In this document: positions 1 to 13,323 of the stretch, piece after piece | How positions within the stretch are numbered: position 1 is the stretch's first letter | Layout: each line of letters starts with the position of its first letter | Notes under the pieces: generated by a model | Seen by the model: only the letters and a program-made list of their open reading frames with translations | What the model was told of the DNA's origin: nothing | Databases searched by the model: none | Virus record (IMG/VR): IMGVR_UViG_2565956709_000005 | Span: 1 to 13,323 of that record | Length of the DNA: 13,323 nucleotides | Direction: 5' to 3' (one strand) | DNA from: a virus | Lineage: Duplodnaviria > Heunggongvirae > Uroviricota > Caudoviricetes | Made by a program: the position numbers and the translations under genes

Positions 1-1131
1 TCAAATGACCAGTTTTTTCCATTCCTTACCGCGTGCGTCGTTGTAAATATCGGTCATTTTTTGATTCGAATGGCCTAGCAAAATTTTGGTATCAACCCCC
101 TGCTCTCTGAACAATCGCTCTGATAAAGATCTCTGCTCATGGAAAGAGGGTGGGGTGCCATTAGCACGCCAGTTGTAATCCACAGAATCCCGGGCTTTTT
201 TAAATGCAACGGTTAATGTTGCTGGCTTAACCATCCCGCCGCGCTTAGCTGTCCCTTTCGCGTGATGGTGGTGCAATAGCCACGGACTAAGAACGCAATC
301 GCGGCAGGATGACACTACATCATCCAGGGTGAGATTTAATTTATCGCAACGCAGAGCCAGAGGGATGGCAATCCGGGTTCCTGTTTTTTGCTGTTCGACA
401 TGAAGATAACCATCCCGGATATCCGAAAATTGCATTTTGCAAATATCTGAAAGGCGCTGGCCTGTCATCAGTGCCAGCAGCATACCGCGCTGTAAAAAGT
501 AACCATCCTTTTCCGCTGCGTTATAAATCATCATCCACTCATCAAAAGTCAGTCGCTGTCTTGATATCCGCACCTGCGGTTTTTTTGCCGATTCTGCAGG
601 GTTAAAGCCTGGCGGGACATCGCCCGTTTGCTGAGCTTCCCGGAAAACATCGATCAGTACTTTCCTGAAAATTTGTCCCATTCTGTTATGTCCTCTGGCC
701 TTGTACTCTTCCAGTACTGATACCACATCTTTTACGGTTATGGCATCTAACGGTCTGGTGCCAAAACGTTCATCAAATACCCTGAGAGGGGCCGCTTTCT
801 GTTTCAGCGTGTTGAGTTTGATCTCGCCGTTTTCATATCTTTCCTGTTGAATTTTTCTGTAATTATTCAGAAAAATGGTAACGGTTGATGAACCGCCGGT
901 ATCACTAATAATTTTCTCCTGCAGACTGAGCATTTGTTCCATTTGCTGCCGGGCAAGACGGCTGTTCGCTTCTGCTGCAATAGTTTCTGCCAGTTTCTGG
1001 TCAATACTGCCGAGACCGTGATTTTTGCCTGTTATGGGATGCCTGTAACGCCAGTAAACTTTGTTATTTCTTTTGTCAAAATACGGAGATAATCCCGGAA
1101 CATCGGTTTTATATTTTCGCGGGCGCGCCAT
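1..1131 (-). CDS. int: Phage tyrosine integrase (lambda Int-like site-specific recombinase), 376 aa, complete; stop codon at positions 1-3
   Basis: Full-length ORF in track. C-terminus ...LLGHSNQKMTDIYNDARGKEWKKLVI resembles the lambda Int catalytic tail (LLGH...Y motif) as I recall it. Overlaps an excisionase-like gene by 23 nt. Family assignment from established knowledge, not a search. Confidence 0.88.
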   Translation of the reverse strand: MARPRKYKTDVPGLSPYFDKRNNKVYWRYRHPITGKNHGLGSIDQKLAETIAAEANSRLARQQMEQMLSLQEKIISDTGGSSTVTIFLNNYRKIQQERYENGEIKLNTLKQKAAPLRVFDERFGTRPLDAITVKDVVSVLEEYKARGHNRMGQIFRKVLIDVFREAQQTGDVPPGFNPAESAKKPQVRISRQRLTFDEWMMIYNAAEKDGYFLQRGMLLALMTGQRLSDICKMQFSDIRDGYLHVEQQKTGTRIAIPLALRCDKLNLTLDDVVSSCRDCVLSPWLLHHHHAKGTAKRGGMVKPATLTVAFKKARDSVDYNWRANGTPPSFHEQRSLSERLFREQGVDTKILLGHSNQKMTDIYNDARGKEWKKLVI

Positions 1132-1357
1132 CTTCCAGTATCCTCTTCAAAGCAGGGTGATCTGTGGCGATCACCTCCGGCTTGTTTACCATTCCGACAA
1201 AGCGAGCTTGCGGATCCACTCGCCAGCGTCTCCCAACTTTTTTGGGGAGAGGAAATATCATTCCGGCTTTAGCGTATTTACTTAACGTACTCGGAGTAGG
1301 GACCGGTTCACTGAATTCCTCTTTTGCCCACTCAGTGAGCAGAATAAGTCTTGCCAT
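1109..1357 (-). CDS. xis: Excisionase / small DNA-binding directionality factor (Xis-like), 82 aa
   Basis: Small basic ORF immediately upstream of and overlapping int on the same strand; motif ...IFPLPKKVGRRWRV... resembles the winged-helix Xis region. Synteny plus motif; not search-verified. Confidence 0.7.
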   Translation of the reverse strand: MARLILLTEWAKEEFSEPVPTPSTLSKYAKAGMIFPLPKKVGRRWRVDPQARFVGMVNKPEVIATDHPALKRILEDGAPAKI

Positions 1358-1421
1358 GAGCGTCGTTCGCTAATCATGGTCGCCGCCACTATAGCTGGTG
1401 GGCAACGACCGGGGTTGAACA

Positions 1422-3893
1422 TTAAAAATCAGCCTGATTCGGGATCAGTTTTTGCCAGATAACTGAAACGTATTTTGCCTGGTAACGGGCGTCATCAAGT
1501 GCATTATGGCGCTCACCTTCGAATGGAATAGCCGTTCTGGCATCGAAGTCTATGGCTTTCCCCAGCTCAACGATTGTGCGTACATCGCGATCGTTGTAGT
1601 AACGCCATGGGCAGGGGATCCCCTGCCGTTCGTATGAACGGCGCAAAATCGTGTTGTCGAAGTTGGCTCCATTTCCCCAGACCTGAACAAAAAATTCGCC
1701 GGAGTTTTCGTCGATAAATTCCCGCAATTGCAGCAGTGCATCATCTAACGGGATTTCATCGGTCAGAATGGCAGATTGCGCCTCCCGTGATTGCTTAAGC
1801 CACCATTTAATGGTGCCACGATCAATGACTCCGCCAGCAGTATCCATATCGATGGTCTTACTAAATTCCGGCCCCATATCTCCGGTTTGCGGATCGAAAA
1901 ATATTGCACCTATTGAGATAAGCGGGGCATCGGGATTTTTTCCCATGGTTTCAAGGTTGATCATCATGTGGTGCCACATTCTGCTGGTGGATGTGATAAC
2001 GTGATGACCGTTCATCGCAATTAAGGGATCTGCCGTCTCGCCAGTTTCACTATCGCTGGCGTGATCCTGAGCGCTACCAGCATTCTCCTTGTGTGGATGT
2101 TCAGCGCCTTCCATTTCCTTCGGATCATTTTCCTGAACTTCAACCTGATTCTCTTCATCGAATGTTTCCTGGTATGTTGCGTCGCCCATTACCGCGCCAC
2201 AATCAGGGCAGTTGCCACCACCGCTTTGACCGCAGGCGGTGCAGACTTTTTCCGGTTCCTGTTGCGCTACTGGCTCAGGTTGTTTCGTTTCTGGCTCGTT
2301 TTGTAACGCATTTGGGCTGTTTTGTTCCGCTTTCTGGCCGTTCTGTTCCGTTTCTTGTTGGTTCTGATTCACTGAATCGCGGGTTTCAATCCCCTTCACC
2401 CATTTCGGATCATTCGGGTCGCTAATCCCTGCAACAAATTCACCACGTGATACAGCAAGCAACTTATTGGCGTCAGGCTGGCTGATATTGGCTGCCTGCA
2501 TAATTTTGTTTACTTCGTCAGCGGTAACTTTTACCGGCTCTGGTTGTGCGATCGTGTCAGATGCACCAGTATTTTGTTGTGAACCTGAGTATGTACTGTT
2601 TTTGCGGGCGAAATATTCTTCTTTCGTGATTTCAGTAGCCCCGGCAGCCAGCGCCTTATCCAGACCAGAAAGTTTGTTTGCGCGACCGTATTTTTCGCCA
2701 TCCTTGTCGGTGAAGAGGAAGTAGAACGGCCCTTCACGCTCTACAGATGGTTCGACTTCCACTTTGCATTCGGTTTTTTCGTTGTCCGGAATTGCCGTTT
2801 CCACTGCATCAGTTTCTGGTACTGGCGACGAGAGAGTATCAGTTGCGCTCTGATTTCTTCCTTCATCTTCAAACACGCCCTTTGTAGTCAGGTATTCAGT
2901 AATGTATTTGTTCAGTGCCACAGGGTCTTTGTGAATGTCGATCGGACGTTCACGGACAAGGCCAAAAATAGTCTGGCGGTCGTAGCGAAGGGCATCAGGC
3001 TGTTTGCGCATTGATGCCGAGATACGCTTCCAGTCTTCGCGGTCGTTGTCGATAACTTCATTTTTTGCCCAGCGATGGATGCTGCCGTCAATGTTTCCGG
3101 CATCCACATCACCAGGCCAGAGAGCGTAGGCCAGTTCGTCATCCAGTGTTTTCCATGTCTGCTTGTATTCGCGATGAATGGCAGCAATGACCGGGCTGAT
3201 TTTTCCTGTTGAATTTTCAGTGTGCTGTTGATTGGTTCTGGCGCGGGCGAGATCAACAACAGACGTGTATTTTCCGGTTTCCTTGCGTTCACCTTCGCGA
3301 CGTTTTTTCCAGATGCGCATCTCTGCCTGAATTTCGGGCCATTTGGCACCAGGCTTACATTTATGCTTAACCCACCCGATGGCATGCAGCTTAAGCTCCG
3401 GATACATGGCGTTAACTTCTGGCATTTTCATCAACGCTTCAACGATATGTCCGTCGAATGTTGCCATGTCTTCCTGCAACAATTCCTGTGCGCTAATAAC
3501 CATATCAACGGTGATGTTTTCACATGTGTCGAACTTAACCATGACAGCGTTCTGTACTTCAGGGGACAGCTTGTCAAAATTGACGTTCATCGGATCGGAT
3601 TCTGGTTCGACCGGAATAAAGGAAGCGGATTCCTCATCCCAGCGGTTTTCCTGCATATATTCAGCATCCCAGGAATCGAGGGCAGGGCGGGGTATACCGG
3701 GTTTATCCTCGCAGACAAGAAATTTATAAGCGCAGTCCTGAGCAGCCGGATAATGTTCCAGGAATTGCCAGTGAAATTTTGCGCGGGCGCGACGTTCATC
3801 ACCGGCTTCAATGGCAGTGGCTACAGCGACGGCACCTTCTTCCTTTATTGCCTGTTCGTCCGGAATGGCGGCGCAAATAAAGACTTTACTCAT
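1422..3893 (-). CDS. Large multidomain exonuclease, RecE / exodeoxyribonuclease VIII-like by position, 823 aa, with C-terminal DnaQ-like (DEDDh-type) 3'-5' exonuclease domain
   Basis: Long ORF with ATG at 3893 and a GAGG about 12 nt upstream. C-terminal ~180 aa carries DnaQ-family-like motifs (...VWGNGANFDNTIL... and ...HNALDDARYQ...). Middle has a Q/E/P-rich low-complexity linker and a CxxC-x9-CxxC zinc-ribbon-like motif (CTACGQSGGGNCPDCG). Segment LLAVSRGEFVAGISDPNDPKWVKG matches my unverified recollection of E. coli RecE. Sits where lambdoid phages carry exo/recE, directly upstream of xis-int. Confidence 0.6.
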   Translation of the reverse strand: MSKVFICAAIPDEQAIKEEGAVAVATAIEAGDERRARAKFHWQFLEHYPAAQDCAYKFLVCEDKPGIPRPALDSWDAEYMQENRWDEESASFIPVEPESDPMNVNFDKLSPEVQNAVMVKFDTCENITVDMVISAQELLQEDMATFDGHIVEALMKMPEVNAMYPELKLHAIGWVKHKCKPGAKWPEIQAEMRIWKKRREGERKETGKYTSVVDLARARTNQQHTENSTGKISPVIAAIHREYKQTWKTLDDELAYALWPGDVDAGNIDGSIHRWAKNEVIDNDREDWKRISASMRKQPDALRYDRQTIFGLVRERPIDIHKDPVALNKYITEYLTTKGVFEDEGRNQSATDTLSSPVPETDAVETAIPDNEKTECKVEVEPSVEREGPFYFLFTDKDGEKYGRANKLSGLDKALAAGATEITKEEYFARKNSTYSGSQQNTGASDTIAQPEPVKVTADEVNKIMQAANISQPDANKLLAVSRGEFVAGISDPNDPKWVKGIETRDSVNQNQQETEQNGQKAEQNSPNALQNEPETKQPEPVAQQEPEKVCTACGQSGGGNCPDCGAVMGDATYQETFDEENQVEVQENDPKEMEGAEHPHKENAGSAQDHASDSETGETADPLIAMNGHHVITSTSRMWHHMMINLETMGKNPDAPLISIGAIFFDPQTGDMGPEFSKTIDMDTAGGVIDRGTIKWWLKQSREAQSAILTDEIPLDDALLQLREFIDENSGEFFVQVWGNGANFDNTILRRSYERQGIPCPWRYYNDRDVRTIVELGKAIDFDARTAIPFEGERHNALDDARYQAKYVSVIWQKLIPNQADF

Positions 3894-3988
3894 TTTGTTT
3901 TAACCTCATTACAGATTTCAGGGTGAACGAATCCCTGCCATTGCTGGCATTTTTAATCCGTTGGTATGGCGTTAATATGGCTGGCGGG

Positions 3989-4177
3989 TTATCCAGCCGG
4001 TATTTCGTTATTCAGGTTCAGCGATACTTTTTTTAACGGGAGGCATTCACCGGGGATTTTTTGTTCGTCCCTTACCTGAATGCAGGATGACTTACTGTCA
4101 TAAATTCCGGTAATCACATTTTGTGGCTCACCCGTTATAAGAAAAACGGTCATCACCAGTGCAAATGCTGAAGTCAC
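3989..4177 (-). CDS. Small protein with N-terminal hydrophobic segment (predicted single transmembrane helix or signal anchor), 62 aa, unknown function
   Basis: ORF in track. N-terminus MTSAFALVMTVFLITG is hydrophobic. Start overlaps the stop of the upstream ORF in an ATGA arrangement (4174-4177). Lies in a visibly AT-rich segment. Confidence 0.5.
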   Translation of the reverse strand: MTSAFALVMTVFLITGEPQNVITGIYDSKSSCIQVRDEQKIPGECLPLKKVSLNLNNEIPAG

Positions 4178-4362
4178 TGCTGTTCTCCGATAATACCAAG
4201 TTCAAGAAGGGCAATTCTGGAAAGTATGGAATTATCATTGAGAAGATAAGGTTCATATTTTCTCATCTTAATGGCATCTTCCGTAAACTCCCGGTTACTG
4301 AGCAGAACACCAATATCAAAACAACCTTCAGACGTATTAACGTTTGGTAATAACGTTTCCAT
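4174..4362 (-). CDS. Small hypothetical protein, 62 aa from ATG 4362 (ORF track gives a 97-aa version from 4467)
   Basis: The internal ATG at 4362 is preceded by GAGGA with a 7-nt spacer; I saw no comparable ribosome-binding site at 4467. Translationally coupled to the downstream 62-aa membrane protein ORF. Confidence 0.45.
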   Translation of the reverse strand: METLLPNVNTSEGCFDIGVLLSNREFTEDAIKMRKYEPYLLNDNSILSRIALLELGIIGEQQ

Positions 4363-4927
4363 TATCGCGTCCTCAACAATGAATTTTGTGATGCGGTGCC
4401 TGGTGCCTCCAGGTGACGTTAACCAGTTAACAATTAACGCCGGATACAGAGAATCCACCCATAACACTGTTTTTGGTTTTAACTGTTCCGCGTGCGCTCA
4501 GCCGCATTCACCACATCACAAAATTCACTTTAAAAAGGGCGGCAGAGCAGTCACGGAGTAAAACTGATACCGCCAAACGTCACCAGAAAATTGATAACAG
4601 AGGGCGTTGCAGCGGAGTTGTCACTTAAGCGTATGGTCAACCTGACAACCCGGTGTCCTCAACGGAGGAAGGAATAACCCCGCCATACTTACCGCCGCGC
4701 CATTTCGCGGAGTGCCACAACCGGAAGCGCACGGTCGAACTAAATTTAACGACACCGTACAGAGAGACCAATTTCGCCGTGCGCTTTCGCTTTATGCCCT
4801 GACTTTTCAGGGACATATCCTTTCAGTAAACTGTCAGTGCCGGATGTTCACCCGTGTCCGGCGCACGCACTCCACCTGACCCGTGGAGAACTCCTTAATT
4901 ACCAACCTTAGCTTCGTTGGTTAGCTA

Positions 4928-5146
4928 TTAACGCGGGTATGTAACCATTCTGGCAATGCTTAATGCCGCTGCTTTTTCCAGCCTGGTGATATCCTGCTCC
5001 AGAGCGGACAGATTTTCAGCCTGCTTAGTCCTGGCTTCATTGGCCCATTTCAGATCCTGCGCTGCATTAATTTTCTGGCGCATCCACTCATAAAGTTCAT
5101 CATCGGTATAGTCTGGCGCGATGATGACGGGTTCTCGTTTCTGCAT
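4928..5146 (-). CDS. Small early-left protein, 72 aa, predicted helical; unknown function (positional analogue of kil/cIII-type small early genes)
   Basis: ORF in track; same strand and operon as neighbours. No recognisable motif. Confidence 0.5.
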   Translation of the reverse strand: MQKREPVIIAPDYTDDELYEWMRQKINAAQDLKWANEARTKQAENLSALEQDITRLEKAAALSIARMVTYPR

Positions 5147-5175
5147 ACTGATTCCTCGCGGTGCTGCTTCGCTTA

Positions 5176-5304
5176 TCAGCCGTTAGATTTTGCCGAGCTG
5201 GAAAGCGCCTGTTTAAACTCACTGAAGCTGAGAGCTTCTTCGCCTTCGGCAAGGCCTTCGAAGTATTCTTCGTAAGCCTTTTCCATGATTGTGTCGAAAT
5301 CCAT
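5176..5304 (-). CDS. Small acidic protein, 42 aa from ATG 5304 (56 aa if ATG 5346 is used); absent from the ORF track (below 60 aa)
   Basis: Hand-translated on the minus strand: MDFDTIMEKAYEEYFEGLAEGEEALSFSEFKQALSSSAKSNG. The ATG sits 2 nt after the stop of the upstream 78-aa ORF, with GGTGAG just upstream. Confidence 0.35.
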   Translation of the reverse strand: MDFDTIMEKAYEEYFEGLAEGEEALSFSEFKQALSSSAKSNG

Positions 5305-5305
5305 A

Positions 5306-5542
5306 TCACTCACCTGAGTTTCTTTCCAGCCAGCGACGGGCACCATTTTCGGTTTTAAACGTTTTGCTTTTGGTATACGTCATTGCGGTGAACGTGCCGT
5401 CCTGGTTGGGGAACACGCCACATACCAGAGATTCGCTGTTGCCAAGATCGATAGTATCCATGCTGACCTCATTTCCCCTTAACGCCGGGGGAGCGGAACA
5501 AAAACCTGCTGCATAGTTATTAAAGTTGAACCCTGCCGTCAT
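5306..5542 (-). CDS. First gene of the leftward early operon, 78 aa, unknown function
   Basis: ORF in track. GAGG lies 8 nt upstream of the ATG on the minus strand. About 95 nt downstream of the predicted P_L -10 element. Confidence 0.55.
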   Translation of the reverse strand: MTAGFNFNNYAAGFCSAPPALRGNEVSMDTIDLGNSESLVCGVFPNQDGTFTAMTYTKSKTFKTENGARRWLERNSGE

Positions 5543-5642
5543 GTTCTTACGCCTCGGGCTGGCTACTTAACCCCTGACCACTGCCTGGTAACTCGAGGTA
5601 TTGCCCTGTATTGTGTGGGACGGGATGGGTTGGTATGGGAAA

Positions 5643-5686
5643 ACTATAGGAAATGCCTAATTACTTGTCAATAGGCTATGCCTAAT
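5643..5686 (-). promoter_or_regulatory. Predicted leftward early promoter P_L with two operator sites (O_L)
   Basis: On the minus strand: -35 TTGACA (5671..5666), 17-bp spacer, -10 TATAGT (5648..5643). Two 17-bp dyad sites of the form ATTAGGC-N3-GCCTAAT at 5670-5686 and 5645-5661, centres 25 bp apart. Shares a 23-bp exact inverted repeat with the O_R region. Confidence 0.5.
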
Positions 5687-5779
5687 AATTTGGGCGCGAC
5701 CTAATAGGTGATGGTTTGTGGGAGAGGTAGTAGGAGTTAACTAACGGGAACTAGGAATTTCCCGTCGGACCATATAAGT

Positions 5780-6256
5780 TTAAGTTCCTGTCTTGGTGAT
5801 GTTCTGGCTTTTCCGTTTTGATTCTTGATTTTTCAGATAGTTAGCTACCTTCATTTCCATTGCGGCAATGTAGGCGCGAACGTCATGATCAACCCAACTA
5901 GGCTCCGTAGCATTTCCAGATAAGAGGAAAGCCACAATTGCTCTTTTTTCATCAGAGGCGGCTTGATAAAGGCTGTTTATGTCTAAAAGTTCACTTTTTG
6001 TATCTGAAGTGGATGGGGTTGGTATGGGGTATTCGTTAAGCCCCCAATGCTCTGGACCAACCACATCAGAAAAGAAACGCCATAGTTCTGGAAGTTTGTC
6101 TTTACTTATCGAACCTTTCTTAATCCAGTCATGGATTGATGGTGGTTGGACTTTGAAATGACGTGCGATTTCCGCCTTTGATTTGACGGCTCCTGATGCA
6201 ATTTTTTTGTTAATGGCCTGCTCAATCGCTCGGCCTAAGTCTTTACCACTAAGCAT
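5780..6256 (-). CDS. racR: Prophage repressor with HTH DNA-binding domain, RacR-like, 158 aa
   Basis: ORF in track, divergent from a cro/ydaS-like gene. HTH-like segment SKAEIARHFKVQPPSIHDWIKKG. Resemblance to E. coli Rac RacR (also 158 aa) is from memory, not a search. Confidence 0.75.
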   Translation of the reverse strand: MLSGKDLGRAIEQAINKKIASGAVKSKAEIARHFKVQPPSIHDWIKKGSISKDKLPELWRFFSDVVGPEHWGLNEYPIPTPSTSDTKSELLDINSLYQAASDEKRAIVAFLLSGNATEPSWVDHDVRAYIAAMEMKVANYLKNQESKRKSQNITKTGT

Positions 6257-6283
6257 TGCTTAATAGTCTCCTATGCGCATCGC

Positions 6284-6353
6284 GTTAGGCAATCCCTACT
6301 CTCGATGTATTAGGCATAGCCTATTGACAATTGCATTAGGCTAAGCCTAATAT
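6284..6353 (+). promoter_or_regulatory. Predicted rightward early promoter P_R with operator sites (O_R) between the repressor and cro-like genes
   Basis: -35 TTGACA (6324-6329), 18-bp spacer, -10 TAATAT (6348-6353). Perfect 17-bp palindrome ATTAGGCTAAGCCTAAT at 6335-6351, near-palindrome ATTAGGCATAGCCTATT at 6309-6325, and a degenerate third site at 6284-6300. Site centres are 25-26 bp apart. Confidence 0.55.
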
Positions 6354-6380
6354 TGTTGCGTGTTTTTTGGAGTTCATTCG

Positions 6381-6704
6381 ATGAAAAAAGATAACTATTC
6401 ATTCAAACGAGCTTGTGCTGTTGTCGGTGGGCAATCAGCAATGGCTAGGCTTTTAGGTGTATCTCCTCCAAGCGTAAATCAATGGATCAAAGGTGTACGT
6501 CAGTTGCCTGCTGAGAGATGTCCTGCGATTGAACGAGCAACAAAAGGTGGTGTCCTGTGTGAAGAACTTCGTCCTGATGTTGATTGGACATACTTACGAC
6601 GCTCGTCATGTTATTCGCAGAATATGTCGATGAAGCAACCAAATGACGAAAACGATCATACCCGAAGCATCAAGAGGCAAATGATTCATGAAAATCAAAC
6701 ATGA
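6381..6704 (+). CDS. ydaS: Cro-like HTH regulator, YdaS-like, 107 aa from ATG 6381
   Basis: GGAG lies 9 nt upstream of ATG 6381 (track starts at GTG 6360). HTH segment GGQSAMARLLGVSPPSVNQWIKG. Start matches my recollection of Rac YdaS (MKK.NYSFK.ACAVVGGQSAMARLLGV...), unverified. Confidence 0.7.
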   Translation: MKKDNYSFKRACAVVGGQSAMARLLGVSPPSVNQWIKGVRQLPAERCPAIERATKGGVLCEELRPDVDWTYLRRSSCYSQNMSMKQPNDENDHTRSIKRQMIHENQT

Positions 6705-7113
6705 GCACATCCGCATGGCGATGAATGCTTGGGCATACCCTGATGGTGAGAAAGTTCCTGCAGCTGAAATAGCCCGGACTTATTTCGAACTGGGGATGAC
6801 GTTCCCTGAACTGTACGACGACAGCCATCCGGAAGCCCTGGCCCGTAATACACAGAAAATTTTCCGTTGGCTGGATAAAGACACCCCTGATGCTGTTGAA
6901 AAAATTCAGGCTCTGTTACCGGCGATCGAAAAGGCAATGCCGCCTCTGCTGGTGGCCCGTATGCGCAGTCACAGCTCTGAGTATTACCGGGAGATTGTCG
7001 AACGGCGGGATCGGCTGGTGAAGGATGTCGACGATTTTGTTGCGTCAGCGGTTGTTTTGTATGACCAGATGAATCGCGGCGGCCCGGCAGGGAATGCTGT
7101 GGTGATGCACTAA
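6688..7113 (+). CDS. ydaT: YdaT-like protein (toxic partner of YdaS in Rac, kept silent by RacR), 141 aa
   Basis: ORF in track; overlaps ydaS-like stop by 17 nt; begins MKIKHEHI as I recall for YdaT. Mostly synteny-based. Confidence 0.6.
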   Translation: MKIKHEHIRMAMNAWAYPDGEKVPAAEIARTYFELGMTFPELYDDSHPEALARNTQKIFRWLDKDTPDAVEKIQALLPAIEKAMPPLLVARMRSHSSEYYREIVERRDRLVKDVDDFVASAVVLYDQMNRGGPAGNAVVMH

Positions 7114-7135
7114 AAGCACGGTGTTCGGGGGTTTT

Positions 7136-8098
7136 ATGAGCAGCAAGCTTCATGGTCTTGTCTGGGAAGGGTGCGCCTTCACCGGCATGATCTTATCCAG
7201 GGTGGCGGTTATGGCCCGTCTTGCAGACTACAGCAATGACGAGGGCGTGTCATGGCCTGCCATTGAAACTATCCGGCGTCAGATCGGTGCAAGAAGTGAA
7301 TCCACAGTGAAATCGGCTATTGCAGAACTGGCGAAAGAGGGCTGGCTGACGAAGGAAGAGCGTAAGGTCGGTGGGCGTAATGTAAGCAATATCTATCGAC
7401 TTAATGTGGAAAAACTCGAAGCAGCTGCGGCGGCGGCGCGTGAGTCATATAAACCGAAAAGAAAAATTAGCCCGGCAAAAAATGACCCGTTAACAGTTGA
7501 CCCGTCAAATATTGACCCCTCAACGGTTGACCCGTCAAATTTTGATGGATCAACTGTTGATAAAAAACTGCCGATTAGGGGGGCGATGATTGACCCCGAT
7601 CCGTCAGTATTAAAACCTGATCCGTCAGATAAAAGATCTTCTTGTCCGGACGCTTCGCAACCGGACCCGCAGACGGCTGAACAGGATTTTTTAACCCGAC
7701 ACCCTGACGCGGTTGTGTTCAGTGCGAAAAAACGCCAGTGGGGAAGTCAGGAAGATTTGGTGTGCGCACAGTGGATCTGGGGACGAATCGTGAGTCTTTA
7801 CGAGCAGGCGGCCAGCTATGATGGCGAGATCACTAGACCGAAAGAACCCAACTGGACAGCATGGGCCAATGACGTTCGCACAATGCGGATGCTGGATGGC
7901 AGAACTCACAGACAAATTTGTGAAATGTTTGGGCGTCTCCAGCGGGATTCGTTCTGGGTAAAAAACATCATGAGTCCGGCAAAACTCCGGGAAAAATGGG
8001 ATGAACTGGTTATCCGCCTGGGGCGTTCGCCTGCGCAGCGTTGCGTGAATCACATTTCTGAACCGGACACTGAAATTCCGCCGGGCTTCAGGGGGTAA
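7136..8098 (+). CDS. Phage replication initiation protein (N-terminal winged-helix HTH, O-like), 320 aa from ATG 7136, with ori iterons inside the coding sequence
   Basis: N-terminal HTH-like region (...WPAIETIRRQIGARSESTVKSAIAELAKEGWL...). Central DP(S/L)N/TVD peptide repeats are encoded by the DNA iterons. Position after the cro/cII-like genes matches lambda O. ATG 7136 is preceded by a G-rich stretch; the track's GTG 7121 is the alternative start. Confidence 0.7.
   Translation: MSSKLHGLVWEGCAFTGMILSRVAVMARLADYSNDEGVSWPAIETIRRQIGARSESTVKSAIAELAKEGWLTKEERKVGGRNVSNIYRLNVEKLEAAAAAARESYKPKRKISPAKNDPLTVDPSNIDPSTVDPSNFDGSTVDKKLPIRGAMIDPDPSVLKPDPSDKRSSCPDASQPDPQTAEQDFLTRHPDAVVFSAKKRQWGSQEDLVCAQWIWGRIVSLYEQAASYDGEITRPKEPNWTAWANDVRTMRMLDGRTHRQICEMFGRLQRDSFWVKNIMSPAKLREKWDELVIRLGRSPAQRCVNHISEPDTEIPPGFRG
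7482..7553. repeat. Candidate replication origin: five 12-bp dyad iterons (TTGACCCGTCAA-like) at 15-bp phasing
   Basis: Copies at 7482 (ATGACCCGTTAA), 7497 (TTGACCCGTCAA), 7512 (TTGACCCCTCAA), 7527 (TTGACCCGTCAA) and 7542 (TTGATGGATCAA), each TTGAC-NN-GTCAA-like. Followed by an A/T-rich stretch (7555-7570) and more TGACCCC / CCGTCAG repeats to about 7628. Confidence 0.6.
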
Positions 8099-8138
8099 GT
8101 GTTAATTTCTGGTCATGAGGTAATTTTCAGGAGGGCTT

Positions 8139-8561
8139 GTGGCAAAAGTTTTTACACAAGAAGAGCGGGAAAAAATTAAAGGGCAGGTTGTTGAACTCGT
8201 ACGCCAGAGTGGGCGCGAGACGTTACGACAACTGGAAACTAAAACTGGGGCAACAAGATATCTGATGAGCGTTCTGGCCAGAGAGCTGGTTGCCAGCGGC
8301 GATGTATACAACTCCGGCTACGGGTTATTCCCCTCTGAACAGGCGCGTAAGGACTGGCAAAACGCCCGCAAAAAACTCTCGAGGGCAAAGGTGAAGAAAC
8401 CTGCTGTGGTTGATCCGGACCTTATCTGGTCATCACCTGACGGAGAAATACGTCGCTACGACAGTCGCCTAAACATAATCTGTCGCGAGTGCCGGAAGAG
8501 TGAAGCTATGCAGCGTGTACTGGCTTTCTATCAGGGTAATTTTCAGGAGGCGGTACTGTGA
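8139..8561 (+). CDS. Hypothetical protein, 140 aa, GTG start
   Basis: AGGAGG lies 4 nt upstream of GTG 8139. The 16-nt ribosome-binding-site module GGTAATTTTCAGGAGG occurs just upstream and again at the gene's 3' end. Confidence 0.55.
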   Translation: MAKVFTQEEREKIKGQVVELVRQSGRETLRQLETKTGATRYLMSVLARELVASGDVYNSGYGLFPSEQARKDWQNARKKLSRAKVKKPAVVDPDLIWSSPDGEIRRYDSRLNIICRECRKSEAMQRVLAFYQGNFQEAVL

Positions 8562-8618
8562 GTGAAATTAGCTATCAGGCTTCAATTACCGCTGGCATTC
8601 GCATCAAAGGAGAGGAGC

Positions 8619-8975
8619 ATGGAAATAAAACCAGAGGATGAGTTAAGCAATATCGTTTTATTTCCGGTAAAAGAGGATGACCCTCGTAATCAGGTTAATT
8701 TTCTTTATGAGCCATCGGAAAGACCATATTGTCATCACGCCTCTGTCCGGGTTGACGAAAAAGAGCGTCAGGTCCGCTGTAAAATCTGCGGTGCAGTTGT
8801 GGAGCCATTTGACTGGATGCTCTCTGTGGCGAAAAGAGAAACCAGACTGGCAGATGATGTAAGGCTCTTGCGTCAAGAGGAGCGGGAAAGGCGAAAAAAT
8901 ATAGAAAAGCTAATTCAGATTGAGCGTAACGCGAAAGCGCGGATACGCAGGGCGACAAAATCCAGAACTGAATAA
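8619..8975 (+). CDS. Hypothetical zinc-ribbon-like protein, 118 aa from ATG 8619 (track version starts at GTG 8562)
   Basis: Strong ribosome-binding site AAGGAGAGGAG directly upstream of ATG 8619. Cys/His cluster YCHHASV...CKICG. Basic coiled-coil-like C-terminus. Confidence 0.55.
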   Translation: MEIKPEDELSNIVLFPVKEDDPRNQVNFLYEPSERPYCHHASVRVDEKERQVRCKICGAVVEPFDWMLSVAKRETRLADDVRLLRQEERERRKNIEKLIQIERNAKARIRRATKSRTE

Positions 8976-9068
8976 TTAAATTTAGCTCTGTTAAAAATTT
9001 AATCCTTAACCGGAGGGATTTCTGCACCCTCAGAACATCAGGAGGCCGCCCGAAAGGGCGGTAGTTAA

Positions 9069-9251
9069 ATGCGAAAGTTTAAAATAATTATTGAAACGGG
9101 AATAGCCGGTGGAGATTTCGAGGATGAATTCGAAGTGGATGATGATGCGACGCCTGATGAAATACATGACGAAGCAAAAGATATTTTCTTTAACTACTGC
9201 AATTACTCATATCACGAAATAAAAGACGAAGAGGAAGAACAAAATGGCTGA
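9069..9251 (+). CDS. Very acidic small protein, 60 aa (20 Asp/Glu against 5 Lys/Arg), unknown function
   Basis: ORF in track. AGGAGG (9040-9045), then a GC hairpin (9046-9061), then ATG 9069. Composition counted by hand. Confidence 0.5.
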   Translation: MRKFKIIIETGIAGGDFEDEFEVDDDATPDEIHDEAKDIFFNYCNYSYHEIKDEEEEQNG

Positions 9252-9420
9252 TTTTGGTTCAACTAAATACAACGTCAGTTTTGAAGAATGGCATGAACTG
9301 TTAATGGACTATGCAGAGTTACGTGGTGGCAGTGCTGCTGATGCTGAAGCATGGCGTGATGATTATGAAGCAGGAAAAACTCCGGTCGAAGCATATTGTG
9401 ATGAGTGGGGCGATGAATGA
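9244..9420 (+). CDS. Acidic small protein, 58 aa (16 Asp/Glu against 4 Lys/Arg); absent from the ORF track
   Basis: Hand-translated: MADFGSTKYNVSFEEWHELLMDYAELRGGSAADAEAWRDDYEAGKTPVEAYCDEWGDE. Start overlaps the upstream stop (ATGGCTGA) and its stop overlaps the next ATG (ATGA). Confidence 0.45.
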   Translation: MADFGSTKYNVSFEEWHELLMDYAELRGGSAADAEAWRDDYEAGKTPVEAYCDEWGDE

Positions 9421-9733
9421 GCGAGGTTAATTATCAGGAAGGGCATGAAACGGCGGGGCAAGCAAAAACAGTGGCATGGCGATATCGCTACGTGAAAAAA
9501 AAGGCGTTACGGACTTTCAGGGGAAGTAGTGGTCTGGTGACTGGAAATATGTACCGAAAAAAGAGGATTGTAACGACAGGCCGAACTATGAAATTCAGGC
9601 CTTATTCACTGCCCCGCCAGTCCCGGTTACATCAGAAGAACTGGTTAAAGCTGTGCACTTTTATGAACAACTAAAACGCGAAAATCCACCAGCATCCGGA
9701 AACCTGATTACAGATTCCCAGATAAGGCAATGA
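9417..9733 (+). pseudogene. Disrupted or recoded gene: translationally coupled start at 9417, A8 run with A_AAA_AAG heptamer, protein-like coding in the -1 frame downstream, in-frame TAG at 9527-9529
   Basis: Frame 0 from 9417 is open to 9674 but its C-terminal half is compositionally odd (K/R-rich). The -1 frame from 9530 to 9733 reads protein-like (WSGDWKYVPKKEDCNDRPNYEIQALFTAPPVPVTSEELVKAVHFYEQLKRENPP...) but has no start codon and follows a TAG. Slippery heptamer at 9497-9503. Confidence 0.3.
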
Positions 9734-9903
9734 GCTACCTGGCGCAGAACGGGCTGATAAGTATGGGGAATGTTTTACGATGAATATTTAGACTAAAGAG
9801 TTTGTAACGCTATGTAAGTGATTTTTTCTGGTTTAGATATTTATATATCCGGCCAAATTGAGGTGTGTTTAAATGTAATTGCACATTGATTGTAGGAGGA
9901 ATA

Positions 9904-10083
9904 ATGAAAAACGCATTGCAGTTTTTGTTTGTTGCGTTCTGGTTGTTCGTATCATGTATGCCCATCATCTTCACAGCAAGGTATATGGAAAAAGTTGATG
10001 TTTTGATATTAATATTTGGATATATAAATGCCCTTTTTTTAGGGGTGTTCATGGCGGTCATGTGCATTGAATACTGGCGGTAA
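9904..10083 (+). CDS. Small hydrophobic protein, 59 aa, two predicted transmembrane helices; accessory (moron-like) gene in an AT-rich island
   Basis: AGGAGG (9894-9899) with a 4-nt spacer to ATG 9904 (track lists a longer version from 9865). Sequence MKNALQFLFVAFWLFVSCMPIIFTARYMEKVDVLILIFGYINALFLGVFMAVMCIEYWR. Surrounding 9780-10080 is visibly AT-rich. Confidence 0.55.
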   Translation: MKNALQFLFVAFWLFVSCMPIIFTARYMEKVDVLILIFGYINALFLGVFMAVMCIEYWR

Positions 10084-10138
10084 ATACAGCGAACGCCATT
10101 GGTTTAGTTGGATATTTACTGTGCCGGACAAAAACGGT

Positions 10139-10166
10139 TTGCGGGGAAATCTTAGTTAAGTAGAAT
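10139..10166 (+). promoter_or_regulatory. Predicted promoter of the hok/mok mRNA
   Basis: -35 TTGCGG (10139-10144), 16-bp spacer, -10 TAGAAT (10161-10166). The predicted start near 10173 coincides with a 5' element (10171-10184) complementary to the mRNA 3' region (10547-10561). Confidence 0.45.
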
Positions 10167-10221
10167 GACTGCGGGTGCTTGAGGCTATCTGTCTCAGGCA
10201 TGAACACCAAAAGGCAGATAG

Positions 10222-10295
10222 AGAAAAGCCCCAGTTAACATTACGCGTCCTGCAAGACGCTTAACATTAATCTGAGGCCATATCTATGCTCTACA
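10222..10295 (-). ncRNA. sok: Predicted Sok-like antisense RNA covering the mok ribosome-binding site and start codon
   Basis: Inferred from hok-locus architecture. Minus-strand terminator-like structure (hairpin GCGUC...GACGC nested in a GGCCUCAG/CUGGGGCU stem, then UUUUCUCU) ends near 10222. Weak candidate promoter on the minus strand (-35 TTGCCT 10329..10324, -10 TAACCT 10306..10301). Boundaries approximate. Confidence 0.35.
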
Positions 10296-10498
10296 CACGT
10301 AGGTTAGCCTCTTACGTGCCGAAAGGCAAGGAGAAGCAGGCTATGAAGCAGCAAAAGGCGATGCTAATCGCCCTGATCGTCATCTGTTTAACCGTCATAG
10401 TGACGGCACTGGTAACGAGGAAAGACCTCTGCGAGGTACGAATCCGAACCGGCCAGACGGAGGTCGCTGTCTTCACAGCTTACGAACCTGAGGAGTAA
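10286..10498 (+). CDS. mok: Mok-like reading frame (in-frame N-terminal extension of Hok), 70 aa
   Basis: ORF in track. Starts 19 codons upstream of hok in the same frame, an arrangement I recall for MokC/HokC. GAGG lies 8 nt upstream of ATG 10286. Confidence 0.6.
   Translation: MLYTRRLASYVPKGKEKQAMKQQKAMLIALIVICLTVIVTALVTRKDLCEVRIRTGQTEVAVFTAYEPEE
10343..10498 (+). CDS. hok: Hok/Gef-family type I toxin (small membrane-depolarising peptide), 51 aa, HokD/RelF-like
   Basis: Sequence MKQQKAMLIALIVICLTVIVTALVTRKDLCEVRIRTGQTEVAVFTAYEPEE has the Hok/Gef signature (N-terminal transmembrane helix, ...LVTRKDLCEV.IRTG..EVA.F.AYE...). AAGGAG lies 10 nt upstream. Confidence 0.88.
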   Translation: MKQQKAMLIALIVICLTVIVTALVTRKDLCEVRIRTGQTEVAVFTAYEPEE

Positions 10499-10565
10499 GA
10501 GACCAGGCGGGGGAGAATCCCTCGCCACCTCTGATGTGTCAGGCATCCTCAACGCACCCGCACTT

Positions 10566-10592
10566 AACCCGCTTCGGCGGGTTTTGTTTTTT
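10566..10592 (+). terminator. Rho-independent terminator of the hok mRNA
   Basis: AACCCGC-TTCG-GCGGGTT stem-loop followed by TTTTGTTTTTT. Confidence 0.8.
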
Positions 10593-10664
10593 CCTGGCAT
10601 TCTGGTTTACAATTCGCACGTCAGCCTGAACACCTGACACCTGCTGCGCCAGCAGAGAAAACAG

Positions 10665-10937
10665 ATGGCGCACAAAACCAAATTTCACAATTCTGATACC
10701 GACCTTGCCATCCGGCATGAGCGGCGTTCACACGCATTTAAAACCGACTGGTACCAACACCCACCATGTACTGAAGAACAGGCCGAATGGCTGATTCATA
10801 ACTACCGCAGACGTGGATATGAGTTTAGGAAAGCCCTCACCCTCGATTATCGTCACTGGATAATCTACGTCAGACTCCCTTATTCCGAACGCCCACCGCG
10901 TCCGTCCCGCACATTCCAGCAACGGATCTGGAGGTAA
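10665..10937 (+). CDS. Hypothetical protein, 90 aa, translationally coupled to the downstream HNH-motif protein
   Basis: ORF in track. Its 3' end contains the GGAGG that serves the next gene's GTG start. The antisense ORF here is S/T/R/P-rich and less plausible. Confidence 0.5.
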   Translation: MAHKTKFHNSDTDLAIRHERRSHAFKTDWYQHPPCTEEQAEWLIHNYRRRGYEFRKALTLDYRHWIIYVRLPYSERPPRPSRTFQQRIWR

Positions 10938-10938
10938 C

Positions 10939-11997
10939 GTGCGGGTATTACTTCGATCTGTTCCGGTACCGGAACTTGGGCTGGTGGTCCTTAAGCCTGG
11001 TCGTGAATCCATGCAGGTATTCCGCAGCGGTCGTGTACTGGTGGAGCCGGAACCGAAAAGCATGCGCGGTCTGCCGTCCGGAGTCGTTCCTGCCGTTCGC
11101 CAGCCATTGGCGGAGGATAAATCACTACTGCCATTTTTCAGCGATGAGCGGGTGATTCGTGCTGCTGGCGGTGCTGGTGCGCTGTCTGACTGGCTGTTAC
11201 GCCACGTTAAATCCTGCCAGTGGCCTCATGGTGACTATCATCACAGTGAAATCGTCATACATCGTTACGGTACCGGCGCGATGGTGTTGTGCTGGCACTG
11301 CGACAACCAGCTGCGTGACCAGACCTCCGAATCACTCGGGCAACTTGCTCATCAAAACCTGTCAGCATGGATGATTGACGTCATACGCCATGCAGTGAAT
11401 GGCACGCAGGAGCGGGAATTATCGCTGGCTGAATTGTGCTGCTGGGCTTCTGTAAATGATGTAGTGGATGCCATGACCGAAAATATGGCGCGTCGAATCC
11501 TGAAGCTTCCGGGTGAAAAAATCCGCTCAGTATACCGCGAGAGCGACATCGTACCGGGAGAGCAGACCGCCATCAGCATACTGAAGCAGCGCACAAAAAA
11601 TATTGCGCCGTTGCCTCACGCCCACCAGCAACAGAATCCACCACAGGAAAAGACGGTGGTCAGCATTGCCGTTGATCCGGAGTCACCGGCTCAGTATCTC
11701 CAGCGCCAGAAACCACAACGGGAAGAGATGCCTGTATACACGCGCTGGGTAAAAACGCAGAAATGCATGACGTGTGGCAATCAGGCAGATGATCCGCATC
11801 ACATCATTGGTCATGGACTGGGAGGGATGGGAACAAAGGCTGATGATTTGTTTGTTATTCCGCTGTGCCGTAAATGCCATAGCGAACTACACGCCGGGGT
11901 AAAAGATTTTGAAGAAAAACACGGCAGCCAGCTGTTGTTGCTGATTCGTTTTTTAATGCACGCGAGAAATTCGGGTGTCCTGAAGTGGAAAGCATGA
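10939..11997 (+). CDS. Nin-region protein with C-terminal HNH-type zinc-finger nuclease motif (DUF968-like), 352 aa
   Basis: C-terminus CMTCGNQADDPHHIIGHGLGGMG...LCRKCHSELH has a CxxC...HH...CxxCH...H layout. GGAGG lies 6 nt upstream of GTG 10939. Sits directly upstream of rusA. DUF968 label is from memory. Confidence 0.65.
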   Translation: MRVLLRSVPVPELGLVVLKPGRESMQVFRSGRVLVEPEPKSMRGLPSGVVPAVRQPLAEDKSLLPFFSDERVIRAAGGAGALSDWLLRHVKSCQWPHGDYHHSEIVIHRYGTGAMVLCWHCDNQLRDQTSESLGQLAHQNLSAWMIDVIRHAVNGTQERELSLAELCCWASVNDVVDAMTENMARRILKLPGEKIRSVYRESDIVPGEQTAISILKQRTKNIAPLPHAHQQQNPPQEKTVVSIAVDPESPAQYLQRQKPQREEMPVYTRWVKTQKCMTCGNQADDPHHIIGHGLGGMGTKADDLFVIPLCRKCHSELHAGVKDFEEKHGSQLLLLIRFLMHARNSGVLKWKA

Positions 11998-12363
11998 ATG
12001 ACTGAACGCATAGAATTTGTTTTGCCTTACCCGCCAACGGTGAACACTTACTGGCGACGTCGTGGCAGCACATATTTTGTATCAAAAGCCGGTGAGCGTT
12101 ATCGCCGTGATGTGGCGCTTATTGTTCGCCAGCAGCGGCTGAAATTAAACCTGTCCGGAAGGCTGGCGATAAAGATTATTGCAGAGCCACCGGATAAACG
12201 TCGTCGTGACCTGGACAATATCCTGAAAGCACCACTGGATGCGCTGACGCATGCCGGACTTCTCATAGACGACGAGCAGTTTGATGAAATCAATATTGTG
12301 CGCGGTCAGCGCGTTCCTGGGGGGCGGCTGGGCGTGAAGATTTACAAAATTGAGAGTGAGTGA
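11998..12363 (+). CDS. rusA: RusA Holliday-junction resolvase, 121 aa
   Basis: Motifs ...LPYPPTVNTYWRR... and ...PDKRRRDLDNILKAPLDAL... match the RusA family as I know it. Start overlaps the upstream stop (TGAATG). Confidence 0.88.
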   Translation: MTERIEFVLPYPPTVNTYWRRRGSTYFVSKAGERYRRDVALIVRQQRLKLNLSGRLAIKIIAEPPDKRRRDLDNILKAPLDALTHAGLLIDDEQFDEINIVRGQRVPGGRLGVKIYKIESE

Positions 12364-12917
12364 TCGTAAATATGATATATCCGGAAATTACAGGCAAAAG
12401 CGGCGAGCATTTACGTCTAAAAACGCTGGAAGCCGTCTGGATCCAGGGGAAATTACGGATGTGGGGGCGTTGGTCGTACATAGGTGGTGGCAAACCAGGA
12501 AATATGTTCAATCAGTTGCTGGCATCCAAAACACTTACAAAAACTGCGATCAATGAAGCTCTGCGCAGAATAAAAAAATCAGGGATTGATAAAACTGAGC
12601 TGGAAGCGTTTTTGCGTGAGATGATCAACAGCAAGCAAAAGAGCGGGCTGGCTTATTGTACTGATGCCGAGGCGTTATGTATCGATCGGGTAATTAGTAA
12701 AGTGTTGGCAGAGCATCCGGGATTGATTTGTATCCTCCGACAAAGATATGAAGGGCTGGGAATGAGCAAGCTGAAAATGGCAGAACAGTTAAAAAAGAAT
12801 CACCCTGACTGGAGCCTGAAAACTTGTAGAAATCGCATTGATGTTTGGTTGGCGATGGCTGAAACCATGCTTTTCCTTCCAATGTGCGTGGCACTTCGGT
12901 GCTTTTCTGATAACTGA
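12360..12917 (+). CDS. Putative late-gene antiterminator (Q-like) by position, 185 aa; start may be ATG 12372 rather than GTG 12360
   Basis: ORF in track. Follows rusA as Q does in lambdoid phages and is followed by a promoter-like sequence. No Q-specific motif recognised, so the function is positional inference. Confidence 0.4.
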   Translation: MIVNMIYPEITGKSGEHLRLKTLEAVWIQGKLRMWGRWSYIGGGKPGNMFNQLLASKTLTKTAINEALRRIKKSGIDKTELEAFLREMINSKQKSGLAYCTDAEALCIDRVISKVLAEHPGLICILRQRYEGLGMSKLKMAEQLKKNHPDWSLKTCRNRIDVWLAMAETMLFLPMCVALRCFSDN

Positions 12918-12992
12918 TGATAGAAGTGCATCAGCTATCAATCTTGTTGACGTTCATCAAGGTCTGGACAATACTTACGTTAAGTTCCAACA

Positions 12993-13323
12993 GGTAATGG
13001 TGCCAACTTACTGATTTAGTGTATGATGGTGTTTTTGAGGTGCTCCCGTGGCTTCCATCTCCATCAGTTGTCCCTCCTGCTCAGCTACTGAAGGCGTGGT
13101 GCGTAACGGTAAAAGTACTGCCGGACATCAGCGCTATCTCTGCTCTCACTGCCGTAAAACATGGCAACTGCAGTTCACTTACACCGCTTCTCAACCCGGT
13201 ACACACCAGAAAATCATTGATATGGCCATGAATGGTGTTGGATGCCGGGCAACCGCCCGCATTATGGGCGTTGGCCTCAACACGATTTTACGTCACTTAA
13301 AAAACTCAGGCCGCAGTCGGTAA
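12993..13323 (+). mobile_element. IS1 insertion sequence, left end and insA, truncated by the window edge
   Basis: Terminal sequence GGTAATGGTGCCAACTTACTGAT at 12993 resembles the IS1 inverted repeat as recalled, followed by a complete insA ORF and the IS1 A6C frameshift motif (13299-13305). Confidence 0.88.
13048..13323 (+). CDS. insA: IS1 InsA (transposition regulator; N-terminal part of the InsAB' frameshift transposase), 91 aa
   Basis: Sequence [43 protein letters not shown]... is recognisable as IS1 InsA. Slippery A AAA AAC lies near the 3' end. Confidence 0.9.

Follow-up and report, generated by a model that had tools for sequence, protein, structure and literature searches.

What are the two small, overlapping genes that lie between the exonuclease gene and the early-left genes of this phage DNA, and did they arrive there as a foreign cassette? 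A preliminary description of the window (here, the whole stretch that was analysed, 13,323 nucleotides) regarded positions 3989-4467 as an AT-rich insert of separate origin, carrying two minus-strand open reading frames (ORFs). Both frames, 3989-4177 (62 amino acids) and 4174-4467 (97 amino acids) with an overlap of four bases, were borne out by our analysis, and we consider it highly probable that the segment belongs to a Qin-like lambdoid prophage integrated at ompW, where it forms the promoter-distal part of the dicBF (early-left) operon. The gene pair is a known prophage module, rediscovered here and already annotated in public records. What distinguishes it from the well-studied K-12 copy is that most of dicB and all of ydfD form a strongly diverged, mosaic allele.

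Gene content of the early-left segment

On the minus strand, the elements follow the order promoter, ydfA, ydfB, ydfC, DicF, structured leader, dicB, ydfD, exonuclease, xis and int. Those which bear on the identity of the pair are as follows:

5643-5671, minus strand: promoter-like site, TTGACA-17-TATAGT, at the dicBp / pL position (consensus scan, 11/12 match)
5306-5542, minus strand: ydfA (DUF1391), with a probable internal true start (Pfam PF07151, 94.5 bits, residues 29-76; phrog_751)
5176-5346, minus strand: ydfB-like small ORF, start codon uncertain (phrog_2061, E 4.8e-37)
4928-5146, minus strand: ydfC (96% amino acid identity to K-12 YdfC; phrog_1744)
4537-4588, minus strand: DicF sRNA, antisense regulator of ftsZ, with terminator hairpin (Rfam RF00039)
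4363-4536, minus strand: dicB leader, non-coding and structured (folding, inverted repeat, weak Rfam STnc100 match)
4174-4362, minus strand: dicB, cell-division inhibitor of 62 amino acids, divergent W allele (Pfam, NCBIfam, PHROG, RefSeq, BLASTP)
4174-4177, minus strand: GTGA start/stop overlap, the GTG of ydfD on the TGA of dicB (direct sequence reading)
3989-4177, minus strand: ydfD-like gene (DUF1482), 62 amino acids, GTG start (Pfam, PHROG, alignment to K-12 YdfD)
3897-3949, minus strand: conserved spacer, about 50 nt long, that separates ydfD from the exonuclease gene (92.5% identity to K-12)
1422-3893, minus strand: exonuclease, 823 amino acids (Pfam Rv2179c-like 3'-5' exoribonuclease domain, 217 bits; phrog_2082, full length)

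The site at 5643-5671 is promoter-like in sequence and, by its position, a candidate promoter for the operon. DicF, located between ydfC and dicB, matched its Rfam model over positions 1-52 of 52 with 76.7 bits (gathering threshold 48), and this stretch is identical to that of K-12. At the position of the ydfB-like ORF, a gene is annotated both in the identical strain and in K-12. The spacer downstream of ydfD forms small hairpins (z -2.55) and is kept even where the N-terminus of the exonuclease differs among relatives. The exonuclease itself is intact in the window and is the full-length counterpart of the pseudogene found 3' of ydfD in K-12 Qin, which is truncated by IS2.

DicB and its true start

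The product of the upstream ORF matched the DicB family of Pfam (PF05358) over profile positions 1-62 of 62, with 127.3 bits against a cut-off of 27 and an E-value of 1.8e-37. The 62-residue protein was also recovered by NCBIfam NF049927 (111 bits, cut-off 100) and by phrog_1251, and the identical sequence carries the name DicB in RefSeq (WP_000449172.1). Alignment by BLASTP to K-12 DicB, named 'cell division inhibition protein DicB' in RefSeq, showed 38 of 62 residues to be identical (61%), with the N-terminal 33 residues as the conserved part and most differences lying in the C-terminal 44. A PDB sequence search with DicB returned no match.

The boundary at 4467 did not hold, and the 97-residue frame was rejected as over-extended: the Pfam match covers its residues 36-97 only, the 35-codon upstream extension contains stops in two of the nine loci compared, and the extension overlaps a conserved RNA structure. 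The coding region of dicB ends, on its upstream side, at an in-phase internal ATG at 4362, which has a Shine-Dalgarno sequence of its own (GAGG, 4371-4374) eight bases upstream. Because dicB starts at this ATG and the extension is interrupted by stops, positions 4363-4467 are non-coding. The correction shows the 97-residue frame to be an artefact, produced by reading through a structured RNA leader.

The nine loci were the window, PPompW, three other E. coli chromosomes, K-12 and the phages Tritos, mEp460 and 606R7. We distinguish two allele families, 'W' (the window, PPompW, UTAK-10, LTC201 and CFSAN004176) and 'K' (K-12, Tritos, mEp460 and 606R7). The preliminary description had made its gene calls depend on intact frames in relatives, and both dicB and ydfD are intact in 9/9 loci, that is, in the window and eight relatives. 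Within the allele group of the window, dN/dS was 0.10-0.14 for dicB and 0.26-0.34 for ydfD, compared with 0.29-0.52 between the allele groups; both frames are under purifying selection. With dN/dS of 0.10-0.34 inside the group and Pfam E-values of 1.8e-37 and 2.8e-15, the two ORFs are far beyond what chance would produce. The plus-strand ORF at 4159-4350, which had been raised as the frame that might instead be conserved, is broken by four in-frame stops in K-type relatives and has no Pfam match; we discarded it as an antisense shadow.

A structured leader shared with kil genes

The leader at 4363-4536 has a minimum free energy of -88.3 kcal/mol (z -4.79). It contains an inverted repeat (4380-4398 / 4509-4527) and is predicted to form a long-range stem of about 28 bp, with arms at about 4509-4536 and about 4371-4398, at the base of which the U-tract following DicF would pair with the Shine-Dalgarno region of dicB. 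In a consensus fold of eight loci, changes within the long stem keep the pairing (U-G to C-G, G-C to G-U), the sole exception being one A-C mismatch in 606R7. Two loci have a replaced leader interior and have kept the arms, and the inner hairpins break where the interior is replaced. A double change was seen in one of 60 pairs across the eight loci, in an inner hairpin, all other changes being one-sided and pair-preserving; covariation carries no information here because the sequences are too similar.

Compared with Rfam RF02076 (STnc100), the leader gave a full-length match of 38.7 bits, which is below the gathering threshold of 47 (E 1.2e-6). STnc100 is known from the literature as a family of prophage sRNAs with a relationship to PasD (bioRxiv 10.64898/2026.05.13.724894). 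A homologous leader of about 165 nt, with 83-90% identity to 4378-4542, lies directly upstream of kil/kilR genes in Rac-SA53, Shigella phage 75/02 Stx, phiSTEC1589-Stx1c, PhiR5_2 and a phage recorded from Actinobacillus. These kil-linked copies score similarly against STnc100, and an exonuclease or recE gene is found a few small ORFs downstream of them.

The kilR gene of Rac and the kil genes of Stx and other lambdoid phages thus share with dicB the same slot, as the first gene after a homologous leader and upstream of exonuclease/recE. Kil, like DicB, inhibits FtsZ-ring formation, but the two take different routes: Kil reaches FtsZ by way of ZipA, and DicB uses MinC. DicB nevertheless has no sequence relationship to Kil (no Pfam Kil match), and kil is not followed by ydfD. 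When both ORFs of the segment were scanned against Pfam (E <= 0.01) for membership of Kil, SieB or Ral, only DicB and DUF1482 were returned. The proposal that the pair occupies the place where lambda carries kil, sieB and ral is therefore right as to the slot, which is the kil slot of Rac- and Stx-type lambdoid phages, and wrong if it is taken to mean the genes, which are not kil, sieB or ral. The presence of the same leader before the non-homologous dicB and kilR suggests a common control element for a slot of toxic genes, and it is conceivable, though rather unlikely, that the STnc100-like leader which they share serves phage division inhibitors specifically, as a gate on their translation.

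The YdfD-like protein

The downstream ORF encodes a protein that matched Pfam PF07358 (DUF1482) over positions 1-57 of 57 (56.4 bits, cut-off 25, E 2.8e-15) and phrog_1092 (E 1e-32), and that shares 48% amino acid identity over the full length with K-12 YdfD, the 'lysis protein YdfD' of RefSeq. Features kept between the two are the hydrophobic N-terminus, GEP, two cysteines, EQKIPG-C-P and a C-terminal EIPAG. The RefSeq name for the protein of the window is 'DUF1482 family protein' (WP_000199480.1). No NCBIfam model matched it, a PDB sequence search gave only noise (E ~0.5), and a literature search for 'DUF1482' found no paper. The two cysteines are invariant across W, K and Klebsiella DUF1482 sequences, and in Klebsiella phages the DUF1482 genes have neither dicB nor DicF nearby.

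A transmembrane-like segment had been noted at the N-terminus of one product, and this was upheld in so far as the YdfD-like protein begins with the hydrophobic stretch MTSAFALVMTVFLITG. The Kyte-Doolittle maximum over 11 residues is 2.81, at residue 4, but over 19 residues it is only 1.39, which makes the stretch short for a classical transmembrane helix. Since the hydrophobic run extends over only about 16 residues (about 13-16) and lacks a positively charged n-region, its membrane topology is uncertain; the product is probably a small membrane-associated protein.

A GGAG Shine-Dalgarno sequence for ydfD lies inside the 3' end of dicB. The overlap of the two genes at 4174-4177, previously given as ATGA, reads GTGA on the coding strand (tcac on the plus strand). 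A GTG start for ydfD is found in the window and in PPompW; the other W alleles and the K alleles have ATG, and there the overlap is ATGA. The change from ATG to GTG is silent in dicB (CAA to CAG) and probably lowers the output of YdfD.

A mosaic allele and its distribution

Nucleotide identity to K-12 along the segment, read in the direction of transcription, changes abruptly:

4640-4309, minus strand: DicF, leader and first 18 dicB codons, 98.8% identity
4308-3950, minus strand: dicB codons 19-62, ydfD and 3' spacer, 54.7% identity
3949-3897, minus strand: spacer before the exonuclease gene, 92.5% identity, the downstream edge of the divergent block

Codons 19-62 of dicB together with ydfD are a recombinational mosaic allele. 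The surrounding organization is that of the dicBF operon of the K-12 Qin (Kim) cryptic prophage, with the same order (ydfA-ydfB-ydfC-DicF-leader-dicB-ydfD-exonuclease), the same lengths (62 amino acids; 62/63 amino acids) and the same four-base start/stop overlap; at the DNA level, DicF and the leader match K-12 at 99% of positions, and YdfC is 96% identical. In contrast, dicB codons 19-62 and ydfD show 55% nucleotide identity to K-12, corresponding to 61% amino acid identity for DicB and 48% for YdfD, and the ATG start of K-12 ydfD is GTG in the window. The immunity region is also unlike that of K-12: the window has a YdaS/YdaT-type pair, and the ORF at the repressor position is without a family match. 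Synteny is the same in K-12 Qin, the phages Tritos and mEp460, and the PPompW prophages.

The closest relatives are the PPompW prophages of STEC (for example LC567818) and the ompW prophages of E. coli 120899 and O111:H8, with 97-100% DNA identity over the whole segment, identical proteins and the GTG start of ydfD as well, so that there is essentially no difference. The 747 bases around the pair are 100% identical to the E. coli 120899 prophage adjoining ompW, in which the genes are annotated as DicB (WP_000449172.1) and 'DUF1482 family protein' (WP_000199480.1); to the STEC PPompW prophages their identity is 97%. The window belongs to this PPompW / 120899 ompW prophage group. Among 5426 complete E. 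coli genomes, the W-type ydfD was found in 539 and the W-type 3' half of dicB in 576; with a longer query, at least 80% of the segment was covered in 1016 genomes.

Proposed function

The functions of the K-12 homologues are well described. [quoted passage not shown] K-12 DicB binds MinC and reaches the septum via ZipA, and the DicB-MinC interaction also blocks ManYZ, which makes cells about 100-fold more resistant to lambda and to other phages that need ManYZ (PMC6832061). When K-12 YdfD is expressed alone, nearly all cells lyse, and the lysis is prevented by co-expression of DicB or SulA and thus depends on division (PMC8835842). In the same study, from which alone (a single laboratory's work) the mechanism is known, YdfD was found to bind IspG in pull-down, ITC and FRET experiments, and overexpression of ispG or supply of the IspG product relieved lysis (PMC8835842). 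[quoted passage not shown]

By analogy with these homologues, the DicB of this allele would bind MinC, be targeted to the septum by ZipA and block both division and ManYZ-dependent phages, and the YdfD-like protein would cause lysis and inhibit IspG, with suppression by DicB or SulA. We propose that the prophage repressor keeps the operon off and that, once repression is lifted, transcripts would arise from the promoter upstream of ydfA, with read-through of the DicF terminator allowing expression of DicB. DicB would then bind MinC, and ZipA-mediated delivery to midcell would lead to the dismantling of FtsZ rings and to filamentation; the same DicB-MinC interaction would prevent lambda-like phages from bringing in their DNA by way of ManYZ. 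Translation of ydfD would be coupled to that of dicB, and its product could bring about division-dependent lysis, reportedly through inhibition of IspG in the MEP isoprenoid pathway, and DicB made from the same mRNA would restrain this lysis by halting division. The four-base overlap and the GGAG within the 3' end of dicB fit translational coupling, through which YdfD would never lack its brake. Strong divergence affects the last 44 residues of DicB and almost the entire YdfD sequence, so that MinC/ZipA binding and IspG targeting are extrapolations for this allele. The earlier suggestion of host takeover, superinfection exclusion or a small toxin with a partner agrees well with the published functions of the K-12 homologues.

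In causing lysis of growing or dividing cells as a small protein, YdfD resembles the single-gene lysis proteins phiX174 E, Qbeta A2 and LysM, and the block in cell-wall precursor supply proposed for YdfD-IspG is a further likeness (PMC8835842). The sequences are unrelated, however, and YdfD lies in the early-left operon and not in a lysis cassette. A tailed temperate phage such as that of YdfD would be expected to achieve release via holin and endolysin.

Alternative readings of the gene pair

The relationship between the two proteins could be read in other ways. First, the C-terminus of DicB and YdfD could be a co-evolving toxin/antidote pair, inherited as a matched allele set, in which one protein directly neutralises the other as in a type II toxin-antitoxin system. 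The divergent block consists of exactly dicB codons 19-62 and all of ydfD, as one swapped unit between conserved flanks, the genome counts of the W-type ydfD (539) and dicB 3' half (576) are similar, the genes are probably translationally coupled, and co-expression of DicB abolishes lysis by YdfD. However, SulA, which is unrelated to DicB, abolishes lysis as well and can substitute for it in the K-12 literature, which points to an indirect effect via division arrest (PMC8835842). Physical adjacency alone accounts for the joint inheritance, and DUF1482 genes occur in Klebsiella phages away from any dicB or DicF. Assessed for membership of the type II class, the two ORFs gave no match to a toxin-antitoxin family in Pfam, and they are located inside a long, repressor-controlled phage operon. 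We consider direct neutralisation improbable and favour restraint of YdfD through division arrest.

Second, the YdfD-like protein could be exported, with its N-terminus serving as a signal peptide or anchor and its two cysteines forming a periplasmic disulfide, so that it would act on the envelope from outside and not on IspG in the cytoplasm, with a role, for instance, in exclusion or in the timing of lysis. The hydrophobic run of about 13-16 residues is closed by small residues (ITG|E, VSG|E), much as an h-region followed by a cleavage site would, the low 19-residue hydropathy maximum (1.39) would suit such a signal, and both cysteines are invariant in W, K and Klebsiella sequences. On the other hand, the positively charged n-region is missing, pull-down, ITC, FRET and ispG rescue indicate a cytoplasmic target for the K-12 protein, and its C-terminal domain by itself still kills to some extent, as the citing paper states. 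Export is in our judgement very unlikely, and less probable than direct neutralisation; a cytoplasmic action on IspG is the reading that we retain from K-12.

The remaining question is that of a foreign origin. The GC content of the segment (3989-4467) is 41.8%, below that of the window (48.1%), of the exonuclease gene (49.3%) and of the 679 bases at 4468-5146 (50.5%). The segment is thus more AT-rich than its surroundings, as had been claimed, but the dip is modest: 5.8% of windows of the same size are as low (the 6th percentile of the window), and deeper troughs exist elsewhere. The lowest 479-bp window, starting at 9639, has 37.4% GC, and windows of 358 bp reach 37.4% when starting at 8878-8995 and 34.6% when starting at 9532-9891. 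Both allele families are equally AT-rich (dicB 36-38% GC, ydfD 42-44%; in the K-12 allele, 36% and 44%, respectively). As it is common to K-12 dicB and ydfD, the low GC is a trait of the family and no evidence of recent import. Moreover, with the first 18 codons and the leader 99% identical to K-12, the boundary of divergence runs through dicB and not around a cassette. Recent import of a foreign AT-rich cassette unrelated to the surrounding operon, which the GC contrast (41.8% against 48.1%) and the sharp fall in identity to K-12, well delimited at about 4308 and at about 3950, might suggest, has in our view next to no likelihood, given that dicB and ydfD fill the same slot in every relative examined, that the K-12 allele is just as AT-rich, that identity to K-12 stays at 99% across the entire leader and the first 18 dicB codons, and that the GC dip reaches only the 6th percentile.

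The idea of a separately acquired insert was accordingly not sustained: the pair is fixed in a conserved operon, at the same slot of ydfABC-dicF-dicB-ydfD in every relative examined. Low GC is found in both allele families. What does set the segment apart is the mosaic allele within it.

Implications

The functional work on DicB and YdfD has all been carried out on the K-12 allele, while pathogenic E. coli commonly carry the W allele (STEC PPompW). It is conceivable, though we regard it as rather unlikely, that the divergent W allele, present in about 10-19% of complete E. coli genomes, has changed its partner specificity; for example, the C-terminus of DicB may engage another host or phage-receptor target, or YdfD may hit a target other than IspG. 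If partner specificity has changed, the two allele families would be the outcome of a diversifying conflict between host and phage.

Start codon of ydfD and the boundary ahead of the exonuclease gene

The ydfD gene begins at GTG (4175-4177) in the window and in the PPompW prophages (STEC prophages at ompW), whereas ATG is the start in the remaining W-type alleles (the dicB-ydfD family to which the window belongs) and in all K-type alleles compared (the family of K-12 Qin). The exchange leaves the amino acid encoded by the overlapping dicB codon unaltered (CAA to CAG); attenuation of the lysis protein may result. Further downstream, the spacer of about 50 nt 5' of the exonuclease gene (3897-3949, minus strand) is kept in both allele families, also in those loci whose exonuclease N-terminus is different, and marks the downstream limit of recombination. 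Across the ydfD stop codon lies a GC-rich hairpin (3978-3999, minus strand) with no U-tract 3' of it; the predicted fold of 3890-4010 has a z-score of -2.55.

YdfD homologues in Klebsiella phages

A DUF1482/YdfD homologue of about 44% identity, with both cysteines kept, is encoded in Klebsiella phage ST16-OXA48phi5.1 (locus L008, 2501-2692) and recurs in search matches H91-H96. The Klebsiella phage gene sits between cI and an exonuclease gene, preceded by a hydrophobic ORF of 46 amino acids and another of 37 amino acids. Neither the annotation nor inspection of the neighbouring ORFs showed a dicB, and Rfam gave no DicF match at the locus.

Immunity region and hok/sok locus

The following features were located in the window:

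5780-6256, minus strand: ORF of 158 amino acids occupying the repressor position and oriented divergently to the Cro/YdaS-like gene
6360-6704, plus strand: YdaS-like (Cro/HTH) gene, cro/cII position
6688-7113, plus strand: YdaT-like gene, cro/cII position
10173-10348, plus strand: hok/sok-type type I toxin-antitoxin locus (Rfam sok)

Rac likewise carries a YdaS/YdaT-like pair at the cro/cII position, and the immunity region of the window is therefore not of the DicA/DicC type found in Qin, although its left operon resembles that of Qin. The 158-amino-acid ORF had no match in Pfam or PHROG; the corresponding region of strain 120899, an E. coli with a prophage beside ompW, is annotated in a different frame as a 112-amino-acid 'LexA family protein', and window and strain may thus diverge in this region. 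The sok match scored 117 bits against a gathering threshold of 59, and hokD is annotated at the matching place in strain 120899.

A structured leader shared by division inhibitors

Between DicF and dicB lies a structured leader:

4363-4536, minus strand: structured leader

It is predicted to form a long-range stem of 28 bp in which the dicB Shine-Dalgarno sequence is also paired, and its match to STnc100 in Rfam was below threshold. Leader and DicF together (4353-4599) recur at 98% identity over 247 bases, without any annotation, in the 254-kb jumbo Aeromonas phage AP1 (H22, MT713136.1, 249906-250152), and PP818812, a phage recorded from Actinobacillus, contains a Rac-like kil region; both cases may reflect contamination or wrong host assignment in the records.

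Leader homologues of 83-90% identity lie directly 5' of kil or kilR in Rac-type and Stx-type phages:

L012, 1467-1665; L013, 1474-1663; L014, 1167-1374; L015, 1174-1358; L016, 1167-1361: kil/kilR-linked leader copies
L013, 1653-1707; L014, 1364-1414; L016, 1363-1412, all minus strand: DicF-like hairpins, by Rfam DicF score

It follows that division inhibitors without homology to each other are preceded by one and the same RNA element. The DicF-like terminator hairpins stand just 5' of the kil-linked leaders, differ in their 5' single-stranded regions and score 29-41 bits, below the gathering threshold of 48; they may represent diverged DicF-type sRNAs.

Follow-up and report, generated by a model that had tools for sequence, protein, structure and literature searches.

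The ydfC–dicB interval of a Qin-like prophage

The window, by which we mean the whole 13,323-nt stretch of viral DNA analysed here, carries an operon that reads leftward on the minus strand and comprises an integrase gene (1-1131), an excisionase gene, a gene for an 823-aa exonuclease, two 62-aa genes, a gap, small genes and a repressor gene. The gap is the ydfC–dicF–dicB intergenic stretch of a Qin-like lambdoid prophage beside ompW. In NZ_CP025847, which is 100% identical over the region, the prophage adjoins ompW, and the genes that bound the gap upstream and downstream are annotated respectively as 'protein YdfC' (72 aa; 4928-5146, minus strand, also in the ORF list) and 'cell division inhibition protein DicB' (62 aa, 189 nt; 4174-4362, minus strand). 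Because DicB in this identical record starts at the ATG at 4362, and not at an upstream GTG, the non-coding gap is 4363-4927, or 565 nt; GAGGA precedes this ATG. A preliminary description of the DNA had begun the gap at 4468, which makes it too short; that edge came from a 97-aa ORF with a GTG start (4174-4467), which is an artefactual extension of dicB. Its observations that the neighbouring minus-strand genes of the operon abut or overlap, and that 4468-4927 holds no ORF of 60 aa or more, were both confirmed, the latter on both strands; the longest ORFs there are of 59 aa (4637-4816, minus strand), 55, 51, 49 and 44 aa. The stretch had also been called GC-rich, a term that its composition does not justify (GC 0.513 versus 0.481 for the window, with 19% of all 460-nt stretches equal or higher). 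No tRNA or tmRNA was found in the window by ARAGORN, and RefSeq/PGAP annotates nothing between ydfC and dicB in NZ_CP025847 (4025208-4025772, equivalent to 4363-4927).

In a megablast search with 4350-5000, the region turned up in ~87% of the complete E. coli genomes (4736 of 5426), at a median of two places per genome, and it is often present in several copies; many of the matches are 100% identical and have flanks annotated as ydfC and dicB. The corresponding gap in K-12 is 567 nt long, and from ydfC to dicB the spacer in the window is 97% identical to that of K-12 Qin. Among 39 colinear sequences, the fraction of columns that vary is 40% in the ydfC-proximal spacer (4798-4927, minus strand), 33% in a hairpin, 14% in the domain upstream of DicF, 15% in the dicB leader and 8% in DicF, which is the least variable segment of the gap. 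Homology in many prophages begins only at ~4789 and runs downward from there (breakpoints q21, q43, q61, q116 and q139); the flanking spacer has been swapped for unrelated sequence in many of them, with the block at 4595-4725 kept.

The preliminary description had considered a decayed gene and had traced by hand a 59-codon ORF (4637-4816, minus strand). That the interval is a decayed or small protein gene, for example this ORF or a frameshifted sieB-like gene, might be argued from the presence of the ATG-initiated ORF itself and from some phage records, in which a 'hypothetical protein' is annotated over this DNA. The idea is refuted by conservation among 38 distinct colinear homologs. The ORF is intact in only one of them and is not a gene; its start codon is ATT in 36 of the 38, roughly half of the homologs carry a frameshift, and codon 15 is a stop in most. 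K-12 likewise has ATT in place of ATG and a 1-nt indel within the frame, and its current annotation, which is rich in small proteins, gives no CDS here. Moreover, the ORF overlaps the covarying RNA helices described below, and the covariation in this DNA is of the RNA type, G-U pairs included. A conserved protein gene aligning across the interval was sought and none was found. We regard a coding origin as scarcely credible.

The inverted repeats that stand out in the gap have 16-nt arms at 4719-4734/4777-4792, 7-nt arms at 4617-4623/4643-4649 and the sequence GTATGG/CCATAC at 4631-4636/4683-4688. Two other dyads, which had been noticed previously, do exist, with a one-base shift from the positions first given (GCCGGA/TCCGGC at 4839-4844/4857-4862 and ACCAAC/GTTGGT at 4901-4906/4916-4921). 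They are two of 18 inverted pairs of at least 6 nt in the 565 nt, which is about the number expected by chance, they sit in the least conserved segment, and they are not the functional elements.

The interval contains dicF

An Rfam scan of the whole window at gathering thresholds identified DicF (RF00039) at 4588-4537 on the minus strand, with 76.7 bits against a threshold of 48 (E 7.5e-16). The match covers the full model, positions 1-52 of 52, contains no non-canonical pairs and satisfies the consensus structure completely. The gene for the 53-nt sRNA (4537-4589, minus strand) is identical to K-12 dicF (b1574) at 53 of 53 positions and lies on the operon strand between ydfC and dicB, as judged from the annotated flanks in the identical RefSeq records and from K-12, where the order is ydfC, 340 nt, dicF, 174 nt, dicB. 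Its parts are a single-stranded seed (4575-4589), a terminator hairpin (4538-4574) and a U-run (4532-4536), and its minimum free energy fold has the same 5' single-stranded seed and the same 3' hairpin as the Rfam structure, followed by UUUUU. A simple terminator scan missed this hairpin, whose loop is above the size limit of the scan, and we used the Rfam structure and the fold in its place. A promoter scan of the minus strand returned nothing sigma-70-like within the gap, in line with published work that concluded against an internal promoter. When Rfam was scanned below threshold, the gap gave only DicF, an STnc100-like match and a meaningless match to tsr32.

The interval is therefore the DicF locus, which is already known. 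Of the options raised in the preliminary description, the small RNA was right, DicF lying inside the interval and being identical to K-12 dicF; the terminator half of a terminator or antitermination region was right too, as the 3' hairpin and U-run of DicF form an intrinsic terminator inside the operon; the decayed gene was wrong. We conclude, with a probability of roughly 0.93, that the interval is the untranslated middle of the dicBF operon and encodes the Hfq-dependent DicF together with RNA elements that release it. This analysis itself established the identity of DicF, the synteny, the hairpin, the terminator, the lack of a gene and, for the domain upstream, a conserved fold. What is carried over from K-12, the locus of which is 97% identical, is the dependence on RNase III and RNase E, along with transcript sizes and targets; these should be transferable because the sRNA is the same.

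The interval looks empty through an annotation omission, since dicF scores far above the Rfam threshold and is annotated in K-12, but is absent from the identical RefSeq record. The value of identifying the locus is thus one of tidying up, the standard annotation of this genome having left DicF out. Both DicF and dicBF have been described previously (Faubladier et al., 1990; Balasubramanian et al., 2016, PMC5069750; Ragunathan et al., 2023, PMC10448788). DicF acts on cell division, on metabolism and, in EHEC, on virulence.

A scan of genome contigs gave seven loci only, three of them in metagenome-assembled genomes of unrelated taxa. Exact matches to the DicF core are found on short contigs of assemblies labelled Pyrinomonadaceae, Veillonella parvula and Collinsella (L005, L007 and L008), and L007 and L008 match the gap of the window at 94-97%. 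These look like E. coli prophage contigs that have been mis-binned.

Release of DicF from the operon transcript

In K-12, the DicA-repressed promoter dicBp gives rise to a polycistronic transcript from which DicF derives, a result that confirms Faubladier et al. (1990). In Northern and primer-extension data, a 1146-nt transcript covers ydfABC-dicF and a 1608-nt one reads through to ydfD, there is no internal promoter, and two shorter species are seen, one of 190 nt that needs RNase III and accumulates stably and one of 53 nt that needs RNase E (PMC10448788). A supplementary figure of the same paper shows the 190-nt RNA to be the same sequence stretch as that considered here. The transcriptome-wide RNase III paper contains no coordinates for DicF.

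By analogy, transcription in the window would start at a DicA-repressed promoter upstream of ydfA and proceed leftward through ydfA, ydfB and ydfC into the spacer. The operon genes detectable at 260 loci all lie on the strand of the RNA elements. Within the spacer we found a long imperfect hairpin of ~22 bp (4719-4797, minus strand), which we infer to be the substrate of RNase III. It contains the strongest inverted repeat of the gap, I1, the 16-nt arms of which (4719-4734/4777-4792) are 88% complementary. The base of the hairpin pairs a CCAUAAC-like sequence with GGUUGUGG, the core pairs AAGCGCACGG with CCGUGCGCUU, and CGA/UCG and a variable apex follow; the hairpin was kept in 10 of 10 distinct versions that were folded, again with a variable apex, and its base is weaker in the window (GCAUAA) than in K-12 (CCAUAAC). 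Counting back from the 3' end of DicF, the 5' end of the 190-nt species should fall at 4722-4726, within the 3' arm of the hairpin. A hairpin with 16-nt arms thus sits where the length of the 190-nt species predicts, which supports its assignment as an RNase III substrate.

Cleavage of this hairpin by RNase III would yield a 190-nt species made up of a folded domain of ~125 nt (4595-4725) and DicF. RNase E would cut the AU-rich single strand AUCAAU/UUUCUGG, at ~4589/4590, to give the 53-nt DicF; the exact cleavage positions in the window are predicted ones. Two partners are available to the GGUUGUGG strand, namely the base of the RNase III hairpin and, in helix P0 of the folded domain, GCUGCAAC. 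Because it has these two alternative partners, cleavage by RNase III would free it to close P0. The DicF seed can itself pair with the upstream UGUUAUCA, and the RNase E site is then in a loop.

The 3' end of DicF would be set by its own hairpin and U-run. This hairpin would act as a leaky intrinsic terminator, with only some of the transcripts reaching dicB, ydfD, the exonuclease gene, xis and int. The 5' single-stranded seed of mature DicF would base-pair with host mRNAs, that of ftsZ among them, and cell division would thereby be blocked.

The dicB leader and other RNA matches in the window

The spacer between dicF and dicB forms the dicB leader (4363-4536, minus strand). It is overlapped by a match to STnc100 (RF02076) at 4330-4539 on the minus strand, which covers model positions 1-206 of 206 with 38.7 bits (E 2.8e-7). 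As this is below the gathering threshold of 47, we treat the match as a resemblance and not as membership of the family. STnc100/PasD is a recognised prophage sRNA family (RF02076; bioRxiv 10.64898/2026.05.13.724894). The motifs GGUGAAU and CACC-GGAGGCACC-GGCACC are common to the leader and the STnc100 model, and the match extends 33 nt into dicB. The dicB leader recurs in Rac-SA53, P7 and D6. We found no support for a separate sRNA made from the dicB leader; from its sequence, the leader may be a distant relative of STnc100.

Elsewhere in the window, the sok antitoxin RNA (RF01794) is matched at full length at 10173-10348 on the plus strand, with 117.1 bits against a threshold of 59, and a toxin-antitoxin locus of the hok/sok type is thereby implied for this rightward part of the prophage. 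The match is overlapped by a 70-aa ORF with an ATG start (10286-10498, plus strand).

A covarying, pseudoknotted domain upstream of DicF

Between the RNase III hairpin and DicF lies the domain of ~125 nt (4595-4725, minus strand) that forms the 5' part of the 190-nt 'long DicF'. Its covariance model, R1, has a single match in the window, of 155.5 bits. RNAalifold, given 74 distinct versions, predicted a closing helix, P0 (4714-4721/4606-4613), and helices H1 (4706-4710/4695-4699), P2 (4691-4694/4651-4654), H2 (4678-4682/4663-4667) and H3 (4643-4650/4616-4623), all on the minus strand; a pseudoknot between GUAUGG and CCAUAC (4683-4688/4631-4636, minus strand) was added to this prediction. A second scan of viral contigs, aimed at classes other than those of Qin, gave 56 further distinct versions. 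Pairs were counted in 45 distinct sequences realigned with the covariance model.

In this alignment, which was fitted to the model, but in which the columns of H3 and the pseudoknot are ungapped and bracketed by invariant sequence, 95.7% of the cells were paired, as compared with 30-50% when the partners were slid and 88.6% in shuffles. Changes on both sides were observed in 18 of 34 pairs, with at most 7 in the slide control and 9.3 ± 1.5 in shuffles (none of 500 shuffles reached 18), and the covariation score was 0.265, with at most 0.063 in the slide control and 0.135 in shuffles; the shuffle control overstates significance for related sequences, a weakness from which the slide control is free, as it keeps the relatedness. 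The changes are readily seen in individual helices. H3 occurs as UUGUCA/UGACAA, UUGCCA/UGGCAA, UAACCA/UGGUUA, CUACCA/UGGUAG, UCACCA/UGGUGA and UUACCA/UGGUAA, all of them complementary, and H2 has at least six stem sequences, with unrelated loops. Because G-U pairs are frequent, the fold can be assigned to the transcribed, minus strand.

A P7-class copy (L145, 4656-4813, minus strand) has an insertion of ~25 nt, including a run of 11 G, in the loop of H2. Its helices are otherwise kept, and the apex of H2 therefore tolerates large insertions.

We considered whether the upstream ~125 nt might be functionless and owe its conservation to recent descent from one prophage lineage. Most Qin-like copies are 94-100% identical, so that plain conservation says little, and the shuffle control is anticonservative for such related sequences. 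Nevertheless, many double-sided changes in H3 and H2 have left the helices of the diverged classes intact, the paired fraction collapses in the slide control, and the domain block has been kept where the flanking spacer was replaced in many prophages. Simple descent is, in our view, most unlikely to be the explanation. We conclude that the domain is a five-helix RNA, modelled with a pseudoknot, that shows strong covariation, and that its structure is under selection.

No Rfam family matched the domain at E up to 5, and neither Rfam 15 nor the literature that could be searched, which did not extend to the text of the 1990 DicF paper or the P1 genome paper, describes it as a structured RNA. To that extent the folded domain is undescribed and new, and it is the sole part of the locus that merits follow-up.

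The domain in phages with and without DicF

A sensitive blastn search with the gap showed that the block at ~4598-4721 occurs by itself in phage genomes. Identity to the window is 88% in Ayreon, cdtI, 2H10 and Stx2c phages and 76-81% in P1, P7, SJ46 and RCS47; P1-like plasmids carry the block too. A search with RF00039 (E up to 0.1) detected no DicF beside the domain in P1, Ayreon or Stx2c phages. In Ayreon-type phages the domain follows cI in the leftward operon. In P1 it lies ~45 nt downstream of the C1-controlled promoter Pban, beside a 'dicF-like region' and before the tRNA genes and ban.

The copy in the P1/P7 ban leader is at 2486-2617 of L130 (AF234172) and is also found in P7 (L137) and RCS47 (L138); E. 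albertii plasmids (L141 and L142) carry the folded domain in the same way. The P1 terminator that follows the domain is GCCCA(UCUUCGG)UGGGC with a U-run, beyond which ~450 nt precede tRNA-Asn and tRNA-Thr.

Of 116 distinct sequences downstream of the domain, at least 105 contain an intrinsic terminator, which starts at a median of 28 nt after the anchor in the H3 loop, and the terminators are unrelated between classes. Most of the misses are failures of detection, but the absence seems to be genuine at two loci, L193 and L214. The linker from domain to terminator, which in the window is the DicF seed, is class-specific, and on this basis the copies fall into a DicF class, a DicF variant, a pPE4 type, an Ayreon type without the DicF seed and a P1 class.

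L193 (5069-5203) and L214 (5000-5129) carry the most divergent copies, with P0 and H3 fully re-coded and seemingly no terminator nearby. GGCAAGAGCACUACACCGGA follows the domain in both, and in L214 it can pair just upstream of the domain to form an extended closing helix.

A record named 'Actinobacillus phage vB_Apl-pPE4' (PP818812.1; L136, 584-860) has an E. coli-type DicA, the folded domain and a Kil arrangement. The 3' strand of P0, the linker and the 5' arm of the terminator (CCGCCACAACAACCCAUGUUGAUUACCUUUUGGCGGGUAUCC...) are repeated there in tandem, right after the first terminator.

In Ayreon (L131, 40-228, minus strand) and the Stx2c phage (L132, 38-226, minus strand), an Rfam match to C4 antisense RNA (~80 bits) lies beside one to isrK (~60 bits). 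This pair is in the immunity region, ~2.3 kb upstream of the domain.

What the domain might do

The biogenesis of DicF has so far been described as two nuclease cuts, which leaves 137 nt of the abundant 190-nt species with no assigned role. This segment is a selected, pseudoknotted fold that also occurs in phages without DicF. We propose, at slightly less than even odds, that the domain represents an undescribed class of structured phage RNA with an active role, either in setting read-through of the terminator or as a scaffold for prophage sRNAs with interchangeable seeds, DicF among them. As modelled, the class would be a four-way junction (P0, H1, P2-H2 and H3) locked by a loop-loop pseudoknot. 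It would extend over Qin-like prophages, Ayreon-, cdtI- and Stx2c-type lambdoid phages and the P1/P7 ban leader, and would nearly always stand before a terminator. The regularities of terminator, linker, pairing and strand fit both a scaffold for sRNA biogenesis or stability and a cis-acting read-through element.

In the first of these roles, the domain would be the common folded 5' scaffold of a prophage sRNA family, each member having a class-specific seed and a 3' terminator, and would control stability or release by RNase E; DicF would be one member. The stability of the 190-nt species in K-12 is consistent with such a role, as is the conservation of the domain while linker and seed differ by class. 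The pairing of the DicF seed with UGUUAUCA, which places the RNase E site in a loop, and the competition of P0 and the base of the RNase III hairpin for one strand, point the same way. However, nothing in our data supports sRNA action by the versions other than DicF, the linker of the Ayreon type is only ~8 nt long, and a scaffold would be compatible with a cis-acting function as well. We regard the scaffold as possible, though doubtful.

The domain might instead be a cis-acting transcription element, that is, a put-like read-through RNA or an attenuator or riboswitch-like sensor that sets passage into dicB and the recombination genes. A conserved structured domain directly upstream of an intrinsic terminator is the arrangement expected of riboswitches and attenuators, and terminators unrelated between classes follow the domain in at least 105 of the 116 downstream sequences. 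The position in P1, shortly after Pban and before the terminator, tRNA genes and ban, and that after cI in the leftward operon of Ayreon-type phages, would suit such an element. In addition, an N-like antiterminator gene is not evident in the operon of the window, terminated and read-through transcripts both exist in K-12, and the structure is under selection. Against this, the model does not match HK022 putL, which has two stem-loops rather than five helices and a pseudoknot; the domain is ~800 nt from the promoter in Qin-like prophages; and the divergent copies in L193 and L214 seemingly have no terminator nearby. Alternative pairing with the 5' arm of the terminator is weak, being restricted to 4 bp (CGCC/GGCG) in the DicF class, with nothing consistent in the other classes, so that a classical antiterminator switch is not evident. 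A cis-acting role of this kind is, on balance, unlikely.

The selected fold offers a mutable target in studies of how read-through into dicB and the recombination genes, and the release of DicF, are controlled, and may matter more than the identification of the locus itself.

Comparison with known systems

The closest known system is the dicBF operon of K-12 Qin (RF00039). It has the identical 53-nt dicF, the same order ydfA-ydfB-ydfC-dicF-dicB-ydfD, the core of the RNase III hairpin and the terminator, with a spacer of 567 nt that is 97% identical to the 565 nt of the window. The two copies differ in the apex of the hairpin and in the ydfC-proximal spacer. K-12 Qin is truncated by IS2, whereas the window copy belongs to an apparently complete prophage beside ompW and is followed downstream by genes for an integrase, an excisionase and the 823-aa exonuclease.

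The put RNAs of HK022 are cis-acting processive antiterminator RNAs (PMC9378689). We located putL in the HK022 genome, at ~28240-28312, from the description in the cryo-EM paper, and searched the whole genome with model R1 with filters off. The model did not match at putL, and in the absence of similarity in sequence or structure we rejected the domain as a put homolog. The best match in HK022 (L133, 23131-23264, minus strand) lies in the leftward operon and scores 11.5 bits (E ~0.05 for the genome); it has neither P2 nor the conserved loops and is probably due to chance. The put RNAs consist of two stem-loops in ~70 nt, as compared with five helices and a pseudoknot in ~125 nt for the domain in the window. 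The likeness is one of position only, in that both are folded nascent RNAs in an early phage operon, upstream of terminators and with no evident N protein.

The ban leader of P1 (the 'dicF-like region', AF234172 68791-68892) differs from the window in that it has no recognisable DicF, an unrelated linker and terminator, and a context of Pban, tRNA genes and ban in place of ydfC and dicB. It nevertheless has the same folded domain, which model R1 matches with 99 bits, and the same succession of this domain and an intrinsic terminator.

Follow-up and report, generated by a model that had tools for sequence, protein, structure and literature searches.

A predicted operator-promoter module beyond racR in the immunity region of an Escherichia coli Rac-type lambdoid prophage

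Genomic context of the racR locus

The window analysed was a stretch of 13,323 nucleotides of a Caudoviricetes virus record (IMG/VR record IMGVR_UViG_2565956709_000005, positions 1 to 13,323) and the features identified around its repressor gene are given in Table 1. On E. coli chromosomes that were 99.9% identical over a 1.4-kb stretch, the repressor gene carried the RefSeq name 'DNA-binding transcriptional repressor RacR' and its product was 92% identical to K-12 RacR over 158 aa. To the right of racR, the cro-like ydaS was followed by the cII-like ydaT and by a gene for a 325-aa product matching an O-like replication initiator (phrog_391), the order of cII-like regulator and replication genes after a cro-like gene being that of lambdoid phages. 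The ydaS start codon was placed by eye and by analogy to the K-12 start, while the mechanical ORF starts at GTG 6360. A YdaT-box with an exact ATGATT-N6-AATCAA match was found at 6681-6698 over the ydaT start codon, and the same box was published for K-12 (PMC11879457).

To the left of racR, the DUF1391 gene, DicF RNA and dicB were followed by ydfD, a large exonuclease and a lambda-type integrase; for the DicF and dicB part, the same gene order was annotated in phage Tritos. The neighbouring Cro-like YdaS and CII-like YdaT identify the racR locus as a lambdoid immunity region and, judged from its gene content, the window is the early region of a Rac-type lambdoid prophage with a Qin dicBF-type leftward operon. 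Approximately 1,085 of 5,426 complete E. coli genomes carried at least 80% of the 1.4-kb stretch; Rac-type immunity regions are common in E. coli.

Table 1. Features of the immunity region and its neighbouring genes in the 13.3-kb window (operators and promoters are sequence predictions unless described otherwise in the text).
Feature	Position	Strand	Description
dicB	about 4174-4362	-	Pfam DicB 2e-37 on ORF residues 36-97
DicF RNA	4537-4588	-	Rfam DicF, 76.7 bits
Predicted first gene of P_L operon	5306..5542	-	DUF1391, ydfA/ydaF-like; Pfam 3e-27, phrog_751
Predicted P_L	5643..5671	-	TTGACA (5671->5666), 17 nt, TATAGT (5648->5643); 11/12 consensus matches
O_L1 (predicted)	5645..5661	-	Dyad ATTAGGCATTTCCTATA, 3 mismatches; covers spacer and -10 of P_L
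Left arm of 23-nt inverted repeat	5665..5687		O_L2 dyad and P_L -35
O_L2 (predicted)	5670..5686	-	Dyad ATTAGGCATAGCCTATT, 1 mismatch; 3' half-site runs into -35 TTGACA
Candidate O_L3	5689..5705	-	ATTAGGTCGCGCCCAAA, 3 mismatches; weak, possibly just half-site
racR	5780..6256	-	158 aa repressor gene
O_R4	6248..6264	+	Dyad ACTAAGCATTGCTTAAT; racR start codon in spacer; published as 'operator 3'
O_R3	6284..6300	+	Dyad GTTAGGCAATCCCTACT, 3 mismatches
Right arm of 23-nt inverted repeat	6308..6330		O_R2 dyad and P_R -35
O_R2	6309..6325	+	Dyad ATTAGGCATAGCCTATT, 1 mismatch; runs into P_R -35
P_R (PydaS/ydaST promoter)	6324..6353	+	TTGACA (6324-6329), 18 nt, TAATAT (6348-6353); 10/12 matches
O_R1	6335..6351	+	Perfect dyad ATTAGGCTAAGCCTAAT, 0 mismatches; covers spacer and -10 of P_R (PydaS)
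ydaS (cro-like)	6381..6704	+	Pfam YdaS_toxin 4e-30, P22_Cro 1e-8; phrog_35 transcriptional repressor
ydaT (cII-like)	6688..7113	+	Pfam YdaT_toxin; phrog_163 CII-like activator

RacR protein

K-12 depends on RacR for viability, since toxic genes of the prophage are released when it is lost. The RacR of the window gave no significant match in Pfam or PHROG, its profile search against PDB sequences was empty and no S24 peptidase match was found even at E<=1, while relatives with a RacR-type N-terminal domain did carry S24 (for example P0102 at 2e-21). The AlphaFold2 model showed a five-helix N-terminal domain joined through a disordered linker to a helical C-terminal domain, and the top Foldseek matches were all XRE/CI/Cro/HipB domains, none of them at E<0.1. 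Published modelling described the RacR N-terminal domain as CI-like and the C-terminal fold as unrelated to CI (PMC11014345). Overall, RacR would work like lambda CI while standing outside the CI protein family, its modelled N-terminal fold being weakly XRE/CI-like by Foldseek. In the comparative set described below, one DNA-binding domain and one operator grammar were reused with at least three different C-terminal domains.

Inverted repeat and operator dyads

The two arms of the exact inverted repeat TTGTCAATAGGCTATGCCTAATA were 100% complementary over 23 nt with 620 nt between them. The original prediction had claimed that the left arm recurs as its exact reverse complement on the far side of a RacR-like repressor gene, and both the recurrence and the identity of the gene were confirmed. 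The repeat was also the longest exact inverted repeat of the 13.3-kb window, the maximum in 200 dinucleotide-preserving shuffles being 11-16 nt. A scan for ATTAGGC-N3-GCCTAAT, which the original prediction had called for, was run with up to 3 mismatches and gave 8 matches against 0.47 expected, a number reached by none of the 200 shuffles. Seven of the 8 matches flank racR, starting at 5645, 5670 and 5689 on the left and at 6248, 6284, 6309 and 6335 on the right. In addition, a consensus scan of positions 5300-6700 found just two sigma-70-like sites, both directed outward from racR, in agreement with the predicted TTGACA on each side of the repressor gene. The claim that the operators overlap the predicted P_L and P_R elements also held, since the dyads run into the -35 and -10 hexamers. 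The predicted grouping into pairs or triplets about 25 bp apart was correct for the spacing of 25-26 bp but not for the numbers, as the right side had four dyads and the left side two good dyads with one weak dyad at 19 bp. Finally, the proposed operator consensus was supported by the enrichment of the ATTAGGC dyad and by its match to the RacR footprint logo, but this consensus had already been published for K-12.

Right-hand operators and rightward promoter

The right side of the window showed a layout identical to that of K-12 Rac, with four dyads (36, 25 and 26 bp apart) of which the fourth covers the racR ATG. In K-12, RacR formed three complexes with the 123-bp racR-ydaS intergenic DNA in shift assays, and this DNA was seen to contain GCCTAA/TTAGGC repeats (PMC5700373). 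DNase I footprints with purified RacR gave an ATTAGGC logo and (T/A)TAGGC-n3-GCCTA(T/A) dyads, of which one covers the ydaS promoter and another carries the racR ATG within its n3 spacer; the equivalent of O_R1 was footprinted at the lowest RacR concentration (PMC9638921). The same study identified K-12 PydaS as TTGACA/TAATAT by primer extension and -10 mutagenesis, and described a leaderless racR promoter with a leaderless PracR3 transcript (PMC9638921). The four right dyads, the half-site, the ydaS promoter, the ATG dyad and the YdaT-box of the window are thus the same as in K-12 Rac (Krishnamurthi 2017, PMC5700373; Wisniewska 2022, PMC9638921; 2023, PMC11014345), and the RacR orthologue, the ATTAGGC half-site dyads and the dyad over the racR ATG place the locus with K-12 Rac. 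The right-hand sites, the operator consensus and the ydaS promoter are already known from K-12, and the right-hand half of the region adds nothing beyond the literature.

The locus agreed with lambdoid immunity regions in having divergent repressor and cro-like genes with four dyads between them or over the racR start, operators overlapping the -35 and -10 of the rightward early promoter and, at the sequence level, a second operator set with an outward promoter beyond the repressor gene. The distance between O_L2 and O_R2 was 639 bp and the dyad centres were 25-26 bp apart.

Predicted left-hand operators and leftward promoter

The left module lies 94 bp past the racR stop codon and its two dyads form a good pair 25 bp apart. 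The start site of the predicted P_L is expected near 5636, for which the calculated K-12 equivalent is about 1,419,619 on the minus strand. In O_L1 one half-site is perfect, whereas the other is degenerate and also serves as the -10; this single good half-site in E. coli-type alleles (3 mismatches) is a counterpoint to the interpretation preferred below. ATTAGGC and CCTATAGT of O_L1 were invariant among 35 distinct E. coli-type alleles, and in O_L2 the half-sites were near-invariant while the N3 spacer was variable among alleles. A third left operator at 5689-5705 was considered and kept only as a candidate half-site, being allele-variable and 19 bp from O_L2 rather than 25; among the divergent lineages with flanks that were read, none had an equivalent site there. 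No intrinsic terminator was detected between racR and P_L, where the hairpin at 5744-5765 was without a T-run, and RNAalifold gave no pairs for the 20 conserved nt that follow the racR stop.

The homology of the window to Tritos, Evi and other phages with a different CI/Cro ended at 5624-5637, and at 5630-5637 for phages such as Tritos that combine a dicBF-type left operon with another CI/Cro pair. Since this mosaic junction falls at the predicted P_L start, the left dyads belong to the exchangeable immunity module and travel with the repressor gene.

Published work on K-12 Rac covers the racR-ydaS intergenic region only. No description of the left pair or of P_L beyond racR was found in the searchable literature, by which subscription journals, including the older Rac/sbcA genetics, are mostly uncovered. 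The left-hand promoter-operator set is therefore presented as a well-supported prediction that is apparently unreported.

Conservation across alleles and lineages

For the comparative set, 174 loci with a gene for a RacR relative were taken from genomes, viral contigs and metagenomes. Among approximately 90 distinct E. coli-type regions, the right sites were always at -95, -69, -44 and -8 from the racR ATG and the left pair always at +94..97 and +119..122 from the racR stop codon, an invariance that is weaker evidence than the count suggests as many of the E. coli-type loci are closely related. In distinct alleles, the half-sites and promoter hexamers were near-invariant while the N3 spacers and the linkers between dyads varied. 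K-12 carries the left module as well, with 22 of the 23 repeat positions common to its two sides.

In 62 distinct E. coli-type region pairs, the longest run shared by the left and right sides was between 11 and 24 nt and had a core of 21 nt (ATTAGGCATAGCCTATTGACA). Concerted evolution of the two arms was considered and rejected on the same 62 pairs because of this range and because spacer and flank bases differed independently. For these reasons also, the exact 23-nt identity is an allele state and not a functional unit. The repeat consists of the promoter-distal dyad and the -35 of each module, with the few unconstrained positions also matching in the present allele.

A two-dyad promoter module beyond the repressor gene was found in seven lineages with RacR identities of 58-100%, at 90 bp to 1.4 kb from the stop codon. 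In lineages at 58-67% RacR identity with unrelated flanks, the module was kept in the same orientation with a 17-nt promoter spacer, and the 17-nt P_L spacer was kept in six further lineages overall. The module lay approximately 90-130 bp past the repressor stop in Mixta, Proteus and an uncultured Pseudomonadota metagenome-assembled genome, approximately 1.4 kb past it in Klebsiella, beyond an inserted 384-aa gene, and approximately 760 bp past it for an S24-fused repressor (RacR N-terminal domain with an S24 peptidase domain). O_L2 was conserved in all five of these, and a dyad equivalent to O_L1 was found in divergent lineages too. For a 364-aa repressor relative, of which only the dyads were read, the dyad pair was found in the same order at +484 from the stop. 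What these sequences show directly is that the left module exists, how it is arranged and that it is conserved.

On the right side, divergent lineages had three operators versus four in the E. coli-type regions. The extra E. coli-type unit matched O_L2 with its -35, the neighbouring dyad had lost its -35, and the position of O_R3 corresponded to the -35-bearing dyad of the three-operator lineages. This suggests, from few lineages, that the fourth O_R operator is a 26-bp copy of O_L2 and its -35 that was inserted into an ancestral three-operator O_R.

Proposed mechanism

The region probably acts as the immunity switch of a Rac-type lambdoid prophage of E. coli, with RacR dyad modules on both sides of the repressor gene and a predicted P_L on the left. 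RacR dimers would recognise 17-bp dyads of ATTAGGC-N3-GCCTAAT, and both early promoters, the predicted P_L included, are built from one module of approximately 48 bp, of which racR has a copy on each side, the two inverted relative to each other. In the promoter-distal dyad, the 3' half-site GCCTAT continues into the -35 TTGACA (GCCTATTGACA). In the promoter-proximal dyad, approximately 6 nt further on, the 3' half-site CCTAAT or CCTATA continues into the -10 TAATAT or TATAGT, giving GCCTAATAT on the right and TCCTATAGT on the left. RacR bound to both dyads would then cover the -35 and the -10 and exclude RNA polymerase. The overlap with the hexamers explains two repeated deviations from the dyad consensus: the -35-linked half-site reads GCCTATT rather than GCCTAAT, and the O_L1 half-site is degenerate in E. 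coli-type alleles because it must also serve as the -10.

The right module P_R (PydaS) would drive ydaS, ydaT and the replication genes, while the two further right dyads, towards and over the racR start codon, would autoregulate the leaderless racR promoter. The left module P_L would drive the operon from ydfA, dicF, dicB, ydfD and the exonuclease through to the integrase. We infer that RacR binds at O_L and that P_L is active.

Expression data from K-12 agree with a leftward promoter of this kind. When RacR was lowered, ydaG, ydaF, kilR, ydaE and racC rose 40-70-fold while racR mRNA fell (PMC6765115), and CRISPRi of racR with targets inside the gene also induced the leftward genes (bioRxiv 10.64898/2026.09.06.749655). 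Since the leftward genes rise while racR transcription falls or is silenced, a RacR-repressed promoter would be expected downstream of racR in K-12, and read-through from the racR promoter was rejected as the main leftward route for the same reason. The RacR regulon, including the racR-proximal ydaFG operon, was stated as not characterised (PMC11014345), and the operator paper made no mention of ydaG, kilR or looping (PMC9638921).

K-12 RacR formed octamers in solution by gel filtration, which the authors assigned to the 'four inverted repeats' on the right, and a left operator was not invoked in their model (PMC11014345). Given the octamer, cooperative binding and a loop between O_L and O_R are plausible. 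A lambda-like loop, in which tetramers on O_L1-O_L2 and on O_R1-O_R2 would join as an octamer over approximately 640 bp and the left module would directly silence the leftward genes (kilR and recET in K-12; dicF and dicB here), is a tentative proposal that has somewhat less than an even chance of being right. It differs from the published picture of four RacR dimers lined up on the four right-hand repeats.

Comparison with known systems

The likeness to lambda CI/Cro included the divergent P_RM/P_R, a leaderless repressor transcript, an octamer-forming repressor, a cII-like gene after cro, 17-bp dyads approximately 24-26 bp apart over the -35 and -10 and, as predicted here, a second operator set with an outward P_L. 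The region differed from lambda in having four operators on the right and two on the left, against three on each side in lambda, and in its O_L-O_R distance of approximately 640 bp, whereas the lambda spacing is longer at approximately 2.4 kb. RacR also lacks an S24/LexA-type autocleavage domain and its C-terminal fold was reported as unrelated (PMC11014345), and YdaS was reported not to repress racR (PMC9638921).

The PaaR2/YdaS/YdaT system of CP-933P (Jurenas 2021, PMC8630535) shares the YdaS and YdaT partners and an octameric repressor. Its PL933P was described with -35 and -10 identical to those of P_R and with O_L beyond the repressor operon, but it differs from the present region in the repressor (PaaR2), in the GTTTAGTAA-type operator repeats and in a toxin-antitoxin pair co-transcribed with the repressor (PMC8630535).

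The Qin DicA/DicC region with dicBp-ydfABC-dicF-dicB has the same leftward content, namely a DUF1391 gene, DicF, dicB and ydfD, and its leftward operon has a promoter just beyond the repressor gene that is shut off by the immunity repressor (PMC10448788). The window showed this Qin-type gene order below its predicted leftward promoter, and DicA, like RacR, is a short repressor without a RecA-dependent cleavage site. However, the repressor is DicA in Qin versus a RacR type here, the operators differ, and the operon/immunity junction lies at the P_L start. The repressor adjacent to the dicBF operon of the window was RacR with RacR dyads, which speaks against control by DicA. In K-12 Rac, the leftward operon is of the ydaG-ydaF-kilR type versus the dicBF type of the window.

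Alternative explanations

The left dyads could instead be auxiliary operators that bind RacR and loop with O_R, making repression or autoregulation at O_R tighter without a promoter firing at them, the leftward genes being transcribed by read-through from the racR promoter. The octameric state of RacR in solution (PMC11014345), the attribution of kilR expression to PRM-racR read-through past a Rho-dependent terminator inside racR (PMC4150792) and the lack of a detectable intrinsic terminator between racR and the left dyads are compatible with this, but looping alone needs neither the hexamers nor the 17-nt spacing that are conserved with the dyads in seven lineages. Read-through is also less plausible in Klebsiella, where the module lies 1.4 kb off and past an inserted gene, and it does not account for leftward genes that go up as racR transcription goes down or is blocked by CRISPRi targets within racR. 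This explanation was considered unlikely.

A recombination scar, in which the inverted repeat would represent the ends of an exchangeable immunity cassette or a by-product of gene conversion between the two sides and its left copy would have no regulatory role, was given even less credence. The boundary of non-homology to other lambdoid phages does lie within approximately 10 nt of the left module, and the E. coli-type O_R2 looks as if O_L2 had been copied into an O_R that ancestrally had three operators. In a scar, however, decay would be even along the sequence, whereas the allele substitutions avoided the half-sites and hexamers and fell in the spacers and linkers, and the left module was kept at variable distances in lineages with unrelated flanks. 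A cassette that ends at P_L is usual for lambdoid immunity regions and is compatible with a functional O_L. It is likewise usual in lambdoid phages for the repressor and Cro to share operators, and such sharing leaves RacR in place, which weakens the idea that the Cro-like YdaS or the CII-like YdaT is the main protein at the dyads and that the left copy serves one of these proteins instead of RacR. YdaS was reported to compete with RacR for the operators and YdaT to footprint over PydaS (PMC11014345, PMC11879457), but the half-site matches the RacR footprint logo exactly (PMC9638921) and the YdaT site, ATGATT-N6-AATCAA, is different (PMC11879457); binding chiefly by either protein was thus judged as improbable as the scar.

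Implications for RacR control

With RacR dyad modules on both sides of racR as the preferred interpretation, the left module would be a concrete place at which RacR could act directly on the leftward operon, with its cell-division inhibitors kilR or dicB/DicF, recET and int/xis. In addition, it may offer an alternative reading of the RacR octamer.

Leftward operon and the immunity module junction

The genes leftward of the predicted leftward promoter P_L were a DUF1391/ydfA-like gene, the DicF RNA, dicB and a ydfD-like gene (see table), and on this content the operon is identified as the Qin dicBF type. K-12 Rac carries ydaG-ydaF-kilR where the window has this operon, which indicates from gene content that the RacR-type immunity module in the window is joined to a different cell-division-inhibitor cassette from that of K-12 Rac. 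The junction between the module and the dicBF-type cassette was found at the predicted P_L start.

Features identified in the window and in the Klebsiella prophages
Feature	Position	Strand	Remark
ydfD-like DUF1482 gene	3989-4177	-	leftward operon
dicB	4174-4362	-	Pfam, 2e-37
DicF RNA	4537-4588	-	Rfam, 76.7 bits
DUF1391/ydfA-like gene	5306-5542	-	leftward operon
7-bp hairpin ACGGGAA...TTCCCGT	5744-5750 / 5759-5765		just 3' of racR
Conserved stretch of ~20 nt (ACTTATATGGTCCGACGG...)	5759-5779	-	directly 3' of racR stop codon
YdaT-box ATGATTCATGAAAATCAA	6681-6698		exact match
sok antitoxin RNA family RF01794	10173-10348	+	full-length match, 117 bits
384-aa gene, HSDR_N (restriction endonuclease-like) domain	6637-7791 (L176/L177)		Klebsiella RacR-type prophages

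Sequence downstream of racR

The stretch after the racR stop codon was conserved across lineages (loci L007, L008, L009, L131-L133, L150 and L176) with protein identity of only 55-65% and unrelated downstream DNA. RNAalifold found no consensus structure in it, and its opposite strand, GACCATATAAGT, resembles a -10 element. The hairpin just 3' of racR, which in K-12 is 6 bp with one pair absent from both arms, was not called by the terminator scan because it has no T-run. It may represent a weak t_imm-like 3' end of the racR transcript.

Right-hand operators and YdaT-box

Divergent RacR lineages (L006-L009, L131-L153) had three right-hand operators, at -68, -43 and -8, compared to four in E. 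coli-type loci (window 6248-6351). The additional 26-bp unit of the E. coli type was identical or nearly identical to the left operator O_L2 with its -35. The dyad next to this unit no longer has the -35 that it once carried, CCTATTGACC having become CCTACTCTCG in the window and CCTACCCTTA in K-12. Further right, the spacer of the YdaT-box holds the ydaT start codon (6688); the same site was published for K-12 YdaT (PMC11879457).

Other genes

The sok match implies that the window's late part carries a putative hok/sok-type type I toxin-antitoxin locus. The Klebsiella HSDR_N gene was placed between the repressor gene and the predicted O_L/P_L, the position of rexAB in lambda, an analogy that suggests a possible role as a moron or in defence.

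RacR DNA-binding domain in other proteins

The N-terminal DNA-binding domain of RacR (70-86% identical) recurred fused to an S24 peptidase domain (226-235 aa) and also, in proteins of 342-371 aa from Achromobacter and metagenome contigs, to C-terminal regions that are unrelated (proteins P0101, P0102 and P0114; loci L010, L012, L155-L170 and L178). ATTAGGC dyads were found upstream of the gene in every scanned locus of these fusion types, P0101 and P0114 lying outside the scan. Together, the fusions and their upstream dyads indicate, at the level of sequence, that one DNA-binding specificity is reused with several different C-terminal domains.

Follow-up and report, generated by a model that had tools for sequence, protein, structure and literature searches.

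The early region of a lambdoid prophage of Escherichia coli, whose integration site adjoins ompW, carries a three-gene locus that is very likely an immunity switch, in which RacR is the CI-like repressor, YdaS the Cro-like and YdaT the CII-like protein, with ydaS and ydaT acting as regulatory genes and not as a toxin pair. The stretch of DNA analyzed (the window; 13,323 nucleotides, positions 1 to 13,323 of IMG/VR record IMGVR_UViG_2565956709_000005) comprises this early region. A first-pass annotation of the same DNA had likened the locus to that of the K-12 Rac prophage and had read ydaS and ydaT as toxic genes silenced by the repressor, an arrangement that would stabilize the prophage by addiction.

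The locus is already known: its components are annotated, common, and experimentally characterized in close homologs. The gene identities, operators, promoters, YdaT-box, mosaic junctions, and prevalence reported here come directly from analysis of the window and of bacterial genomes, and DNA binding, activation of the reverse promoter, the non-toxicity of this type of YdaT, and control of the left arm by RacR are taken from published experiments on homologs that are 85–95% identical. We infer that these activities hold in the present hybrid, and likewise which genes would kill on derepression.

General Features of the Immunity Region

The closest genome is that of strain EC24, which differs from window bases 1–12992 by five substitutions and one indel over 12,992 nt, and which carries lysis and morphogenesis genes downstream. 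Strain ST648 matches the 1.5-kb immunity region (5700–7200) at 100%, differs elsewhere, and contains an additional IS3. The open reading frame (ORF) boundaries in the window coincide with the RefSeq CDS boundaries in the identical DNA of ST648 and EC24, where the labels are "racR" (WP_000948454.1), "helix-turn-helix domain-containing protein" (WP_000711018.1), and "toxin YdaT family protein" (WP_000693906.1). Features are listed in Table 1.

The gene order of Rac, as described in the first-pass annotation, is present, with racR divergent from two rightward genes whose products begin MKKDNYSF and MKIKHEHI; the third gene is a different allele. Alignment with the Rac proteins, which that annotation had proposed as a check, bears out the homology for RacR, for YdaS, and for the operator and promoter region. 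It fails for ydaT, at 31% identity to the K-12 protein, the kind of low identity that the annotation had itself named as telling against its reading. An antisense ORF of 152 amino acids (6695–7153) was set aside as spurious, since its whole length falls within or opposite a gene for a protein of solved structure. A search of 5400–7400 against Rfam at a permissive threshold gave no match, and no known RNA element is therefore part of the ydaS/ydaT finding.

Table 1. Features of the immunity region and flanking operons (window coordinates)
Feature	Position	Strand	Basis or remark
Left operon, Qin dicBF type	3989–5461	-	Rfam, Pfam, K-12 Qin identity
ydfD-like gene	3989–4177	-	Part of left operon
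dicB	4174–4362	-	Pfam DicB, 3.7e-38
DicF sRNA	4537–4588	-	Rfam DicF, 76.7 bits
ydfC	4928–5146	-	Part of left operon
ydfB	5176–5304	-	Part of left operon
ydfA-like gene	5306–5461	-	Part of left operon
O_L/P_L	5643–5703	-	TTGACA-17-TATAGT (5671 to 5643), 11/12 consensus positions
RacR operator at P_L	5647–5659		Operator scan, 1 mismatch
RacR operator at P_L	5672–5684		Operator scan, perfect
RacR operator at P_L	5691–5703		Operator scan, 2 mismatches
racR, CI-analogue repressor, 158 aa	5780–6256	-	NCBIfam RacR equivalog, K-12 identity
O_R/P_R region	6250–6353		Operator and promoter scans; 94% K-12 identity of intergenic region
RacR operator	6250–6262		2 mismatches; over racR ATG
RacR operator	6286–6298		1 mismatch
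RacR operator	6311–6323		Perfect
RacR operator	6337–6349		Perfect
P_R, rightward	-35 TTGACA 6324–6329; -10 TAATAT 6348–6353	+	Promoter scan; spacer 18
ydaS-like gene, Cro analogue, 107 aa	6381–6704	+	Pfam YdaS_toxin, P22_Cro; PHROG 35
PracR4 counterpart (P_RE analogue), inside ydaS	6471–6503	-	K-12 alignment, 97% identical over 91 nt
YdaT-box ATGATTCATGAAAATCAA, inverted repeat, ydaT ATG in spacer	6681–6698	+	Pattern match; identity with K-12 footprint
ydaT-like gene, CII analogue of CP-933P type, 141 aa	6688–7113	+	PDB 8BT1, 3C4R; PHROG 163
O-like replication initiator, next after ydaT	7121–8098 (RefSeq start 7136)	+	PHROG 391, 2.2e-115; Pfam HTH_36
DUF977/Ren-like gene	8139–8561	+	Pfam DUF977, 2.7e-28; PHROG 142 Ren-like exclusion protein, 7.1e-48

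RacR and the Early Promoters

The 158-codon ORF divergent from the ydaS operon encodes a RacR ortholog that passes the NCBIfam RacR equivalog cutoff of 200 with 246.8 bits and is 92% identical to K-12 RacR, which forms octamers (PMC11014345); the protein is annotated as WP_000948454.1 in both ST648 and O157:H7 strain 86-24. The 124-bp region between racR and ydaS is 94% identical to its K-12 counterpart. The K-12 operator, (T/A)TAGGC-n3-GCCTA(T/A), the RacR footprints, and the mapped hexamers of the PydaST promoter are known from earlier work (PMC9638921). Scanning with TAGGC-n3-GCCTA at up to two mismatches returned nine sites in the window against 3.6 expected, and seven of the nine cluster beside racR. 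Those between racR and ydaS overlap PydaS (TTGACA/TAATAT), whose hexamers are those of the mapped K-12 promoter, and the start of racR. The P_R/O_R predicted in the first-pass annotation directly upstream of ydaS is found where it was placed, as TTGACA-18-TAATAT with RacR operators between the two genes.

A second promoter on the other side of racR is bracketed by three further operators. A 23-nt perfect inverted repeat joins 5665–5687 to the P_R operator and -35 hexamer at 6308–6330, so that racR is flanked by P_L and P_R promoter/operator units in mirror-image arrangement. The repressor gene thus sits between two operator-covered promoters. The same operator pair lies downstream of racR in K-12 Rac, and depletion of RacR in K-12 raises the left-arm xis/int transcripts about 100-fold (PMC11014345).

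YdaS and the Reverse Promoter

The first gene of the rightward operon encodes a helix-turn-helix YdaS of the Rac type, 85% identical to the K-12 protein. It matches Pfam YdaS_toxin (PF15943; 103.9 bits, cutoff 30, 3.8e-30) and also, above threshold, P22_Cro (1e-08); among solved structures the closest are those of Cro proteins (e.g., 3BD1, 2.8e-10), and the product falls in PHROG 35, a transcriptional repressor family. The TGA stop codon of K-12 ydaS is CGA here, which adds 13 C-terminal residues and makes the gene overlap both ydaT, by 17 nt, and the YdaT-box. The analogy with Cro is incomplete, since one study saw no repression of racR by K-12 YdaS (PMC9638921).

Within ydaS lies a predicted reverse promoter corresponding to PracR4 of K-12, whose hexamers have been named (PMC11879457). 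Its -10 hexamer (TACGCT, 6476–6471) is identical to that of K-12, and its -35 (6503–6498) reads CTGACG where K-12 has TTGACG. The promoter is predicted to be active here; the substituted -35 base, like the C-terminal extension of YdaS, counts against the proposed switch.

The YdaT Allele and Its Binding Site

The second gene of the rightward operon is not an ortholog of the rcsA-activating, killing YdaT of Rac. Its product matches Pfam YdaT_toxin (42.6 bits, cutoff 21), a match at the family level only, and it is 95% identical (133 of 140 positions; E = 1.2e-88) to PDB 8BT1, with a further match to PDB 3C4R (9e-80). The 8BT1 structure is that of YdaT from CP-933P, a cryptic prophage of O157:H7; this YdaT is described as functionally equivalent to lambda CII (PMC9986795), forms a tetramer with a POU-type helix-turn-helix and recognizes 5'-TTGATT-n6-AATCAA-3' at the ydaS/ydaT junction (PMC9986795). 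The product is assigned to PHROG 163, CII-like transcriptional activators (2.2e-47). Isolated temperate Escherichia phages carry copies at 82–84% identity, several of them labeled "activator protein cII," and in most of these phages the gene adjoins a cro- or dicC-type regulator gene. Residues R60 and W61 of the recognition helix align with R57 and W58, the arginine and tryptophan of the Rac YdaT recognition helix (PMC11879457).

The corresponding binding site is also present. At no more than one mismatch, TTGATT-n6-AATCAA has a single match in the window, the YdaT-box ATGATTCATGAAAATCAA over the ydaT start, where 0.09 would be expected; elsewhere in the window there are only chance-level matches at three mismatches (six found, ten expected). 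All 18 letters of the box are the same as in the YdaT-box of K-12 Rac defined by DNase I footprinting (PMC11879457), and it is one base off the OM site of CP-933P (PMC9986795); it is conserved in three immunity types. In K-12, YdaT bound to the box activates PracR4 up to 29-fold and raises racR expression (PMC11879457), and the Rac and CP-933P forms of YdaT activate a box-dependent reverse promoter equally in vivo (PMC11879457, Fig 3C). The window thus has both the box and, in ydaS, the predicted reverse promoter.

Flanking Operons

To the left, P_L heads an operon of the type found in the Qin prophage, containing ydfA, ydfB, ydfC, the DicF small RNA, dicB, and ydfD homologs and also matching Pfam DUF1482 and DUF1391; exonuclease, xis, and int genes follow the ydfD-like gene. 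Window positions 5499–4251 are 94.7% identical to the dicBF operon of K-12 Qin, and a terminator scan found no minus-strand terminator-like site between P_L and dicB. When this operon is derepressed in Qin, DicF and DicB make the cells filament; YdfD is a lysis protein (PMC10448788). Both racR and the Qin repressor gene dicA are among the genes listed as essential in Keio (PMC5992433).

To the right, the P_R operon runs from the Cro-like to the CII-like gene and on into replication genes. An O-like and a Ren-like gene follow ydaT, and the order is therefore that of lambda, cI-cro-cII-O-ren.

A Probable Model of the Switch

Genetic context and experiments have identified YdaS and YdaT as analogues of Cro and CII (PMC5917428, PMC8630535, PMC9986795, PMC11879457). 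We regard the following as the most likely way in which the locus works. RacR would bind the TAGGC-n3-GCCTA operators over the mirror-image promoters P_R (PydaS) and P_L, keeping both early operons silent. YdaS would compete at the same operators, counter repression, and favor induction and excision. YdaT would bind the YdaT-box across its own start codon and activate the reverse promoter in ydaS, the P_RE analogue, from which antisense transcription through ydaS toward racR would lead to more racR transcription. Bistable regulation and CII-dependent activation of the repressor have been demonstrated for the K-12 Rac and CP-933P homologs (PMC11879457, PMC8630535), and by analogy both would operate here.

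Loss of RacR would derepress the whole prophage, with harm coming mainly from DicF, DicB, YdfD, and the replication and late genes. Such loss would probably still be harmful to the cell. If it is lethal, the left dicBF operon together with general induction is a likelier cause than ydaS and ydaT.

Comparison with Known Systems

The locus shares with K-12 Rac its repressor, its YdaS, and its intergenic region, including the PydaS hexamers, RacR operators, O_L operator pair, and YdaT-box sequence, and departs from it in the ydaT allele and in the overlap of ydaS with ydaT that follows the lost stop codon. The arms also differ: Rac has ydaF-sieB-kilR on the left and ydaU and ydaV on the right, whereas the present prophage, integrated at ompW, has the Qin-type set ydfABC-DicF-dicB-ydfD and the O-like and DUF977 genes. 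CP-933P of O157:H7 (Sp12; paaR2-paaA2-parE2, ydaS, ydaT) is alike in its YdaT and in the binding site at the ydaS/ydaT junction, one base away from TTGATT-n6-AATCAA. It has the repressor PaaR2 and an embedded ParE2 toxin-antitoxin system, where the present locus has a repressor and a Cro analogue of Rac type, and the YdaS of CP-933P shares only 26% identity with that of Rac (PMC8630535).

The lambda cI-cro-cII region has the same divergent promoters of the P_RM/P_R type, multiple operators, a second set at P_L, the same gene order, and a CII-type activator whose target promoter runs antisense to cro (PMC11879457). Unlike the lambda site, that of YdaT is an inverted and not a direct repeat (PMC9986795), and RacR lacks the LexA-type cleavage domain, RacR-type repressors being reported not to respond to SOS (PMC10448788). 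The resemblance to Qin (dicA-dicC/dicBF) covers the body of the left operon (ydfA, ydfB, ydfC, DicF, and the start of dicB) and its position downstream of a P_L-type promoter kept off by the prophage repressor (PMC10448788). It does not extend to the repressor and operators, which are of the RacR and not the DicA type, and DicB and YdfD are 61% and 46% identical to the K-12 proteins.

Toxin and Other Interpretations

The reading closest to that of the first-pass annotation is that ydaS and ydaT are toxins silenced by RacR, that loss of the repressor is lethal through them, and that the trio is an addiction module stabilizing the prophage. RacR, YdaS, and the operator region are indeed closely conserved here, and in K-12 racR is essential, a racR deletion having been recovered only together with deletion of ydaS-ydaT (PMC5700373). 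Overexpression of YdaS or of YdaS-T was lethal in the same study, and both proteins have been called toxins (PMC5700377); a 2026 preprint, with the two 2017 studies, likewise has overexpressed K-12 YdaS killing cells and racR deletable only in the absence of ydaS-ydaT (bioRxiv 10.64898/2026.09.06.749655; PMC5700373; PMC5700377). Against this, ydaT in the window is the CP-933P type, for which Jurenas et al. detected no toxic effect on expression (PMC8630535). Wons et al. traced the toxicity of YdaT to direct activation of the host gene rcsA, which the CP-933P homolog cannot activate (PMC11879457, Fig 7C). Since the window has the CP-933P-type allele, it lacks the Rac component whose toxicity is best documented. 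The label of a toxin pair is disputed, outdated, and not applicable to this allele. Gucwa et al. found that YdaT and not YdaS lowers viability, and that YdaS induces Rac excision (PMC11014345); Jobling considered the two genes Cro and CII analogues by genetic context, their ectopic expression merely harmful (PMC5917428). Viable temperate phages, moreover, have homologs of which several bear the annotation cII. Because the 2017 and 2023 results conflict, YdaS may still contribute toxicity here.

The logic of addiction does not hold up either. The repressor and the genes that it represses are on one element, so that loss of the element removes both. The whole Rac prophage can be deleted from viable cells (PMC5700373), and Rac excision, triggered by RacR depletion, rescues the cells (PMC11014345; bioRxiv 10.64898/2026.09.06.749655). 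Such an arrangement therefore selects for keeping racR as long as the rest of the prophage is present, and not for keeping the prophage. It guards racR against inactivation, as would be true of any repressor of a prophage. Toxin-based addiction at this locus is unlikely, and we would give the reading as a whole roughly one chance in eight.

That the genes are inert remnants without function in a decaying prophage is more improbable again. In the genome from which the window comes, the Q-like gene is followed at about 12993 by an IS1 element, a neighboring ORF is frameshifted in relatives, and the SOS-insensitivity reported for RacR-type repressors (PMC10448788) fits such decay. Yet the racR, ydaS-like, and ydaT-like ORFs are all intact, the operators, promoters, and YdaT-box are preserved, unrelated strains share identical proteins at different integration sites, and the ydaS/ydaT junction recurs in 532 genomes, at 96–100% identity among the matches sampled.

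A classical type II toxin-antitoxin pair, which is suggested only by the Pfam names YdaS_toxin and YdaT_toxin and by the original RASTA-Bacteria prediction as cited in PMC5917428 and PMC9986795, can be rejected with near certainty: the experiments of Christensen-Dalsgaard 2010, as cited in the same two papers, gave no toxin-antitoxin support, close homologs showed no toxin-antitoxin behavior (PMC8630535; PMC5700373), K-12 YdaS co-induced with YdaT neither added to nor relieved the YdaT effect, which was unchanged (PMC11014345), and both proteins are DNA-binding helix-turn-helix regulators (structure matches; PMC9986795).

Mosaic Structure and Prevalence

The probable lambda-type switch of RacR, YdaS, and YdaT is itself a hybrid. 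Homology to K-12 DNA ends at about position 6711, just within ydaT. In strain EC931 the same ydaT allele (93% nucleotide identity) follows an unrelated LexA-family repressor and a 71-amino-acid Cro, and the K-12 ydaT allele is likewise found after other cro-type genes. Each time, homology is lost at the YdaT-box and the start of ydaT, where a segment of about 30 bp is common to all immunity types compared; ydaT therefore behaves as a module of the cII position. O157:H7 strain 86-24 has identical RacR and YdaS proteins with this type of ydaT at a different site, potC, and with different replication genes, and WP_000948454.1 and WP_000711018.1 recur unchanged in unrelated strains with different integration sites. 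Among 5426 complete E. coli genomes, 532 have the junction of Rac-type ydaS with CP-933P-type ydaT; the K-12 junction occurs in 558. Being that common and already annotated, the locus is an ordinary one.

As a tentative suggestion, for which we would not claim even odds, this widespread hybrid may amount to a natural experiment: a CII analogue without toxicity would stand in for the YdaT of K-12 Rac, which activates rcsA and is toxic to the host, and the segment of about 30 bp at the YdaT-box and ydaT start would serve as a portable recombination joint that preserves P_RE-type activation after modules are exchanged. If the toxic YdaT has been replaced in this way, essentiality of the repressor would vanish or would move entirely to the DicF/DicB operon under P_L.

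Implications

The main value of the analysis is corrective. Names such as "toxin YdaS" and "toxin YdaT" in databases suggest a toxin or an addiction system, whereas the locus is in all likelihood a standard lambdoid switch of the cI/cro/cII type. The type of YdaT allele found here has been crystallized (as the 95% identical CP-933P protein) and published as a harmless transcription activator. At least two alleles, about 30% identical to each other and differing in their effects on the host, go under the name ydaT. Results obtained with K-12 Rac are not transferable to strains that carry the hybrid junction, which make up roughly 10% of the complete E. coli genomes. If RacR proves essential in strains with this junction, O157:H7 among them, the DicF/DicB operon and prophage induction are the first places to look for the cause.

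The Apparent cro/cII Joint

Relative to its K-12 counterpart, the Cro-analogue gene ydaS carries, toward its 3' end, a 12-nt deletion and a change of the stop codon from TGA to CGA, and the product is therefore extended by 13 residues (RSIKRQMIHENQT). The extension is encoded through the YdaT-box, the inverted repeat at the start of the CII-analogue gene ydaT, and the ydaS and ydaT reading frames have 17 nt in common. An identical 107-amino-acid YdaS (WP_000711018.1) is present in Escherichia coli strains ST648, EC24, and O157:H7 86-24. A segment of about 30 bp, comprising the YdaT-box and the first codons of ydaT, is common to immunity regions of the Rac, CP-933P, and LexA types, whose remaining sequences show no relationship on at least one side of it. 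This segment appears to be the joint at which the cro and cII modules recombine.

Features of the prophage early region (window coordinates)
Feature	Coordinates	Evidence or remark
"Exonuclease" gene	1422-3893	823 amino acids
ydfABC-DicF-dicB-ydfD operon	3989-5461	Qin type
DicF	4537-4588	
Inverted repeat, P_L arm	5665-5687	23 nt, perfect
Inverted repeat, P_R arm	6308-6330	23 nt, perfect
Altered ydaS 3' end	6652-6704	
Segment common to immunity types	6680-6711	
ORF annotated as broken in relatives	9417-9674	
hok/sok locus	10173-10498	
sok	10173-10348	Rfam, 117.1 bits
hokD	10343-10498	Annotated hokD in EC24 and ST648
IS1 end	12993-13323	
insA ORF	13048 onward	

Promoters, Repressor, and Left Operon

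P_L and P_R contain a perfect inverted repeat that includes the operator and the -35 hexamer TTGACA, and are thus mirror images of each other, 620 nt apart around racR; such a layout would lend itself to looping through the RacR octamer that has been reported. The RacR-type P_L/O_L heads a division-inhibitor operon of the Qin type. The body of this operon is 94.7% identical to that of K-12 Qin, although DicB and YdfD are only 61% and 46% identical, respectively, to their K-12 counterparts. Operon and repressor type were brought together by recombination. EC24, the closest genome, has T in place of G at window position 5820 (about 20820 in the EC24 locus), and its racR is annotated as encoding 145 rather than 158 amino acids. 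The EC24 repressor is a natural C-terminal truncation, in a prophage otherwise nearly identical to that of the window.

Other Genes and Insertion Elements

An "exonuclease" gene occupies the recombination-gene position. In its product Pfam recognises just one domain, an Rv2179c-like 3'-5' exoribonuclease domain at the C terminus (residues 642-813); the long N-terminal portion matches no family. Two small DUF7167-region genes are followed by an ORF annotated in relatives as frameshifted or containing an internal stop; ST648 has an IS3-family insertion just 3' of the corresponding ORF, whereas the window has none (interval in the compared locus L001, 10997-12225).

The IS1 end with its insA ORF directly follows the Q-like gene (DUF1133/antiterminator Q). 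EC24 lacks IS1 at this point and has instead genes for an AAA ATPase, a methyltransferase, lysis, and the head, as well as tRNAs. In the window copy, the late region may have been disrupted or displaced.

The prophage that carries ydaS/ydaT also contains a hok/sok type I toxin-antitoxin locus, which, unlike the ydaS/ydaT pair, is a recognised module of the plasmid-addiction type.

Follow-up and report, generated by a model that had tools for sequence, protein, structure and literature searches.

The segment from 7467 to 7673 of the window, the whole stretch of 13,323 nucleotides that was analysed, is probably (at about 80%) the replication origin of a lambdoid prophage of the Rac-immunity type, and it lies inside the linker-coding part of the initiator gene. 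Judging from sequence comparisons, the repeats in this segment can almost certainly be taken as the sites at which the initiator binds a lambda-type origin carried within its own initiator gene. Origins placed within their initiator gene are already well known, and the O-type lambdoid origin is an established kind; what sets this family apart is mainly the lack of a helicase-loader gene beside the initiator. It differs from the characterised examples in its short dyads repeated in codon phase every 15 bp, its HTH_36 N-terminal domain, its GATC-bearing core and a DnaT-like tail without a loader.

Iteron array

The array, identified from the sequence itself, a repeat finder and motif counts, occupies 7482–7556 and consists of five 15-bp units, each containing a 12-bp dyad of the form TTGA-SSSS-TCAA. 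An earlier note on this DNA, made from the sequence alone, had described five 12-bp dyads repeating every 15 bp, and the units do start exactly 15 bp apart: at 7482 (ATGACCCGTTAA), 7497 (TTGACCCGTCAA), 7512 (TTGACCCCTCAA), 7527 (TTGACCCGTCAA) and 7542 (TTGATGGATCAA). The dyads are of the TTGAC-CC-GTCAA type. Weaker units flank the array: on the left TTAGCCCGGCAA (7467–7481) has three mismatches and keeps the array register, and on the right TTGATAAAAAAC at 7557 begins a degenerate sixth unit with an A-tract, TTGATAAAAAACTG (7557–7576).

Tandem Repeats Finder called 7471–7545 both with period 15 (5 copies, 71% matches) and with period 30 (2.5 copies, 84% matches, score 101), so two unit subtypes alternate. 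Throughout the array, moreover, half-sites are spaced alternately by 7 and 8 bp, and GTCAA-N3-TTGAC is therefore an equally valid way to cut the unit. The motif TTGAYNNRTCAA occurs three times in 13.3 kb, every time inside the array, against 0.10 expected, and three copies were reached in none of 200 shuffles. No copy of TTGACCCGTCAA with two or fewer mismatches was found in the window outside 7482–7553.

Read in frame, the units encode DPxxx pentapeptides (NDPLT VDPSN IDPST VDPSN FDGST VDKKL), the repetitive linker that the earlier note had predicted; the A/T-rich stretch and the further partial repeats that it placed after the array were likewise found. The last full unit and the degenerate sixth unit make up a first A/T-rich patch (7537–7576), whose GC content of 0.30 is among the lowest of the 40-nt windows of the initiator gene. 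A second patch (7603–7642) has a GC content of 0.35, compared with 0.52 for the gene. The A/T-rich parts are only moderate in composition (GC 0.30–0.35 per 40 nt). The partial repeats to the right of the array are TTGACCCCGATC at 7590, CGATCCGTCA at 7597 and CTGATCCGTCAG at 7617.

DnaA boxes were also considered. Sites with one mismatch flank the array (7405 and 7555), but the window total of 5 against 3.1 expected is at the level of chance and these sites were not counted in the origin. A scan for promoters and terminators found nothing within the array.

The initiator protein

The gene that contains the array (7136–8098, plus strand) encodes a 320-residue protein. It was recognised as an O-type replication initiator by PHROG 391, Pfam HTH_36 and homology to lambda O, which bears out the function first proposed for it. 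PHROG 391, 'replication initiation O-like', covers the whole protein (E 2e-115). HTH_36 (residues 25–71) is the sole Pfam match, and RefSeq (WP_000095673.1) describes the protein simply as a 'helix-turn-helix domain-containing protein'.

AlphaFold2, run with 21 homologues, predicts an N-terminal winged-helix DNA-binding domain (residues 1–104; 7136–7447; pLDDT 75–90) with the layout H-H-H-H-strand-strand-H, which is presumed to read the iterons. The best Foldseek matches of this domain were winged-helix proteins of the MarR, PadR and ArsR types, all with E above 0.001; searching the model against the PDB gave nothing for the C-terminal domain or DnaT, and no match with E of 0.001 or below. Residues 110–179 form a linker that is predicted to be disordered (pLDDT 32–41). 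Its coding stretch, 7463–7672, is almost exactly the stretch that holds all the repeat elements. A helical C-terminal domain (residues 205–297; 7748–8026) was assigned from the model and from homology to the C-terminal domain of lambda O, the half of that protein which recruits its partner, and the C-terminal tail of the initiator is disordered in the model.

The homology to lambda O was clear when the two were compared with hhalign (99.6%, E 2.6e-24, 37% identity over 123 columns, residues 181–313), with only the C-terminal domain returned and the N-terminal domains unaligned. By tblastn, the C-terminal domain is 35% identical to lambda O and 36% identical to phi80 gp15 (E 1e-18).

Relatives and specificity

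A set of 80 loci encoding relatives was taken from one-genome-per-species contigs; the 73 with a full-length gene (250–400 residues) are the basis of the counts for the origin core, tails and loaders. Because the relatives were gathered by peptide patterns of the N-domain and have common ancestry, the counts do not represent independent events. A comparison of iterons among related initiators, which the earlier note had suggested as a check, gave arrays with a 15-bp period at the same place, directly after the N-terminal domain, in 73/73 full-length relatives from many enterobacterial genera. The number of iterons ranges from roughly 2 to 9, and an A-tract is again seen in relatives where the array ends.

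Two classes of N-terminal domain pair with two iteron variants in these loci. The class A domain (MSSKLHGLVWEG...), to which the window belongs, is found with the iteron nRTTGA-SSSS-TCAAm, and the class B domain (MST/VKL..YVWDG...) with aTCTGAC-nCn-TCAAAa, the sequence of which is TCTGACNCNTCAAA. The iterons thus co-vary with the N-terminal domain. The two are also exchanged together, which fits the claim that the array sets initiator specificity. Comparison with phage mEp460 places a mosaic breakpoint at 7633: identity is 80–96% to the right and 38–53% to the left, where mEp460 has an unrelated N-terminal domain and different repeats (roughly ATYGGKTCAAAAYG). As the sequence shared with mEp460 is confined to the right of 7633, the N-terminal domain, iterons and core form one cassette and the C-terminal domain another. 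The sister class B module is used by a complete deposited phage genome, PhiR49_1.

Origin core and inverted repeat

Two parts of the origin go beyond what the earlier note had described, a GATC-bearing core (7596–7642) and an inverted repeat (7637–7673). The core, CCGATCCGTCAGTATTAAAACCTGATCCGTCAGATAAAAGATCTTCT in the window, is a nearly invariant stretch common to 73/73 loci. It is A/T-rich (GC 0.35–0.40) and contains two iteron-like dyads, CGATCCGTCA at 7597 and TGATCCGTCA at 7618, which are 21 bp apart and each include a GATC. With a third, the GATC sites lie at 7598, 7619 and 7635; spanning 37 bp, they are more closely grouped than any other three in the window. The core has 0.020 GATC per nt, the remainder of the gene 0.0035. 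GATCCRTYA was present at the core in 73/73 relatives, and twice in 56 of them; the core opens with a motif common to all 73. An isolated iteron-like site, TTGACCCCGATC (7590–7601), overlaps the first GATC and class B relatives have TTTGACCCGTCAGAA at the matching place. The core is a candidate unwinding region, and Dam or SeqA may act at its GATC sites.

The arms of the inverted repeat, TCTTCTTGTCCGG and CCGGACCCGCAGA, are 13 nt long and 77% complementary, and the repeat lies where lambda has the right arm of its origin. At the corresponding place in lambda (TTCGTCAGAGAATTCTGGCGAA) and in Providencia relatives (TTCGTCGCAGAATTCTAACGAA), immediately past the right end of the A/T-rich stretch, there is matching sequence that can be read as a near-palindrome centred on GAATTC. 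The functional role of the inverted repeat is putative.

Comparison with known origins

The likeness to lambda, in which ori lies inside gene O, extends to the position of the repeats within the gene. The array occupies nucleotides 347–421 of the initiator gene, the four annotated lambda O iterons nucleotides 349–433 and the four phi80 gp15 sites nucleotides 365–441. A three-way alignment has the same order throughout: DNA-binding domain, repeats, A/T-rich piece, Ser/acidic piece over the inverted repeat and C-terminal domain. Lambdoid origins are described as lying midway in gene O and consisting of iterons and an AT-rich tract; the number of iterons varies between phages, from 4 in lambda to 6 in Stx phages (PMC7466680).

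Lambda and the window agree in several respects: the initiator combines a DNA-binding N-terminal half with a C-terminal half that is homologous between the two; the linker contains the dyad repeats, with an A/T-rich tract and an inverted repeat next in order; and in the pR operon the gene comes after cro-like and cII-like genes. The lambda iterons are 18 bp long, spaced by 20–24 bp and unphased with the codons, whereas the dyads in the window are 12 bp long in a strict 15-bp (five-codon) tandem. The HTH_36 N-terminal domain has no detectable similarity to that of lambda O, the core is set apart from lambda by its conserved GATC cluster, and the A-rich stretch after the lambda O iterons is more extreme than the A/T-rich tract of the window. 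Lambda has a P gene and the window has none; lambda O ends in ...TDWIYGVDL, whereas the tail in the window is DnaT-like. A spacing of 15 bp is about 1.4 helical turns, compared with 20–24 bp in lambda and phi80, so lambda is no direct template for the geometry of the complex.

In phi80, gene 15 contains the four gp15 sites (NC_021190) and encodes a product whose C-terminal domain is 36% identical to that of the window, and both origins have TAAAAGATCTTC just to the right of the A/T-rich tract. The phi80 sites, however, are 15–16 bp long with a period of 20–21 bp rather than 15 bp, and the P-like gene 14 is directly downstream, with no counterpart in the window. One relative in the protein database is named 'Replication protein 15'.

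The iteron origins of plasmids (R6K, RK2, pPS10, P1 oriR) also have tandem repeats beside an A/T-rich element and winged-helix readers. The GATC sites in the unwinding regions of P1 oriR and oriC parallel those of the core. Plasmid iterons, however, are intergenic, measure about 17–22 bp and recur at close to two helical turns, whereas this array is coding; plasmid origins usually have DnaA boxes, whereas box-like matches in the window are at chance level; and a plasmid Rep protein contains a pair of winged-helix domains but lacks an O-type C-terminal domain.

Plasmid iterons serve in control as well as in initiation, and it could be argued that the units here bind the initiator mainly for autoregulation, copy control or exclusion, with initiation elsewhere in the prophage. 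The 15-bp spacing is indeed atypical for an origin and just 13 kb of the prophage is visible. Against this, the window contains no other copies of the iteron, the conserved A/T-rich core and the inverted repeat follow directly after the array in the lambda order, and array, core and N-terminal domain move as one module. A mainly regulatory array is thus unlikely.

Genomic setting

The window, which is 100% identical to E. coli ST648 and other complete genomes, represents the early region of a lambdoid prophage integrated beside ompW. The gene order starts with int, xis and exo on the minus strand, followed by dicB/DicF and racR (NCBIfam RacR, E 9e-74). Around the initiator gene (7136–8098) the order is racR on the minus strand, cro-like ydaS, cII-like ydaT and then the initiator. 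Downstream are a DUF977/Ren-like gene, several small ORFs, hok/sok, DUF968, rusA and Q. The next gene (8139–8561, plus strand) is the DUF977/Ren-like one (Pfam DUF977, E 3e-28; PHROG 142, 'Ren-like exclusion protein'), which is no helicase loader, and members of PHROG 1621 and DUF7167 come after it. The only Rfam matches in the window were DicF and sok, both distant from the origin region.

A pR-like sigma-70 promoter (6324–6353, plus strand; TTGACA-18-TAATAT, 10/12 matches) lies ahead of cro-like ydaS, and no terminator-like site was found by the scan between 6200 and 8200. The rightward early transcript from this promoter includes the initiator gene and the origin. By analogy with lambda, this transcription may activate the origin.

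The Rac prophage of E. coli K-12 has the same racR/ydaS/ydaT immunity and early genes upstream but continues with ydaU-ydaV (oriJ), which encode the DUF1376 initiator YdaU and the DnaC-like YdaV. ydaU was rejected as a comparator, being of a different initiator family with no tandem array. This pairing of YdaU with YdaV and the lack of an array imply that the replication module of the window is a different cassette.

Many Rac-like prophages are defective, and the origin sequence might be an inactive relic in a cryptic prophage. Some 1.3 kb downstream of the initiator gene, the identical locus in ST648 does contain an IS3 element along with a frameshifted gene, and, judged on 13 kb alone, the prophage might be defective. 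The initiator ORF is nevertheless intact and its 90%-identity cluster (99%-identical representative) comprises 3163 member sequences; all the origin elements agree with the family consensus; and the sister class B module is in use in the complete phage PhiR49_1. An inactive relic seems as improbable as a mainly regulatory array.

Selection on the DNA

The class A units include 26 copies of TTGACCCCTCAA, which encodes DPS or DPP, and 14 of TTGAGGGGTCAA, which encodes EGS or EGL and is the exact reverse complement of TTGACCCCTCAA. As the DPS and EGS units are reverse complements, it is the DNA motif that is kept and not the peptide. Codon usage was analysed in class B with 46 loci chosen on their first unit only, units 2–4 being scored. 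Third-codon positions carry 1.4–1.5 bits in the dyad arms and 0.5–0.7 bits in the dyad centre, compared with an average of 0.71 bits in the class B N-terminal domain, which is 85% identical at the protein level. Conservation in the array tracks the dyad and not the codon phase. AGY serine codons are used 0/444 times in arrays and 743/2110 times elsewhere in the same genes, a difference that depends in part on the definition of the arrays. Judged by these sequence comparisons, the repeats are under selection at the DNA level and are no by-product of a repetitive peptide.

Close E. coli alleles encode proteins of 320, 315, 310 and 305 residues, differing by whole 5-residue (15-bp) array units. 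The strict five-codon period allows units to be gained or lost in frame, which the spacings in lambda (20, 24 and 23 bp) and phi80 (20, 21 and 21 bp) would not.

That the array is nothing but a repetitive, slippage-prone DPSxx peptide linker with no cis-acting role as DNA would account for its being in frame within a disordered linker and for a unit number that varies among alleles as in slippage-prone coding repeats, but is very improbable given the exchange of DPS for EGS, conservation that follows the dyad, a dyad symmetry with no rationale at the protein level, a codon choice fixed across genera, and a position and flanking elements that match the lambda and phi80 origins.

The missing loader and the DnaT-like tail

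The claim that no P- or DnaC-like gene follows in the window was upheld by the Pfam and PHROG assignments of the neighbouring genes and by tblastn, in which four P-type and two DnaC-type queries (P, phi80 gp14, YdaV and DnaC-like) found nothing in the window. The lack of such a gene downstream means that the origin would work like an O-type origin but does not belong to an O+P module. Loader-less phage replication modules were reportedly defined by Weigel and Seitz in 2006.

The last 20 residues of the initiator, QRCVNHISEPDTEIPPGFRG (8036–8095, plus strand), match the C-terminus of E. coli DnaT; this tail was absent from the earlier note. The match is 14/20 identical (70%) with the extreme C-terminus of DnaT, is co-terminal and ends in ...SEPDxxIPPGFRG. 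When the family was compared with DnaT by hhalign, similarity was confined to the last 20–31 residues, with none in the domains, and the NCBIfam DnaT model gave the initiator 16.7 bits against a cut-off of 201, the N- and C-terminal domains of DnaT being absent. Homology between the C-terminal domains of DnaT and O was considered and is unsupported here, since only the tail aligns in hhalign. DnaT itself has no sequence-specific DNA-binding domain and no origin, and its likeness to the initiator is in the tail only.

Loader genes in the relatives were sought within 2.5–3 kb downstream of the initiator. The DnaT-like tail, ...GFR(G/S/T), is present at 43 loci, and a loader gene at 0/43 of these. 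A Trp-containing tail is present at 7 loci (six ending like HWNSPEAWENTL, and L007 in ...TDWIDGIEND...), all with a P-like gene; the two P-like genes tested matched Pfam PF06992 (E 3e-58 and 1e-50). One locus (L059) has another tail and a DnaC/IstB-like loader gene, and 22 loci have a third type of tail (WNxIW and similar) and no loader gene. PhiR49_1 has an initiator with the GFRG tail, and no helicase, primase or loader is annotated anywhere in its complete genome. A Dam-family gene often follows the initiator in relatives.

The DnaT-like tail probably explains the absent loader, and we hypothesise, from these sequence comparisons, that it may substitute for one. A more specific proposal is that a copy of the DnaT tail replaces the P-recruiting tail of lambda O in a loader-less module and connects the origin directly with the machinery by which the host loads helicase or restarts replication (DnaB-DnaC, or PriA/PriB); this is offered tentatively, as it has somewhat less than an even chance of being right.

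The similarity has been seen before: Brezellec et al. (2017) noticed that the O-like protein DopC has a C-terminal motif of DnaT, and in phage records such proteins carry the label 'Primosomal protein I'. Beyond that remark on the motif, no analysis of the similarity of the tails and no description of the present type of origin or of tail mimicry was found in the literature. In the accessible text of a 2026 structural paper on the preprimosome (PMC13377028), the recruitment of DnaB/DnaC by DnaT is described as unknown, and no mention of the extreme DnaT tail was found there.

Proposed mechanism

From the features of the gene and its product, the following course of initiation may be proposed; we infer binding, unwinding and helicase recruitment alike. 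After derepression, rightward transcription from about 6324 would produce the initiator and pass through the origin. The winged-helix N-terminal domain, probably as a dimer, would bind the five dyad iterons at 7482–7556, and the initiator would probably also bind the sites at 7590, 7597 and 7618 to give an O-some-like complex. The adjacent A/T-rich, GATC-bearing core (7596–7642) would then open. Finally, since no analogue of P or DnaC is encoded by the phage, the lambda-O-like C-terminal domain and the DnaT-like tail would themselves recruit the helicase machinery of the host.

Conclusions

A protein annotated in RefSeq only as 'helix-turn-helix domain-containing protein' is identified as a replication initiator and the probable origin of the prophage is placed within its gene. 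The replication module is widespread in E. coli and is also present in other Enterobacterales (Edwardsiella, Erwinia, Morganella and Providencia). The origin itself adds little to what is known from lambda and is of modest interest. The family, however, is a natural experiment, in which one initiator scaffold carries interchangeable tails: lambda-like with a P gene, DnaT-like without a loader, and a third type without a loader. If the tail does substitute for a loader, then the contrast between 43/43 loci with GFRG tails and no loader and 7/7 P-like loci with W-rich, lambda-like tails would identify the DnaT tail as a recruitment motif. The conserved pairs of GATC sites in the core and the frequent Dam-family gene could, in addition, bring the firing of the origin under methylation control. 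A phage initiator that has borrowed the tail of DnaT alone would be a direct handle on how DnaT recruits DnaB/DnaC, and it is the pattern of tails and loaders that deserves experiment.

Results and discussion

The C-terminal tail of host DnaT (ending ...SEPDTEIPPGFRG) is nearly copied at the end of the initiator gene (window positions 8036-8095), where 14 of 20 residues are identical and the two proteins are co-terminal. The likeness is confined to this tail and stops short of the domains.

In relatives L003-L082, helicase-loader genes were sought in the 3 kb that follow the initiator gene. No P or DnaC gene was found in this interval near any of the 43 initiators with the DnaT-like GFRG tail, and a third type of tail, found at 22 loci, was likewise without a loader. 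Where a P-like gene was present, at seven loci, the initiator tail always contained Trp, the majority of these tails resembling that of lambda O, and a DnaC-like gene was seen at one locus. Among these relatives, the type of initiator tail predicts the neighbouring gene.

The initiator of phage mEp460 (positions 2002-2967 of that locus) has an N-domain unrelated to that of the window and a different set of repeats (~ATYGGKTCAAAAYG), and the DNA encoding its C-domain and DnaT-like tail is 80-96% identical to the window from 7633 rightward. The difference between mEp460 and the window is a clean module swap. K-12 Rac shares its type of immunity region (racR/ydaS/ydaT) with the window (compared over 5780-8561) but differs in its replication cassette, which consists of YdaU (DUF1376) and the DnaC-like YdaV; no tandem array was present in ydaU. 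In two E. coli loci (L077 and L080) a 455-aa ORF fuses the first ~79 residues of a class B initiator, one of the two N-domain types, to unrelated sequence and contains no iterons. It has the look of a replication gene cut short in a decayed prophage, and it may be e14 ymfN.

Several other features were found in the window. A tandem repeat (21-bp period, 3.6 copies, 72% matches) lies at 2280-2355 within the large minus-strand exonuclease gene. Rfam matches were obtained for DicF RNA (4537-4588, minus strand, 76.7 bits) and, at a hok/sok locus, for the sok antitoxin RNA (10173-10348, plus strand, 117 bits). The ORF at 8562-8975 belongs to PHROG 1621 (function unknown) and gave a weak zinc-ribbon match; its RefSeq version is shorter (record positions 2168630-2168986).

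On either side of the iteron array, a minus-strand 9-mer (7405-7413 and 7555-7563) differs from a DnaA box at a single position, but the window as a whole has five such matches where 3.1 are expected, a number no higher than chance would give.

A DNA core at 7596-7642, in the region of the initiator gene that encodes the disordered linker, is almost invariant. It starts with GATCCGTCAGTA, is present in all 73 relatives with a full-length initiator gene, and is conserved across genera and both N-domain classes. Most relatives have a second copy of GATCC(G/A)TCA within the core, where GATC is enriched ~6-fold.

In relative L023 a gene for a Dam-family adenine methyltransferase (PF05869) lies directly 3' of the initiator gene. 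The downstream ORF in L024, L027, L030, L031, L036, L039 and other relatives shares the N-terminal sequence of this methyltransferase, the likeness being judged from that N-terminal sequence alone. In the complete phage genome PhiR49_1 an annotated adenine methyltransferase (8523-9176) lies one gene farther from the initiator than in L023. The window has no adenine methyltransferase gene of the L023 or PhiR49_1 kind. Because the origin core has conserved GATC sites, the presence of a known or putative methyltransferase gene near the initiator in these relatives is suggestive.

Follow-up and report, generated by a model that had tools for sequence, protein, structure and literature searches.

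The question raised by this locus is whether an exact short repeat on both sides of a prophage gene records the insertion or exchange of that gene, as the first-pass annotation of the sequence had proposed, or whether it belongs to the ordinary expression signals of the operon in which the gene lies. The window, i.e., the whole stretch of 13,323 nucleotides that was analysed, carries the 16-mer GGTAATTTTCAGGAGG in two exact copies on the + strand, at 8119-8134 (copy 1) and at 8535-8550 (copy 2), and a gene for a 140-aa protein lies between them. The pair is the longest exact dispersed repeat of the window, the remaining exact repeats being of 13 nt, and by our estimate a random sequence of 13.3 kb would hold ~0.02 exact direct repeats of 16 nt. 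When up to 3 mismatches are allowed, the 16-mer matches the window three times against 0.10 expected, and at least three such matches were reached in 0 of 200 dinucleotide-preserving shuffles. The shuffles and the comparison with the other repeats of the window rule out chance as the source of the pair. The 40-nt flanks of the two copies are dissimilar (local-alignment shuffle p = 0.77 for the left and 0.98 for the right flanks), so the repeat has sharp ends, and we rejected an extended or degenerate repeat reaching beyond the 16 nt. The third match, GTTAATTATCAGGAAG (9426-9441, + strand, 3 mismatches), codes for V-N-Y-Q-E in the N-terminus (MSEVNYQE) of a second ea22-like ORF, which starts at ATG 9417 in an ATGA overlap with the ORF before it and is labelled by RefSeq as a frameshifted pseudogene; it is probably not part of the repeat feature. 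A degenerate TAATTTCTGG is also seen upstream of copy 1, at 8103-8112, and is not significant on its own.

The part of the window from 7900 to 8800 is 100% identical to a prophage in an E. coli ST648 chromosome, and related sequence is present in 4197 of 5426 complete E. coli genomes. The locus is the polycistronic early-right operon of a Rac-like lambdoid prophage. In the identical ST648 locus, RefSeq annotates RacR on the minus strand (equivalent to 5780-6256), and on the + strand a YdaS-like HTH protein, a YdaT-family protein, an HTH (O-like) protein, a DUF977 protein and a hypothetical gene. The O-like replication initiator gene (7121-8098, + strand; PHROG 391, E 2e-115) is an annotated CDS there, with a RefSeq start equivalent to window position 7136, and is the upstream neighbour of the 140-aa gene. 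Its last ~60 nt, from ~8036 onwards, are common to many relatives with otherwise different O-like proteins. Between its stop codon and copy 1 lies a spacer of 20 nt (8099-8118, + strand), of which the last 9 nt are GGTCATGAG. On the other side of the 140-aa gene, a 118-aa gene at 8619-8975 (+ strand; PHROG 1621; RefSeq hypothetical CDS equivalent to 8619-8975) shows a weak zinc-ribbon match that stays below the Pfam cut-off.

The 140-aa gene itself (8139-8561, + strand; RefSeq "DUF977 family protein") is a full-length member of the DUF977 / PHROG 142 family, called "LygF" in phage records. Its product matches PF06163 over residues 1-136 with 99.2 bits (cut-off 22.1; E 2.7e-28) and PHROG 142, "Ren-like exclusion protein", with E 7e-48. 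lygF occupies the ren position, directly after the replication genes, and shares this position together with the DUF977/PHROG 142 match with the DUF977/Ren family of phage lambda Ren and E. coli K-12 Rac YdaW. LygF and a Ren protein both end in ..CRECR.SxAM.RVLAFY.GNFQ, and the C-terminal 25 aa of this motif-bearing end (residues 112-136) are 72% identical to Ren of phage PhiR30_1. Unlike this shared end, the N-terminal ~95 aa of LygF and Ren differ, as does their length (140 against 97 aa), and the similarity of LygF to a Ren protein is limited to the C-terminal 25 aa. Distant DUF977 genes were sought in other genera by a genome scan and a protein search, which gave only Escherichia and Shigella plus probably contaminated MAGs; the exception from the search beyond Escherichia/Shigella lygF is the Ren homologue in PhiR30_1. 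Our literature search found no description of this repeat or of a LygF function, and Rac ydaW is among the blockers of a retron toxin in a preprint screen (10.1101/2020.06.22.160242).

The position and composition of the two copies point to ribosome binding. Both contain AGGAGG, which is complementary to the 3' end of 16S rRNA; against ACCUCCUUA, the sequence of that rRNA tail, the computed Shine-Dalgarno duplex energies are -10.8 kcal/mol for copy 1 and -10.3 kcal/mol for copy 2, and these are, together with that of the DUF968 gene, the strongest of the operon. Copy 1 forms the leader of lygF, with its Shine-Dalgarno AGGAGG at 8129-8134, and ends 4 nt before GTG 8139, a start that is backed by the RefSeq annotation and by the DUF977 profile, which aligns from residue 1. 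Whether the preceding gene is O-like, DnaC-like or P-like, the copy-1 leader remains attached to lygF. Copy 1 is thus predicted to be the ribosome-binding site of lygF. A spacing of 4 nt between the Shine-Dalgarno sequence and the start codon is shorter than the usual optimum, and this counts against the explanation that we favour below. Copy 2 lies inside lygF, where it codes for G-N-F-Q-E(A) in the tail ...FYQGNFQEAVL* and also supplies a Shine-Dalgarno site; it ends 7 nt before GTG 8558 and 11 nt before GTG 8562. GTG 8558 overlaps the lygF stop codon as GTGA (8558-8561), and this overlap is kept across downstream gene types. The main observations of the first-pass annotation are borne out by these data: the two 16-nt copies are exact, each stands just upstream of a GTG, and the second encodes the C-terminus of the 140-aa protein. 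Its description of the pair as a ribosome-binding-site module on both sides of the gene holds for the Shine-Dalgarno pairing, for lygF as the gene predicted to be served by copy 1, and for the genes that copy 2 would serve in relatives, but in the window itself copy 2 heads only a relic.

The role of copy 2 is best seen in these relatives. Among 186 non-identical lygF loci, the GTG of the GTGA overlap heads at least 5 downstream gene families, with ORFs of 66-192 aa. These include DUF4406 (99 aa), a methyltransferase-like protein (118-162 aa, with Pfam Methyltransf_11 just under the cut-off and the RefSeq name "class I SAM-dependent methyltransferase"), a protein starting "VSESKC" (84-88 aa) and ead/Ea22-like proteins (66-192 aa). 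The alternative lygF tails (GNVRYFRRY*, GDVRYLLK*, GNFF* and RRRFR*) have neither a Shine-Dalgarno site nor a GTG-headed long ORF. Because the GTG opens long ORFs in the relatives, and because the tails that lack the Shine-Dalgarno site also lack such an ORF, copy 2 is most readily understood as a translational-coupling junction embedded in the last lygF codons. At the level of sequence, both copies have all the properties of a Shine-Dalgarno/translational-coupling junction, and translation would be expected to initiate at GTG 8139 and at the GTG of the GTGA overlap. In many respects they resemble the coupling junctions of the early and nin regions of lambdoid phages, which have the same AGGAGG with a U-rich stretch upstream (the spacer being 4-7 nt here), the same stop/start overlap (GTGA here, ATGA at 9417), and a site that lies inside the last codons of the upstream gene. 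They differ from ordinary junctions of this kind in that two sites at a distance of 416 nt share an identical stretch of 16 nt, and in that the second site of the window feeds a relic of 27 codons and no full gene. A programmed frameshift or readthrough at the lygF stop was rejected upon inspection of the sequence, since CUG-UGA-G allows no good re-pairing.

To place the two junctions in their genomic context, we gathered 80 viral loci by LygF similarity, 120 loci by the 16-mer, 13 loci in reference genomes and 108 loci in metagenomes. Homology to the window breaks at three places. In 78 loci the break lies at ~8036, within the final 60 nt of the O-like gene, in 37 loci it lies at 8110-8149, and in 126 loci at 8540-8579. 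The mosaic joints thus cluster beside both copies of the 16-mer. Across 196 non-identical loci, four upstream contexts (O-like, 149; DUF1627, 31; DnaC/IstB-like, 11; lambda-P-like, 2) reassort freely with at least 10 downstream states. Every locus with the copy-1 leader runs on into a DUF977 gene, the leader being seen before lygF only, and between the copies only the allele of the N-terminal domain of lygF varies. Either copy can also be missing: the DUF1627-lygF context has a diverged leader, GTGATTGCCGGAGG, without copy 1, and the alternative lygF tails are without copy 2. In the relatives that share the gene order of the window, both copies are exact in 21 of 32 non-identical loci, and one copy carries 1-3 mismatches in the other 11. 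The exactness of one copy is not associated with that of the other (Fisher p = 0.17), and these loci therefore gave no sign of concerted evolution of the two copies. Together with the junctions on either side, lygF behaves as a conserved hinge between variable replication modules on its left and accessory genes on its right. The locus fits joints that survived at gene boundaries, together with homologous exchange through the conserved block of ~540 nt from 8036 to 8579, better than it fits exchange at the 16-mers.

These results bear directly on the claim that the pair of 16-mers marks lygF as an inserted or exchanged cassette, which we do not uphold: deletion and tandem joints were not found in the searches given below, lygF is constant, and it is the flanks that vary. 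The check proposed with that claim, i.e., whether the genes between the copies differ among related prophages, gave DUF977 in every case, with variation in the flanking genes instead. The claim was also open to refutation through relatives with the same gene order and no repeat; of the 32 non-identical relatives with this order, 11 have mismatches in one copy, which we count against the claim. In its most developed form, the cassette reading would make the 16-mer a boundary leader comparable to the linkers of Botstein and Campbell or to the PeSLs of T4-type phages, with short-homology recombination (e.g., of the RecE/RecT type) moving genes between such leaders and lygF as one of the cassettes. 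The proposal that modules are exchanged by way of conserved linkers at their flanks is an established one, and for PeSLs such exchange has been shown experimentally (PMC2839356). The clustering of breakpoints at both copies agrees with it, as do the many different genes joined to lygF directly after copy 2 and the alternative lygF tails, which diverge inside the 16-mer or just to its left. Furthermore, a near-copy of 14/16 nt, GTTATTTTTCAGGAGG-N6-GTGA, ends an unrelated DUF4406 gene before ea22-like genes in phage 689R5 and others, a hint of a common leader that travels together with the genes behind it.

Recombination between two such leaders should leave products behind, and we searched for them with exact patterns, by which diverged joints could be missed. 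A deletion joint (left context of copy 1, 16-mer, 5-9 nt, GTGA) was found 0 times in 2.9 million viral contigs and 0 times in 241 million metagenome records, in which a control pattern finds 108 normal copy-1 junctions; a tandem joint, sought in viral contigs only, also gave 0 matches. Six loci had the 16-mer without a lygF match, and these are three truncated contigs and three unrelated chance matches. The repeat of 16 nt is shorter than the minimal pairing segments of Redbeta (23-27 bp) and RecA (31-34 bp) (PMC3945230), and the flanks of the copies offer no further homology. The gene between the copies is always DUF977, the copy-1 leader stands before lygF only, and lygF is also found where either copy 1 or copy 2 is missing. 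Finally, the gp19-ea22 junction of phage ArgO145 has the AGGAGG-caacca-GTGA part of the arrangement without the GTAATTTT part, which counts against a shared leader. Taken against the points in its favour, these data make recombination at the 16-mers an unlikely account of the repeat. We also rejected the target-site duplication of a mobile element, as lygF is all that lies between the copies, the coding sequence in copy 2 is native and common to Ren, and no unoccupied sites were found.

The comparison with the two known linker systems leads in the same direction. Like the Botstein/Campbell linkers (PMC2839356), the locus has the same short conserved sequence at module boundaries, it lies in a mosaic lambdoid region, and joints cluster adjacent to the conserved sequence. 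In contrast to them, the homology is of only 16 nt, the copies enclose no alternative modules, searches for empty or tandem alleles found none, the two copies seem to differ in origin, and lygF is a conserved hinge and not an exchanged module. PeSLs are ~100-bp promoter-stem-loop-SD units that flank ORFans, and recombination between them gives empty sites and minicircles (PMC2839356). As in the PeSL cassettes of the T4-type phages RB49 and phi1 (PMC2839356), a repeated regulatory sequence with a Shine-Dalgarno site is here found around a small accessory gene in a plastic region. PeSLs, however, have a length of ~100 bp, a sigma-70 promoter, a terminator stem-loop, empty-site alleles and minicircles, none of which were found here; between 7800 and 9100 we detected 0 promoter-like sites and 0 terminators on the + strand. 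The same sequence on both sides of a module is the only feature of linkers and PeSLs that the locus has. The repeat is too short, no allele was found in which the module is absent or in tandem, no other module lies between the copies, and neither a promoter-like site nor a + strand terminator was detected.

If the copies are not the ends of a cassette, their 16-nt identity must be accounted for through the origin of each. Ren of PhiR30_1 ends ..VLAFYRGNFQ*, coded by GGCAATTTTCAATAG, and since this protein ends in GNFQ, the first 12 nt of copy 2 correspond to native Ren/LygF coding sequence. What copy 2 and its surroundings have beyond these 12 nt is GAGG and a few codons up to GTGA. Copy 1 has other affinities. 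The 3' end of the DnaC-like gene reads ..AAGTAATTTT.. (..GTG AAG TAA TTTT..), whether DUF1627 or lygF comes next; the DnaC-lygF junction is AAGTAATTTCAGGAGG, and in the P-like context a fossil of the DnaC-like 3' end, TTGTGAAG, is kept beyond the stop codon of the P-like gene. It is with the stop-codon region of the DnaC-like gene that the left part of copy 1 aligns. The spacer end GGTCATGAG agrees with the DnaC-like 3' end GGTTGTGAA at 6 of 9 positions (p = 0.01) and with the flank of copy 2 at 2 of 9; we count this match of flank positions, which ties copy 1 to the DnaC-like 3' end with only p = 0.01, as a weak point. The left part of copy 1 would most likely descend from the DnaC-like stop-codon region, and the two copies seem to have different sequence ancestry.

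A coincidence is left over, as the 8-nt GTAATTTT abuts CAGGAGG twice. We estimate the probability of this under independent derivation at ~1e-3 to 0.2, depending on how far A/U-richness was selected, so it is improbable under independent derivation, and common descent of the copies, or conversion between them, would account for it. On this ground we retained two rival explanations of the identity, namely that copy 1 descends from the 3' end of a lygF-type gene, or that a portable leader is common to the copies. According to the first, the leader of lygF would be the fossil 3' end of an upstream tandem Ren/LygF-type gene, the body of which was later replaced by O-like, DnaC-like or P-like modules. 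Such a duplication would explain the match over 16/16 nt, including the 12 nt that are native G-N-F-Q codons common to Ren, and the sharp boundaries fit selection that kept just the functional ribosome-binding site. We regard it nevertheless as quite improbable. No extant tandem of Ren/LygF and lygF is present among 310 loci with the C-terminal domain, and the sole locus with two copies (L189) consists of two prophage fragments joined by IS elements. The tandem-joint pattern was likewise not found in viral contigs, and the left flank of copy 1 with GTAATTT finds a better alignment in the stop region of the DnaC-like gene, which is there irrespective of the gene that comes next.

The second, more speculative proposal is that GTAATTTTCAGGAGG and its near-copies after DnaC-like, lygF and DUF4406 genes are a portable leader, the lambdoid counterpart of PeSLs, at which a RecE/RecT-type annealing system belonging to the prophage itself would exchange accessory genes by way of very short homology; lygF would then be flanked by two such leaders, and the row of DUF4406, methyltransferase and ea22-like genes would have been built in this way. 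We give this proposal low odds. Were the leaders genuine handles for recombination, the locus would have a bearing on an old dispute, summarised in PMC3945230, over whether phage mosaicism comes about through linkers or through illegitimate recombination. A shared cis-regulatory operator, at which one factor, either a small RNA or a repressor of translation such as perhaps LygF itself, would bind to both 16-mers and co-regulate lygF and the downstream gene, is very improbable: the left half, GGTAATTTT, is almost invariant in the 149 loci of the O-like context while the Shine-Dalgarno half varies (CAGGAGG or AAGGGGG), a weak point in favour as these are close relatives, but the window holds no reverse-complement partner of the 16-mer for long-range pairing within 3 mismatches, neither copy matches an Rfam family, the RNA around both copies folds no better than shuffles (z-scores ~0) and shows no conserved structure, the two copies vary independently among genomes, and other lygF lineages have diverged leaders.

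Overall, we favour, with a probability of roughly 0.6, the explanation that the two copies are Shine-Dalgarno junction sequences of the prophage operon and that their 16-nt identity is not a scar of insertion or exchange. Under this explanation, copy 1, a U-rich stretch with AGGAGG placed 4 nt before GTG 8139, would serve as ribosome entry for lygF, and copy 2, in which the conserved G-N-F-Q codons run into AGGAGG, would pass ribosomes on to whichever gene lies downstream. A DnaC-like gene (..GTG AAG TAA TTT..) may once have preceded lygF, and the leader between the O-like gene and lygF would be the remnant of that junction. As both copies would serve weak GTG starts, they could have been held to the same form, U-rich plus AGGAGG, and a short gene-conversion patch may have sharpened their match further. 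The pile-up of mosaic joints beside both copies would follow if, in lambdoid phages, joints persist only where genes meet.

The repeat is thus real and non-random, and it is ordinary biology, i.e., two strong ribosome-binding sites at the junctions of a mosaic operon. It matters little beyond annotation, where it suggests that two ribosome-binding sites of separate history can leave a prophage gene with a striking exact repeat on both sides, and that such a repeat should be called an insertion scar only when empty sites are found as well. The locus is also a small, clean illustration of the way in which the accessory genes of lambdoid phages are linked, namely by junctions in which stop and start overlap and the Shine-Dalgarno site lies within coding sequence.

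The Shine-Dalgarno reading also explains an unannotated ORF in the window. GTG 8558 opens only 27 codons there, VSEISYQASITAGIRIKGEEHGNKTRG* (8558-8641, + strand), an ORF whose start overlaps the lygF stop and whose end overlaps the start of the next gene. The undeleted ea22-like protein of phage ArgO145 starts VSKIDYQEL... and ends ...LAGIRIKGEEHGNKTRG*; its GTG start, which is preceded by an AGGAGG of its own, is the one that we infer, the record annotating an earlier start. This gene ends 20 nt beyond the ATG of the PHROG 1621 gene, the one that also follows in the window. By comparison with the full-length gene of ArgO145, the 27-codon ORF of the window is an in-frame internal deletion of an ea22-like gene, so that the gene downstream of copy 2 has decayed here to a relic. 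The 118-aa gene that follows has a predicted start of its own: the PHROG 1621 profile begins at residue 20 of the ORF opened by GTG 8562, RefSeq places the start at the equivalent of 8619, and a separate AAGGAG site stands 6 nt before this ATG. We rejected copy 2 as the ribosome-binding site of this annotated gene on these grounds, and copy 2 would therefore not serve the next full-length gene in the window. The 27-codon form is found again in ~45 non-identical loci.

LygF, the 140-aa DUF977/Ren-like protein encoded at 8139-8561 (+), is a mosaic. At least three types of N-terminal domain, about 50% identical over ~95 aa, were found among the collected loci (the window at 8139-8561; L087, L127, L136 and L189), and the C-terminal ~45 aa are nearly invariant across these types (LPDGEIRRYDRR.NIICRECRKSE.MQRVLAFYQGNFQE), with a cluster of breakpoints within the gene at ~8430. 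The upstream O-like proteins (325, 339 and 358 aa) differ in their bodies and have only their last ~20 residues in common (..QRCVNHISEPDTEIPPGFRG*, window 8036-8098), and in 78 loci homology to the window starts at ~8036. Within the O-like gene of the window, four iteron-like repeats with 15-nt spacing and the core TTGACCC (7462-7536) constitute a probable replication origin.

The unannotated 27-codon ORF following lygF (8558-8641, VSEISYQASITAGIRIKGEEHGNKTRG*) is an ea22-like gene with an in-frame internal deletion, in which the first 8 and the last ~19 codons are kept. Its start shares the GTGA with the lygF stop, and its end lies 20 nt into the next gene, that of PHROG 1621. An ORF of this 27-codon form, differing in some amino acids, recurs in ~45 non-identical loci, and it may therefore be retained as a coupling ORF. 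lygF and the PHROG 1621 gene (together 8139-8975) are also in one frame, separated by a single TGA (8559-8561) and otherwise stop-free up to the ATG at 8619, so that readthrough of this codon would yield a LygF-PHROG1621 fusion. This arrangement is probably meaningless because its estimated probability by chance is ~0.13.

A second ea22-like N-terminus (MSEVNYQE) is found at 9417-9685, annotated in RefSeq as a frameshifted pseudogene, and an ATGA overlap joins its start at 9417 to the ORF at 9244-9420. The apparent third copy of the 16-mer, at 9426-9441 with three mismatches, corresponds to its V-N-Y-Q-E codons. Phage ArgO145 carries an intact gene (MSEIDYQALRE...) at the junction matching window position 9417.

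Near-copies of the motif also occur at the end of an unrelated gene. In phage vB_EcoS-689R5 (L215, 2690-2720), a DUF4406 gene ends in ..AVIFQEANSE*, with GTTATTTTTCAGGAGG-caaaca-GTGA at its 3' end, in which GTTATTTTTCAGGAGG is identical to the motif at 14 of 16 positions and an ea22-type gene is next downstream; DUF4406 ends with a near-copy were also seen in L200, L175 and L172. The Pfam DUF4406 domain stops at ..VIF, leaving the QE... tail and the SD outside it. In the window itself, a degenerate motif core (TAATTTCTGG, 8103-8112) lies 18 nt upstream of copy 1, where relatives have TTATTTCAGG, and ATTT(T)C[AT]GG occurs 8 times versus ~1.1 expected from mononucleotide shuffles.

Locus L189 (2860-10668) consists of two prophage fragments, each with a lygF, which IS3- and IS1-type elements have truncated and linked together; their gene orders are O-DnaC-DUF1627-lygF-relic-PHROG1621 and DnaC-lygF-relic-PHROG1621. 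Four other lygF loci (L202, L203, L205 and L206) come from MAGs that bear the labels Collinsella, Bacillota and Veillonella parvula; they are 90-95% identical to the E. coli prophage, and their presence there is almost certainly binning contamination.

Elsewhere in the window, a perfect 23-nt inverted repeat (TTGTCAATAGGCTATGCCTAATA, arms at 5665-5687 and 6308-6330) flanks racR, which encodes the repressor on the minus strand (5780-6256), and both arms are operator-like sites, one on each side of the gene. A hok/sok toxin-antitoxin locus, recognized by Rfam and Pfam, is located at 10173-10498, comprising sok (10173-10348), which scores 117 bits in Rfam, and a Hok/Gef protein of 51 aa (10343-10498; Pfam E 1e-23).

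Follow-up and report, generated by a model that had tools for sequence, protein, structure and literature searches.

Anti-restriction genes typically occupy a "first gene in" position. Acidic inhibitors that might be compared with the locus reported here are Ocr, ArdA and T7 gp5.9. Of the 116 residues of Ocr, 34 are acidic and 6 basic (PMC3439906), and the Ocr and ArdA dimers are elongated and imitate at least 24 bp of DNA (PMC2806950, PMC2731889). T7 gp5.9, a small and acidic DNA mimic that forms dimers, inhibits both RecBCD and MukBEF; its contacts are tailored to the clefts in which RecBCD and MukE bind DNA (PMC7617805).

Split translation initiation regions offer a separate point of comparison. 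In the T4 gene 38 leader, a hairpin shortens the gap between the Shine-Dalgarno (SD) sequence and AUG from 22 to 5 nt and enhances initiation experimentally; in gene 25, where initiation is also enhanced, the gap falls from 27 to 11 nt and only close relatives have the arrangement (Nivinskas, Malys et al., reviewed in PMC3014915).

The locus examined here encodes two small proteins, P1 and P2, within a window of 13,323 nt, by which we mean the whole stretch of DNA analysed. An earlier note on this DNA proposed that the two genes are coupled, that their products are candidate DNA mimics and that they lie behind a structured ribosome-binding site. The reading favoured here, which we hold tentatively and short of even confidence as a whole, is that the locus consists of two accessory cassettes encoding acidic stoichiometric binders, the first of them preceded by a split ribosome-binding site.

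Prophage setting and distribution

The window is E. coli prophage DNA, a lambdoid mosaic of the Rac/Qin type. Its gene order begins with an integrase, an 823-aa exonuclease and the ydfD/dicB/DicF/ydfABC region, followed by a cI-like repressor, cro and a YdaT-like gene. The middle portion comprises the replisome organiser, DUF977 (a "Ren-like" PHROG), a 137-aa zinc-ribbon protein, P1 and P2, and the window ends with a pseudogene, sok/hokD, DUF968, RusA, an antiterminator and an IS1 copy. P1 and P2 are located in the early-right (post-replication) operon, in a mid-operon position. The presence of DicF and sok (Table 1) with dicB- and ydfA-D-like genes indicates that Qin-type and Rac-type modules are combined in this prophage.

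An 851-nt stretch spanning P1 and P2 is found in 2699 of 5426 complete E. coli genomes and is at least 99% identical in 601 records. The stretch is also carried by induced coliphages and by Stx2a phages, ArgO145 among them, where P1 and P2 are placed early-left.

Several neighbouring features were recorded alongside the two genes. The pair immediately 5' of P1 is uncharacterised: DUF977 belongs to phrog_142, labelled "Ren-like exclusion protein", and the 137-aa protein has a C4 zinc-ribbon motif, belongs to phrog_1621 and has a weak match to the TFIIB zinc ribbon. At the end of the window, the IS1 copy (inverted repeat from about 12995, InsA ORF from 13048) adjoins an antiterminator-like ORF of 185 aa, the counterpart of which is 273 aa long in the otherwise similar locus L001.

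Table 1. Features of the P1/P2 locus and its surroundings, in window coordinates.
Feature	Position	Strand	Description
DicF sRNA	4537-4588	-	76.7 bits
DUF977 and 137-aa protein	8139-8975		immediately 5' of P1/P2
SD AGGAGG for P1	9040-9045	+	23 nt upstream of ATG 9069
Hairpin GCCGCCC-GAAA-GGGCGGU	9045-9062	+	7 bp, GNRA cap, -14.4 kcal/mol (predicted)
P1	9069-9251	+	60 aa, DUF7167, net charge -15, pI 4.05
GAGG SD core for P2	9231-9234	+	duplex -6.0 kcal/mol; 9 nt upstream of P2 ATG
P2	9244-9420	+	58 aa, phrog_519, net charge -12, pI 4.05
Third ORF remnant	9417-9733	+	frameshifted, truncated pseudogene; ATGA overlap with P2
sok antitoxin RNA of hokD	10173-10348	+	117 bits
IS1 copy	12995-13323		

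Two conserved acidic proteins

P1 and P2 are real, conserved genes. Both are under purifying selection, with dN/dS against the most divergent close alleles of 0.10 for P1 and 0.03-0.06 for P2. This selection, together with homologues that span Enterobacterales, Pseudomonas and Enterococcus phages and with AlphaFold2 models that reach a pLDDT of 87 for each protein when built from the family alignments, establishes that both genes are genuine.

P1 belongs to a named domain family. It matches Pfam PF23768 (DUF7167) at 55.1 bits, above the gathering cut-off of 24.4, with residues 2-53 aligned to model positions 1-60 of 60; it also matches phrog_1997 (9e-31) and is deposited in RefSeq as WP_001224662.1, "DUF7167 family protein". 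An in-frame TAG at 9063-9065, two codons upstream, leaves ATG 9069 as the sole possible start. A profile search places relatives in Klebsiella, Citrobacter, Yersinia and Pseudomonas, and tblastn adds relatives in Klebsiella Guernseyvirinae and Enterococcus Herelleviridae phages. The AlphaFold2 model contains strands at residues 2-8 and 17-23, a helix at 29-43 and a disordered Glu-rich tail, so that the predicted fold is a beta-hairpin packed on an amphipathic helix with the tail behind it.

P2 belongs to a PHROG family. It matches phrog_519 (E 4.5e-23), covering profile positions 76-137 of 143, has no match in a Pfam search and is annotated in RefSeq as a hypothetical protein (WP_000753060.1). 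All 35 aligned relatives match phrog_519 only. An exhaustive HMMER search returned about 40 clusters of relatives, 48-99 aa in length, with the common motif F-EW-L-A-GGSAAD-AWR-DY-AGKTP-EAW-DEWG. The model places helices at residues 13-27, 34-42 and 47-55, consistent with a three-helix bundle cored by Trp and Tyr. In P1 the invariant motif FEV-DDAT, and in P2 the aromatic positions, resemble residues of a structural core or helix cap and do not suggest a functional signature.

Two kinds of database entry around P2 call for comment. Four matches to proteins of 855-6207 aa in the exhaustive HMMER search were dropped; they look like composition artefacts, given that both of the two inspected are repeat-domain surface proteins. 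A 127-aa relative, P0192, joins a DUF1187-like N-terminus to P2. Rather than a genuine fusion of domains, this probably reflects a call that crosses the ATGGCTGA junction by frameshift or read-through, and a joined call of this type may be why the phrog_519 profile extends to 143 positions.

The charge counts in the earlier note are exact: P1 has 20 Asp and Glu against 5 Lys and Arg in 60 residues, and P2 has 16 against 4 in 58. With Asp and Glu contents of 33% and 28%, P1 and P2 rank as the top two among 21 plausible window genes, the others ranging from 4 to 21%. The median net charge is -12 among 47 P1 relatives and -10 among 35 P2 relatives, and strong negative charge is a conserved trait in both families. 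Within P1, positions 24-26, 31, 35 and 38 each hold an acidic residue in 90% or more of members; in the predicted structure, these would lie on one helix face and the N-terminal turn.

Independent cassettes

The idea of a functional P1-P2 pair is not supported, as the two families are separate almost everywhere beyond the E. coli/Shigella lineage. Within that lineage, to which adjacency is confined, the arrangement is regular: of the 85 loci where P1 is at least 88% identical, 83 have the P2 start at +175 relative to that of P1. Among divergent relatives, the two families do not co-occur as a two-gene module would. In Klebsiella prophages the gene following a divergent DUF7167 gene encodes a Cys-rich protein of 70 aa, in Citrobacter prophages a basic one of 59 aa, in Yersinia prophages a protein of 142 aa and in the metagenome lineage P0174 a Pol III theta homologue; the P2 profile has no match among these four sets of neighbours. 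In Guernseyvirinae, a DUF2800 nuclease directly follows DUF7167, and the annotated neighbours in Enterococcus phages are also unrelated genes. A link between DUF7167 and exonucleases was considered and rejected, the neighbours being DUF2800/PD-(D/E)XK, ASCH/DUF3850 and Rv2179c-like proteins from unrelated families.

P2 likewise travels alone. Phage records with P2 but no P1 number 198, most of them from Kuttervirus-like or other large virulent phages; P2 also follows gpA in P2-like prophages and is carried by 554 plasmids (516 conjugative; 412 at 80-90% identity). Lambdoid prophages and IncI2 plasmids have P2 in common at 88% identity, and the copies in Kuttervirus-like and P2-like phages are more distant. 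In the one IncI2 plasmid examined (NZ_AP018412.1; L100:1585-1969), the 88% identical copy is preceded by a CaiF/GrlA regulator and DUF1187 and followed by SPFH/NfeD genes; it lies beyond repA, some 15 kb away from mobC and the relaxase gene. There P2 follows DUF1187 with the same 8-nt overlap, ATGGCTGA. The identical junction indicates that P2 brings a stop codon for whichever gene precedes it.

Each gene can also fill the same site. In Citrobacter prophages (L088/L089/L091:4999-5001), P1 starts 2 nt after an Ead/Ea22 gene, and in Enterobacter prophages (L229-L232:3999-4001), it is P2 that starts at this distance behind such a gene. Their separate occurrence and this shared slot identify P1 and P2 as independent, interchangeable accessory cassettes. 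DNA methyltransferase genes are frequent neighbours of P1 and P2 relatives which, with the variable slot, would fit an accessory or counter-defence island.

Overlaps and the third reading frame

Both overlaps described previously are present, ATGGCTGA at 9244-9251 and ATGA at 9417-9420. The start of P2 lies within ATGGCTGA, 5 nt ahead of the P1 stop, which makes translational coupling of P2 to P1 plausible. The SD core of P2 falls inside codons of the P1 Glu-rich tail (GAA-GAG-GAA-GAA).

Coupling through ATGA leads nowhere in this prophage, since the third ORF is a pseudogene remnant. As read, it extends over 9417-9674 and would give a basic 85-aa product (pI 11); it contains an A8 run at 9495-9502, and RefSeq flags it as "frameshifted; internal stop" at a 100% identical locus. 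Family searches with the product return no match except a weak one to phrog_660. The intact gene in this slot varies by phage, being Ead/Ea22 in ArgO145 and DUF551 in others. Identity of the third ORF with the intact Ead/Ea22 gene of ArgO145 was ruled out, as tblastn gives no match.

A hairpin between the Shine-Dalgarno sequence and AUG

The P1 leader contains a perfect SD sequence at an unusual distance. AGGAGG forms the best duplex in the leader with the 3' end of 16S rRNA (-10.3 kcal/mol), yet no start codon lies 5-10 nt downstream of it, and the P1 AUG is too far away for a conventional site. The hairpin noted earlier, CCGCCC-GAAA-GGGCGG at 9046-9061, is indeed located between AGGAGG and ATG, and folding adds a G-U pair. 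Its stem is fully paired in the ensemble, and the centroid fold of the leader retains the hairpin alone; the spacer is unpaired, and the SD sequence and the AUG are largely so. The stem-loop fills 16-18 nt of the 23-nt gap and leaves 6-7 unpaired nucleotides before AUG, within the spacing of about 5-11 nt that such a structure restores in a split initiation region. The hairpin that the earlier note put forward as a possible regulator of initiation is real, and its geometry, in which SD and AUG would be joined, favours enhancement over sequestration of the site.

The most satisfactory reading makes the hairpin part of a new case of a split ribosome-binding site, in which it probably enhances initiation at P1. 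Folding would reduce the gap to about 6-7 nt and bring AGGAGG close to the P1 AUG; P2 would then be translated by coupling, from its start just before the P1 stop and its SD core in the P1 Glu codons. T4 genes 38 and 25 share with P1 a distant SD sequence (22 and 27 nt against 23) and a stable hairpin wholly within the gap. As with gene 25, the arrangement is limited to close relatives and absent from distant homologues: distant DUF7167 genes have ordinary SD sequences 4-8 nt upstream. P1 differs from the T4 cases in belonging to a temperate lambdoid phage, in being an unrelated gene, in having mismatched stem variants and in being read from sequence and predicted folding.

The window is modestly richer than chance in perfect GC-rich 6-bp hairpins, with five overlapping matches, four of them distinct, where dinucleotide shuffles give 1.9 +/- 1.5. 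A hairpin of this kind is not rare per se; it stands out by its exact fit between a perfect SD sequence and the sole start. The 12 natural stem variants are mostly C-to-U changes that keep G-U pairs, with one compensatory A-U pair and several mismatches; 90.5% of cells are paired, no different from shuffles, and covariation is not significant. In three close copies, a deletion of about 14 nt removes the SD sequence and half of the 5' arm.

The SD sequence, hairpin and spacer travel as a unit with P1 between prophage and Stx-phage contexts, and the Stx-phage cassette junction lies just 5' of CAGGAGG. Across the last 70 nt of the leader (8999-9068), 2 positions differ from the Shigella copy L003, against 10 of 31 synonymous sites in P1. 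Both observations speak for the split-site reading. The near-identity of the leader suggests that its whole length is under constraint or else that recombination had its boundary at the start codon. L003 does not maintain a second predicted stem, GAGGG/CCCTC at about 9014-9032.

An alternative is that the hairpin does not join SD and AUG at all. It might instead limit or regulate initiation, for instance by steric hindrance or by sequestering a cryptic GGGCGG SD sequence in its 3' arm, or it might be an RNA processing or stability element or a weak transcription pause site. Once unfolded, the 3' arm GGGCGG could serve as a weak SD sequence, its duplex with the anti-SD reaching -8.2 kcal/mol and its distance from the AUG a canonical 7 nt; the three copies without AGGAGG and half of the 5' arm retain the gene, and the stem lacks significant covariation. 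However, this alternative leaves a perfect AGGAGG abutting the stem with no start codon of its own, and sequestration sits poorly with the largely unpaired state of both the SD sequence and the AUG. The movement of SD, hairpin and spacer between contexts as one unit also argues against it, as does the lack of a U-tract or a called terminator. On balance, a hairpin that does not bridge the two elements is unlikely, though to be taken seriously. Two further identities for the hairpin were rejected: an intrinsic terminator, because no U-tract follows and a terminator scan made no call, and a known RNA family, because Rfam gives no match even at E<=1.

Possible functions of P1 and P2

Searches for a characterised relative were uniformly negative. 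PADLOC and NCBIfam have no match for either protein, and at E<=10 neither phmmer nor profiles run against all PDB chains recovered Ocr, ArdA or any other characterised protein; homology to an unrelated known structural family, which would have spoken against mimicry, was likewise absent from these PDB searches by sequence and profile. Foldseek with P1 against BFVD returned uncharacterised phage proteins only, and a literature search on DUF7167, the RefSeq accessions and the PHROG identifiers found nothing relevant. Neither DUF7167 nor phrog_519 has an assigned function, so family membership says nothing about mechanism.

P1 and P2 most likely act, each alone, as stoichiometric binders, a mode of action proposed with moderate-to-low confidence. 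Either protein would dock through its acidic surface on a host or defence protein, at a basic and probably nucleic-acid-binding surface, and thereby block that target. Both the inhibitor function and the class of target are inferred; the small phage inhibitors T7 gp5.9, Gp2 and Ocr follow the same general logic, and P1 and P2 are related to none of them.

The earlier note proposed the two proteins as candidate DNA mimics of the Ocr/ArdA kind. Directed against type I RM, BREX or other DNA-targeting defences, possibly jointly, such mimics would account for some of the observations. Like Ocr and ArdA, P1 and P2 have an extreme excess of Asp and Glu over Lys and Arg (20:5 and 16:4) and are carried by phages and conjugative elements. 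Their composition resembles that of Ocr (29% acidic and 5% basic, against 33% and 8% for P1 and 28% and 7% for P2), their acidity is kept across both families, and P2 occurs in conjugative plasmids and virulent phages, the range of elements that carries ArdA and Ocr. The existence of gp5.9, strongly acidic and phage-encoded like P1 and P2, establishes that a small dimeric mimic is feasible (PMC7617805).

With about 52 residues, gp5.9 is also similar in size to P1 and P2. The predicted folds of P1 and P2 match neither gp5.9 (PDB 8B1R) nor Ocr nor ArdA, and neither protein shows homology to these mimics. The lack of any sequence, profile or fold match means that DNA mimicry gains no support from structural comparison. 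Ocr, at 116 aa, and ArdA form elongated dimers, whereas P1 and P2 are 58-60 aa proteins with unrelated folds, modelled as globules of 45-55 residues that are much shorter than the DNA shapes of at least 24 bp presented by Ocr and ArdA dimers (PMC2806950, PMC2731889). Both genes lie in the middle of a delayed-early operon, away from the entering end and unlike the "first gene in" placement of anti-restriction genes, and the two families are linked in one lineage only. What stands of the mimic proposal is that the genes are real, that acidity is family-wide with an Ocr-like composition and that the genes occupy variable accessory slots; the functional pair and the expected position do not. Mimicry of the Ocr/ArdA kind is therefore judged improbable. 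Decaying or spurious ORFs, with acidity as a by-product of composition, are scarcely credible: the downstream coupled ORF is a pseudogene and many database relatives are frameshifted fragments, yet dN/dS values of 0.03-0.10, families kept across genera and phyla with confident folds, and identical copies in hundreds of genomes mean that conservation has effectively refuted this reading already.

A rival reading places P1 and P2 outside defence. They might modulate DNA replication, recombination, cell division or gene regulation in the phage or host, with a replication or recombination protein, or a neighbouring Ead/Ea22-type protein, as a conceivable binding partner. The genes come after those for the replisome organiser, DUF977 and the zinc-ribbon protein in the window; elsewhere, relatives have Erf, SSB, Dam and Pol III theta genes around them, come after gpA, or are next to Ead/Ea22, and DUF7167 adjoins nuclease-like genes in some phages. 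Against this, no single partner gene is conserved, and the "exonuclease" neighbours come from unrelated families. P2 is found in conjugative plasmids and in temperate and virulent phages with very different replication, which argues against a replication-specific partner. A non-defence role is judged less likely than not, though a serious rival, and stoichiometric binding by each protein alone remains the preferred reading. A bolder version, for which we see only a slim chance, would make P2 a new family of mini-inhibitors that aids the establishment of incoming mobile DNA. With an acidic surface tailored to it, P2 would block some widespread defence or repair protein that binds DNA, and P1 would be an analogous, interchangeable cassette for a different target.

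Implications for mobile elements of E. coli

As it stands, the locus is an ordinary pair of uncharacterised accessory genes, and its novelty is modest, as it adds members to known kinds. The split site, if true, would be a further case of a hairpin that enhances initiation outside the T-even phages. Genes with such sites appear to lack an SD sequence, which makes the example useful for gene-start prediction.

P1 and P2 are among the commonest uncharacterised E. coli prophage products, the stretch that encodes them being present in about half of complete genomes, and P2 is additionally carried by hundreds of conjugative plasmids. Both are reasonable candidates for anti-defence screens. If either protein inhibits a defence or DNA-repair system, it would be a very small and easily tested tool, and an inhibitor role, if true, would explain part of the spread of these elements.

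Follow-up and report, generated by a model that had tools for sequence, protein, structure and literature searches.

A slippery A_AAA_AAG heptamer in a prophage gene of Escherichia coli that has most probably decayed

In Escherichia coli dnaX, an A_AAA_AAG heptamer is found together with an SD-like element upstream of it and a stem-loop on its downstream side. According to a systematic study in this species, the motif is highly efficient only with the stimulators of IS911 or IS3, and heptamers lacking stimulators reach 2-10 times the 0.055% background (PMC4066793). The same heptamer occurs at 9497-9503 in the stretch of viral DNA analysed here (13,323 nucleotides, hereafter the window). A first-pass annotation of the window called it highly efficient and left two readings of the surrounding gene, namely a gene decayed by a frameshift plus a nonsense mutation, or a site producing two products. 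The evidence presented below argues strongly for the former, and we hold with high confidence that 9417-9733 is what remains of a small PHROG 660 family accessory gene that no longer functions, a product of ordinary decay and not of recoding. Its pseudogene status was already known, since RefSeq/PGAP annotates this exact span as such.

The window covers the immunity and early functions of an E. coli lambdoid prophage resembling Rac and Qin, with the pseudogene in the early-right operon. The gene order starts with integrase, exonuclease, the DicF RNA, dicB and a RacR-like repressor (5780-6256, minus strand). The rightward operon comprises an HTH protein, a YdaT-like protein, a replication-type HTH protein, DUF977 and three small ORFs before reaching the pseudogene, which is followed by sok/hokD (10173-10498), DUF968, RusA and Q. 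Positions 9000-10300 are 100% identical to several complete genomes. Compared with L020, the segments 3950-4251, 4885-5330, 11689-11999 and 12332-13323 are about 97% identical or unaligned; the window represents a different strain from the best match for 9000-10300, in line with typical lambdoid mosaicism. The annotation coordinates of NZ_CP035819.1 were applied to approximately 5330-11690 only, the rest being about 97% identical or mosaic. The neighbouring features are as follows.

4537-4588, minus strand: DicF sRNA (RF00039, 76.7 bits), adjoining dicB
9905-10083, plus strand: 59-aa ORF (MKNALQFLFVAFWLFVSCMPIIF...), mostly hydrophobic, with a strong SD (GTAGGAGGAATAATG)
10173-10348, plus strand: sok antisense RNA region (Rfam RF01794, 117 bits), preceding hokD
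10286-10498, plus strand: mok-like ORF, overlapping hokD

Rfam gave no match over 9417-9733, and elsewhere in the window sok and DicF were its only matches. PGAP leaves the 59-aa ORF out of the RefSeq records that match here, whereas a number of other assemblies include it, and it has no PHROG match; it may be a small membrane protein located between the pseudogene and sok/hokD.

The locus itself is organised as listed here.

9244-9420, plus strand: upstream small ORF, intact, 58 aa, PHROG 519
9417-9733, plus strand: probable pseudogene, PHROG 660 family remnant; same span in RefSeq, 'frameshifted; internal stop'
9417-9500, plus strand: native N-terminal coding, codons 1-28 (MSEVNYQEGHETAGQAKTVAWRYRYVKK), with the ancestral frame kept according to alignments
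9417-9674, plus strand: frame-0 ORF of 85 aa, the product now encoded, with stop TAA at 9672-9674
9495-9502, plus strand: A8 run, a +2 expansion of an ancestral A6 (GTG AAA AAA GGC)
9497-9503, plus strand: A_AAA_AAG heptamer in phase with frame 0
9527-9529, plus strand: TAG nonsense codon, codon 37 of the ancestral frame; CAG, CCG or CTG in intact homologues
9530-9733, plus strand: ancestral-frame coding remnant, 67 codons plus TGA, without a usable start
9557-9563, plus strand: second A_AAA_AAG (CGA AAA AAG), in phase with frame 0; ancestral CCG AAA AAA GAG (Lys-Lys)
9690-9697, plus strand: junctions of two deletions when compared with the 171-aa form, one of about 90 nt (9690/9691) and one of about 61 nt (9696/9697)
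9700-9783, plus strand: remnant of the ancestral C-terminus (KPDYRFPDKAMSYLAQNGLISMGNVLR, then stop) in the third frame, with TGA at 9781-9783

The ATG at 9417, the A8 run, the in-phase heptamer and the TAG all lie where the first-pass annotation had placed them; the second in-phase A_AAA_AAG, at 9557-9563, had been missed. The ATG and the TGA of the upstream ORF overlap as ATGA (9417-9420), an arrangement which suggests that translation of the pseudogene would be coupled to that of the 58-aa ORF. Frame 0 reads TAC GTG AAA AAA AAG GCG around the run, and the current product, read from the sequence, has 85 aa, in which residues 1-28 are native, residue 29 is a Lys added by the run and the remaining 56 are out-of-frame and very basic. 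In the -1 frame the run is followed by GGC GTT ACG GAC TTT CAG GGG AAG TAG (GVTDFQGK, then stop). This frame is open again from 9530 to the TGA at 9731-9733, where it encodes protein-like sequence (WSGDWKYVPKKEDCNDRPNYEIQALFTAPPVPVTSEELVKAVHFYEQLKRENPP...) and keeps the conserved core GDWKYVP..EDCNDRPNYEIQALF..VKAVHFYEQLKRENPP. The earlier description of this downstream coding as startless was correct: the single in-frame candidate in 9530-9733 is a GTG at 9653 (26 aa), with no SD-like sequence upstream. The ancestral C-terminus lies in the third frame because of the two internal deletions.

The A_AAA_AAG at 9497-9503 is correctly phased with frame 0, and the motif ranks among the most efficient in E. 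coli given stimulators (PMC4066793). Nevertheless, a programmed -1 frameshift making two functional products, as in dnaX or the IS3-family transposases, is in our assessment very unlikely. The -1 frame shuts after 8 codons at the TAG of 9527-9529 and, as had been anticipated, an occasional simple -1 slip at 9497 would yield only a short peptide of 37 aa ending there. The conserved family core is absent from this slip peptide as well as from the 85-aa product. No stimulators were detected: the 20 nt upstream of the heptamer (TGGCGATATCGCTACGTGAA) hold no SD-like motif, and the fold of 9504-9575 (z = -0.36) is no better than expected, with 66 of 200 shuffles folding at least as well. The efficiency attributed to the heptamer holds for the motif only when stimulators accompany it. 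Moreover, the heptamer is not conserved, given that intact homologues carry A6 (or an in-frame A7) and near-identical alleles range from A6 to A9. With the heptamer unconserved, the -1 frame limited to 8 codons and neither SD-like motif nor fold detected, the proposal of a site producing two products was not sustained. As for the motif itself, the window contains 9 copies of AAAAAAG, where 4.2 +/- 2.0 are expected (5 of 200 shuffles get to 9), and one A8 run, where 2.2 are expected; slippery motifs in this A-rich DNA are not beyond chance.

Repairing the run to A6 discloses what the gene was. Over residues 2-100 the repaired translation matches PHROG 660 with E = 1e-26; the match of the 85-aa product now encoded has E = 0.006 and is confined to its first ~30 residues (2-31). 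The core missing from that product comprises W38, D41-Y44, N52-P55 and Y57-F63 (invariant). PHROG 660 consists of prophage proteins of unknown function, some relatives being fused to Ead/Ea22-like or DUF551 modules; a Pfam scan of the repaired product, the actual product and the intact homologues found no family except these fused DUF551 or Ead/Ea22 modules. A protein search retrieved 325 relatives in several length classes, nearly all from E. coli prophages. An AlphaFold2 model of the intact 171-aa homologue, built on a 41-sequence alignment, was too poor for a fold search (mean pLDDT 53.9, pTM 0.43). For three homologues the intact status was confirmed on DNA.

119 aa, phage vB_EcoS-689R5 (L005): A6, with CAG at the TAG position
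171 aa, P0018 (L011): A6, with CCG at the TAG position
104 aa, P0002 (L010), tail as in the window: seven A's in frame (AAA AAA AGC), with CTG at the TAG position

The in-frame A7 of P0002 is due to a G-to-A substitution and leaves the frame unaffected. Comparisons of intact alleles give differences of 7/7/16 and 4/7/12 by codon position, an excess at the third position that is expected of a true coding frame. The 171-aa form was found at >=80% coverage in 295 genomes and the 104-aa allele at >=99% identity in 81. Alignment with intact homologues, which the first-pass annotation had put forward as a means of locating the ancestral frame, does so: they have an A6 run and, instead of TAG, the sense codons CAG, CCG or CTG. 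Together with the RefSeq pseudogene on the same span, these codons bear out the reading of frameshift plus nonsense.

Relative to intact homologues, the window thus shows an A6 to A8 expansion, a TAG at codon 37 (where its closest intact relative, phage 689R5, has CAG for Gln) and deletions of 90 and 61 nt compared with the 171-aa form. However, both internal deletions and the displaced C-terminus are also present in the intact 104-aa allele, and the deletions are therefore not the cause of gene death. Judging from the alleles, it is the TAG and the frameshift that would have killed the gene.

Some sequencing platforms tend to make errors in the length of homopolymers, and the A8 run had been flagged as a potential sequencing error. 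Yet replication over independent assemblies refutes the idea that the gene is intact and that its A8 run or its TAG stems from faulty sequencing or assembly, to which we assign a probability close to nil. A 96-nt probe over the site matches in approximately 1164 of 5426 complete E. coli genomes, 340 of them identical, at least 1000 contigs of many different origins carry the exact 85-aa product, and the TAG is present in all sampled alleles of the lineage. Run-length shares were estimated from 60 evenly spaced rows of the 96-nt search, classed by match length per record: about 49% are A8, 6% A7 and 40% A6, with a few showing a further 1-nt deletion. CFT073 is one of the strains with the allele of the window. 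All nine alleles read at the sequence level carry the TAG.

A8 with TAG: the window, M217 and phage 640R1
A7 with TAG: FDAARGOS_1059 and M23917
A6 with TAG: ATCC 8739, Res13, ET846 and phage PhiR42_1

Within the haplotype of the window itself, which has TAG throughout, the run is A6 in L021, A7 in L014 and L015, A8 in the window, L019 and L004, and A9 in L022. Both L021 and L022 are short metagenomic contigs, and the former differs from the window solely by two SNPs and the run length. On this haplotype A8 is found in about 576 genomes against about 79 for A7, A6 and A9 each being found in single contigs. The predominance of A8 could hint at selection, but it is accounted for just as well if the allele hitch-hiked with a prophage lineage that was successful. 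Since A6 to A9 all occur on one TAG haplotype, parsimony indicates that the drift of the run most likely followed the nonsense mutation, although recombination among mosaic prophages could blur this order.

The sister alleles have lesions of their own: a second stop in M23917 (TGG to TGA), the deletion of one G in ET846 and additional stops in the tail shared by PhiR42 and ATCC 8739. These independent lesions are consistent with relaxed constraint. Dead alleles are also held in the phage records vB_EcoS-640R1 and PhiR42_1, which suggests that the gene is dispensable, and PGAP calls a pseudogene at the locus in eight of eight RefSeq records inspected. In ATCC 8739 and Res13 (L016 10-192, L017 10-192) a DUF7167-type gene two ORFs upstream is a pseudogene too, with an internal stop; in these A6 strains with TAG and a long tail the small-ORF module as a whole appears to be decaying.

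The 85-aa ORF is open and widespread and the run is polymorphic in length (A6 to A9), and it could be argued that overprinting has made this ORF into a new gene with a function, or that the A-run acts as a phase-variation switch. We regard both as extremely unlikely. The same alternative frame stops earlier in diverged intact homologues, so that the 85-aa ORF is unconserved; its out-of-frame part is highly basic and without family match. The first-pass annotation had considered that the 85-aa product might be conserved as is, and it does recur on many contigs, but this recurrence reflects the spread of near-identical DNA, a single near-identical allele whose frame is closed in diverged homologues. 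Regarding a switch, in the TAG lineage no run length yields the full-length protein, and hence there is no ON state. Rescue by transcriptional slippage was rejected on similar grounds, as transcripts of the in-frame lengths A6 and A9 would still run into the TAG, as inferred from the sequence.

A more intricate possibility is raised by the second heptamer. The A8 run puts the TAG out of frame, and a -1 slip at 9557-9563 would regain the ancestral frame, giving a chimera of 49 frame-0 residues and 56 native residues (105 aa) with some residual function. Both frame relations that this requires are present in the sequence, and DNA-level equivalents exist on the A8 plus TAG backbone in P0003 (one T added at 9533) and P0060 (one A added at 9584-9585). 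Correction of a 'savior indel' by frameshifting is also a recognised category (PMC5009743). We nonetheless find it very improbable that such a chimera retains function. It would lose GVTDFQGKQWSGDWKYVP, including the invariant or nearly invariant W38, D41, W42, K43, Y44 and V45. The heptamer at 9557 represents plain ancestral Lys-Lys codons, found in A6 alleles too, and no stimulatory structure was detected there (fold z = -0.75), from which a yield well under 1% is expected. By extension, the A8 expansion might be a partial amber suppressor acting through this slip, and the prevalence of A8 over the other run lengths of the window haplotype might be due to that; this, likewise, we judge to be very unlikely, and the A7 and A9 alleles, unable to use the 9557 route, persist too. 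In addition, the P0060 assemblies look indel-noisy, with the adjacent DUF977 and hok genes truncated. In principle a slip at 9557 could yield a low level of near-full-length protein, but the in-phase position of the second heptamer is most likely a coincidence. In both P0003, for which a RefSeq WP accession exists, and P0060 the restored 105-aa ORF skips the TAG out of frame (L006 1501-1818; L007-L009).

Some database entries seem at first sight to offer intact direct ancestors of the window copy, namely P0138 and P0139, which have Gln at the TAG position. They were rejected as such because their DNA has TAG there and does not translate to the protein as recorded: P0138 is the A9 member of the TAG series and P0139 the A6 member (L022 385-702 and L021 601-915, respectively). 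Their Gln evidently comes from a gene caller using a code with TAG as Gln, producing falsely intact proteins, and P0013 is probably the same gene-calling artefact. Genuine reading of TAG as Gln was rejected, as none of 15 window genes contains an internal stop of any kind. The stops of the 15 checked genes are 8 TGA and 7 TAA, none being TAG. TAG stops are rare in E. coli, and their lack in 15 genes is compatible with chance.

Ordinary decay is therefore the reading that we retain, and it most likely proceeded in two steps. In the first, a C-to-T change would have converted codon 37 from CAG (Gln) to TAG. In the second, with the frame no longer under selection, replication slippage would have extended the Lys-Lys A6 step by step, through A7 to A8 and, in certain strains, on to A9. 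The heptamer would then be GTG AAA AAA GGC plus two A's, a by-product of decay. The usual marks of a pseudogene accompany the locus, given that uninterrupted homologues exist, conserved parts are lost and sister alleles bear independent lesions, and it is from these that we infer the absence of function. A counterpoint is provided by P0003, a natural variant which restores an ORF on the A8 plus TAG backbone and thereby indicates that the coding remnant further downstream has not decayed so far that it can no longer be rescued.

The biological weight of the locus is small, as it concerns a dispensable prophage accessory gene in mid-decay. It offers, however, a clean case of a textbook slippery heptamer arising from homopolymer drift after the gene had, most likely, acquired a stop. 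Since such a heptamer can be a by-product of drift, motif-based scans for recoding should demand both conservation and an open -1 frame. The locus also exposes an annotation problem: an 85-aa junk ORF has been deposited as 'hypothetical protein' on at least 1000 contigs, and some pipelines render the TAG as Gln and so derive falsely intact proteins from a pseudogene.

Set beside the described systems, the window site has the heptamer of dnaX, identical, in the right phase and in the same species. It differs from dnaX in that stimulators were not detected, the heptamer is unconserved, the -1 frame stops after 8 codons and the motif comes from a +2 homopolymer expansion in a gene most likely already stop-bearing. 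With the orfA-orfB arrangement of the IS3 family (IS911, IS150, IS3) it shares an A_AAA_AAG-type motif within a mobile element, but it lacks a long overlapping -1 ORF beginning upstream of the motif, shows no pseudoknot or hairpin and belongs to a protein family that is not a transposase. Compared with the 'savior indel' category (review PMC5009743), a -1 slip at 9557 would geometrically offset the +2 indel and avoid the TAG; the window site differs in having no detected stimulator and in the conserved residues that would go. Among PHROG 660 proteins, the repaired window copy retains the recognisable conserved core AWRYRYVKK...GDWKYVP..EDCNDRPNYEIQALF, but the copy is broken by frameshift and stop and, set against the 171-aa form, has become shorter through two internal deletions. 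The closest likeness in behaviour is to homopolymer-tract pseudogenes and contingency loci, in which, as here (A6-A9), run length differs from strain to strain and alters the reading frame. Unlike in contingency loci, the in-frame TAG of the window copy abolishes the ON state, which points to neutral drift and not to a switch.

Follow-up and report, generated by a model that had tools for sequence, protein, structure and literature searches.

Beside the hok/sok locus of a Rac/Qin-type lambdoid prophage of E. coli lies a short and very hydrophobic reading frame, and the question it raises is whether this frame is a gene and, if so, what its product would do next to a classic toxin-antitoxin locus. 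We analysed a window of 13,323 nucleotides (the whole stretch of DNA studied here), in which the gene order is exonuclease, dicB, racR, ydaS/ydaT-like genes, replication genes, DUF977, DUF7167, a 58-aa gene, a decayed phrog_660 gene, the frame in question (59 codons, hereafter ORF59), hok/sok, a rem-like gene, DUF968, rusA, and Q. The evidence set out below makes ORF59 very probably a genuine membrane-protein gene, and the fuller reading of 9904-10083 as a genuine gene that annotation routinely passes over and that encodes an inner-membrane protein of 59 residues, together with the account of its genetic unit, expression, and topology, is a likely one. Proposals for its role are far more tentative.

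The reading frame, its start and its composition

The initial annotation had described a 59-aa hydrophobic protein with a strong ribosome-binding site, in a feature running from 9780 to 10083. Both the frame (product MKNALQFLFVAFWLFVSCMPIIFTARYMEKVDVLILIFGYINALFLGVFMAVMCIEYWR) and the AGGAGG are present as described, and the end of the feature stands, but its start does not: 9780 marks the end of the preceding gene, as the stop codon of the decayed phrog_660 gene overlaps an ATGA at 9780-9783, and the sequence from there to ORF59 is a noncoding leader (Table 1). The decay of this upstream gene was judged against intact copies in FORC_029 and STEC1589. Because the paralog described below carries an in-frame TAA 18 nt 5' of its ATG, the conserved start is the ATG of ORF59 and not the GTG at 9865. 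The spacing between the AGGAGG and the ATG is short, and position 9897 within the Shine-Dalgarno sequence is polymorphic, with A in 54 and G in 56 of the alleles from a sample of IMG/VR contigs fetched by their upstream DNA.

Table 1. Features of the region around ORF59, with positions in the window.
Feature	Position	Strand	Remarks
Decayed upstream gene, phrog_660 family, 171 aa when intact	9417..9783	+	PGAP pseudogene; frameshift and internal deletions
ORF59 untranslated leader	9784..9903	+	30% GC; from the stop of the upstream gene to ORF59
Antisense ORF, 85 codons, read as a shadow	9810..10067	-	No Shine-Dalgarno sequence; closed in the paralog
Shine-Dalgarno AGGAGG	9894..9899	+	4 nt 5' of the ORF59 ATG
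ORF59 CDS, predicted small membrane protein, 59 aa	9904..10083	+	ATG at 9904; stop included; 37% GC
ORF59 3' flank	10084..10125	+	43% GC; first ~35 nt partly conserved with the paralog (MAFFT)
hok mRNA promoter-like site, TTTGCG/TTGCGG ... TAGAAT	10138..10166	+	Relaxed scan
hok mRNA 5' region / sok antisense region	10173..10348	+	Rfam RF01794, 117 bits, E 1e-27
mok/hok reading frame	10286..10498	+	PF01848, E 3e-23, 81.6 bits
hokD CDS	10343..10498	+	PGAP, WP_000813254.1
Intrinsic terminator of the hok transcript	10566..10583	+	First terminator-like site 3' of ORF59

The frame had also been placed in an AT-rich island. GC content is indeed low from the leader through ORF59 to its 3' flank (Table 1), against 48% for the window, which upholds the description but not its use as a sign of foreign origin: GC at the third codon positions of ORF59 is 51%, compared to 30% at positions 1 and 2 (p 0.02), and position 2 is T in 32 of the 59 codons (chi-square p 0.003). 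As the low GC sits in codon positions 1 and 2, it reflects the hydrophobic residues that are encoded and not a foreign base composition. When 9784-10125 was shuffled 5000 times with its dinucleotides preserved, 13% of the shuffles held an ATG ORF of 59 codons or more on one strand or the other, and 0.2% held one with a Shine-Dalgarno sequence as well (p 0.002).

A same-length paralog and the distribution of both clades

It took an exhaustive HMMER search, covering 1.84 billion representatives, to detect a paralog of ORF59 (P0037); a word-indexed protein search, which returned solely near-identical E. coli and Shigella sequences for ORF59, had missed it. The paralog is also 59 aa long and aligns without gaps from residue 1-59 to residue 1-59 at 41% identity (E 3.7e-9). 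There are 23 invariant columns in a five-sequence alignment and 19 in a nine-sequence alignment, and the residues invariant across both clades include W13, S17, C18, P20, I21, I22, T24, L36, F38, G39, N42, A43, L44, E56, W58, and R59. These fall into the conserved blocks S17-C18-x-P20-I-I-x-T24, F38-G39-(H/Y)40-x-N42-A43-L44, and a C-terminal E56-x-W-R, and G47 is invariant apart from rare single variants. In the one pairwise comparison available, the Nei-Gojobori estimates are pN 0.33 and pS 0.71, giving a dN/dS of ~0.21 (Fisher p 8e-5), and nucleotide identity is highest at codon position 2 (43/59), lower at position 1 (34/59), and lowest at position 3 (28/59). The leader of ORF59 is not alignable with that of the paralog. 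The signature of purifying selection, namely a homolog that keeps frame and length with dN/dS below 1, is seen between the clades and not within the young clade to which ORF59 belongs. The initial annotation had staked its case on conservation of the plus-strand frame, and the same-length paralog supplies it.

That annotation had also raised the antisense ORF as possibly the conserved one, which the paralog argues against. The third codon positions of the antisense ORF coincide with those of ORF59, the equivalent frame in the paralog contains two stops, no ORF of at least 40 aa is present on that strand of the paralog, and searches of Pfam and PHROGs gave no family match; the antisense ORF is a shadow ORF and not a gene. 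A broader form of the same doubt is that the region is a noncoding T-rich or AT-rich spacer that is open by chance, or that the antisense ORF is the real gene. The 13% of shuffles with a frame of this length would fit such a spacer, as would the missing PGAP call in the RefSeq rows examined, the calling of the antisense ORF by some annotators, and the lack of a synonymous excess within the clade. We consider this very unlikely, since the strong Shine-Dalgarno sequence, the same-length paralog, the low dN/dS, and the ranking of conservation by codon position all speak for the plus-strand frame, the other five frames across the segment have 2-10 stops or are broken in the paralog, and the antisense frame, without a Shine-Dalgarno sequence of its own, is closed there.

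ORF59 occurs at an identity of at least 95% in 1568 of 5426 complete E. coli genomes (~29%), almost always once and on the chromosome, and 1555 of these 1568 carriers have at least 80% of the ORF length. The paralog is found in 1045 of the 5426 (~19%), including Nissle 1917 and APEC O1. In a sample blind to the ORF itself, consisting of IMG/VR contigs fetched by a 47-nt upstream DNA pattern, ORF59 is intact in 113 of 115 copies (98%). Both clades belong to Escherichia/Shigella, and no third or intermediate clade was found in 5.8 billion protein clusters, GTDB genomes, IMG/VR, metagenomes, or phage records (tblastn). One candidate homolog at 53% identity (L086) was rejected, as its assembly is full of errors, among them 1-nt indels that often fall at homopolymers.

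In the 60 RefSeq rows examined, no feature is annotated over ORF59. A wider 601-nt query recovered a few "hypothetical protein" labels, of which the one in genome L001 belongs to the neighbouring pseudogene. The antisense strand is labelled "hornerin" in two phage records, and in a third the antisense ORF appears as a hypothetical protein. Where the ORF59 protein itself has GenBank or UniRef entries, these read hypothetical, "putative membrane protein", or "uncharacterized membrane protein"; identical or near-identical entries are UniRef A0A1Q9L2W4_ECOLX and a "putative membrane protein" of E. coli UMNF18, with A0A2S5RMW9_ECOLX for the paralog, and these entries are unnamed and carry no Pfam, NCBIfam, or PHROG family. 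Neither peptide is mentioned in the literature searched by full text. ORF59 is most suitably classed with its paralog as a new family of two clades, made up of small prophage membrane proteins and limited to Escherichia and Shigella. Annotation systematically misses small membrane proteins, and ORF59, which two phage records place on the wrong strand, is an example; adding it would correct these annotations and yield a concrete candidate for accessory roles of prophages, exclusion or envelope modulation for example. Its value lies in this correction and in a testable link to hok, and not in a surprising mechanism, so that it is a modest addition to the small proteins of bacteria.

The cargo slot, the link to hok and recent evolution

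The neighbourhood of hok/sok had been recognised from the outset, and the mok/hok frame, the sok region, and the terminator of the hok transcript all lie beside ORF59 (Table 1). The slot that holds ORF59 and hok extends from the replication/nin-like genes to the block of the rem-like gene, DUF968, rusA, and Q, and homology to the hok cassettes of other phages begins at window positions 10126-10130, just 3' of the ORF59 flank; what other phages share is only the cassette itself, from 10126-10154 onward. In relatives, this slot carries parDE, relBE, a Doc-family toxin gene beside hok, or an FRG-domain gene. The suggestion that ORF59 occupies an accessory-cargo position is therefore well founded, in that the slot is a cargo hot spot whose contents differ among related prophages. 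In FORC_029, the intact 171-aa upstream gene is followed by 75 nt encoding a 27-aa hydrophobic peptide (with an ATGA overlap) and then by hok; in STEC1589, the slot holds parDE; in PhiR42_1, ORF59 is present, and a mobile element interrupts the hok region and is followed by flxA, ydfV, and relBE; and in K-12, which lacks ORF59, only the hokD CDS and downstream sequence are in common. The LF82 prophage Tritos, in which ORF59 is also absent, has an FRG-domain gene 5' of hok and, 3' of it, a pair formed by an HTH-domain gene and a hypothetical gene, described as ImmA/IrrE-type in the LF82 paper (PMC9928086). The hokD of Tritos is very highly transcribed (PMC9928086), but because ORF59 is missing there and homology begins only at window position 10154, we ruled out this prophage as a source of expression data for ORF59. 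In FDAARGOS_1279, the unit of ORF59 and hok is preceded by a different upstream gene, which is common to the two loci only at its 3' end.

In B2 strains, among them Nissle 1917 and APEC O1, the paralog occupies a second prophage remnant, a ~2-kb scar at the ttcA (Rac) site, where the order is integrase fragment, DUF1627 fragment, DUF977 fragment, paralog, hok 3' remnant, sitD fragment, and uspF; in APEC O1 the scar adjoins cdt-IV. The hok 3' remnant begins 55 nt after the stop of the paralog, while beside ORF59 hok is intact, and the succession of DUF977 fragment, paralog, and hok 3' remnant mirrors the order in the window. The linkage to hok proposed for ORF59 thus recurs in both clades, and since copies lie 5' of hok in both, the order ORF59-to-hok is ancestral to the two lineages. 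ORF59 followed by hok/sok is an old two-part unit in a variable cargo slot.

Recent evolution gives a different picture from the comparison between clades. The 266 clade-1 sequences of ORF59 contain 12 variable sites, one of them synonymous and 11 nonsynonymous (V16A, M28I, V31I, I37M, Y40H, A43V, L44I, V48G, F49S, M53T, and Y57C), while the ratio of nonsynonymous to synonymous changes at the same loci is 15:10 for hok and 37:48 for the rem-like gene (ORF59 versus neighbours, Fisher p 0.005). The 11:1 ratio fits neutrality (P 0.28) and rejects an omega of 0.21 (P 0.001), in a within-clade test of conservation whose power is low, as there are only 13 DNA alleles. ORF59 is at present under relaxed or diversifying selection, and it may be drifting now. 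The diversity of ORF59 and hok is far below that of the flanking genes, as is expected for a recently spread cassette.

One way to account for this pattern is that ORF59, functional in ancestral phages, is today undergoing neutral decay in prophages that are cryptic or mosaic, its frame being still open only because the copies, at least 95-97% identical, are very young. Besides the excess of replacements relative to hok and the rem-like gene, the gene just 5' of ORF59 has already decayed to a pseudogene, the annotated neighbours of the paralog in its scar are all fragments, and frameshift variants at a T6 run (10031-10036) exist in protein databases. That the paralog is intact among these fragments says little about selection, given that its copies are at least 98.8% identical over 600 nt. 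We nonetheless regard ongoing decay as rather unlikely: the common replacements (V16A, V31I, I37M, and M53T) are all conservative within helices, M37 and H40 equal the residues of the paralog and are hence tolerated states, 98% of the copies are intact, and no premature stop occurs among the 266 sequences, whereas the neighbouring DUF7167 and 58-aa genes show stop variants at these very loci. Diversifying selection, moreover, would give the same excess of nonsynonymous changes.

Predicted topology and candidate roles

The hydropathy of ORF59 shows two hydrophobic stretches, at residues ~4-24 and 33-55, around the charged loop ARYMEKVD, and AF2, run with the nine-sequence alignment, predicts helices at 2-26 and 32-58 (mean pLDDT 72), in agreement with the two-helix membrane protein that the initial annotation had proposed. 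The most likely topology would be a helical hairpin with both termini inside, in which TM1 (~4-24) and TM2 (~33-55) are joined by a short periplasmic loop; by the positive-inside rule, this orientation follows from K2 (R2-K3 in the paralog) and R59 at the ends and from a loop that is neutral to acidic. A face of small residues on the second helix, G39-x3-A43-x3-G47, suggests helix packing or oligomerisation. No significant match to ORF59 was found in Pfam (E<=1), NCBIfam, PHROGs, or PADLOC, the last returning 0 families for both clades; the best PHROGs match was phrog_2720 at E 0.93, a PDB sequence profile search gave 0 matches, and Foldseek against BFVD returned generic helical hairpins only (best E 0.79).

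A different fate for the first hydrophobic stretch is suggested by the PROSITE PS51257 lipobox regex, used in the form {DERK}(6)-[LIVMFWSTAG](2)-[LIVMFYSTAGCQ]-[AGS]-C with the Cys at 15-35 and K/R in the first 7 residues, which matches both clades at residues 8-18, with K/R within the first 7 residues and the Cys at 18. ORF59 could then be a lipoprotein precursor with a type II signal peptide at residues 1-17 and a lipid on Cys18, leaving a mature protein of 42 residues with an N-terminal lipid and one C-terminal transmembrane helix, by analogy perhaps comparable to those small lipoproteins of phages that act by blocking receptors or the entry of DNA. Neither S17 nor C18 varies between the clades, which are 41% identical, and it is at this Cys that the most conserved block starts. 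The PS51257 pattern is prone to false positives in transmembrane segments, however, the Cys is followed by hydrophobic residues (MPIIFT / VPIILT) that are untypical of the N-terminus of a mature lipoprotein, AF2 keeps one continuous helix through 2-26, and Pfam, which has no match to ORF59 at all, offers no lipid-attachment-site model. Lipidation is therefore doubtful, and we continue with the hairpin as the preferred topology.

No promoter for ORF59 was found by strict or relaxed sigma-70-like scans on either strand, consensus scans that can miss weak promoters, and neither a promoter nor a terminator of its own was found between 9734 and 10135; there is no terminator between ORF59 and hok. 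The hallmarks of a moron (own promoter and terminator, distinct composition) were accordingly not found together at ORF59. Given the negative scans, ORF59 would be transcribed with the rightward early operon, with readthrough into hok.

With regard to function, we tentatively suggest, as the likeliest class, a role in membrane-level conflict, such as superinfection exclusion or a similar envelope effect; our best guess is that an effect of this kind is more likely than a phage-essential role. Small membrane proteins of phages that act in exclusion include T4 Imm, P22 SieA, and HK97 gp15, and exclusion lipoproteins include phi80/N15 Cor and T5 Llp. ORF59 resembles them as a short, phage-encoded accessory protein that would be membrane- or lipid-anchored and not needed for virions, and has a lipobox-like motif, but it differs in showing no PHROG or PADLOC similarity and in having no promoter found for expression in the lysogen. 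Assignment to a described defence or exclusion family was rejected, as PADLOC gave no family and PHROGs only the marginal match noted above.

Class II holins and pinholins, such as S21 of phage 21, are about 70 aa long with two TMDs and both termini inside. ORF59 is similar in size, in its predicted N-in/C-in hairpin of two helices, and in its small-residue helix face. It differs in its position, which is 5' of rusA and Q beside hok and not in a lysis cassette before an endolysin, and it lacks a dual-start motif and a PHROG holin match; although the two helices fit, position and profile do not, and we rejected this class for ORF59.

The Hok/Gef family (PF01848) is likewise made up of small hydrophobic membrane peptides of prophages, and it is linked to ORF59 in both clades. 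Hok, however, has one TM helix with a periplasmic tail and is under mok/sok RNA control, whereas for ORF59, with its pair of hydrophobic helices, neither an antisense RNA nor control by fold-back was detected. ORF59 also has no PF01848 match in Pfam at E<=1, compared to the 81.6 bits of the neighbouring hok, and in the absence of a profile match and with two helices it was not assigned to this family.

A partnership with Hok is a separate matter. ORF59 might be a third component of the hok/sok module that, lipid-anchored or as a hairpin in the membrane, gates, potentiates, or protects against Hok, or a new exclusion determinant that travels with hok, and we hold this combined proposal to be improbable. 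Should ORF59 indeed interact with Hok, the control of this system, so far ascribed to RNA only, would gain a protein layer; otherwise, ORF59 is one more uncharacterised small prophage protein. Either a partnership with Hok or a role in exclusion would explain why the adjacency of ORF59 and hok has been kept across lineages with 41% amino acid identity. A related possibility, to which we give similarly little weight, is that ORF59 is itself a small membrane toxin (type I TA or holin-like) or a partner or modulator of Hok, in a locus of three parts. It is small and very hydrophobic, with the small-residue face described above; it is linked to hok in both clades and occurs together with the hok upstream region at one place in 1556 genomes; and the two genes are not separated by a terminator. 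Yet hok occurs without ORF59 in thousands of genomes, the paralog stays intact where hok is deleted, ORF59 matches no Hok/Gef or holin family, and it lies 5' of Q, outside the lysis cassette. The search for an antisense RNA found no promoter-like site on the minus strand in 10000-10170 and no Rfam match in 9700-10170, a search that undescribed sRNAs might escape.

RNA structure bears on this same toxin or Hok-partner reading. A perfect 12-nt inverted repeat joins the leader (9839-9850) with codons 39-42 (10018-10029) and is paired in the MFE fold, which speaks for that reading, but the repeat is absent from the paralog, and the fold of 9784-10135 as a whole is not significant (z -1.7). The haplotypes at the repeat are A-U, G.U, and G-C only, all of them compatible with pairing, a pattern that a simple phylogeny explains equally well.

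Slot content and the segment that carries ORF59

The slot that separates the phrog_660-type gene from the rem-like/DUF968 genes serves as a hot spot for toxin-antitoxin and defence cargo. It holds parDE in STEC1589, a mobile element and then flxA, ydfV and relBE in PhiR42_1, and a Doc-family toxin gene adjoining hok in the DNA search match H121. In LF82 Tritos an FRG-domain gene lies upstream of hok and an HTH-domain gene paired with a hypothetical gene lies downstream, the latter pair being described as ImmA/IrrE-type in the LF82 paper (PMC9928086).

In FORC_029 (locus L087), the slot counterpart of window positions 9780-10125 spans 3376-3459, and 75 nt replace the segment carrying the small membrane protein gene ORF59. 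This stretch codes for an unannotated hydrophobic peptide of 27 aa, MTWPEAFITVGIAMAVALVVYSICRWG, whose ATG overlaps the stop codon of the upstream gene (ATGA) and which has a weak PHROG match (phrog_4612, E 0.009). Only ATGA and 'MNI*' remain of this frame in the window. The phrog_660 copy directly upstream of ORF59 is decayed: it carries a single frameshift (near 9500) as well as two internal deletions, and only the C-terminal ...PDKAMSYLAQNGLISMGNVLR* stays in frame; the PGAP pseudogene ends at 9733, whereas homology extends to the stop codon at 9781-9783.

Features of the window around ORF59, with positions on the window
Feature	Position	Strand	Remark
DUF7167 and 58-aa genes	9069-9420		region compared with related loci
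Decayed phrog_660-family gene	9417-9783	+	intact copies have 171 aa
Direct repeat, left copy	9833-9857		
Inverted repeat, left arm	9839-9850		in leader
Variable pair of inverted repeat	9847/10021		
Polymorphic Shine-Dalgarno position	9897		AGGAGG or AGGGGG
Inverted repeat, right arm	10018-10029		ORF59 codons 39-42
T6 run	10031-10036		within ORF59 codons 43-45
Direct repeat, right copy	10108-10132		straddles hok cassette boundary

Repeats and sequence variation in ORF59

A perfect 12-nt inverted repeat connects the ORF59 leader with the coding sequence. Its variable pair is A-U, G.U or G-C and never A.C among 114 contigs, and the pairing is present in the MFE fold, the z-score of which is just -1.7; the repeat is absent from the paralog. 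ORF59 is also flanked on both sides by an imperfect direct repeat of 25 nt (72%).

Frameshift variants at the T6 run are numerous in protein databases (for example the database proteins P0019, P0021, P0024 and P0025, which end in ...FFRGVHGGHVH), and none was found in the 115 IMG/VR copies sampled with an upstream DNA pattern. The database variants may represent either sequencing errors or real phase-type variation. The two forms of the Shine-Dalgarno sequence occur at about 50:50 in sampled copies.

Annotation, assembly and related loci

In two phage GenBank records, ON470612.1 (23105-23356) and ON470619.1, the antisense shadow ORF is labelled 'hornerin', which is evidently an annotation error, and the annotation of PhiR42_1 likewise places its call on the antisense strand. 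Three E. coli/Shigella chromosomes, CP182557.1, CP182556.1 and CP178302.1 (loci L084-L086), are each a separate GTDB species representative. L086 differs from all other copies by many 1-nt indels, and its 22 gap openings in 576 nt suggest that the divergence is not genuine but stems from a long-read assembly left uncorrected.

In related loci, one common haplotype covering the DUF7167 and 58-aa genes (about 67 sequences) carries the apparent stop codons K37* and W37* together with many linked changes. Instead of point nonsense mutations, this may reflect an allele that has diverged or is frameshifted.

The prophage scar holding the ORF59 paralog adjoins the cytolethal distending toxin type IV genes cdtABC in APEC O1 and in IMG/VR contig 2684622582_000011 (loci for this neighbourhood, L209 1326-3563 and L210 1-796); in Nissle 1917 the scar is present without cdt.

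Follow-up and report, generated by a model that had tools for sequence, protein, structure and literature searches.

Positions 10139-10592 of the window, i.e., of the whole 13,323-nt stretch of DNA analysed here, very probably hold a type I toxin-antitoxin cassette of the hok/mok/sok kind that is intact and belongs to the hokD/hokW clade. As a moron, this cassette occupies the nin region of a lambdoid prophage, which in close relatives is integrated next to ompW; it lies between an O-like replication gene and a Q-like antiterminator gene and would operate through a mechanism of the plasmid R1 type. The product of the Hok open reading frame scored 82.9 bits against Pfam HOK_GEF (PF01848; cut-off 22), the 70-aa mok frame was assigned to PHROG 251 ('MokW-like host killing'), and Rfam RF01794 ("sok") matched 10173-10348 end to end with 117 bits (gathering score 59). 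The Rfam match lies on the sense strand and stops at the hok AUG, so that this family in effect models the hok leader. The complete locus with an intact tac/fbi fold-back between the 5' and 3' ends, proposed in an earlier note on this DNA, is thus supported by these three assignments, by 92% nucleotide identity to the characterised hokW-sokW locus (PMC8621323) and by conservation in 42 loci; indeed, every item listed in that note was found at or near the position given for it. What we infer are transcription, processing and toxicity in the window's context, together with the biological role.

The finding itself is already known: publications cover the family, the way in which its RNA folds and its occurrence in prophages, and annotations across E. 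coli name this very gene hokD. In a recent survey, ~80% of Enterobacteriaceae genomes contained Hok, with enrichment in prophages (bioRxiv 10.1101/2025.08.07.668861). The value of the window is accordingly modest. It reveals what the K-12 hokD (relF) locus looked like in its complete ancestor, before truncation; it shows that the cassette changes its place among prophages as one unit, delimited by the promoter and by fbi or the terminator; and it provides a natural copy, in the nin region, for asking what hok/sok does for a prophage.

Prophage setting and transcription signals

Positions 1-12992 of the window are 99.95% identical to an ompW-adjacent prophage in E. coli EC24. The genes follow the order integrase, excisionase, exonuclease, dicB, DicF (4537-4588), a RacR-type repressor, YdaS/YdaT-like genes and the O-like replication gene, and then small ORFs, hok, phrog_1212, DUF968/HNH, RusA and the Q-like antiterminator. 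The cassette shares its strand with the genes from O to Q, and the terminator scan found no terminator-like site upstream of it between 8900 and 10139. The analysis of the strand of neighbouring genes was crude (ORF-based, with many loci in a common context) and gives a weak hint only.

Related loci were collected from one genome per species (53 loci) and from viral contigs (80 loci), and 42 sequences that were mutually less than 95% identical, ranging from Escherichia to Photorhabdus and Erwinia, formed alignment A2. In a set of 134 loci, the part homologous to the window mostly started at 10120-10175 and mostly ended at 10550-10599, which indicates that the cassette behaves as a discrete unit in many contexts. 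Of 5426 complete E. coli genomes, 3442 have at least 80% of a 541-nt stretch around the cassette (10100-10640), with hokD as the RefSeq label of the gene; the cassette also occurs in Stx phages (mokW/hokW), in 'PPompW' prophages ('gef') and in some plasmids.

The putative hok/mok promoter (10139-10166, + strand), as read from the sequence, would comprise a -35 box TTGCGG (10139-10144), a 16-nt spacer and a -10 box TAGAAT (10161-10166). The -35 box is poor, with three matches out of six, and the -10 box is aligned with TATAAT of K-12 hokC and TATGAT of the R1-type plasmid locus (alignment A1). A simple consensus promoter/terminator scan detected neither this promoter nor the Sok promoter and Sok terminator described below, and these assignments therefore rest on homology to hokC/sokC, hokW-sokW and R1-type loci. 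From the tac 5' end to the T run of the terminator, the full-length hok mRNA is predicted to span ~420 nt (10171-10592, + strand). Its intrinsic terminator (10566-10592, + strand; hairpin stem 10566-10583 followed by the T run) was retrieved by the terminator scan as the sole + strand terminator-like site in 8900-11000. A GC-rich hairpin in the 3' UTR (10506-10526, + strand) was present in all folds and conserved in alignment A2; by analogy with R1 (PMC9841398), it presumably protects the 3' end of the processed (truncated) mRNA.

Fold-back and folding pathway of the hok mRNA

The translational activator element tac, at the mRNA 5' end (10171-10184, + strand), reads GCGGGTGCTTGAGG and would pair in turn with 10191-10201, with the upstream complementary box ucb and with the fold-back inhibitory element fbi (10547-10561, + strand), which reads CCTCAACGCACCCGC. 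Together, tac and fbi form 14 bp with C10553 bulged and a duplex energy of -27.3 kcal/mol, in line with the single-bulge fold-back described in the earlier note. Folding of the RNA, suggested there as a check, placed this pairing in the minimum-energy structure computed for 10172-10592 (-170.7 kcal/mol; z = -8.15 relative to dinucleotide shuffles). Across the whole 13-kb window, fbi was moreover the top + strand partner for the 5' 16-mer.

The pairing was also found well beyond the window. The tac box GGGYGCUUGAGRC is kept in nearly all related loci, its best partner in the 3' UTR lies 44-50 nt past the stop codon in most of those examined, and loci with tac GGGCGC...GAGAC have the partner GUCUC...GCGCCC. 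In alignment A2 (42 loci), 82% of tac/fbi cells were paired, versus 39-58% when the 3' partner was slid by one to three columns. Such fixed-column counting understates the fbi pairing in the second half-helix, with Photorhabdus-type loci lacking the bulge and being shifted by one column; a register-free duplex search showed that these loci do pair tac with fbi. Pair 6/420 was U-A in 26 sequences, C-G in 11 and U-G in three, i.e., a compensatory change from U-A to C-G.

Short GC-rich complements can arise by chance, and the region might on that account be merely a hok ORF with unrelated flanks; nothing further was counted in favour of this reading. It is contradicted by the 3' UTR shuffles (dinucleotide-preserving), none of which reached -27.3 kcal/mol in 2000 trials (mean -17.4, sd 2.4), by the constant offset from the stop codon in most relatives, by the U-A to C-G change and by the end-to-end Rfam leader match. 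Chance complementarity was rejected on the shuffles, the offset conservation and the compensatory change, and we consider its probability to be practically nil.

The remaining RNA elements were defined after the published plasmid R1 model (PMC9841398), namely the tac/fbi pairing, ucb lying over the mok Shine-Dalgarno (SD) sequence, a metastable 5' hairpin and, after 3' trimming, stems between tac and ucb and between the SD and the downstream complementary box dcb. All of them could be placed on the window sequence, which has a long hairpin at 10185-10221 and a second one at 10234-10271 (+ strand). In the nascent transcript, the tac partner within the metastable hairpin would be 10191-10201 (+ strand), which pairs with 10175-10185 when 5' fragments with ends at 10205 or 10225 are folded to minimum energy. 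This hairpin was paired in 97% of cells in alignment A2 (42 loci), with four compensatory pairs that include tac position 6, a position which also covaries with fbi. Such coupled covariation of the metastable hairpin and fbi at a shared tac position was reportedly described by Gultyaev, Franch and Gerdes in 1997 (reference 12 of PMC9841398).

The ucb element, AAGCCCC (10226-10232, + strand), a presumed anti-SD, would have the mok SD as its partner in the closed form and tac (10173-10180) as its partner in the open one, according to the Rfam consensus structure and the full-length fold; in the latter, GCCCC (10228-10232) covers GAGGC (10274-10278). According to the Rfam structure, dcb, GCCUC (10307-10311, + strand), would pair with the same GAGGC in the open form. 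Across the 42 loci, ucb was 99.3% paired and invariant and dcb was 100% paired and nearly invariant; the tac/ucb and mok-SD/dcb stems being invariant, covariation is uninformative on both. The open-form helices of the Rfam consensus were 87% paired in these loci, with 14 compensatory pairs. Compensatory changes were thus seen in the fold-back, in the metastable hairpin and in three open-form helices, and this conservation of RNA elements across genera points to selection on the folding pathway.

For the full-length RNA, the closed fold reached -170.7 kcal/mol versus -158.1 kcal/mol when the open (tac/ucb) form was forced, a gap of 12.6 kcal/mol. The corresponding values for an RNA ending at 10535 were -136.3 and -135.5 kcal/mol, a gap of 0.8 kcal/mol. 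This fall in the cost of tac/ucb pairing upon truncation indicates that removal of fbi makes the open form accessible. In unconstrained folds of truncated RNAs ending at 10530-10545, the tac/ucb stem was absent, the metastable hairpin and the ucb/SD pairing being kept instead; refolding to the open form after 3' trimming is thus a step that we infer from near-equal energies and from the R1 model.

Reading frames and predicted antisense RNA

The mok reading frame (10286-10498, + strand) opens at ATG 10286, 8 nt downstream of the mok SD, GAGG (10274-10277, + strand), which is sequestered by 10228-10232 in the full-length fold and pairs with dcb in the open form. It comprises 70 codons, of which the first 19 precede hok in the same frame, in agreement with the in-frame Mok extension reported in the earlier note. 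Annotations of mokC/hokC in K-12 and of MokW in VT2-Sakai show this arrangement as well. Among 108 distinct related loci, mok was in frame in 86, was a 19-codon frame ending in an AUGA overlap with the hok start in 13 and was a long out-of-frame reading frame in eight; whatever its frame, it reached the hok start codon in 107 of the 108. Such a layout agrees with experiments from which it was concluded that translation of mok has to extend as far as the hok SD, but not past the hok start codon (PMC9841398). In the R1-type plasmid locus, mok was aligned in frame with hok (A1), a result that is restricted to this locus and is not extended to R1 itself, whose mok may be out of frame.

The hok SD, AAGGAG (10328-10333, + strand), is partly paired in the full-length fold and precedes the toxin ORF (10343-10498, + strand), which encodes a 51-aa Hok peptide of the HOK_GEF family with 100% identity to K-12 HokD. 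Disruption of the transmembrane segment or of the Cys residues in this copy, which had been named as evidence against a working toxin, was not found: hydropathy indicates a single N-terminal transmembrane helix at about residues 6-24, and both Cys15 and Cys30 are present. The 52-aa Hok of R1-type loci is 42% identical to the window peptide. This 52-aa reference, found at 100% in plasmids, is one that we take to be R1 Hok.

Toward the C-terminus, the window Hok carries Tyr47, as do HokC, HokD and HokE, where HokA and HokB have Cys; this residue is normal for its clade. The position was reported as a TadA editing site, with 6% editing in hokD, and full toxicity of the clade may depend on such low-level Tyr-to-Cys RNA editing (PMC12214031). 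A recent study (bioRxiv 10.1101/2025.08.07.668861) took as its controls Hok peptides already characterised as toxic, and HokD is one of those it lists.

On the opposite strand, the putative Sok promoter (10301-10329, - strand) has a -35 box TTGCCT (10329 to 10324) that overlaps the hok SD, a 17-nt spacer and a -10 box TAACCT (10306 to 10301). It was assigned by identity to the hokW-sokW locus of Sakai prophage 5, with which the window shares 10299-10345 without a difference. Replacement of this same -10 box in sokW (primers YO-421 and YO-422) yielded a promoter-less construct ('pro-less') in which HokW toxicity was unmasked (PMC8621323). The predicted Sok RNA, of ~71-77 nt (10218-10296, - strand), would run from 10294 to 10218 if its ends follow those of the annotated K-12 sokC, as transferred through alignment A1. 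Its predicted fold consists of a free 5' tail of ~17 nt across the mok AUG region, a long hairpin (10279 to 10229) and a UUUU tract, which is the plan of other Sok RNAs; sokW is reportedly complementary to the leader over 71 nt (PMC8621323). A candidate antisense RNA with a terminator-like structure over the mok start, as previously proposed, is therefore upheld as far as sequence can tell, with a promoter identical to that of sokW, ends that fit sokC, and a fold with a 5' tail and a terminator hairpin.

Relatives, mechanism and biological role

The closest characterised relative is hokW-sokW (mokW) of Sakai prophage 5/VT2-Sakai (PMC8621323), which is 92% identical to the window from the promoter to fbi (10140-10569). 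The tac, fbi and Sok promoter sequences are identical in the two loci, both of which reside in lambdoid prophages, mokW likewise has 70 codons in frame, and 47 of 51 residues (92%) are the same in HokW and the window Hok. The C-terminal residues nevertheless differ (VDYESEK in HokW against TAYEPEE), as do several bases in the mok start region. Moreover, hokW sits 3' of ea22-like and DUF551 genes, whereas the window copy lies between O and Q, and its homology to the window stops just past fbi, so that hokW is without the terminator hairpin found at 10566-10583.

In K-12, hokD (relF) of the Qin cryptic prophage encodes the identical Hok peptide, with a hok SD, ORF, 3' UTR hairpin, fbi and terminator nearly identical to those of the window; both copies belong to lambdoid prophages with dicF and dicB. 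Unlike the window copy, K-12 hokD follows relBE, diverges 5' of ~10327 (A1) and is without promoter, tac, metastable hairpin, ucb, mok start and Sok promoter. Because it matches the window only from just before the hok SD onward, K-12 hokD is a truncated derivative with an orphan fbi. The identity of the two peptides could suggest that the window cassette is a decayed remnant of the same kind, with the toxin ORF kept and its regulation lost. This we regard as very improbable and have rejected: tac, ucb, mok and the Sok promoter, all missing from K-12 hokD, are present in the window (A1), and within 10171-10598 no window allele is rare in the clade except the synonymous C10364, which leaves every mapped RNA element free of rare alleles. 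The earlier note's view that the locus looks functional rather than decayed thus stands at the level of sequence only, in that its Hok is that of the toxic HokD, its Sok promoter is that of sokW and its mapped RNA elements hold no rare allele.

A second K-12 locus, hokC (gef)/mokC/sokC, resembles the window in having mok in frame, with a stop codon common to mok and hok, in its tac box, which is the same, and in the ends of sokC, which map to window positions 10294 and 10218. It differs by a Sok-target hairpin whose length departs by 18 nt (shorter) from that of the window, by an adjoining chromosomal IS186 and by a different 3' UTR. The R1-type IncF hok/sok locus (PMC9841398) has tac, fbi, ucb, dcb, the metastable hairpin, a 19-codon pre-hok mok and a Sok promoter over the hok SD, all in the same order as the window. 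By contrast with the window copy, it is plasmid-borne, with demonstrated post-segregational killing, and at the nucleotide level the conserved boxes are the only parts that can be aligned.

From a mechanistic point of view, the steps of the plasmid R1 model, mapped element by element onto the window, would run as follows. A weak promoter would give rise to a stable mRNA of ~420 nt, whose 5' tac would be kept in the metastable hairpin during synthesis. In the finished RNA, tac would pair with fbi near the 3' end and ucb would cover the mok ribosome-binding site, a closed form in which neither mok nor hok would be translated and to which Sok would be unable to bind. Slow 3' trimming would then take off the terminator and fbi, so that tac would pair with ucb and expose the mok SD/dcb target hairpin. 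As long as Sok is present, it would bind around the mok start, giving a duplex that would be destroyed, presumably through RNase III cleavage. Sok, made from an opposite-strand promoter inside mok, would be short-lived; once it had decayed, mok would be translated through to the hok start, and the Hok produced would enter the inner membrane and kill or lyse the cell.

With regard to the biological role, assistance to lysis and to the release of phage upon induction is the best-supported one, in view of the 92%-identical hokW-sokW, from which the only experimental result for a close relative comes. The latter was indeed shown to be a toxin-antitoxin pair of which both RNAs are made from the prophage, and killing upon loss of Sok was demonstrated with a Sok promoter mutant (PMC8621323). 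After mitomycin C treatment, sokW RNA disappeared in a RecA-dependent manner and HokW was then found in the inner membrane; the presence of hokW-sokW led to an earlier growth arrest and to a phage yield about two-fold above that of the deletion mutant (PMC8621323). Addiction and the exclusion of other phages are possible roles as well, although the prophage stabilisation or abortive infection put forward in the earlier note would be conjectural.

Earlier tests of chromosomal hok loci revealed no post-segregational killing (summarised in bioRxiv 10.1101/2025.08.07.668861), and the window cassette could likewise be structurally complete but physiologically silent, carried along without providing addiction, defence or help with lysis. 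The weak hok -35 box would agree with such silence, as would the HokD-type Tyr that replaces the second periplasmic Cys of HokA and HokB, given that hokD was edited at only 6% (PMC12214031). We nonetheless consider silence unlikely, since all RNA elements are conserved across genera, several of them with compensatory changes, since at least 80% of the cassette stretch is retained in nearly two thirds of the complete E. coli genomes (3442/5426) and since hokW-sokW, which its prophage expresses, shows toxicity when Sok is missing and alters both lysis timing and phage yield (PMC8621323).

In a further proposal, prophage induction itself would be the trigger. Read-through transcription would run into the convergent Sok promoter and silence it, hok transcripts extended at their 5' end would have no free tac 5' end, and the hok terminator would also serve the nin region as a terminator before Q. 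This proposal, which we hold as tentative and unlikely, is suggested by the sense orientation of the cassette in the early rightward operon, between the O-like and Q-like genes. If true, it would explain why sokW RNA is lost, in a RecA-dependent manner, once the prophage is induced, and the module would then be a lysis timer coupled to induction and not an addiction module.

Boundaries of the cassette and the K-12 derivative

When the window was compared with 134 related loci, homology breakpoints were concentrated at two places, namely at about 10120-10175, just 5' of the hok promoter, and at 10550-10599, just 3' of either fbi, the 3' partner of the mRNA 5' end, or the terminator. The hok/mok/sok cassette thus behaves as a mobile unit with an exchangeable terminator. 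In Sakai prophage 5 (Sp5), homology ends after fbi and is followed by a different 3' end.

The hokD region of E. coli K-12, in the Qin prophage (L002, 5020-5500, minus strand), was aligned with window 10327-10592. The hok Shine-Dalgarno sequence, the ORF, the 3' hairpin and the terminator were common to both, and K-12 hokD retained an orphan fbi (CCTCAACGCACCCGC), while tac (the mRNA 5' end), ucb (the anti-Shine-Dalgarno box), mok and the Sok promoter were gone. The breakpoint in K-12 was located directly 5' of the hok Shine-Dalgarno sequence and 3' of relE. Near-identical hokD-type sequences were also found on very short contigs in assemblies of non-enterobacterial species, namely Acinetobacter idrijaensis (L017, a 275-nt contig), Xanthomonas pisi (L022, a 431-nt contig) and a metagenome-assembled genome (L055). 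These three matches most likely reflect contamination of the assemblies by E. coli or phage DNA.

The hok leader, the mok frame and the Tyr47 codon

The match to Rfam RF01794 ("sok antitoxin") was located on the sense strand, at window 10173-10348 (+), beginning at the 5' end of the mRNA and running as far as the hok AUG; it is therefore a marker of the hok leader and not of the antisense RNA. Within this leader, the region equivalent to window 10286-10345 was surveyed in 108 related loci (L003-L135), and the mok frame was found to differ, relative to hok, between close relatives. It was in frame with hok in 86 of the 108, corresponded to a 19-codon mok ending in an AUGA overlap in 13, and was long and out of frame in 8. 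The hok start codon was reached by the mok frame in 107/108 loci, and it is the passage of ribosomes, rather than the Mok peptide, that seems to be the target of selection.

Further downstream, the Tyr47 codon of hok (10481-10483) lies within UUACGAA (10480-10486), a copy of the anticodon-loop motif of tRNA-Arg(ACG) edited by TadA, and sits between the two arms of a short stem (10476-10478 / 10488-10490). UACG at this codon was invariant in all of the 42 aligned loci (less than 95% identical to each other). Editing of A10482, were it to occur, would result in Tyr47Cys. In hokD, 6% editing was reported, with hokC and hokE also edited at the same position (PMC12214031).

Neighbouring ORFs and other prophage modules

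Upstream of the cassette, a small ORF (9865-10083, +, ATG at 9904) was located in an AT-rich stretch (GC 0.35-0.37) and encodes a product of 59-72 aa with two hydrophobic segments. It has no RefSeq annotation, Pfam and PHROG searches gave no match, and 98-100% identity was found in only three phage records, labelled "hornerin" or hypothetical. This ORF may be a small membrane-protein moron. On the opposite strand, the 59-aa "hypothetical protein" WP_001112736.1, annotated by RefSeq in the relative L001 (window 10539-10718, minus strand), is probably a spurious gene call, because its frame shares sequence with fbi, with the hok terminator and with the beginning of the gene that follows.

The prophage also contains the dicBF cell-division inhibitor operon, with the DicF sRNA at 4537-4588 (-) (RF00039, 76.7 bits) and dicB, ydfC and ydfB adjoining it as in Qin. 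At 5780-7113, according to the annotation of L001, a RacR-type repressor gene diverges from two other genes, one for an HTH protein and one for a YdaT-family "toxin". This segment is the RacR/YdaS/YdaT-like immunity region and provides the same prophage with a second, potentially toxic module.

Follow-up and report, generated by a model that had tools for sequence, protein, structure and literature searches.

DUF968 and DUF1364 (YbcO) have been placed together in group 7 of the His-Me finger nucleases (Jablonska et al. 2017), and their RusA and Q neighbors have already been noted (PMC5714182). In E. coli K-12, the DUF968 family is represented by YdfU of the Qin prophage (b1560; DUF968/PHROG 96). 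YbcO (DLP12/phage 82; PF07102, PDB 3G27) and lambda NinG/Rap are also His-Me nucleases and occupy the same slot, before rusA or Q. Gp16 of phage PhiNM1 is a toxic, RecA-interacting nickase that is stimulated by RecA and required in phage DNA replication (PMC12817073), and Ref of phage P1 is a RecA-dependent HNH nuclease (PMC4330346, PMC3973344). P1 also carries pdcB, a distant ydfU homolog that is non-essential and whose HNH motif is degenerate.

Herein, we analyzed a window of 13,323 nt, the whole stretch of the IMG/VR record IMGVR_UViG_2565956709_000005 under study, which represents the early/nin region of an E. coli prophage of the lambdoid type, integrated at ompW. Annotated E. coli prophages match it at 99.9% DNA identity; in these, the integrase/excisionase, racR-type immunity genes and hokD lie upstream, and Q, tRNAs, lysis genes and terminase genes lie downstream. 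The PPompW phages have the same block, annotated there as ydfU/rusA, and a DNA match to the region was found in 4618 of the 5426 E. coli genomes. The features of the block are as follows.

10566..10592, + strand: intrinsic terminator after hokD, stem-loop AACCCGCTTCGGCGGGTT followed by a T-run
10665..10937, + strand: small gene of 90 aa, with ATG at 10665, 90 codons and TAA at 10935-10937
10906..10945, + strand: possible RNA hairpin (MFE fold) pairing the Shine-Dalgarno sequence and GTG of ydfU with the 3' end of the small ORF
10930..10934, + strand: GGAGG Shine-Dalgarno sequence of ydfU, read from the sequence, in the last two sense codons of the small gene (TGG AGG, Trp-Arg)
10939..11997, + strand: ydfU-family gene of 352 aa, with a GTG start and TGA at 11995-11997
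10939..11343, + strand: YdfU N-terminal domain (aa 1-135), matching phrog_11007 (E 4e-65, residues 2-134), with no Pfam coverage
11215..11316, + strand: predicted zinc site and beta-beta-alpha element (C93, H101, C118, C121, then D122, N123 and R126)
11416..11970, + strand: DUF968 region (aa 160-344), comprising the helical middle and, after it, the HNH module
11764..11892, + strand: predicted His-Me/HNH core (C276-x2-C279; DDPHH, with H288 as the predicted general base; C310-x2-C313-H314-x3-H318)
11998..12363, + strand: rusA (Holliday-junction resolvase; Pfam RusA 4.9e-16, in agreement with RefSeq)
12360..12917, + strand: DUF1133/Q-like late-gene regulator (DUF1133 2e-98, Phage_antitermQ 1e-7), which closes the block

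Within the nin (early) region, the locus lies at the end far from the promoter, and its four co-directional, abutting genes encode a phrog_1212 protein, YdfU, RusA and the Q-like regulator. The initial annotation had grouped ydfU with rusA in a DNA-processing cluster, and this agrees with the RusA match and with the rusA ATG at 11998, which abuts the ydfU stop. The rusA stop is in turn overlapped by the Q-like gene, the start of which is set at 12372 in the RefSeq annotation. Upstream, the hokD terminator is identical in K-12 Qin, where the rem insertion lies directly 3' of it. A sequence scan found no promoter-like site between this terminator and position 10665, and the block has no convincing promoter of its own; transcription probably reaches it from the early promoter, passing the hok terminator by antitermination. 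The block of small gene, ydfU, rusA and Q is an ordinary module of E. coli lambdoid prophages and is already annotated (DUF968; hypothetical), the 99.9%-identical ydfU copy being named 'DUF968 domain-containing protein' in RefSeq. On the nuclease side there is thus little new: the YdfU/DUF968 family already figures among the catalogued His-Me fingers, descriptions of its RusA/Q neighborhood exist, and thousands of E. coli genomes have both genes annotated.

The protein encoded here is 76% identical to K-12 Qin YdfU over 348 aa, and the two share the three-part architecture, the GTG start, the coupled upstream ORF and the place at the end of the nin region by Q. They differ in that rem is inserted upstream in Qin, whereas here rusA lies between ydfU and a Q-like gene of the DUF1133 type, and divergence between them is greatest in the C-terminal HNH part.

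The match of YdfU to phrog_96 extends over the full length (E 2e-161). Sequence profiles and AF2 modeling point to three parts: the N-terminal domain, which carries a predicted Cys/His zinc site, then a helical middle, and finally a C-terminal zinc-stabilized His-Me (HNH) module. The AF2 model is a moderate one (mean pLDDT 66.7) built on a shallow alignment, since two of the three large homology searches gave almost only matches at least 89% identical to YdfU. A C-terminal HNH motif had been recognized in the initial annotation, where DUF968 was guessed as the family, and the HMM check confirmed both: DUF968 (PF06147) matched residues 160-344 through positions 1-169 of its 171-position profile, with 211 bits (cut-off 27.8; E 1.5e-62), and HNHc_6 matched residues 267-328 at 29.7 bits (cut-off 26.6), covering profile positions 119-184 only. 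The HNH catalytic and zinc residues are invariant across the YdfU family. At the level of prediction, the motif and the HNHc_6 match place YdfU in the His-Me finger (HNH) superfamily, which is defined by a beta-beta-alpha-metal core where the catalytic His ends strand 1 and the helix supplies a His, Asn or Asp metal ligand; a Cys4-type zinc site is a further mark of this subgroup.

The N-terminal domain, described earlier as being of unknown function, is indeed uncovered by Pfam over aa 1-135 and finds its match in phrog_11007; its homologs extend to P1/P7 PdcB and to Vibrio phages (27-36% identity). In the AF2 model, residues 1-55 are of low confidence and residues 60-130 have a pLDDT of 72-89, with a hairpin (105-118) leading into a helix (119-128). 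The columns of the zinc site are invariant across eight homologs down to 27% identity, with H101 being Cys in P7/VPBES and C121 being His in some, and this pattern suggests that C93, H101, C118 and C121 bind zinc. A search of PDB sequences with the N-domain gave no match, and the His pair 101-102 is not conserved. We also considered that the N-domain is a duplicated, degenerate HNH module, as its CWHCDNxLR motif and modeled hairpin-helix might suggest; this was rejected, the hhalign comparison of the N and C modules giving a probability of 0.3. The middle part is modeled as all-helical (helices 131-154, 163-172, 181-188 and 211-219; residues 194-207 and 228-262 form disordered linkers). The description of 'DUF968' by Curtis et al. 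would make this part Orf/NinB-like, but no NinB Pfam match was found, the model is all-helical, and the statement fits proteins that are now in HNHc_6. YdfU accordingly lies outside the class of Orf/NinB-fused HNH proteins, which match HNHc_6 over their full length (Curtis et al. 2014).

HNHc_6 matches Gp16 of PhiNM1 over the full length (389 bits), and Gp16 also scores above the DUF968 threshold. The HNH modules of Gp16 and YdfU are homologous, sharing the pattern CxxC...HH...CxxH/C-H...H and 37% identity over 59 aa (E 3e-8), and Gp16 is an early phage gene near ssb and rusA-type genes, as ydfU here is early and beside rusA. However, Gp16 is a protein of 223 aa with a NinB/Orf-like N-domain that YdfU does not have, and the similarity is limited to approximately 60 residues of the HNH core. 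The predicted fold of YdfU is closest to P1 Ref (PDB 3PLW), a likeness at fold level only. Ref matches PF16786 (RecA_dep_nuc) at 2e-51, whereas the Pfam scan of YdfU returned only DUF968 and HNHc_6 and the pairwise comparison gave E 0.005; by profile, YdfU is not a member of the RecA-dependent nuclease family (PF16786), and the disordered, basic N-terminus of Ref is unlike the YdfU N-domain. YbcO aligns weakly with the YdfU HNH core (pairwise E 0.54), but it is a bare HNH domain of 96 aa and YdfU has approximately 260 extra N-terminal residues. The profiles of NinG (PF05766) and YbcO (PF07102) gave no YdfU match at E <= 0.01.

By homology, YdfU is most likely a metal-dependent DNA nickase or endonuclease, and its substrates would most likely be host or phage recombination or replication intermediates early in lytic growth. 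The models for such an activity are PhiNM1 Gp16, a RecA-stimulated nickase of the same HNH family, and P1 Ref, which cuts RecA D-loops; RusA would then resolve the junctions resulting from the action of YdfU. With Gp16 as a characterized relative of the DUF968/HNHc_6 module, there is now a concrete candidate activity for YdfU, the product of a y-gene that is present in some form in most E. coli genomes.

The expectation that the 90-aa ORF upstream is a conserved coding frame held up well. Across 75 distinct DNA versions, from loci whose selection by similarity to the small protein favors intact copies, the frame has a dN/dS of 0.20 and zero internal stops, and every other frame has stops and/or a dN/dS above 1. 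The 90-aa ORF is therefore a real gene under purifying selection. Its product is basic (pI 10.2) and is a long Escherichia form of phrog_1212 (E 5.3e-36), residues 25-90 covering profile positions 1-66 of 66. These residues form a conserved core of approximately 66 aa, and residues 1-24 are a weakly constrained extension that is predicted to be disordered; by part of the gene, codons 1-27 have a dN/dS of 0.54 and codons 28-92 one of 0.12. The AF2 model shows a beta-alpha-beta-beta-alpha core with a pLDDT of approximately 86, and residues 1-21 are below 50. An independent HMM search of 1.84 billion representatives gave 78 family clusters, mostly of 66 aa, whereas the YdfU-linked Escherichia form has the extra N-terminal extension of approximately 25 residues. 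The family is basic (median pI 9.6), and its core is kept at 25-45% protein identity across many genera with differing downstream genes. The small protein had no match in Pfam, NCBIfam or PADLOC. K-12 Qin carries an intact 92-aa homolog (NC_000913.3, 1644306-1644584, minus strand), which has no entry in the MG1655 reference annotation.

Other identities for the small protein were considered and rejected. It is not Rem, although the wording 'toxin to Rem' in some phage records points that way: BLAST gave no alignment, and K-12 rem is a separate insertion upstream of the 92-aa homolog. An identity with NinE or NinF was set aside as well, as 39 members had no Pfam family and hhalign against DLP12 NinE gave a probability of 0.05; the small gene also co-occurs with NinF and NinX in single phages.

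The 3' end of the small ORF reads TGG AGG TAA, followed by the single base C10938 and then the ydfU GTG, with 4 nt between the Shine-Dalgarno sequence and the GTG. The placement of GGAGG within the last codons of the 90-aa ORF, and of the GTG 1 nt past its stop, had been given exactly in the initial annotation (10930-10934; 10939). The 1-nt gap from stop to start and the junction TGGAGGTAAnGTG were found in 208/208 related loci carrying both genes, a set gathered by similarity to the small protein and thus favoring intact copies. Such uniformity goes beyond chance. Nucleotide diversity is 0.046 at the junction versus 0.10-0.28 elsewhere, and no stretch of the pair is more conserved than this joint; synonymous diversity falls to 0.19 in the last 17 codons of the small ORF versus approximately 0.44. 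The short gap, the Shine-Dalgarno sequence inside the upstream ORF and the conservation of the arrangement are the geometry of a translationally coupled pair. Ribosomes finishing the small gene would re-initiate on ydfU, tying the output of YdfU to the small gene and possibly melting a hairpin that hides the Shine-Dalgarno sequence and the GTG. This hairpin (10906-10945) is suggestive only: its local MFE is -18.1 kcal/mol with a z of only -1.8 against shuffles, and -1.1 for a 111-nt fold, neither of which amounts to statistical support. Among its variants, no compensatory ones were found; most are G-U compatible and a few break pairs, so covariation does not support it either.

The joint is shared beyond ydfU. 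The TGG-[AG]GG-stop design also precedes the starts of RusA, YbcO and NinG in other phages, and members of phrog_1212 have in common the C-terminus LP..PR..QQR.W and the TGG-RGG-stop junction. The named members include Gifsy-1 STM2620.1n, mEp237_051, phiES15_017 and N15 Orf QD1. A phrog_1212 gene lies directly 5' of RusA in 58 loci, which are mutually close relatives and represent few independent events. In other phages the same small gene precedes the His-Me nucleases, being upstream of NinG in Gifsy-1, GF-2 and approximately five further loci, and before YbcO (then RusA) in mEp237 and phiES15; in still others, NinX, NinF or a (Dcm) methylase lies between the small gene and NinG. In N15 the small family precedes a gene annotated as a DNA polymerase exonuclease subunit, and in PY54 the gene downstream is unrelated and encodes 175 aa. 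Small genes before YdfU-like genes of approximately 50% identity were found in Klebsiella phage ST846 and the IMG/VR contig L281. Taken over phages of Escherichia, Salmonella, Klebsiella, Cronobacter, Edwardsiella, Hafnia and Erwinia and over N15, the small family stands 5' of recombination nucleases, and it often follows a DUF1367 gene, which is annotated as a NinB/Orf recombination mediator in the record of Erwinia phage vB_EhrS_59.

YdfU-like genes also occur without the small gene. No small-family member was found within 2.5 kb of the YdfU-like genes in 80 SfII-type loci, where a KilA-N gene lies upstream instead, nor beside those of phiNP, Vibrio phage Pm34 and P1/P7 (PdcB). A scan of genome contigs with YdfU peptide patterns returned only Escherichia/Shigella records and one mis-binned MAG contig, with two badly frameshifted copies; the patterns are very specific and say little on the distribution of YdfU, for which tblastn against phage records was more useful. 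Defense-system libraries (PADLOC) gave no match. Conservation of the gene pair, which the initial annotation had proposed as a check, was therefore seen only in part: the junction is kept in all 208 Escherichia loci, and each family is widespread without the other, rather than the two co-occurring as an obligatory nuclease/subunit pair would. From these sequence comparisons, the pairing of the small gene with YdfU is a lineage-specific mosaic joint and not an obligate two-subunit system.

The account that we favor, with a fair but by no means firm degree of confidence, is that of a nin-region block with a real, coupled small gene, in which YdfU is an HNH nickase or endonuclease and the small protein is a conserved nin-region protein and not a YdfU-specific subunit. 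The initial annotation had suggested the latter, a specificity or inhibitory subunit. In such a model the inhibitor would be antitoxin-like, and the coupling would hold the subunit at a fixed ratio to YdfU. The invariant coupling in the Escherichia loci and the pairing in ST846 and L281 are consistent with this, as is the toxicity of the related nuclease Gp16 on expression (PMC12817073); the strong Rho terminator 5' of Qin ydfU has been placed in a group whose members are said to suppress toxic genes of prophages (PMC9160355), and YdfU residues 1-55 are conserved yet modeled with low confidence, as if folding on a partner. However, the commonest coupling partner of the small family is RusA, with NinG and YbcO as further ones, all of unrelated or different architecture. 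In addition, YdfU alleles that share only 78% identity stand next to small proteins that are the same (e.g. at loci L003 and L004). Because the small family precedes other nucleases and YdfU-like genes occur without the small gene, a dedicated subunit is not supported, and we consider it unlikely. At the other extreme, the ORF might be a mere translated leader that brings ribosomes to ydfU and makes a functionless protein, as its Shine-Dalgarno-bearing 3' end with extra nucleotide-level conservation and its weakly constrained first 27 codons could suggest; the low dN/dS of the core codons, the maintenance of the core across genera with different downstream genes and the compact AF2 fold make this scarcely credible. 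The small protein could instead be a general partner of the 'junction-nuclease slot' (RusA, Rap, YbcO or YdfU), binding, for example, branched DNA, RecA or SSB. Its consistent place 5' of recombination nucleases, the basic character of the family and its frequent position after the DUF1367 gene, inside the recombination module, favor such a role, but in lambdoid phages a conserved position is often a matter of common gene order and not of function, NinX, NinF or the Dcm methylase intervene before the nuclease in several phages, the PY54 neighbor is unrelated, and a single protein fitting unrelated folds is not parsimonious. We regard this role as doubtful, while giving it some weight. If the protein were a shared accessory or regulatory factor of these unrelated nucleases (RusA, Rap/NinG, YbcO and YdfU), recognizing, for example, branched DNA, RecA or SSB and delivering or restraining the nuclease, then the small gene would be kept, coupled, directly before whichever nuclease fills the slot; this proposal is rather doubtful. 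As a side possibility within it, the conserved but poorly modeled residues 1-55 of YdfU might be where the small protein docks in the Escherichia lineage.

Two further readings concern YdfU itself. A part in late-gene regulation with Q or Lpa, in place of a recombination nuclease, is suggested by the YdfU-like genes immediately 5' of the late activator in Qin, SfII, phiNP, Pm34 and P1/P7, by the annotation of the phiNP gene as 'antitermination protein Q_2' and by 607-aa YdfU-Q fusion proteins in the database. The end of the nin region always adjoins Q, so that this position is expected; moreover, rusA separates ydfU from the Q-like gene here, the HNH catalytic and zinc residues are invariant, and a 1-nt frameshift between overlapping frames can account for the fusions, all of which makes the reading very unlikely. 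YdfU might also be a packaging HNH protein that aids terminase in cos/pac cleavage, like HK97 gp74, since HNH proteins often assist terminases (background cited in PMC12817073) and P1 pdcB lies two genes upstream of pacA. Yet ydfU lies in the early nin region with RusA and Q as its neighbors, and is separated from terminase by approximately 10 kb and the whole lysis cassette, and pdcB is non-essential whereas pacA and pacB are essential; we judge a packaging role highly improbable.

In the favored account, the small protein is, as far as gene order and sequence indicate, a conserved basic nin-region protein placed 5' of whichever branch or junction nuclease the phage carries, and our best guess is that it is a small nucleic-acid-binding accessory of the recombination module. 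The coupled small gene tracks the recombination-nuclease slot across Enterobacterales phages. The TGG-RGG-stop gene end is best explained, from the junctions compared here, as serving at the same time as a portable ribosome-binding site where mosaic genes meet, and its use as a Shine-Dalgarno sequence offers a clear example of a portable gene joint.

The gene block was read from the ORF table and the raw sequence, and the ORF, Shine-Dalgarno (SD) and start positions of the initial annotation were matched base for base.

Features of the gene block in the window
10566-10592, + strand: strong intrinsic terminator 3' of hokD (sequence)
10665-10937, + strand: 90-codon ORF (small gene), ATG at 10665, ending TGG AGG TAA, stop at 10935-10937 (ORF table, raw sequence)
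10930-10934, + strand: GGAGG, the SD (raw sequence)
10939-11997, + strand: 352-codon ORF (ydfU), GTG at 10939 preceded by a single C, stop at 11995-11997 (ORF table, sequence)
From 11998, + strand: rusA, ATG right after the ydfU stop (sequence; Pfam RusA, as initially claimed)
3' of rusA, + strand: DUF1133/Q-like gene, start overlapping the rusA stop (ORF table)

The 1.9-kb block shared 99.9% DNA identity with chromosomal segments of several E. coli strains, and 4618 of the 5426 complete E. coli genomes contained related DNA. In E. coli EC24, the 25 kb around the block is a lambdoid prophage adjoining ompW, which begins with integrase, excisionase, exonuclease, dicB, ydfC and a racR-type repressor with its divergent partner, continues with replication genes, hokD, a 'hypothetical protein' (the 90-aa gene), a 'DUF968 domain-containing protein', RusA and DUF1133, and proceeds to tRNAs, lysis genes and terminase. 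The same block, labelled ydfU/rusA, is found in PPompW and Stx phages. Given this gene order, the pair belongs to the early (nin-like) region and occupies its promoter-distal end. No promoter-like site was found in a scan from the hokD terminator to the small gene, and we infer that the block is expressed via antiterminated early transcription. The homologous gene just 5' of hokD (window 9417-9674) is marked in RefSeq as a pseudogene, frameshifted and with an internal stop.

The 352-aa protein matched Pfam DUF968 (E 1.5e-62, residues 160-344) and HNHc_6 (residues 267-328; 29.7 bits, cut-off 26.6), bearing out the HNH motif and DUF968 assignment suggested earlier. It matched PHROG 96 end to end, and its alignment with YdfU from the Qin prophage of K-12 gave 76% identity over 348 residues. 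DUF968 and DUF1364/YbcO (PDB 3G27) have been placed in group 7 of the His-Me finger superfamily, in a survey that names YdfU and gives RusA and Q as typical neighbours (PMC5714182). Both genes are likewise annotated in RefSeq, and the initial annotation correctly describes a prophage block that was already known. What is added here is a link from YdfU to a characterised RecA-dependent nickase, the delineation of the small-gene family with its association with several different nuclease genes, and an intact, conserved small-gene copy that the MG1655 annotation omits.

The architecture of YdfU was drawn from an alignment of eight sequences, reaching down to P1/P7 PdcB and Vibrio phages, and from an AlphaFold model (mean pLDDT 66.7, shallow alignment).

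Parts of YdfU
Residues 1-135: part (i), N-domain, PHROG 11007, no Pfam family
Middle: part (ii), helical, with disordered linkers (AlphaFold model)
C-terminal: part (iii), HNH core C276xxC279, DDPH-H288, C310xxC313-H314xxxH318 (motif)

The HNH core residues were invariant across the family. In the N-domain, C93, Q94, C118, W119, H120, D122, N123 and R126 were invariant, and position 101 (His/Cys) and position 121 (Cys/His) varied. The model places a hairpin at 105-118, followed by a helix at 119-128 that opens with C118-x2-C121, and together these features are read as a probable zinc-binding beta-beta-alpha element. No profile similarity between the N-domain and the C-terminal HNH module was detectable, nor was any similarity of the N-domain to PDB sequences found; residues 1-55 are conserved, yet poorly modelled. 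A 194-aa protein of Vibrio phage VPBES (L297 1971-2555) comprises the YdfU N-domain and first DUF968 helices, and is labelled 'HNH endonuclease' despite having no HNH module; the N-domain can therefore stand alone.

The coding status of the small gene was assessed in 208 related loci collected from IMG/VR, plus K-12. Across 75 distinct DNA versions, the annotated 90-aa frame was free of internal stops, and its pairwise dN/dS had a median of 0.20. Stops occurred in each of the five remaining frames; four had dN/dS above 1, and the fifth, the wobble-sharing antisense frame, had 0.30 with 6.4 stops per sequence. Selection was concentrated in codons 28-92 (0.12), against 0.54 and in-frame indels in codons 1-27. 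The 90-aa ORF is thus a real gene under purifying selection, and it is extremely improbable that it is a pure leader ORF. No antisense frame across the small gene was coding-like; a 59-aa 'hypothetical protein' annotated in RefSeq (WP_001112736.1; window 10539-10718, - strand) overlaps the hok terminator as well as the opening 54 nt of the small gene.

The joint with ydfU was conserved as well. Every locus with both genes kept the SD inside the upstream ORF, the 1-nt gap and the junction TGGAGGTAAnGTG. Over the final 17 codons of the small gene synonymous diversity was down to 0.19, from about 0.44 before, and among the window and 142 aligned homologues the junction was the least variable 60 nt of the pair (pi 0.046). 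The most variable part was the HNH-coding 3' end of ydfU (pi 0.18-0.28), a sign of mosaic exchange in which recombination seems to replace one HNH allele by another and to leave the joint linked to the N-domain. A predicted hairpin at 10906-10945 (-18 kcal/mol) would bury the SD and GTG; it was not significant against shuffles and no compensatory changes were seen, so hiding of the ydfU start is listed as a possibility.

PHROG 1212 matched residues 25-90 of the small protein (E 5e-36), an HMM search of 1.84 billion representatives returned 78 clusters, mostly of 66 aa, and tblastn against phage genomes found relatives of about 66 aa; the 90-aa protein is therefore a long form of a ~66-aa family. 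A word-indexed search had returned only Escherichia and Shigella members. The family is basic (median pI 9.6), with the consensus MKxxWFxH..T..EA.EL...Y..RG....K.L..D...W.V.A.LPE....PR.....QQR.W, and its terminal Trp-Arg/Gly codons and stop (TGG-RGG-TRA) provide an SD for any downstream gene. AlphaFold gave a beta-alpha-beta-beta-alpha core (pLDDT ~86) with a disordered N-terminal extension; fold searches with the small protein returned generic ferredoxin-like matches and its own N15 homologue, nothing else. No family match was found in Pfam, NCBIfam or PADLOC, and NinE and NinF were ruled out by family/profile comparison.

K-12 MG1655 carries an intact 92-aa homologue (L002, the Qin locus, 6307-6585 = NC_000913.3 1644306-1644584, - strand) that stops 1 nt before the ydfU GTG. 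Despite this, NC_000913.3 has no feature between rem (b1561) and ydfU (b1560), and at least 1000 other contigs carry the identical protein under the name 'hypothetical' or 'Prophage protein'. The small protein is not Rem, to which it has no similarity. Compared with the window, K-12 Qin has some 370 bp of inserted DNA that carries rem (window 10592/10593 versus L002 6586-7020); it is bounded exactly by the hokD terminator on one side and the small gene on the other, which makes rem look like a moron. In some phage records the small gene bears the label 'toxin to Rem' or 'mobile element protein', with no sequence basis.

We then considered whether the small protein is a partner of YdfU, given that it had been proposed as a specificity or inhibitory subunit. 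Downstream genes were surveyed in 73 loci with short-form members, with representatives checked by Pfam. RusA lay directly 3' in 58, which are closely related to one another; NinG/Rap did so in Gifsy-1, about five further loci and one truncated copy. In mEp237 and phiES15 the small gene preceded YbcO and then RusA, and in two loci a YdfU-like gene. The next gene carries the annotation 'DNA polymerase exonuclease subunit' in N15, and in PY54 it encodes an unrelated protein of 175 aa. Another six phage records were examined.

Small-gene context in six further phage records
Klebsiella ST846: small gene, DUF968 gene
Edwardsiella GF-2: small gene, NinG-like gene
Hafnia Pocitis76: small gene, 59-aa gene, NinG
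Enterobacter MII_001: small gene, hypothetical, NinX, NinF, hypothetical, NinG
Erwinia phage 59: small gene, Dcm methylase, NinF, NinG
Klebsiella phage 5 LV-2017: small-protein match not annotated as a gene, 221-aa unclassified hypothetical, late antitermination gene

Conversely, none of 80 SfII-type YdfU loci had a small-family member within 2.5 kb, a KilA-N gene standing in its place 7 nt 5' of ydfU, and the YdfU-like genes of phiNP, Vibrio Pm34 and P1/P7 also lacked one. Pairing is therefore obligatory for neither family; a single Escherichia lineage has it fixed, and it recurs in Klebsiella. Identical small proteins were joined to YdfU alleles only 78% identical. With each family occurring without the other, the subunit proposal was left unsupported, and a dedicated YdfU subunit is unlikely; a general partner of whichever nuclease occupies the slot is somewhat less so, while still doubtful. 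The evidence supports a conserved nin-region gene holding a position just 5' of the recombination-nuclease slot, which may reflect either a function shared with the nucleases or mere conserved gene order.

The closest characterised relative of the YdfU HNH module by sequence was Gp16 from the Staphylococcus phage PhiNM1 (HNH core, 59 residues aligned at 37% identity, E 3e-8), and the module is homologous to Gp16 and YbcO. Gp16 is an early protein that is toxic, interacts with RecA, nicks DNA and is required for replication of the phage DNA (PMC12817073). It is a full-length HNHc_6 protein also above the DUF968 threshold. An earlier description of DUF968 proteins as bearing an Orf-like domain (PMC4118853) is therefore inapplicable to the YdfU architecture. 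Ref is in a different Pfam family and its pairwise similarity to YdfU is weak, and its match was therefore taken as resemblance, not membership. P1 pdcB, a distant ydfU homologue, is non-essential. Its P7 equivalent, Upf95.7 (L296, the P7 locus, 2757-3050), keeps the zinc-type residues of the N-domain and has a degenerate HNH (DDPHH to GAG-AH; the His after the second CxxC to Gln), and the P1/P7 homologue may be a nuclease-dead relative.

Beyond the established gene identities, conserved coupling geometry, purifying selection on the small gene and intact HNH and zinc motifs, we propose that the block would be read early by antitermination and that ribosomes finishing at the TAA would re-initiate at the ydfU GTG. 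YdfU would perform metal-dependent nicking or cleavage of recombination or replication intermediates, possibly with RecA, its N-domain serving in DNA or partner recognition, and RusA would then resolve the junctions that arise. The small basic protein could be a nucleic-acid-binding accessory of this module or functionally independent. That YdfU is instead a packaging helper is most improbable, and a role in late regulation is very unlikely.

YdfU-like genes lie directly 5' of the late activator (Q; Lpa in P1/P7) in such diverse elements as Qin, SfII, phiNP, Vibrio Pm34 and P7, whereas in the window rusA separates ydfU from the Q-like gene. The phiNP gene is labelled 'antitermination protein Q_2'. 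Proteins P0320-P0322 (607 aa, ~11 contigs) fuse YdfU (DUF968, HNHc_6) to the Q antiterminator domain PF03589; in K-12 the Q gene and the 3' end of ydfU overlap in different frames, which means that a shift of 1 nt would yield such a fusion, and these may be either real genes or assembly errors. Second YdfU-type copies in E. coli ECMA0423 and ECGI0523 (L218, L219), have many frameshifts throughout hok, ydfU, Q and the small gene, and represent either prophages in decay or assemblies full of errors. A Veillonella parvula MAG bin (L216, JAGZPX010000007.1) contains this Escherichia prophage segment with a YdfU 76% identical to that of the window, and its Veillonella assignment is almost certainly a binning error.

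Follow-up and report, generated by a model that had tools for sequence, protein, structure and literature searches.

An IS1 element downstream of the antiterminator gene of a Rac/EHEC-type lambdoid prophage has probably silenced an AbiL-like operon by entering its 5′ untranslated region, with the operon forming a module between the Q gene and its presumed target cassette and with Q control probably unaffected. The window, that is the whole 13,323-nt stretch of DNA analysed, constitutes the left arm of this prophage. A sequence-only reading of the window had located the insertion where the late promoter and Q-utilisation site are expected and had proposed that the late genes are probably uncoupled from Q, which would render the prophage defective. 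The insertion itself is a routine IS1 hop in one Escherichia coli draft genome, and the result guards against the wrong annotation of a prophage crippled at its late promoter. As by-products, the analysis provides a candidate for the late promoter and target of DUF1133-type antiterminators, which are found upstream of stx2a in some STEC, and a defence module that brings its conserved promoter with it and is lodged between Q and the late promoter.

The window opens with the genes for an integrase (1-1131, minus strand) and a RecE-like exonuclease of 823 aa (1422-3893, minus strand), while towards its right end a DUF968 gene (10939-11997) is followed by the RusA gene (11998-12363), which lies between the DUF968 and DUF1133 genes. 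The exact 823-aa RecE-like sequence is on record for one contig only, scaffold KI538666.1; the neighbouring genes are common to hundreds of assemblies. The early region encodes a DicF RNA (4537-4588, minus strand, 76.7 bits), which in relatives is adjoined by a dicB-like gene, and a sok antitoxin RNA (10173-10348, plus strand, 117 bits) overlaps a hok-family open reading frame further downstream. Both RNAs are standard content of Rac/Qin-type prophages.

The gene that precedes the insertion (12372-12917, plus strand) encodes 181 aa from an ATG codon, or 185 aa from a GTG codon at 12360. The earlier designation of the 185-aa reading frame as Q-like holds, as the protein is, judged by sequence and predicted structure, a full-length and intact Q-type antiterminator homologue of the Q21 family. 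Its primary Pfam family is DUF1133 (2e-98), and it scores 32.4 bits against PF06530 (cut-off 26), the Q21/Q933W family as defined in bioRxiv 10.1101/651190, with profile positions 19-116 of 118 covered. A search of the PDB with the single sequence retrieved nothing at E<1, but a profile of 25 DUF1133 proteins matched Q21 in the PDB entries 6P18 and 6JNX (E=8.7e-5), collinearly and over both protein halves. The ten best Foldseek matches of the AlphaFold model were all Q21 (probability 0.99-1.0, TM 0.41-0.55), which is taken as weak support only, the model having a pLDDT of 56 with the N-terminal half below 50 because of a shallow alignment. Compared with 24 relatives the protein is of full length, with differences confined to a variable C-terminal tail.

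Gene order points in the same direction. The DUF1133 gene is situated after the nin/rusA region and before the lysis genes, DUF1133 homologues occupy the Q slot in isolated phages, where depositors named them antitermination protein Q, and in a Stx2a prophage the Q slot is likewise taken by a DUF1133 homologue. A list of Stx phages contains the entry 'DUF1133 (Q antiterminator HHPred)' (Pinto et al., 2021, PMC8136144). With Q of phage 21 and Q933W, the DUF1133 protein thus shares detectable similarity in sequence and fold (PF06530; 6P18, 6JNX), a place in the gene order behind rusA and ahead of the lysis genes, and a candidate cassette of promoter, short leader and terminator downstream. It differs in that it represents a separate subfamily of about 180 aa versus 162 aa with only about 18% identity, in that its DNA target is a candidate, and in that 1.8 kb of defence module here stand between the gene and this presumed target. 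The 3′ tail of the gene, which is divergent, contains a weak terminator-like hairpin of 5 pairs only (GGCACTTCGGTGCT followed by TTTTCT, 12890-12903, plus strand, corresponding to 10519-10532 of the relative L003), and the fold of the region is not significant (z = -1.35).

The inserted element is an ordinary, already known IS1, and nothing in the element itself is unusual. Members of the IS1 family are 768 bp long, express insA and insAB′ with a programmed -1 frameshift at an A6C motif and create a 9-bp target duplication. The window comprises the left 331 bp (12993-13323, plus strand), which begin with the terminal inverted repeat at 12993 (GGTAATGGTGCCAACTTACTG...; GGTAATGGTGCC) after a 75-bp spacer (12918-12992) behind the stop of the Q-like gene at 12917, precisely where the sequence-only reading had placed them, and which match full 768-bp copies from many E. 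coli genomes with 100% identity (e.g. L015, 701-1468). The reading frame of insA (13048-13323) runs to the end of the window and encodes the domains Zn_ribbon_InsA (PF03811, 4.3e-21) and HTH_Tnp_IS1 (PF12759, 4.7e-31); the A6C frameshift motif AAAAAAC at its end (13299-13305) is intact, as had been noted. The left terminal repeat GGTAATGGTGCCAACTTACTGAT (12993-13015) and the reverse complement of the right end, GGTAATGACTCCAACTTACTGAT (L102), are identical at 20 of 23 positions. While terminal repeats, the zinc ribbon and helix-turn-helix of insA, the A6C motif and the 9-bp duplication are those of the IS1 family, what sets this assembly apart is the insertion site alone; the central part of the copy is unassembled.

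Uninterrupted relatives are identical to the window up to exactly position 12992 and then continue with TATGGAAGATAAGAATG..., and the left junction of IS1 is therefore fixed to a single base. The other end of the element and the expected duplication of 8-9 bp were recovered from the source scaffold, KI538666.1 of GCA_000494935.1. There, GTTCCAACA is followed by the left 356 bp of IS1, 275 N and the right 218 bp of IS1, in which a DDE_Tnp_IS1 fragment is called and which end in GTTGGAGTCATTACC; beyond this right end stand a second GTTCCAACA and then TATGGAAGATAAGA and an ATG codon, so that after the second 9-mer the scaffold continues as the uninterrupted target, TATGGAAGATAAGAATG.... The left copy of the duplication is located at 12984-12992. 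As the 9-mer occurs on both sides of IS1 and once only in the empty target site of uninterrupted relatives, IS1 arrived here by simple insertion, duplicating 9 bp of the target. The two halves of the element are joined by scaffolding only, across the 275 N (L102:271-545), which stand where a 768-bp IS1 needs about 194 bp, the gap estimate being about 81 bp too long; that the window stops with insA is probably due to this gap inside IS1. The left junction is absent from complete E. coli genomes, exact-pattern scans of genome, viral and metagenome contig collections did not retrieve it, and a context survey by the DUF1133 protein delivered uninterrupted contexts only.

What the element has interrupted is evident from these relatives. 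Between one of them, L009, and the window there is a difference of 1 nt in 10.6 kb, and another, L005, is identical over 7.4 kb. In these two and 15 other loci, the stop of the Q-like gene is followed by 89 bp, a gene for a 396-aa ATPase and an overlapping gene for a 177-aa protein; after a gap of 283 bp come a 65-aa open reading frame, a DNA methylase, three tRNAs, iraM and nanS-p, and finally holin, lysozyme, Rz and terminase. The genes to be expected after IS1, which had been left to an extension of the sequence, are thus the AbiL pair and then the late genes in the collinear relatives, and in the source scaffold the 396-aa abiLi gene is called directly after IS1. With PADLOC, the ATPase pair matches AbiLi (4.3e-25) and, weakly, AbiLii (1.7e-3). 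An ATPase gene followed by a small second gene with a one-base overlap is the arrangement of AbiLi/AbiLii systems, and this two-gene arrangement is kept in all contexts seen; the second protein matches AbiLii only weakly, and the anti-phage role of the pair is putative.

Morons are self-contained inserted gene units with their own promoter, and as such the AbiL-like pair behaves, being mobile between unrelated contexts. Five contexts of abiLi homologues, with 58-100% protein identity, were compared over the 60 nt before the ATG codon: the DUF1133 prophage of E. coli, a chromosomal site outside any prophage, a prophage of Citrobacter koseri, where the module follows a lambda-type Q, a contig on which its neighbour is a giant gene with a MuF domain, and a site in E. 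coli next to the integrase of a prophage. In the four contexts other than that of the window, the homologues of the 396-aa ATPase show 89, 79, 72 and 58% protein identity. The sequence-only reading had correctly recorded a promoter-like site with a -35 element TTGACG (12947-12952) and a -10-like element AATACT (12970-12975); the two are 17 nt apart. Its consensus match of 9/12 is at chance level, as 9 such sites were counted versus 9.5 expected in shuffled sequences. Nonetheless, TTGACG is invariant in all five contexts and followed by a 17-nt spacer of varying sequence, positions 2, 3, 4 and 6 of the -10 element are invariant (AATACT/GATACT/GATAAT), and before the ATG codon TTCCAA and a purine-rich ribosome-binding site are kept throughout. 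The similarity ends a few bases before the -35 element, with the sequence further upstream unrelated between contexts, two of which lie outside any Q or late-gene region. Because of this conservation across unrelated contexts, the site at 12947-12975 (plus strand) is, despite its chance-level match, very probably a real promoter, namely that of the AbiL-like operon.

From the position of the -10 element, transcription of abiL would start around 12982, and the predicted transcript would then begin with the 5′ UTR element AAGTTCCAA (12982-12990, plus strand), which contains the TTCCAA invariant in the five-context alignment. IS1 sits between the promoter and the ribosome-binding site, at about +10 of this transcript and 15 nt before the ATG codon. 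No Rfam family reached threshold in the region of the insertion.

Homologues of the module elsewhere illustrate this mobility. In the C. koseri prophage (L097/L098:2050-4721), the module, with 79% identity and the same promoter, immediately follows a lambda-type Q gene (PF03589) and precedes the holin genes. Prophages whose Q proteins belong to unrelated families thus receive this AbiL-like module at the same place, the junction between Q and the late promoter. At L105:2395-5535, the same promoter accompanies an AbiL-like pair that is more distant (58% identity) and lies on the margin of a further Rac-like prophage, with the integrase on one side and an operon for a host transporter on the other.

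If the promoter next to the insertion belongs to the defence operon, the late promoter has to be sought elsewhere. Downstream of the DUF1133 stop codon, a GCTTCGCAAAGCT box is present in 93 of the 93 loci with downstream sequence, which represent 22 sequence variants. In 76 loci, which belong to diverged subfamilies, the box follows the stop codon at 19, 26, 33, 44 or 114 nt, and only in the 17 loci with the AbiL module, the lineage to which the window belongs, does this distance amount to 1,897 nt. The box is part of a cassette that consists of TTG(ATT/CTT/CAA/TAT), 17 nt, TT(C/G)AAT, 8 nt, the GCTTCGCAAAGCT box and gTAyCGCGAGGCGA, with a strong intrinsic terminator 55-75 nt further on. Examples are L003:12386-12517, L013:5551-5662 and L101:2567-2672, each with the promoter-like site, the box, a leader hairpin and the strong terminator; leader and terminator fold beyond shuffled controls (z = -6.2 and -4.6). 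The -10 element of the candidate late promoter (TTCAAT/TTGAAT) is without the usual A at position 2, and in one subfamily (L046 class) the Q stop codon TGA lies inside the -35 element. The cassette is followed by the 65-aa open reading frame, the methylase, tRNAs, stx2 in L013, nanS-p and the lysis genes, and in the near-identical relatives the complete lysis and terminase genes stand behind it, beyond the IS1 target.

The 3′ end of the ancestral Q gene appears to mark where the module entered. In the lineage of the window, the string aaaatgtcTTGAtttttt, which forms the Q 3′ end in the subfamily with its stop codon inside the -35 element, survives beside the cassette, and the AbiL module therefore apparently inserted into the last codons of Q. 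At L003:12375-12395, aaaatgtcttgatttttt beside the cassette looks like a remnant of this ancestral end.

The cassette, whose layout matches that of the textbook Q cassette, is put forward as the candidate late promoter and candidate target of Q in the DUF1133 subfamily, and it is apparently undescribed; as a Q-utilisation site it would contain putative Q-binding and pause elements. A Stx2a phage with a different, 126-aa Q possesses another promoter and leader and the same sequence from the terminator onward, a pattern as would be expected if the Q gene and its target were exchanged as one module. A locus with a Q-like gene, a promoter behind it and a short, terminated transcript (about 77 nt), beyond which read-through enters the downstream genes, has been described as antQ-isrK of Gifsy-1, which resembles the DUF1133 cassette in layout (PMC4825925). 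Homology of the cassette to isrK was rejected: L003 reaches 21.6 bits versus a gathering score of 50, the match is absent in L013 and L101, and it sits among many terminator-driven matches, while no Rfam family reached threshold over the cassette in L003, L013 and L101. In the Stx2a prophage of E. coli RM9387 (L013:5013-8816), which carries a DUF1133-type Q, the order is DUF968, RusA, DUF1133, cassette, 65-aa open reading frame, methylase, tRNAs and stx2AB.

These observations bear directly on the proposal that TTGACG-17-AATACT is the late promoter PR′ with the Q-utilisation site, such that IS1 parts the late genes from Q and the prophage is defective. The site does follow the Q-like gene directly, as PR′ does in lambda, phage 21 and most DUF1133 prophages, and with the insertion at about +10 IS1 would have entered where a pause element could lie. 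However, abiLi homologues outside prophage late regions are preceded by this very promoter and 5′ UTR, in an uninterrupted relative no terminator occurs between 12947-12975 and the abiLi ATG codon about 25 nt downstream, and the site lacks the GCTTCGCAAAGCT box found with every DUF1133 gene examined. That box, together with a promoter and a terminator, is present 1.9 kb downstream in relatives, with the ancestral Q 3′ end still beside it. The proposal is thus largely refuted, and we regard it as very improbable; in particular, relatives with 0-1 nt of difference to the window have late genes and a candidate late promoter with terminator elsewhere, the cassette being 1,897 nt past the Q stop, which speaks against an uncoupling of the late genes from Q. 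That the IS1 insertion makes the prophage defective finds no support.

It is also conceivable that the insertion is an artefact or the trace of a rearrangement, with IS1 halves from different copies wrongly joined across the gap. The run of N in mid-element and its estimated length, 81 bp too long for a 768-bp IS1, would fit such an origin, but each junction is found in contiguous sequence with an identical 9-mer, and the two flanks joined give exactly the uninterrupted target, which is the mark of one simple insertion and leaves this explanation extremely unlikely. More weight, though still little, is due to IS1 as a neutral passenger, with AbiL either already inactive or still expressed by read-through from IS1 or the upstream early operon. 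IS1 has the same orientation as abiL, whereby read-through of insAB′ could enter the operon, and the IS66, IS21 and IS3 elements in sibling prophages suggest relaxed selection; against this, the native promoter is kept down to 58% protein identity, which argues for its importance, IS1 insertions are strongly polar, and a scan for outward promoters at the right IS1 junction, where a hybrid site could arise, returned no site that passed. A harmless insertion is accordingly judged unlikely.

The preferred explanation, judged likely, remains the disruption of the AbiL operon. A known IS1 isoform has entered, by simple transposition and with the 9-bp duplication GTTCCAACA, the predicted short 5′ untranslated region of an AbiL-like abortive-infection operon with two genes. 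This operon is a self-contained module with a promoter of its own and is located, in this prophage lineage, between the DUF1133 Q gene and the cassette on which Q presumably acts. Cut off from its own promoter, the defence operon would be silenced or strongly reduced; loss or reduction of AbiL expression is to be expected because of the polarity of IS1 and the lack of an outward promoter at the right junction. The Q gene, being intact, would act in trans, and in relatives some 1.9 kb already separate it from the candidate late promoter with its leader and terminator, a distance to which the extra 768 bp would add little. Q control of the lysis and morphogenesis genes would probably continue unaffected. 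Judged from the relatives, with the scaffold itself read to the start of abiLi, the source strain is likely to possess an intact late region.

The more general proposal that the cassette is the Q-utilisation site of the DUF1133 branch, the junction a recurrent landing site of AbiL and IS1 a natural defence knock-out is advanced tentatively, with slightly less than even confidence. If true, the DUF1133 Q-utilisation cassette would control stx2a in some STEC strains.

Sibling copies of the prophage contain other insertion sequences, IS66 in one (L005:611-3226) and IS21 in another (L006:3816-5782). In L010, two sets of transposase genes with rve domains, IS3-like, are found at 5167-6536 and 8038-9266, one of which splits the DUF968 gene. 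The prophage lineage to which the window belongs collects IS elements.
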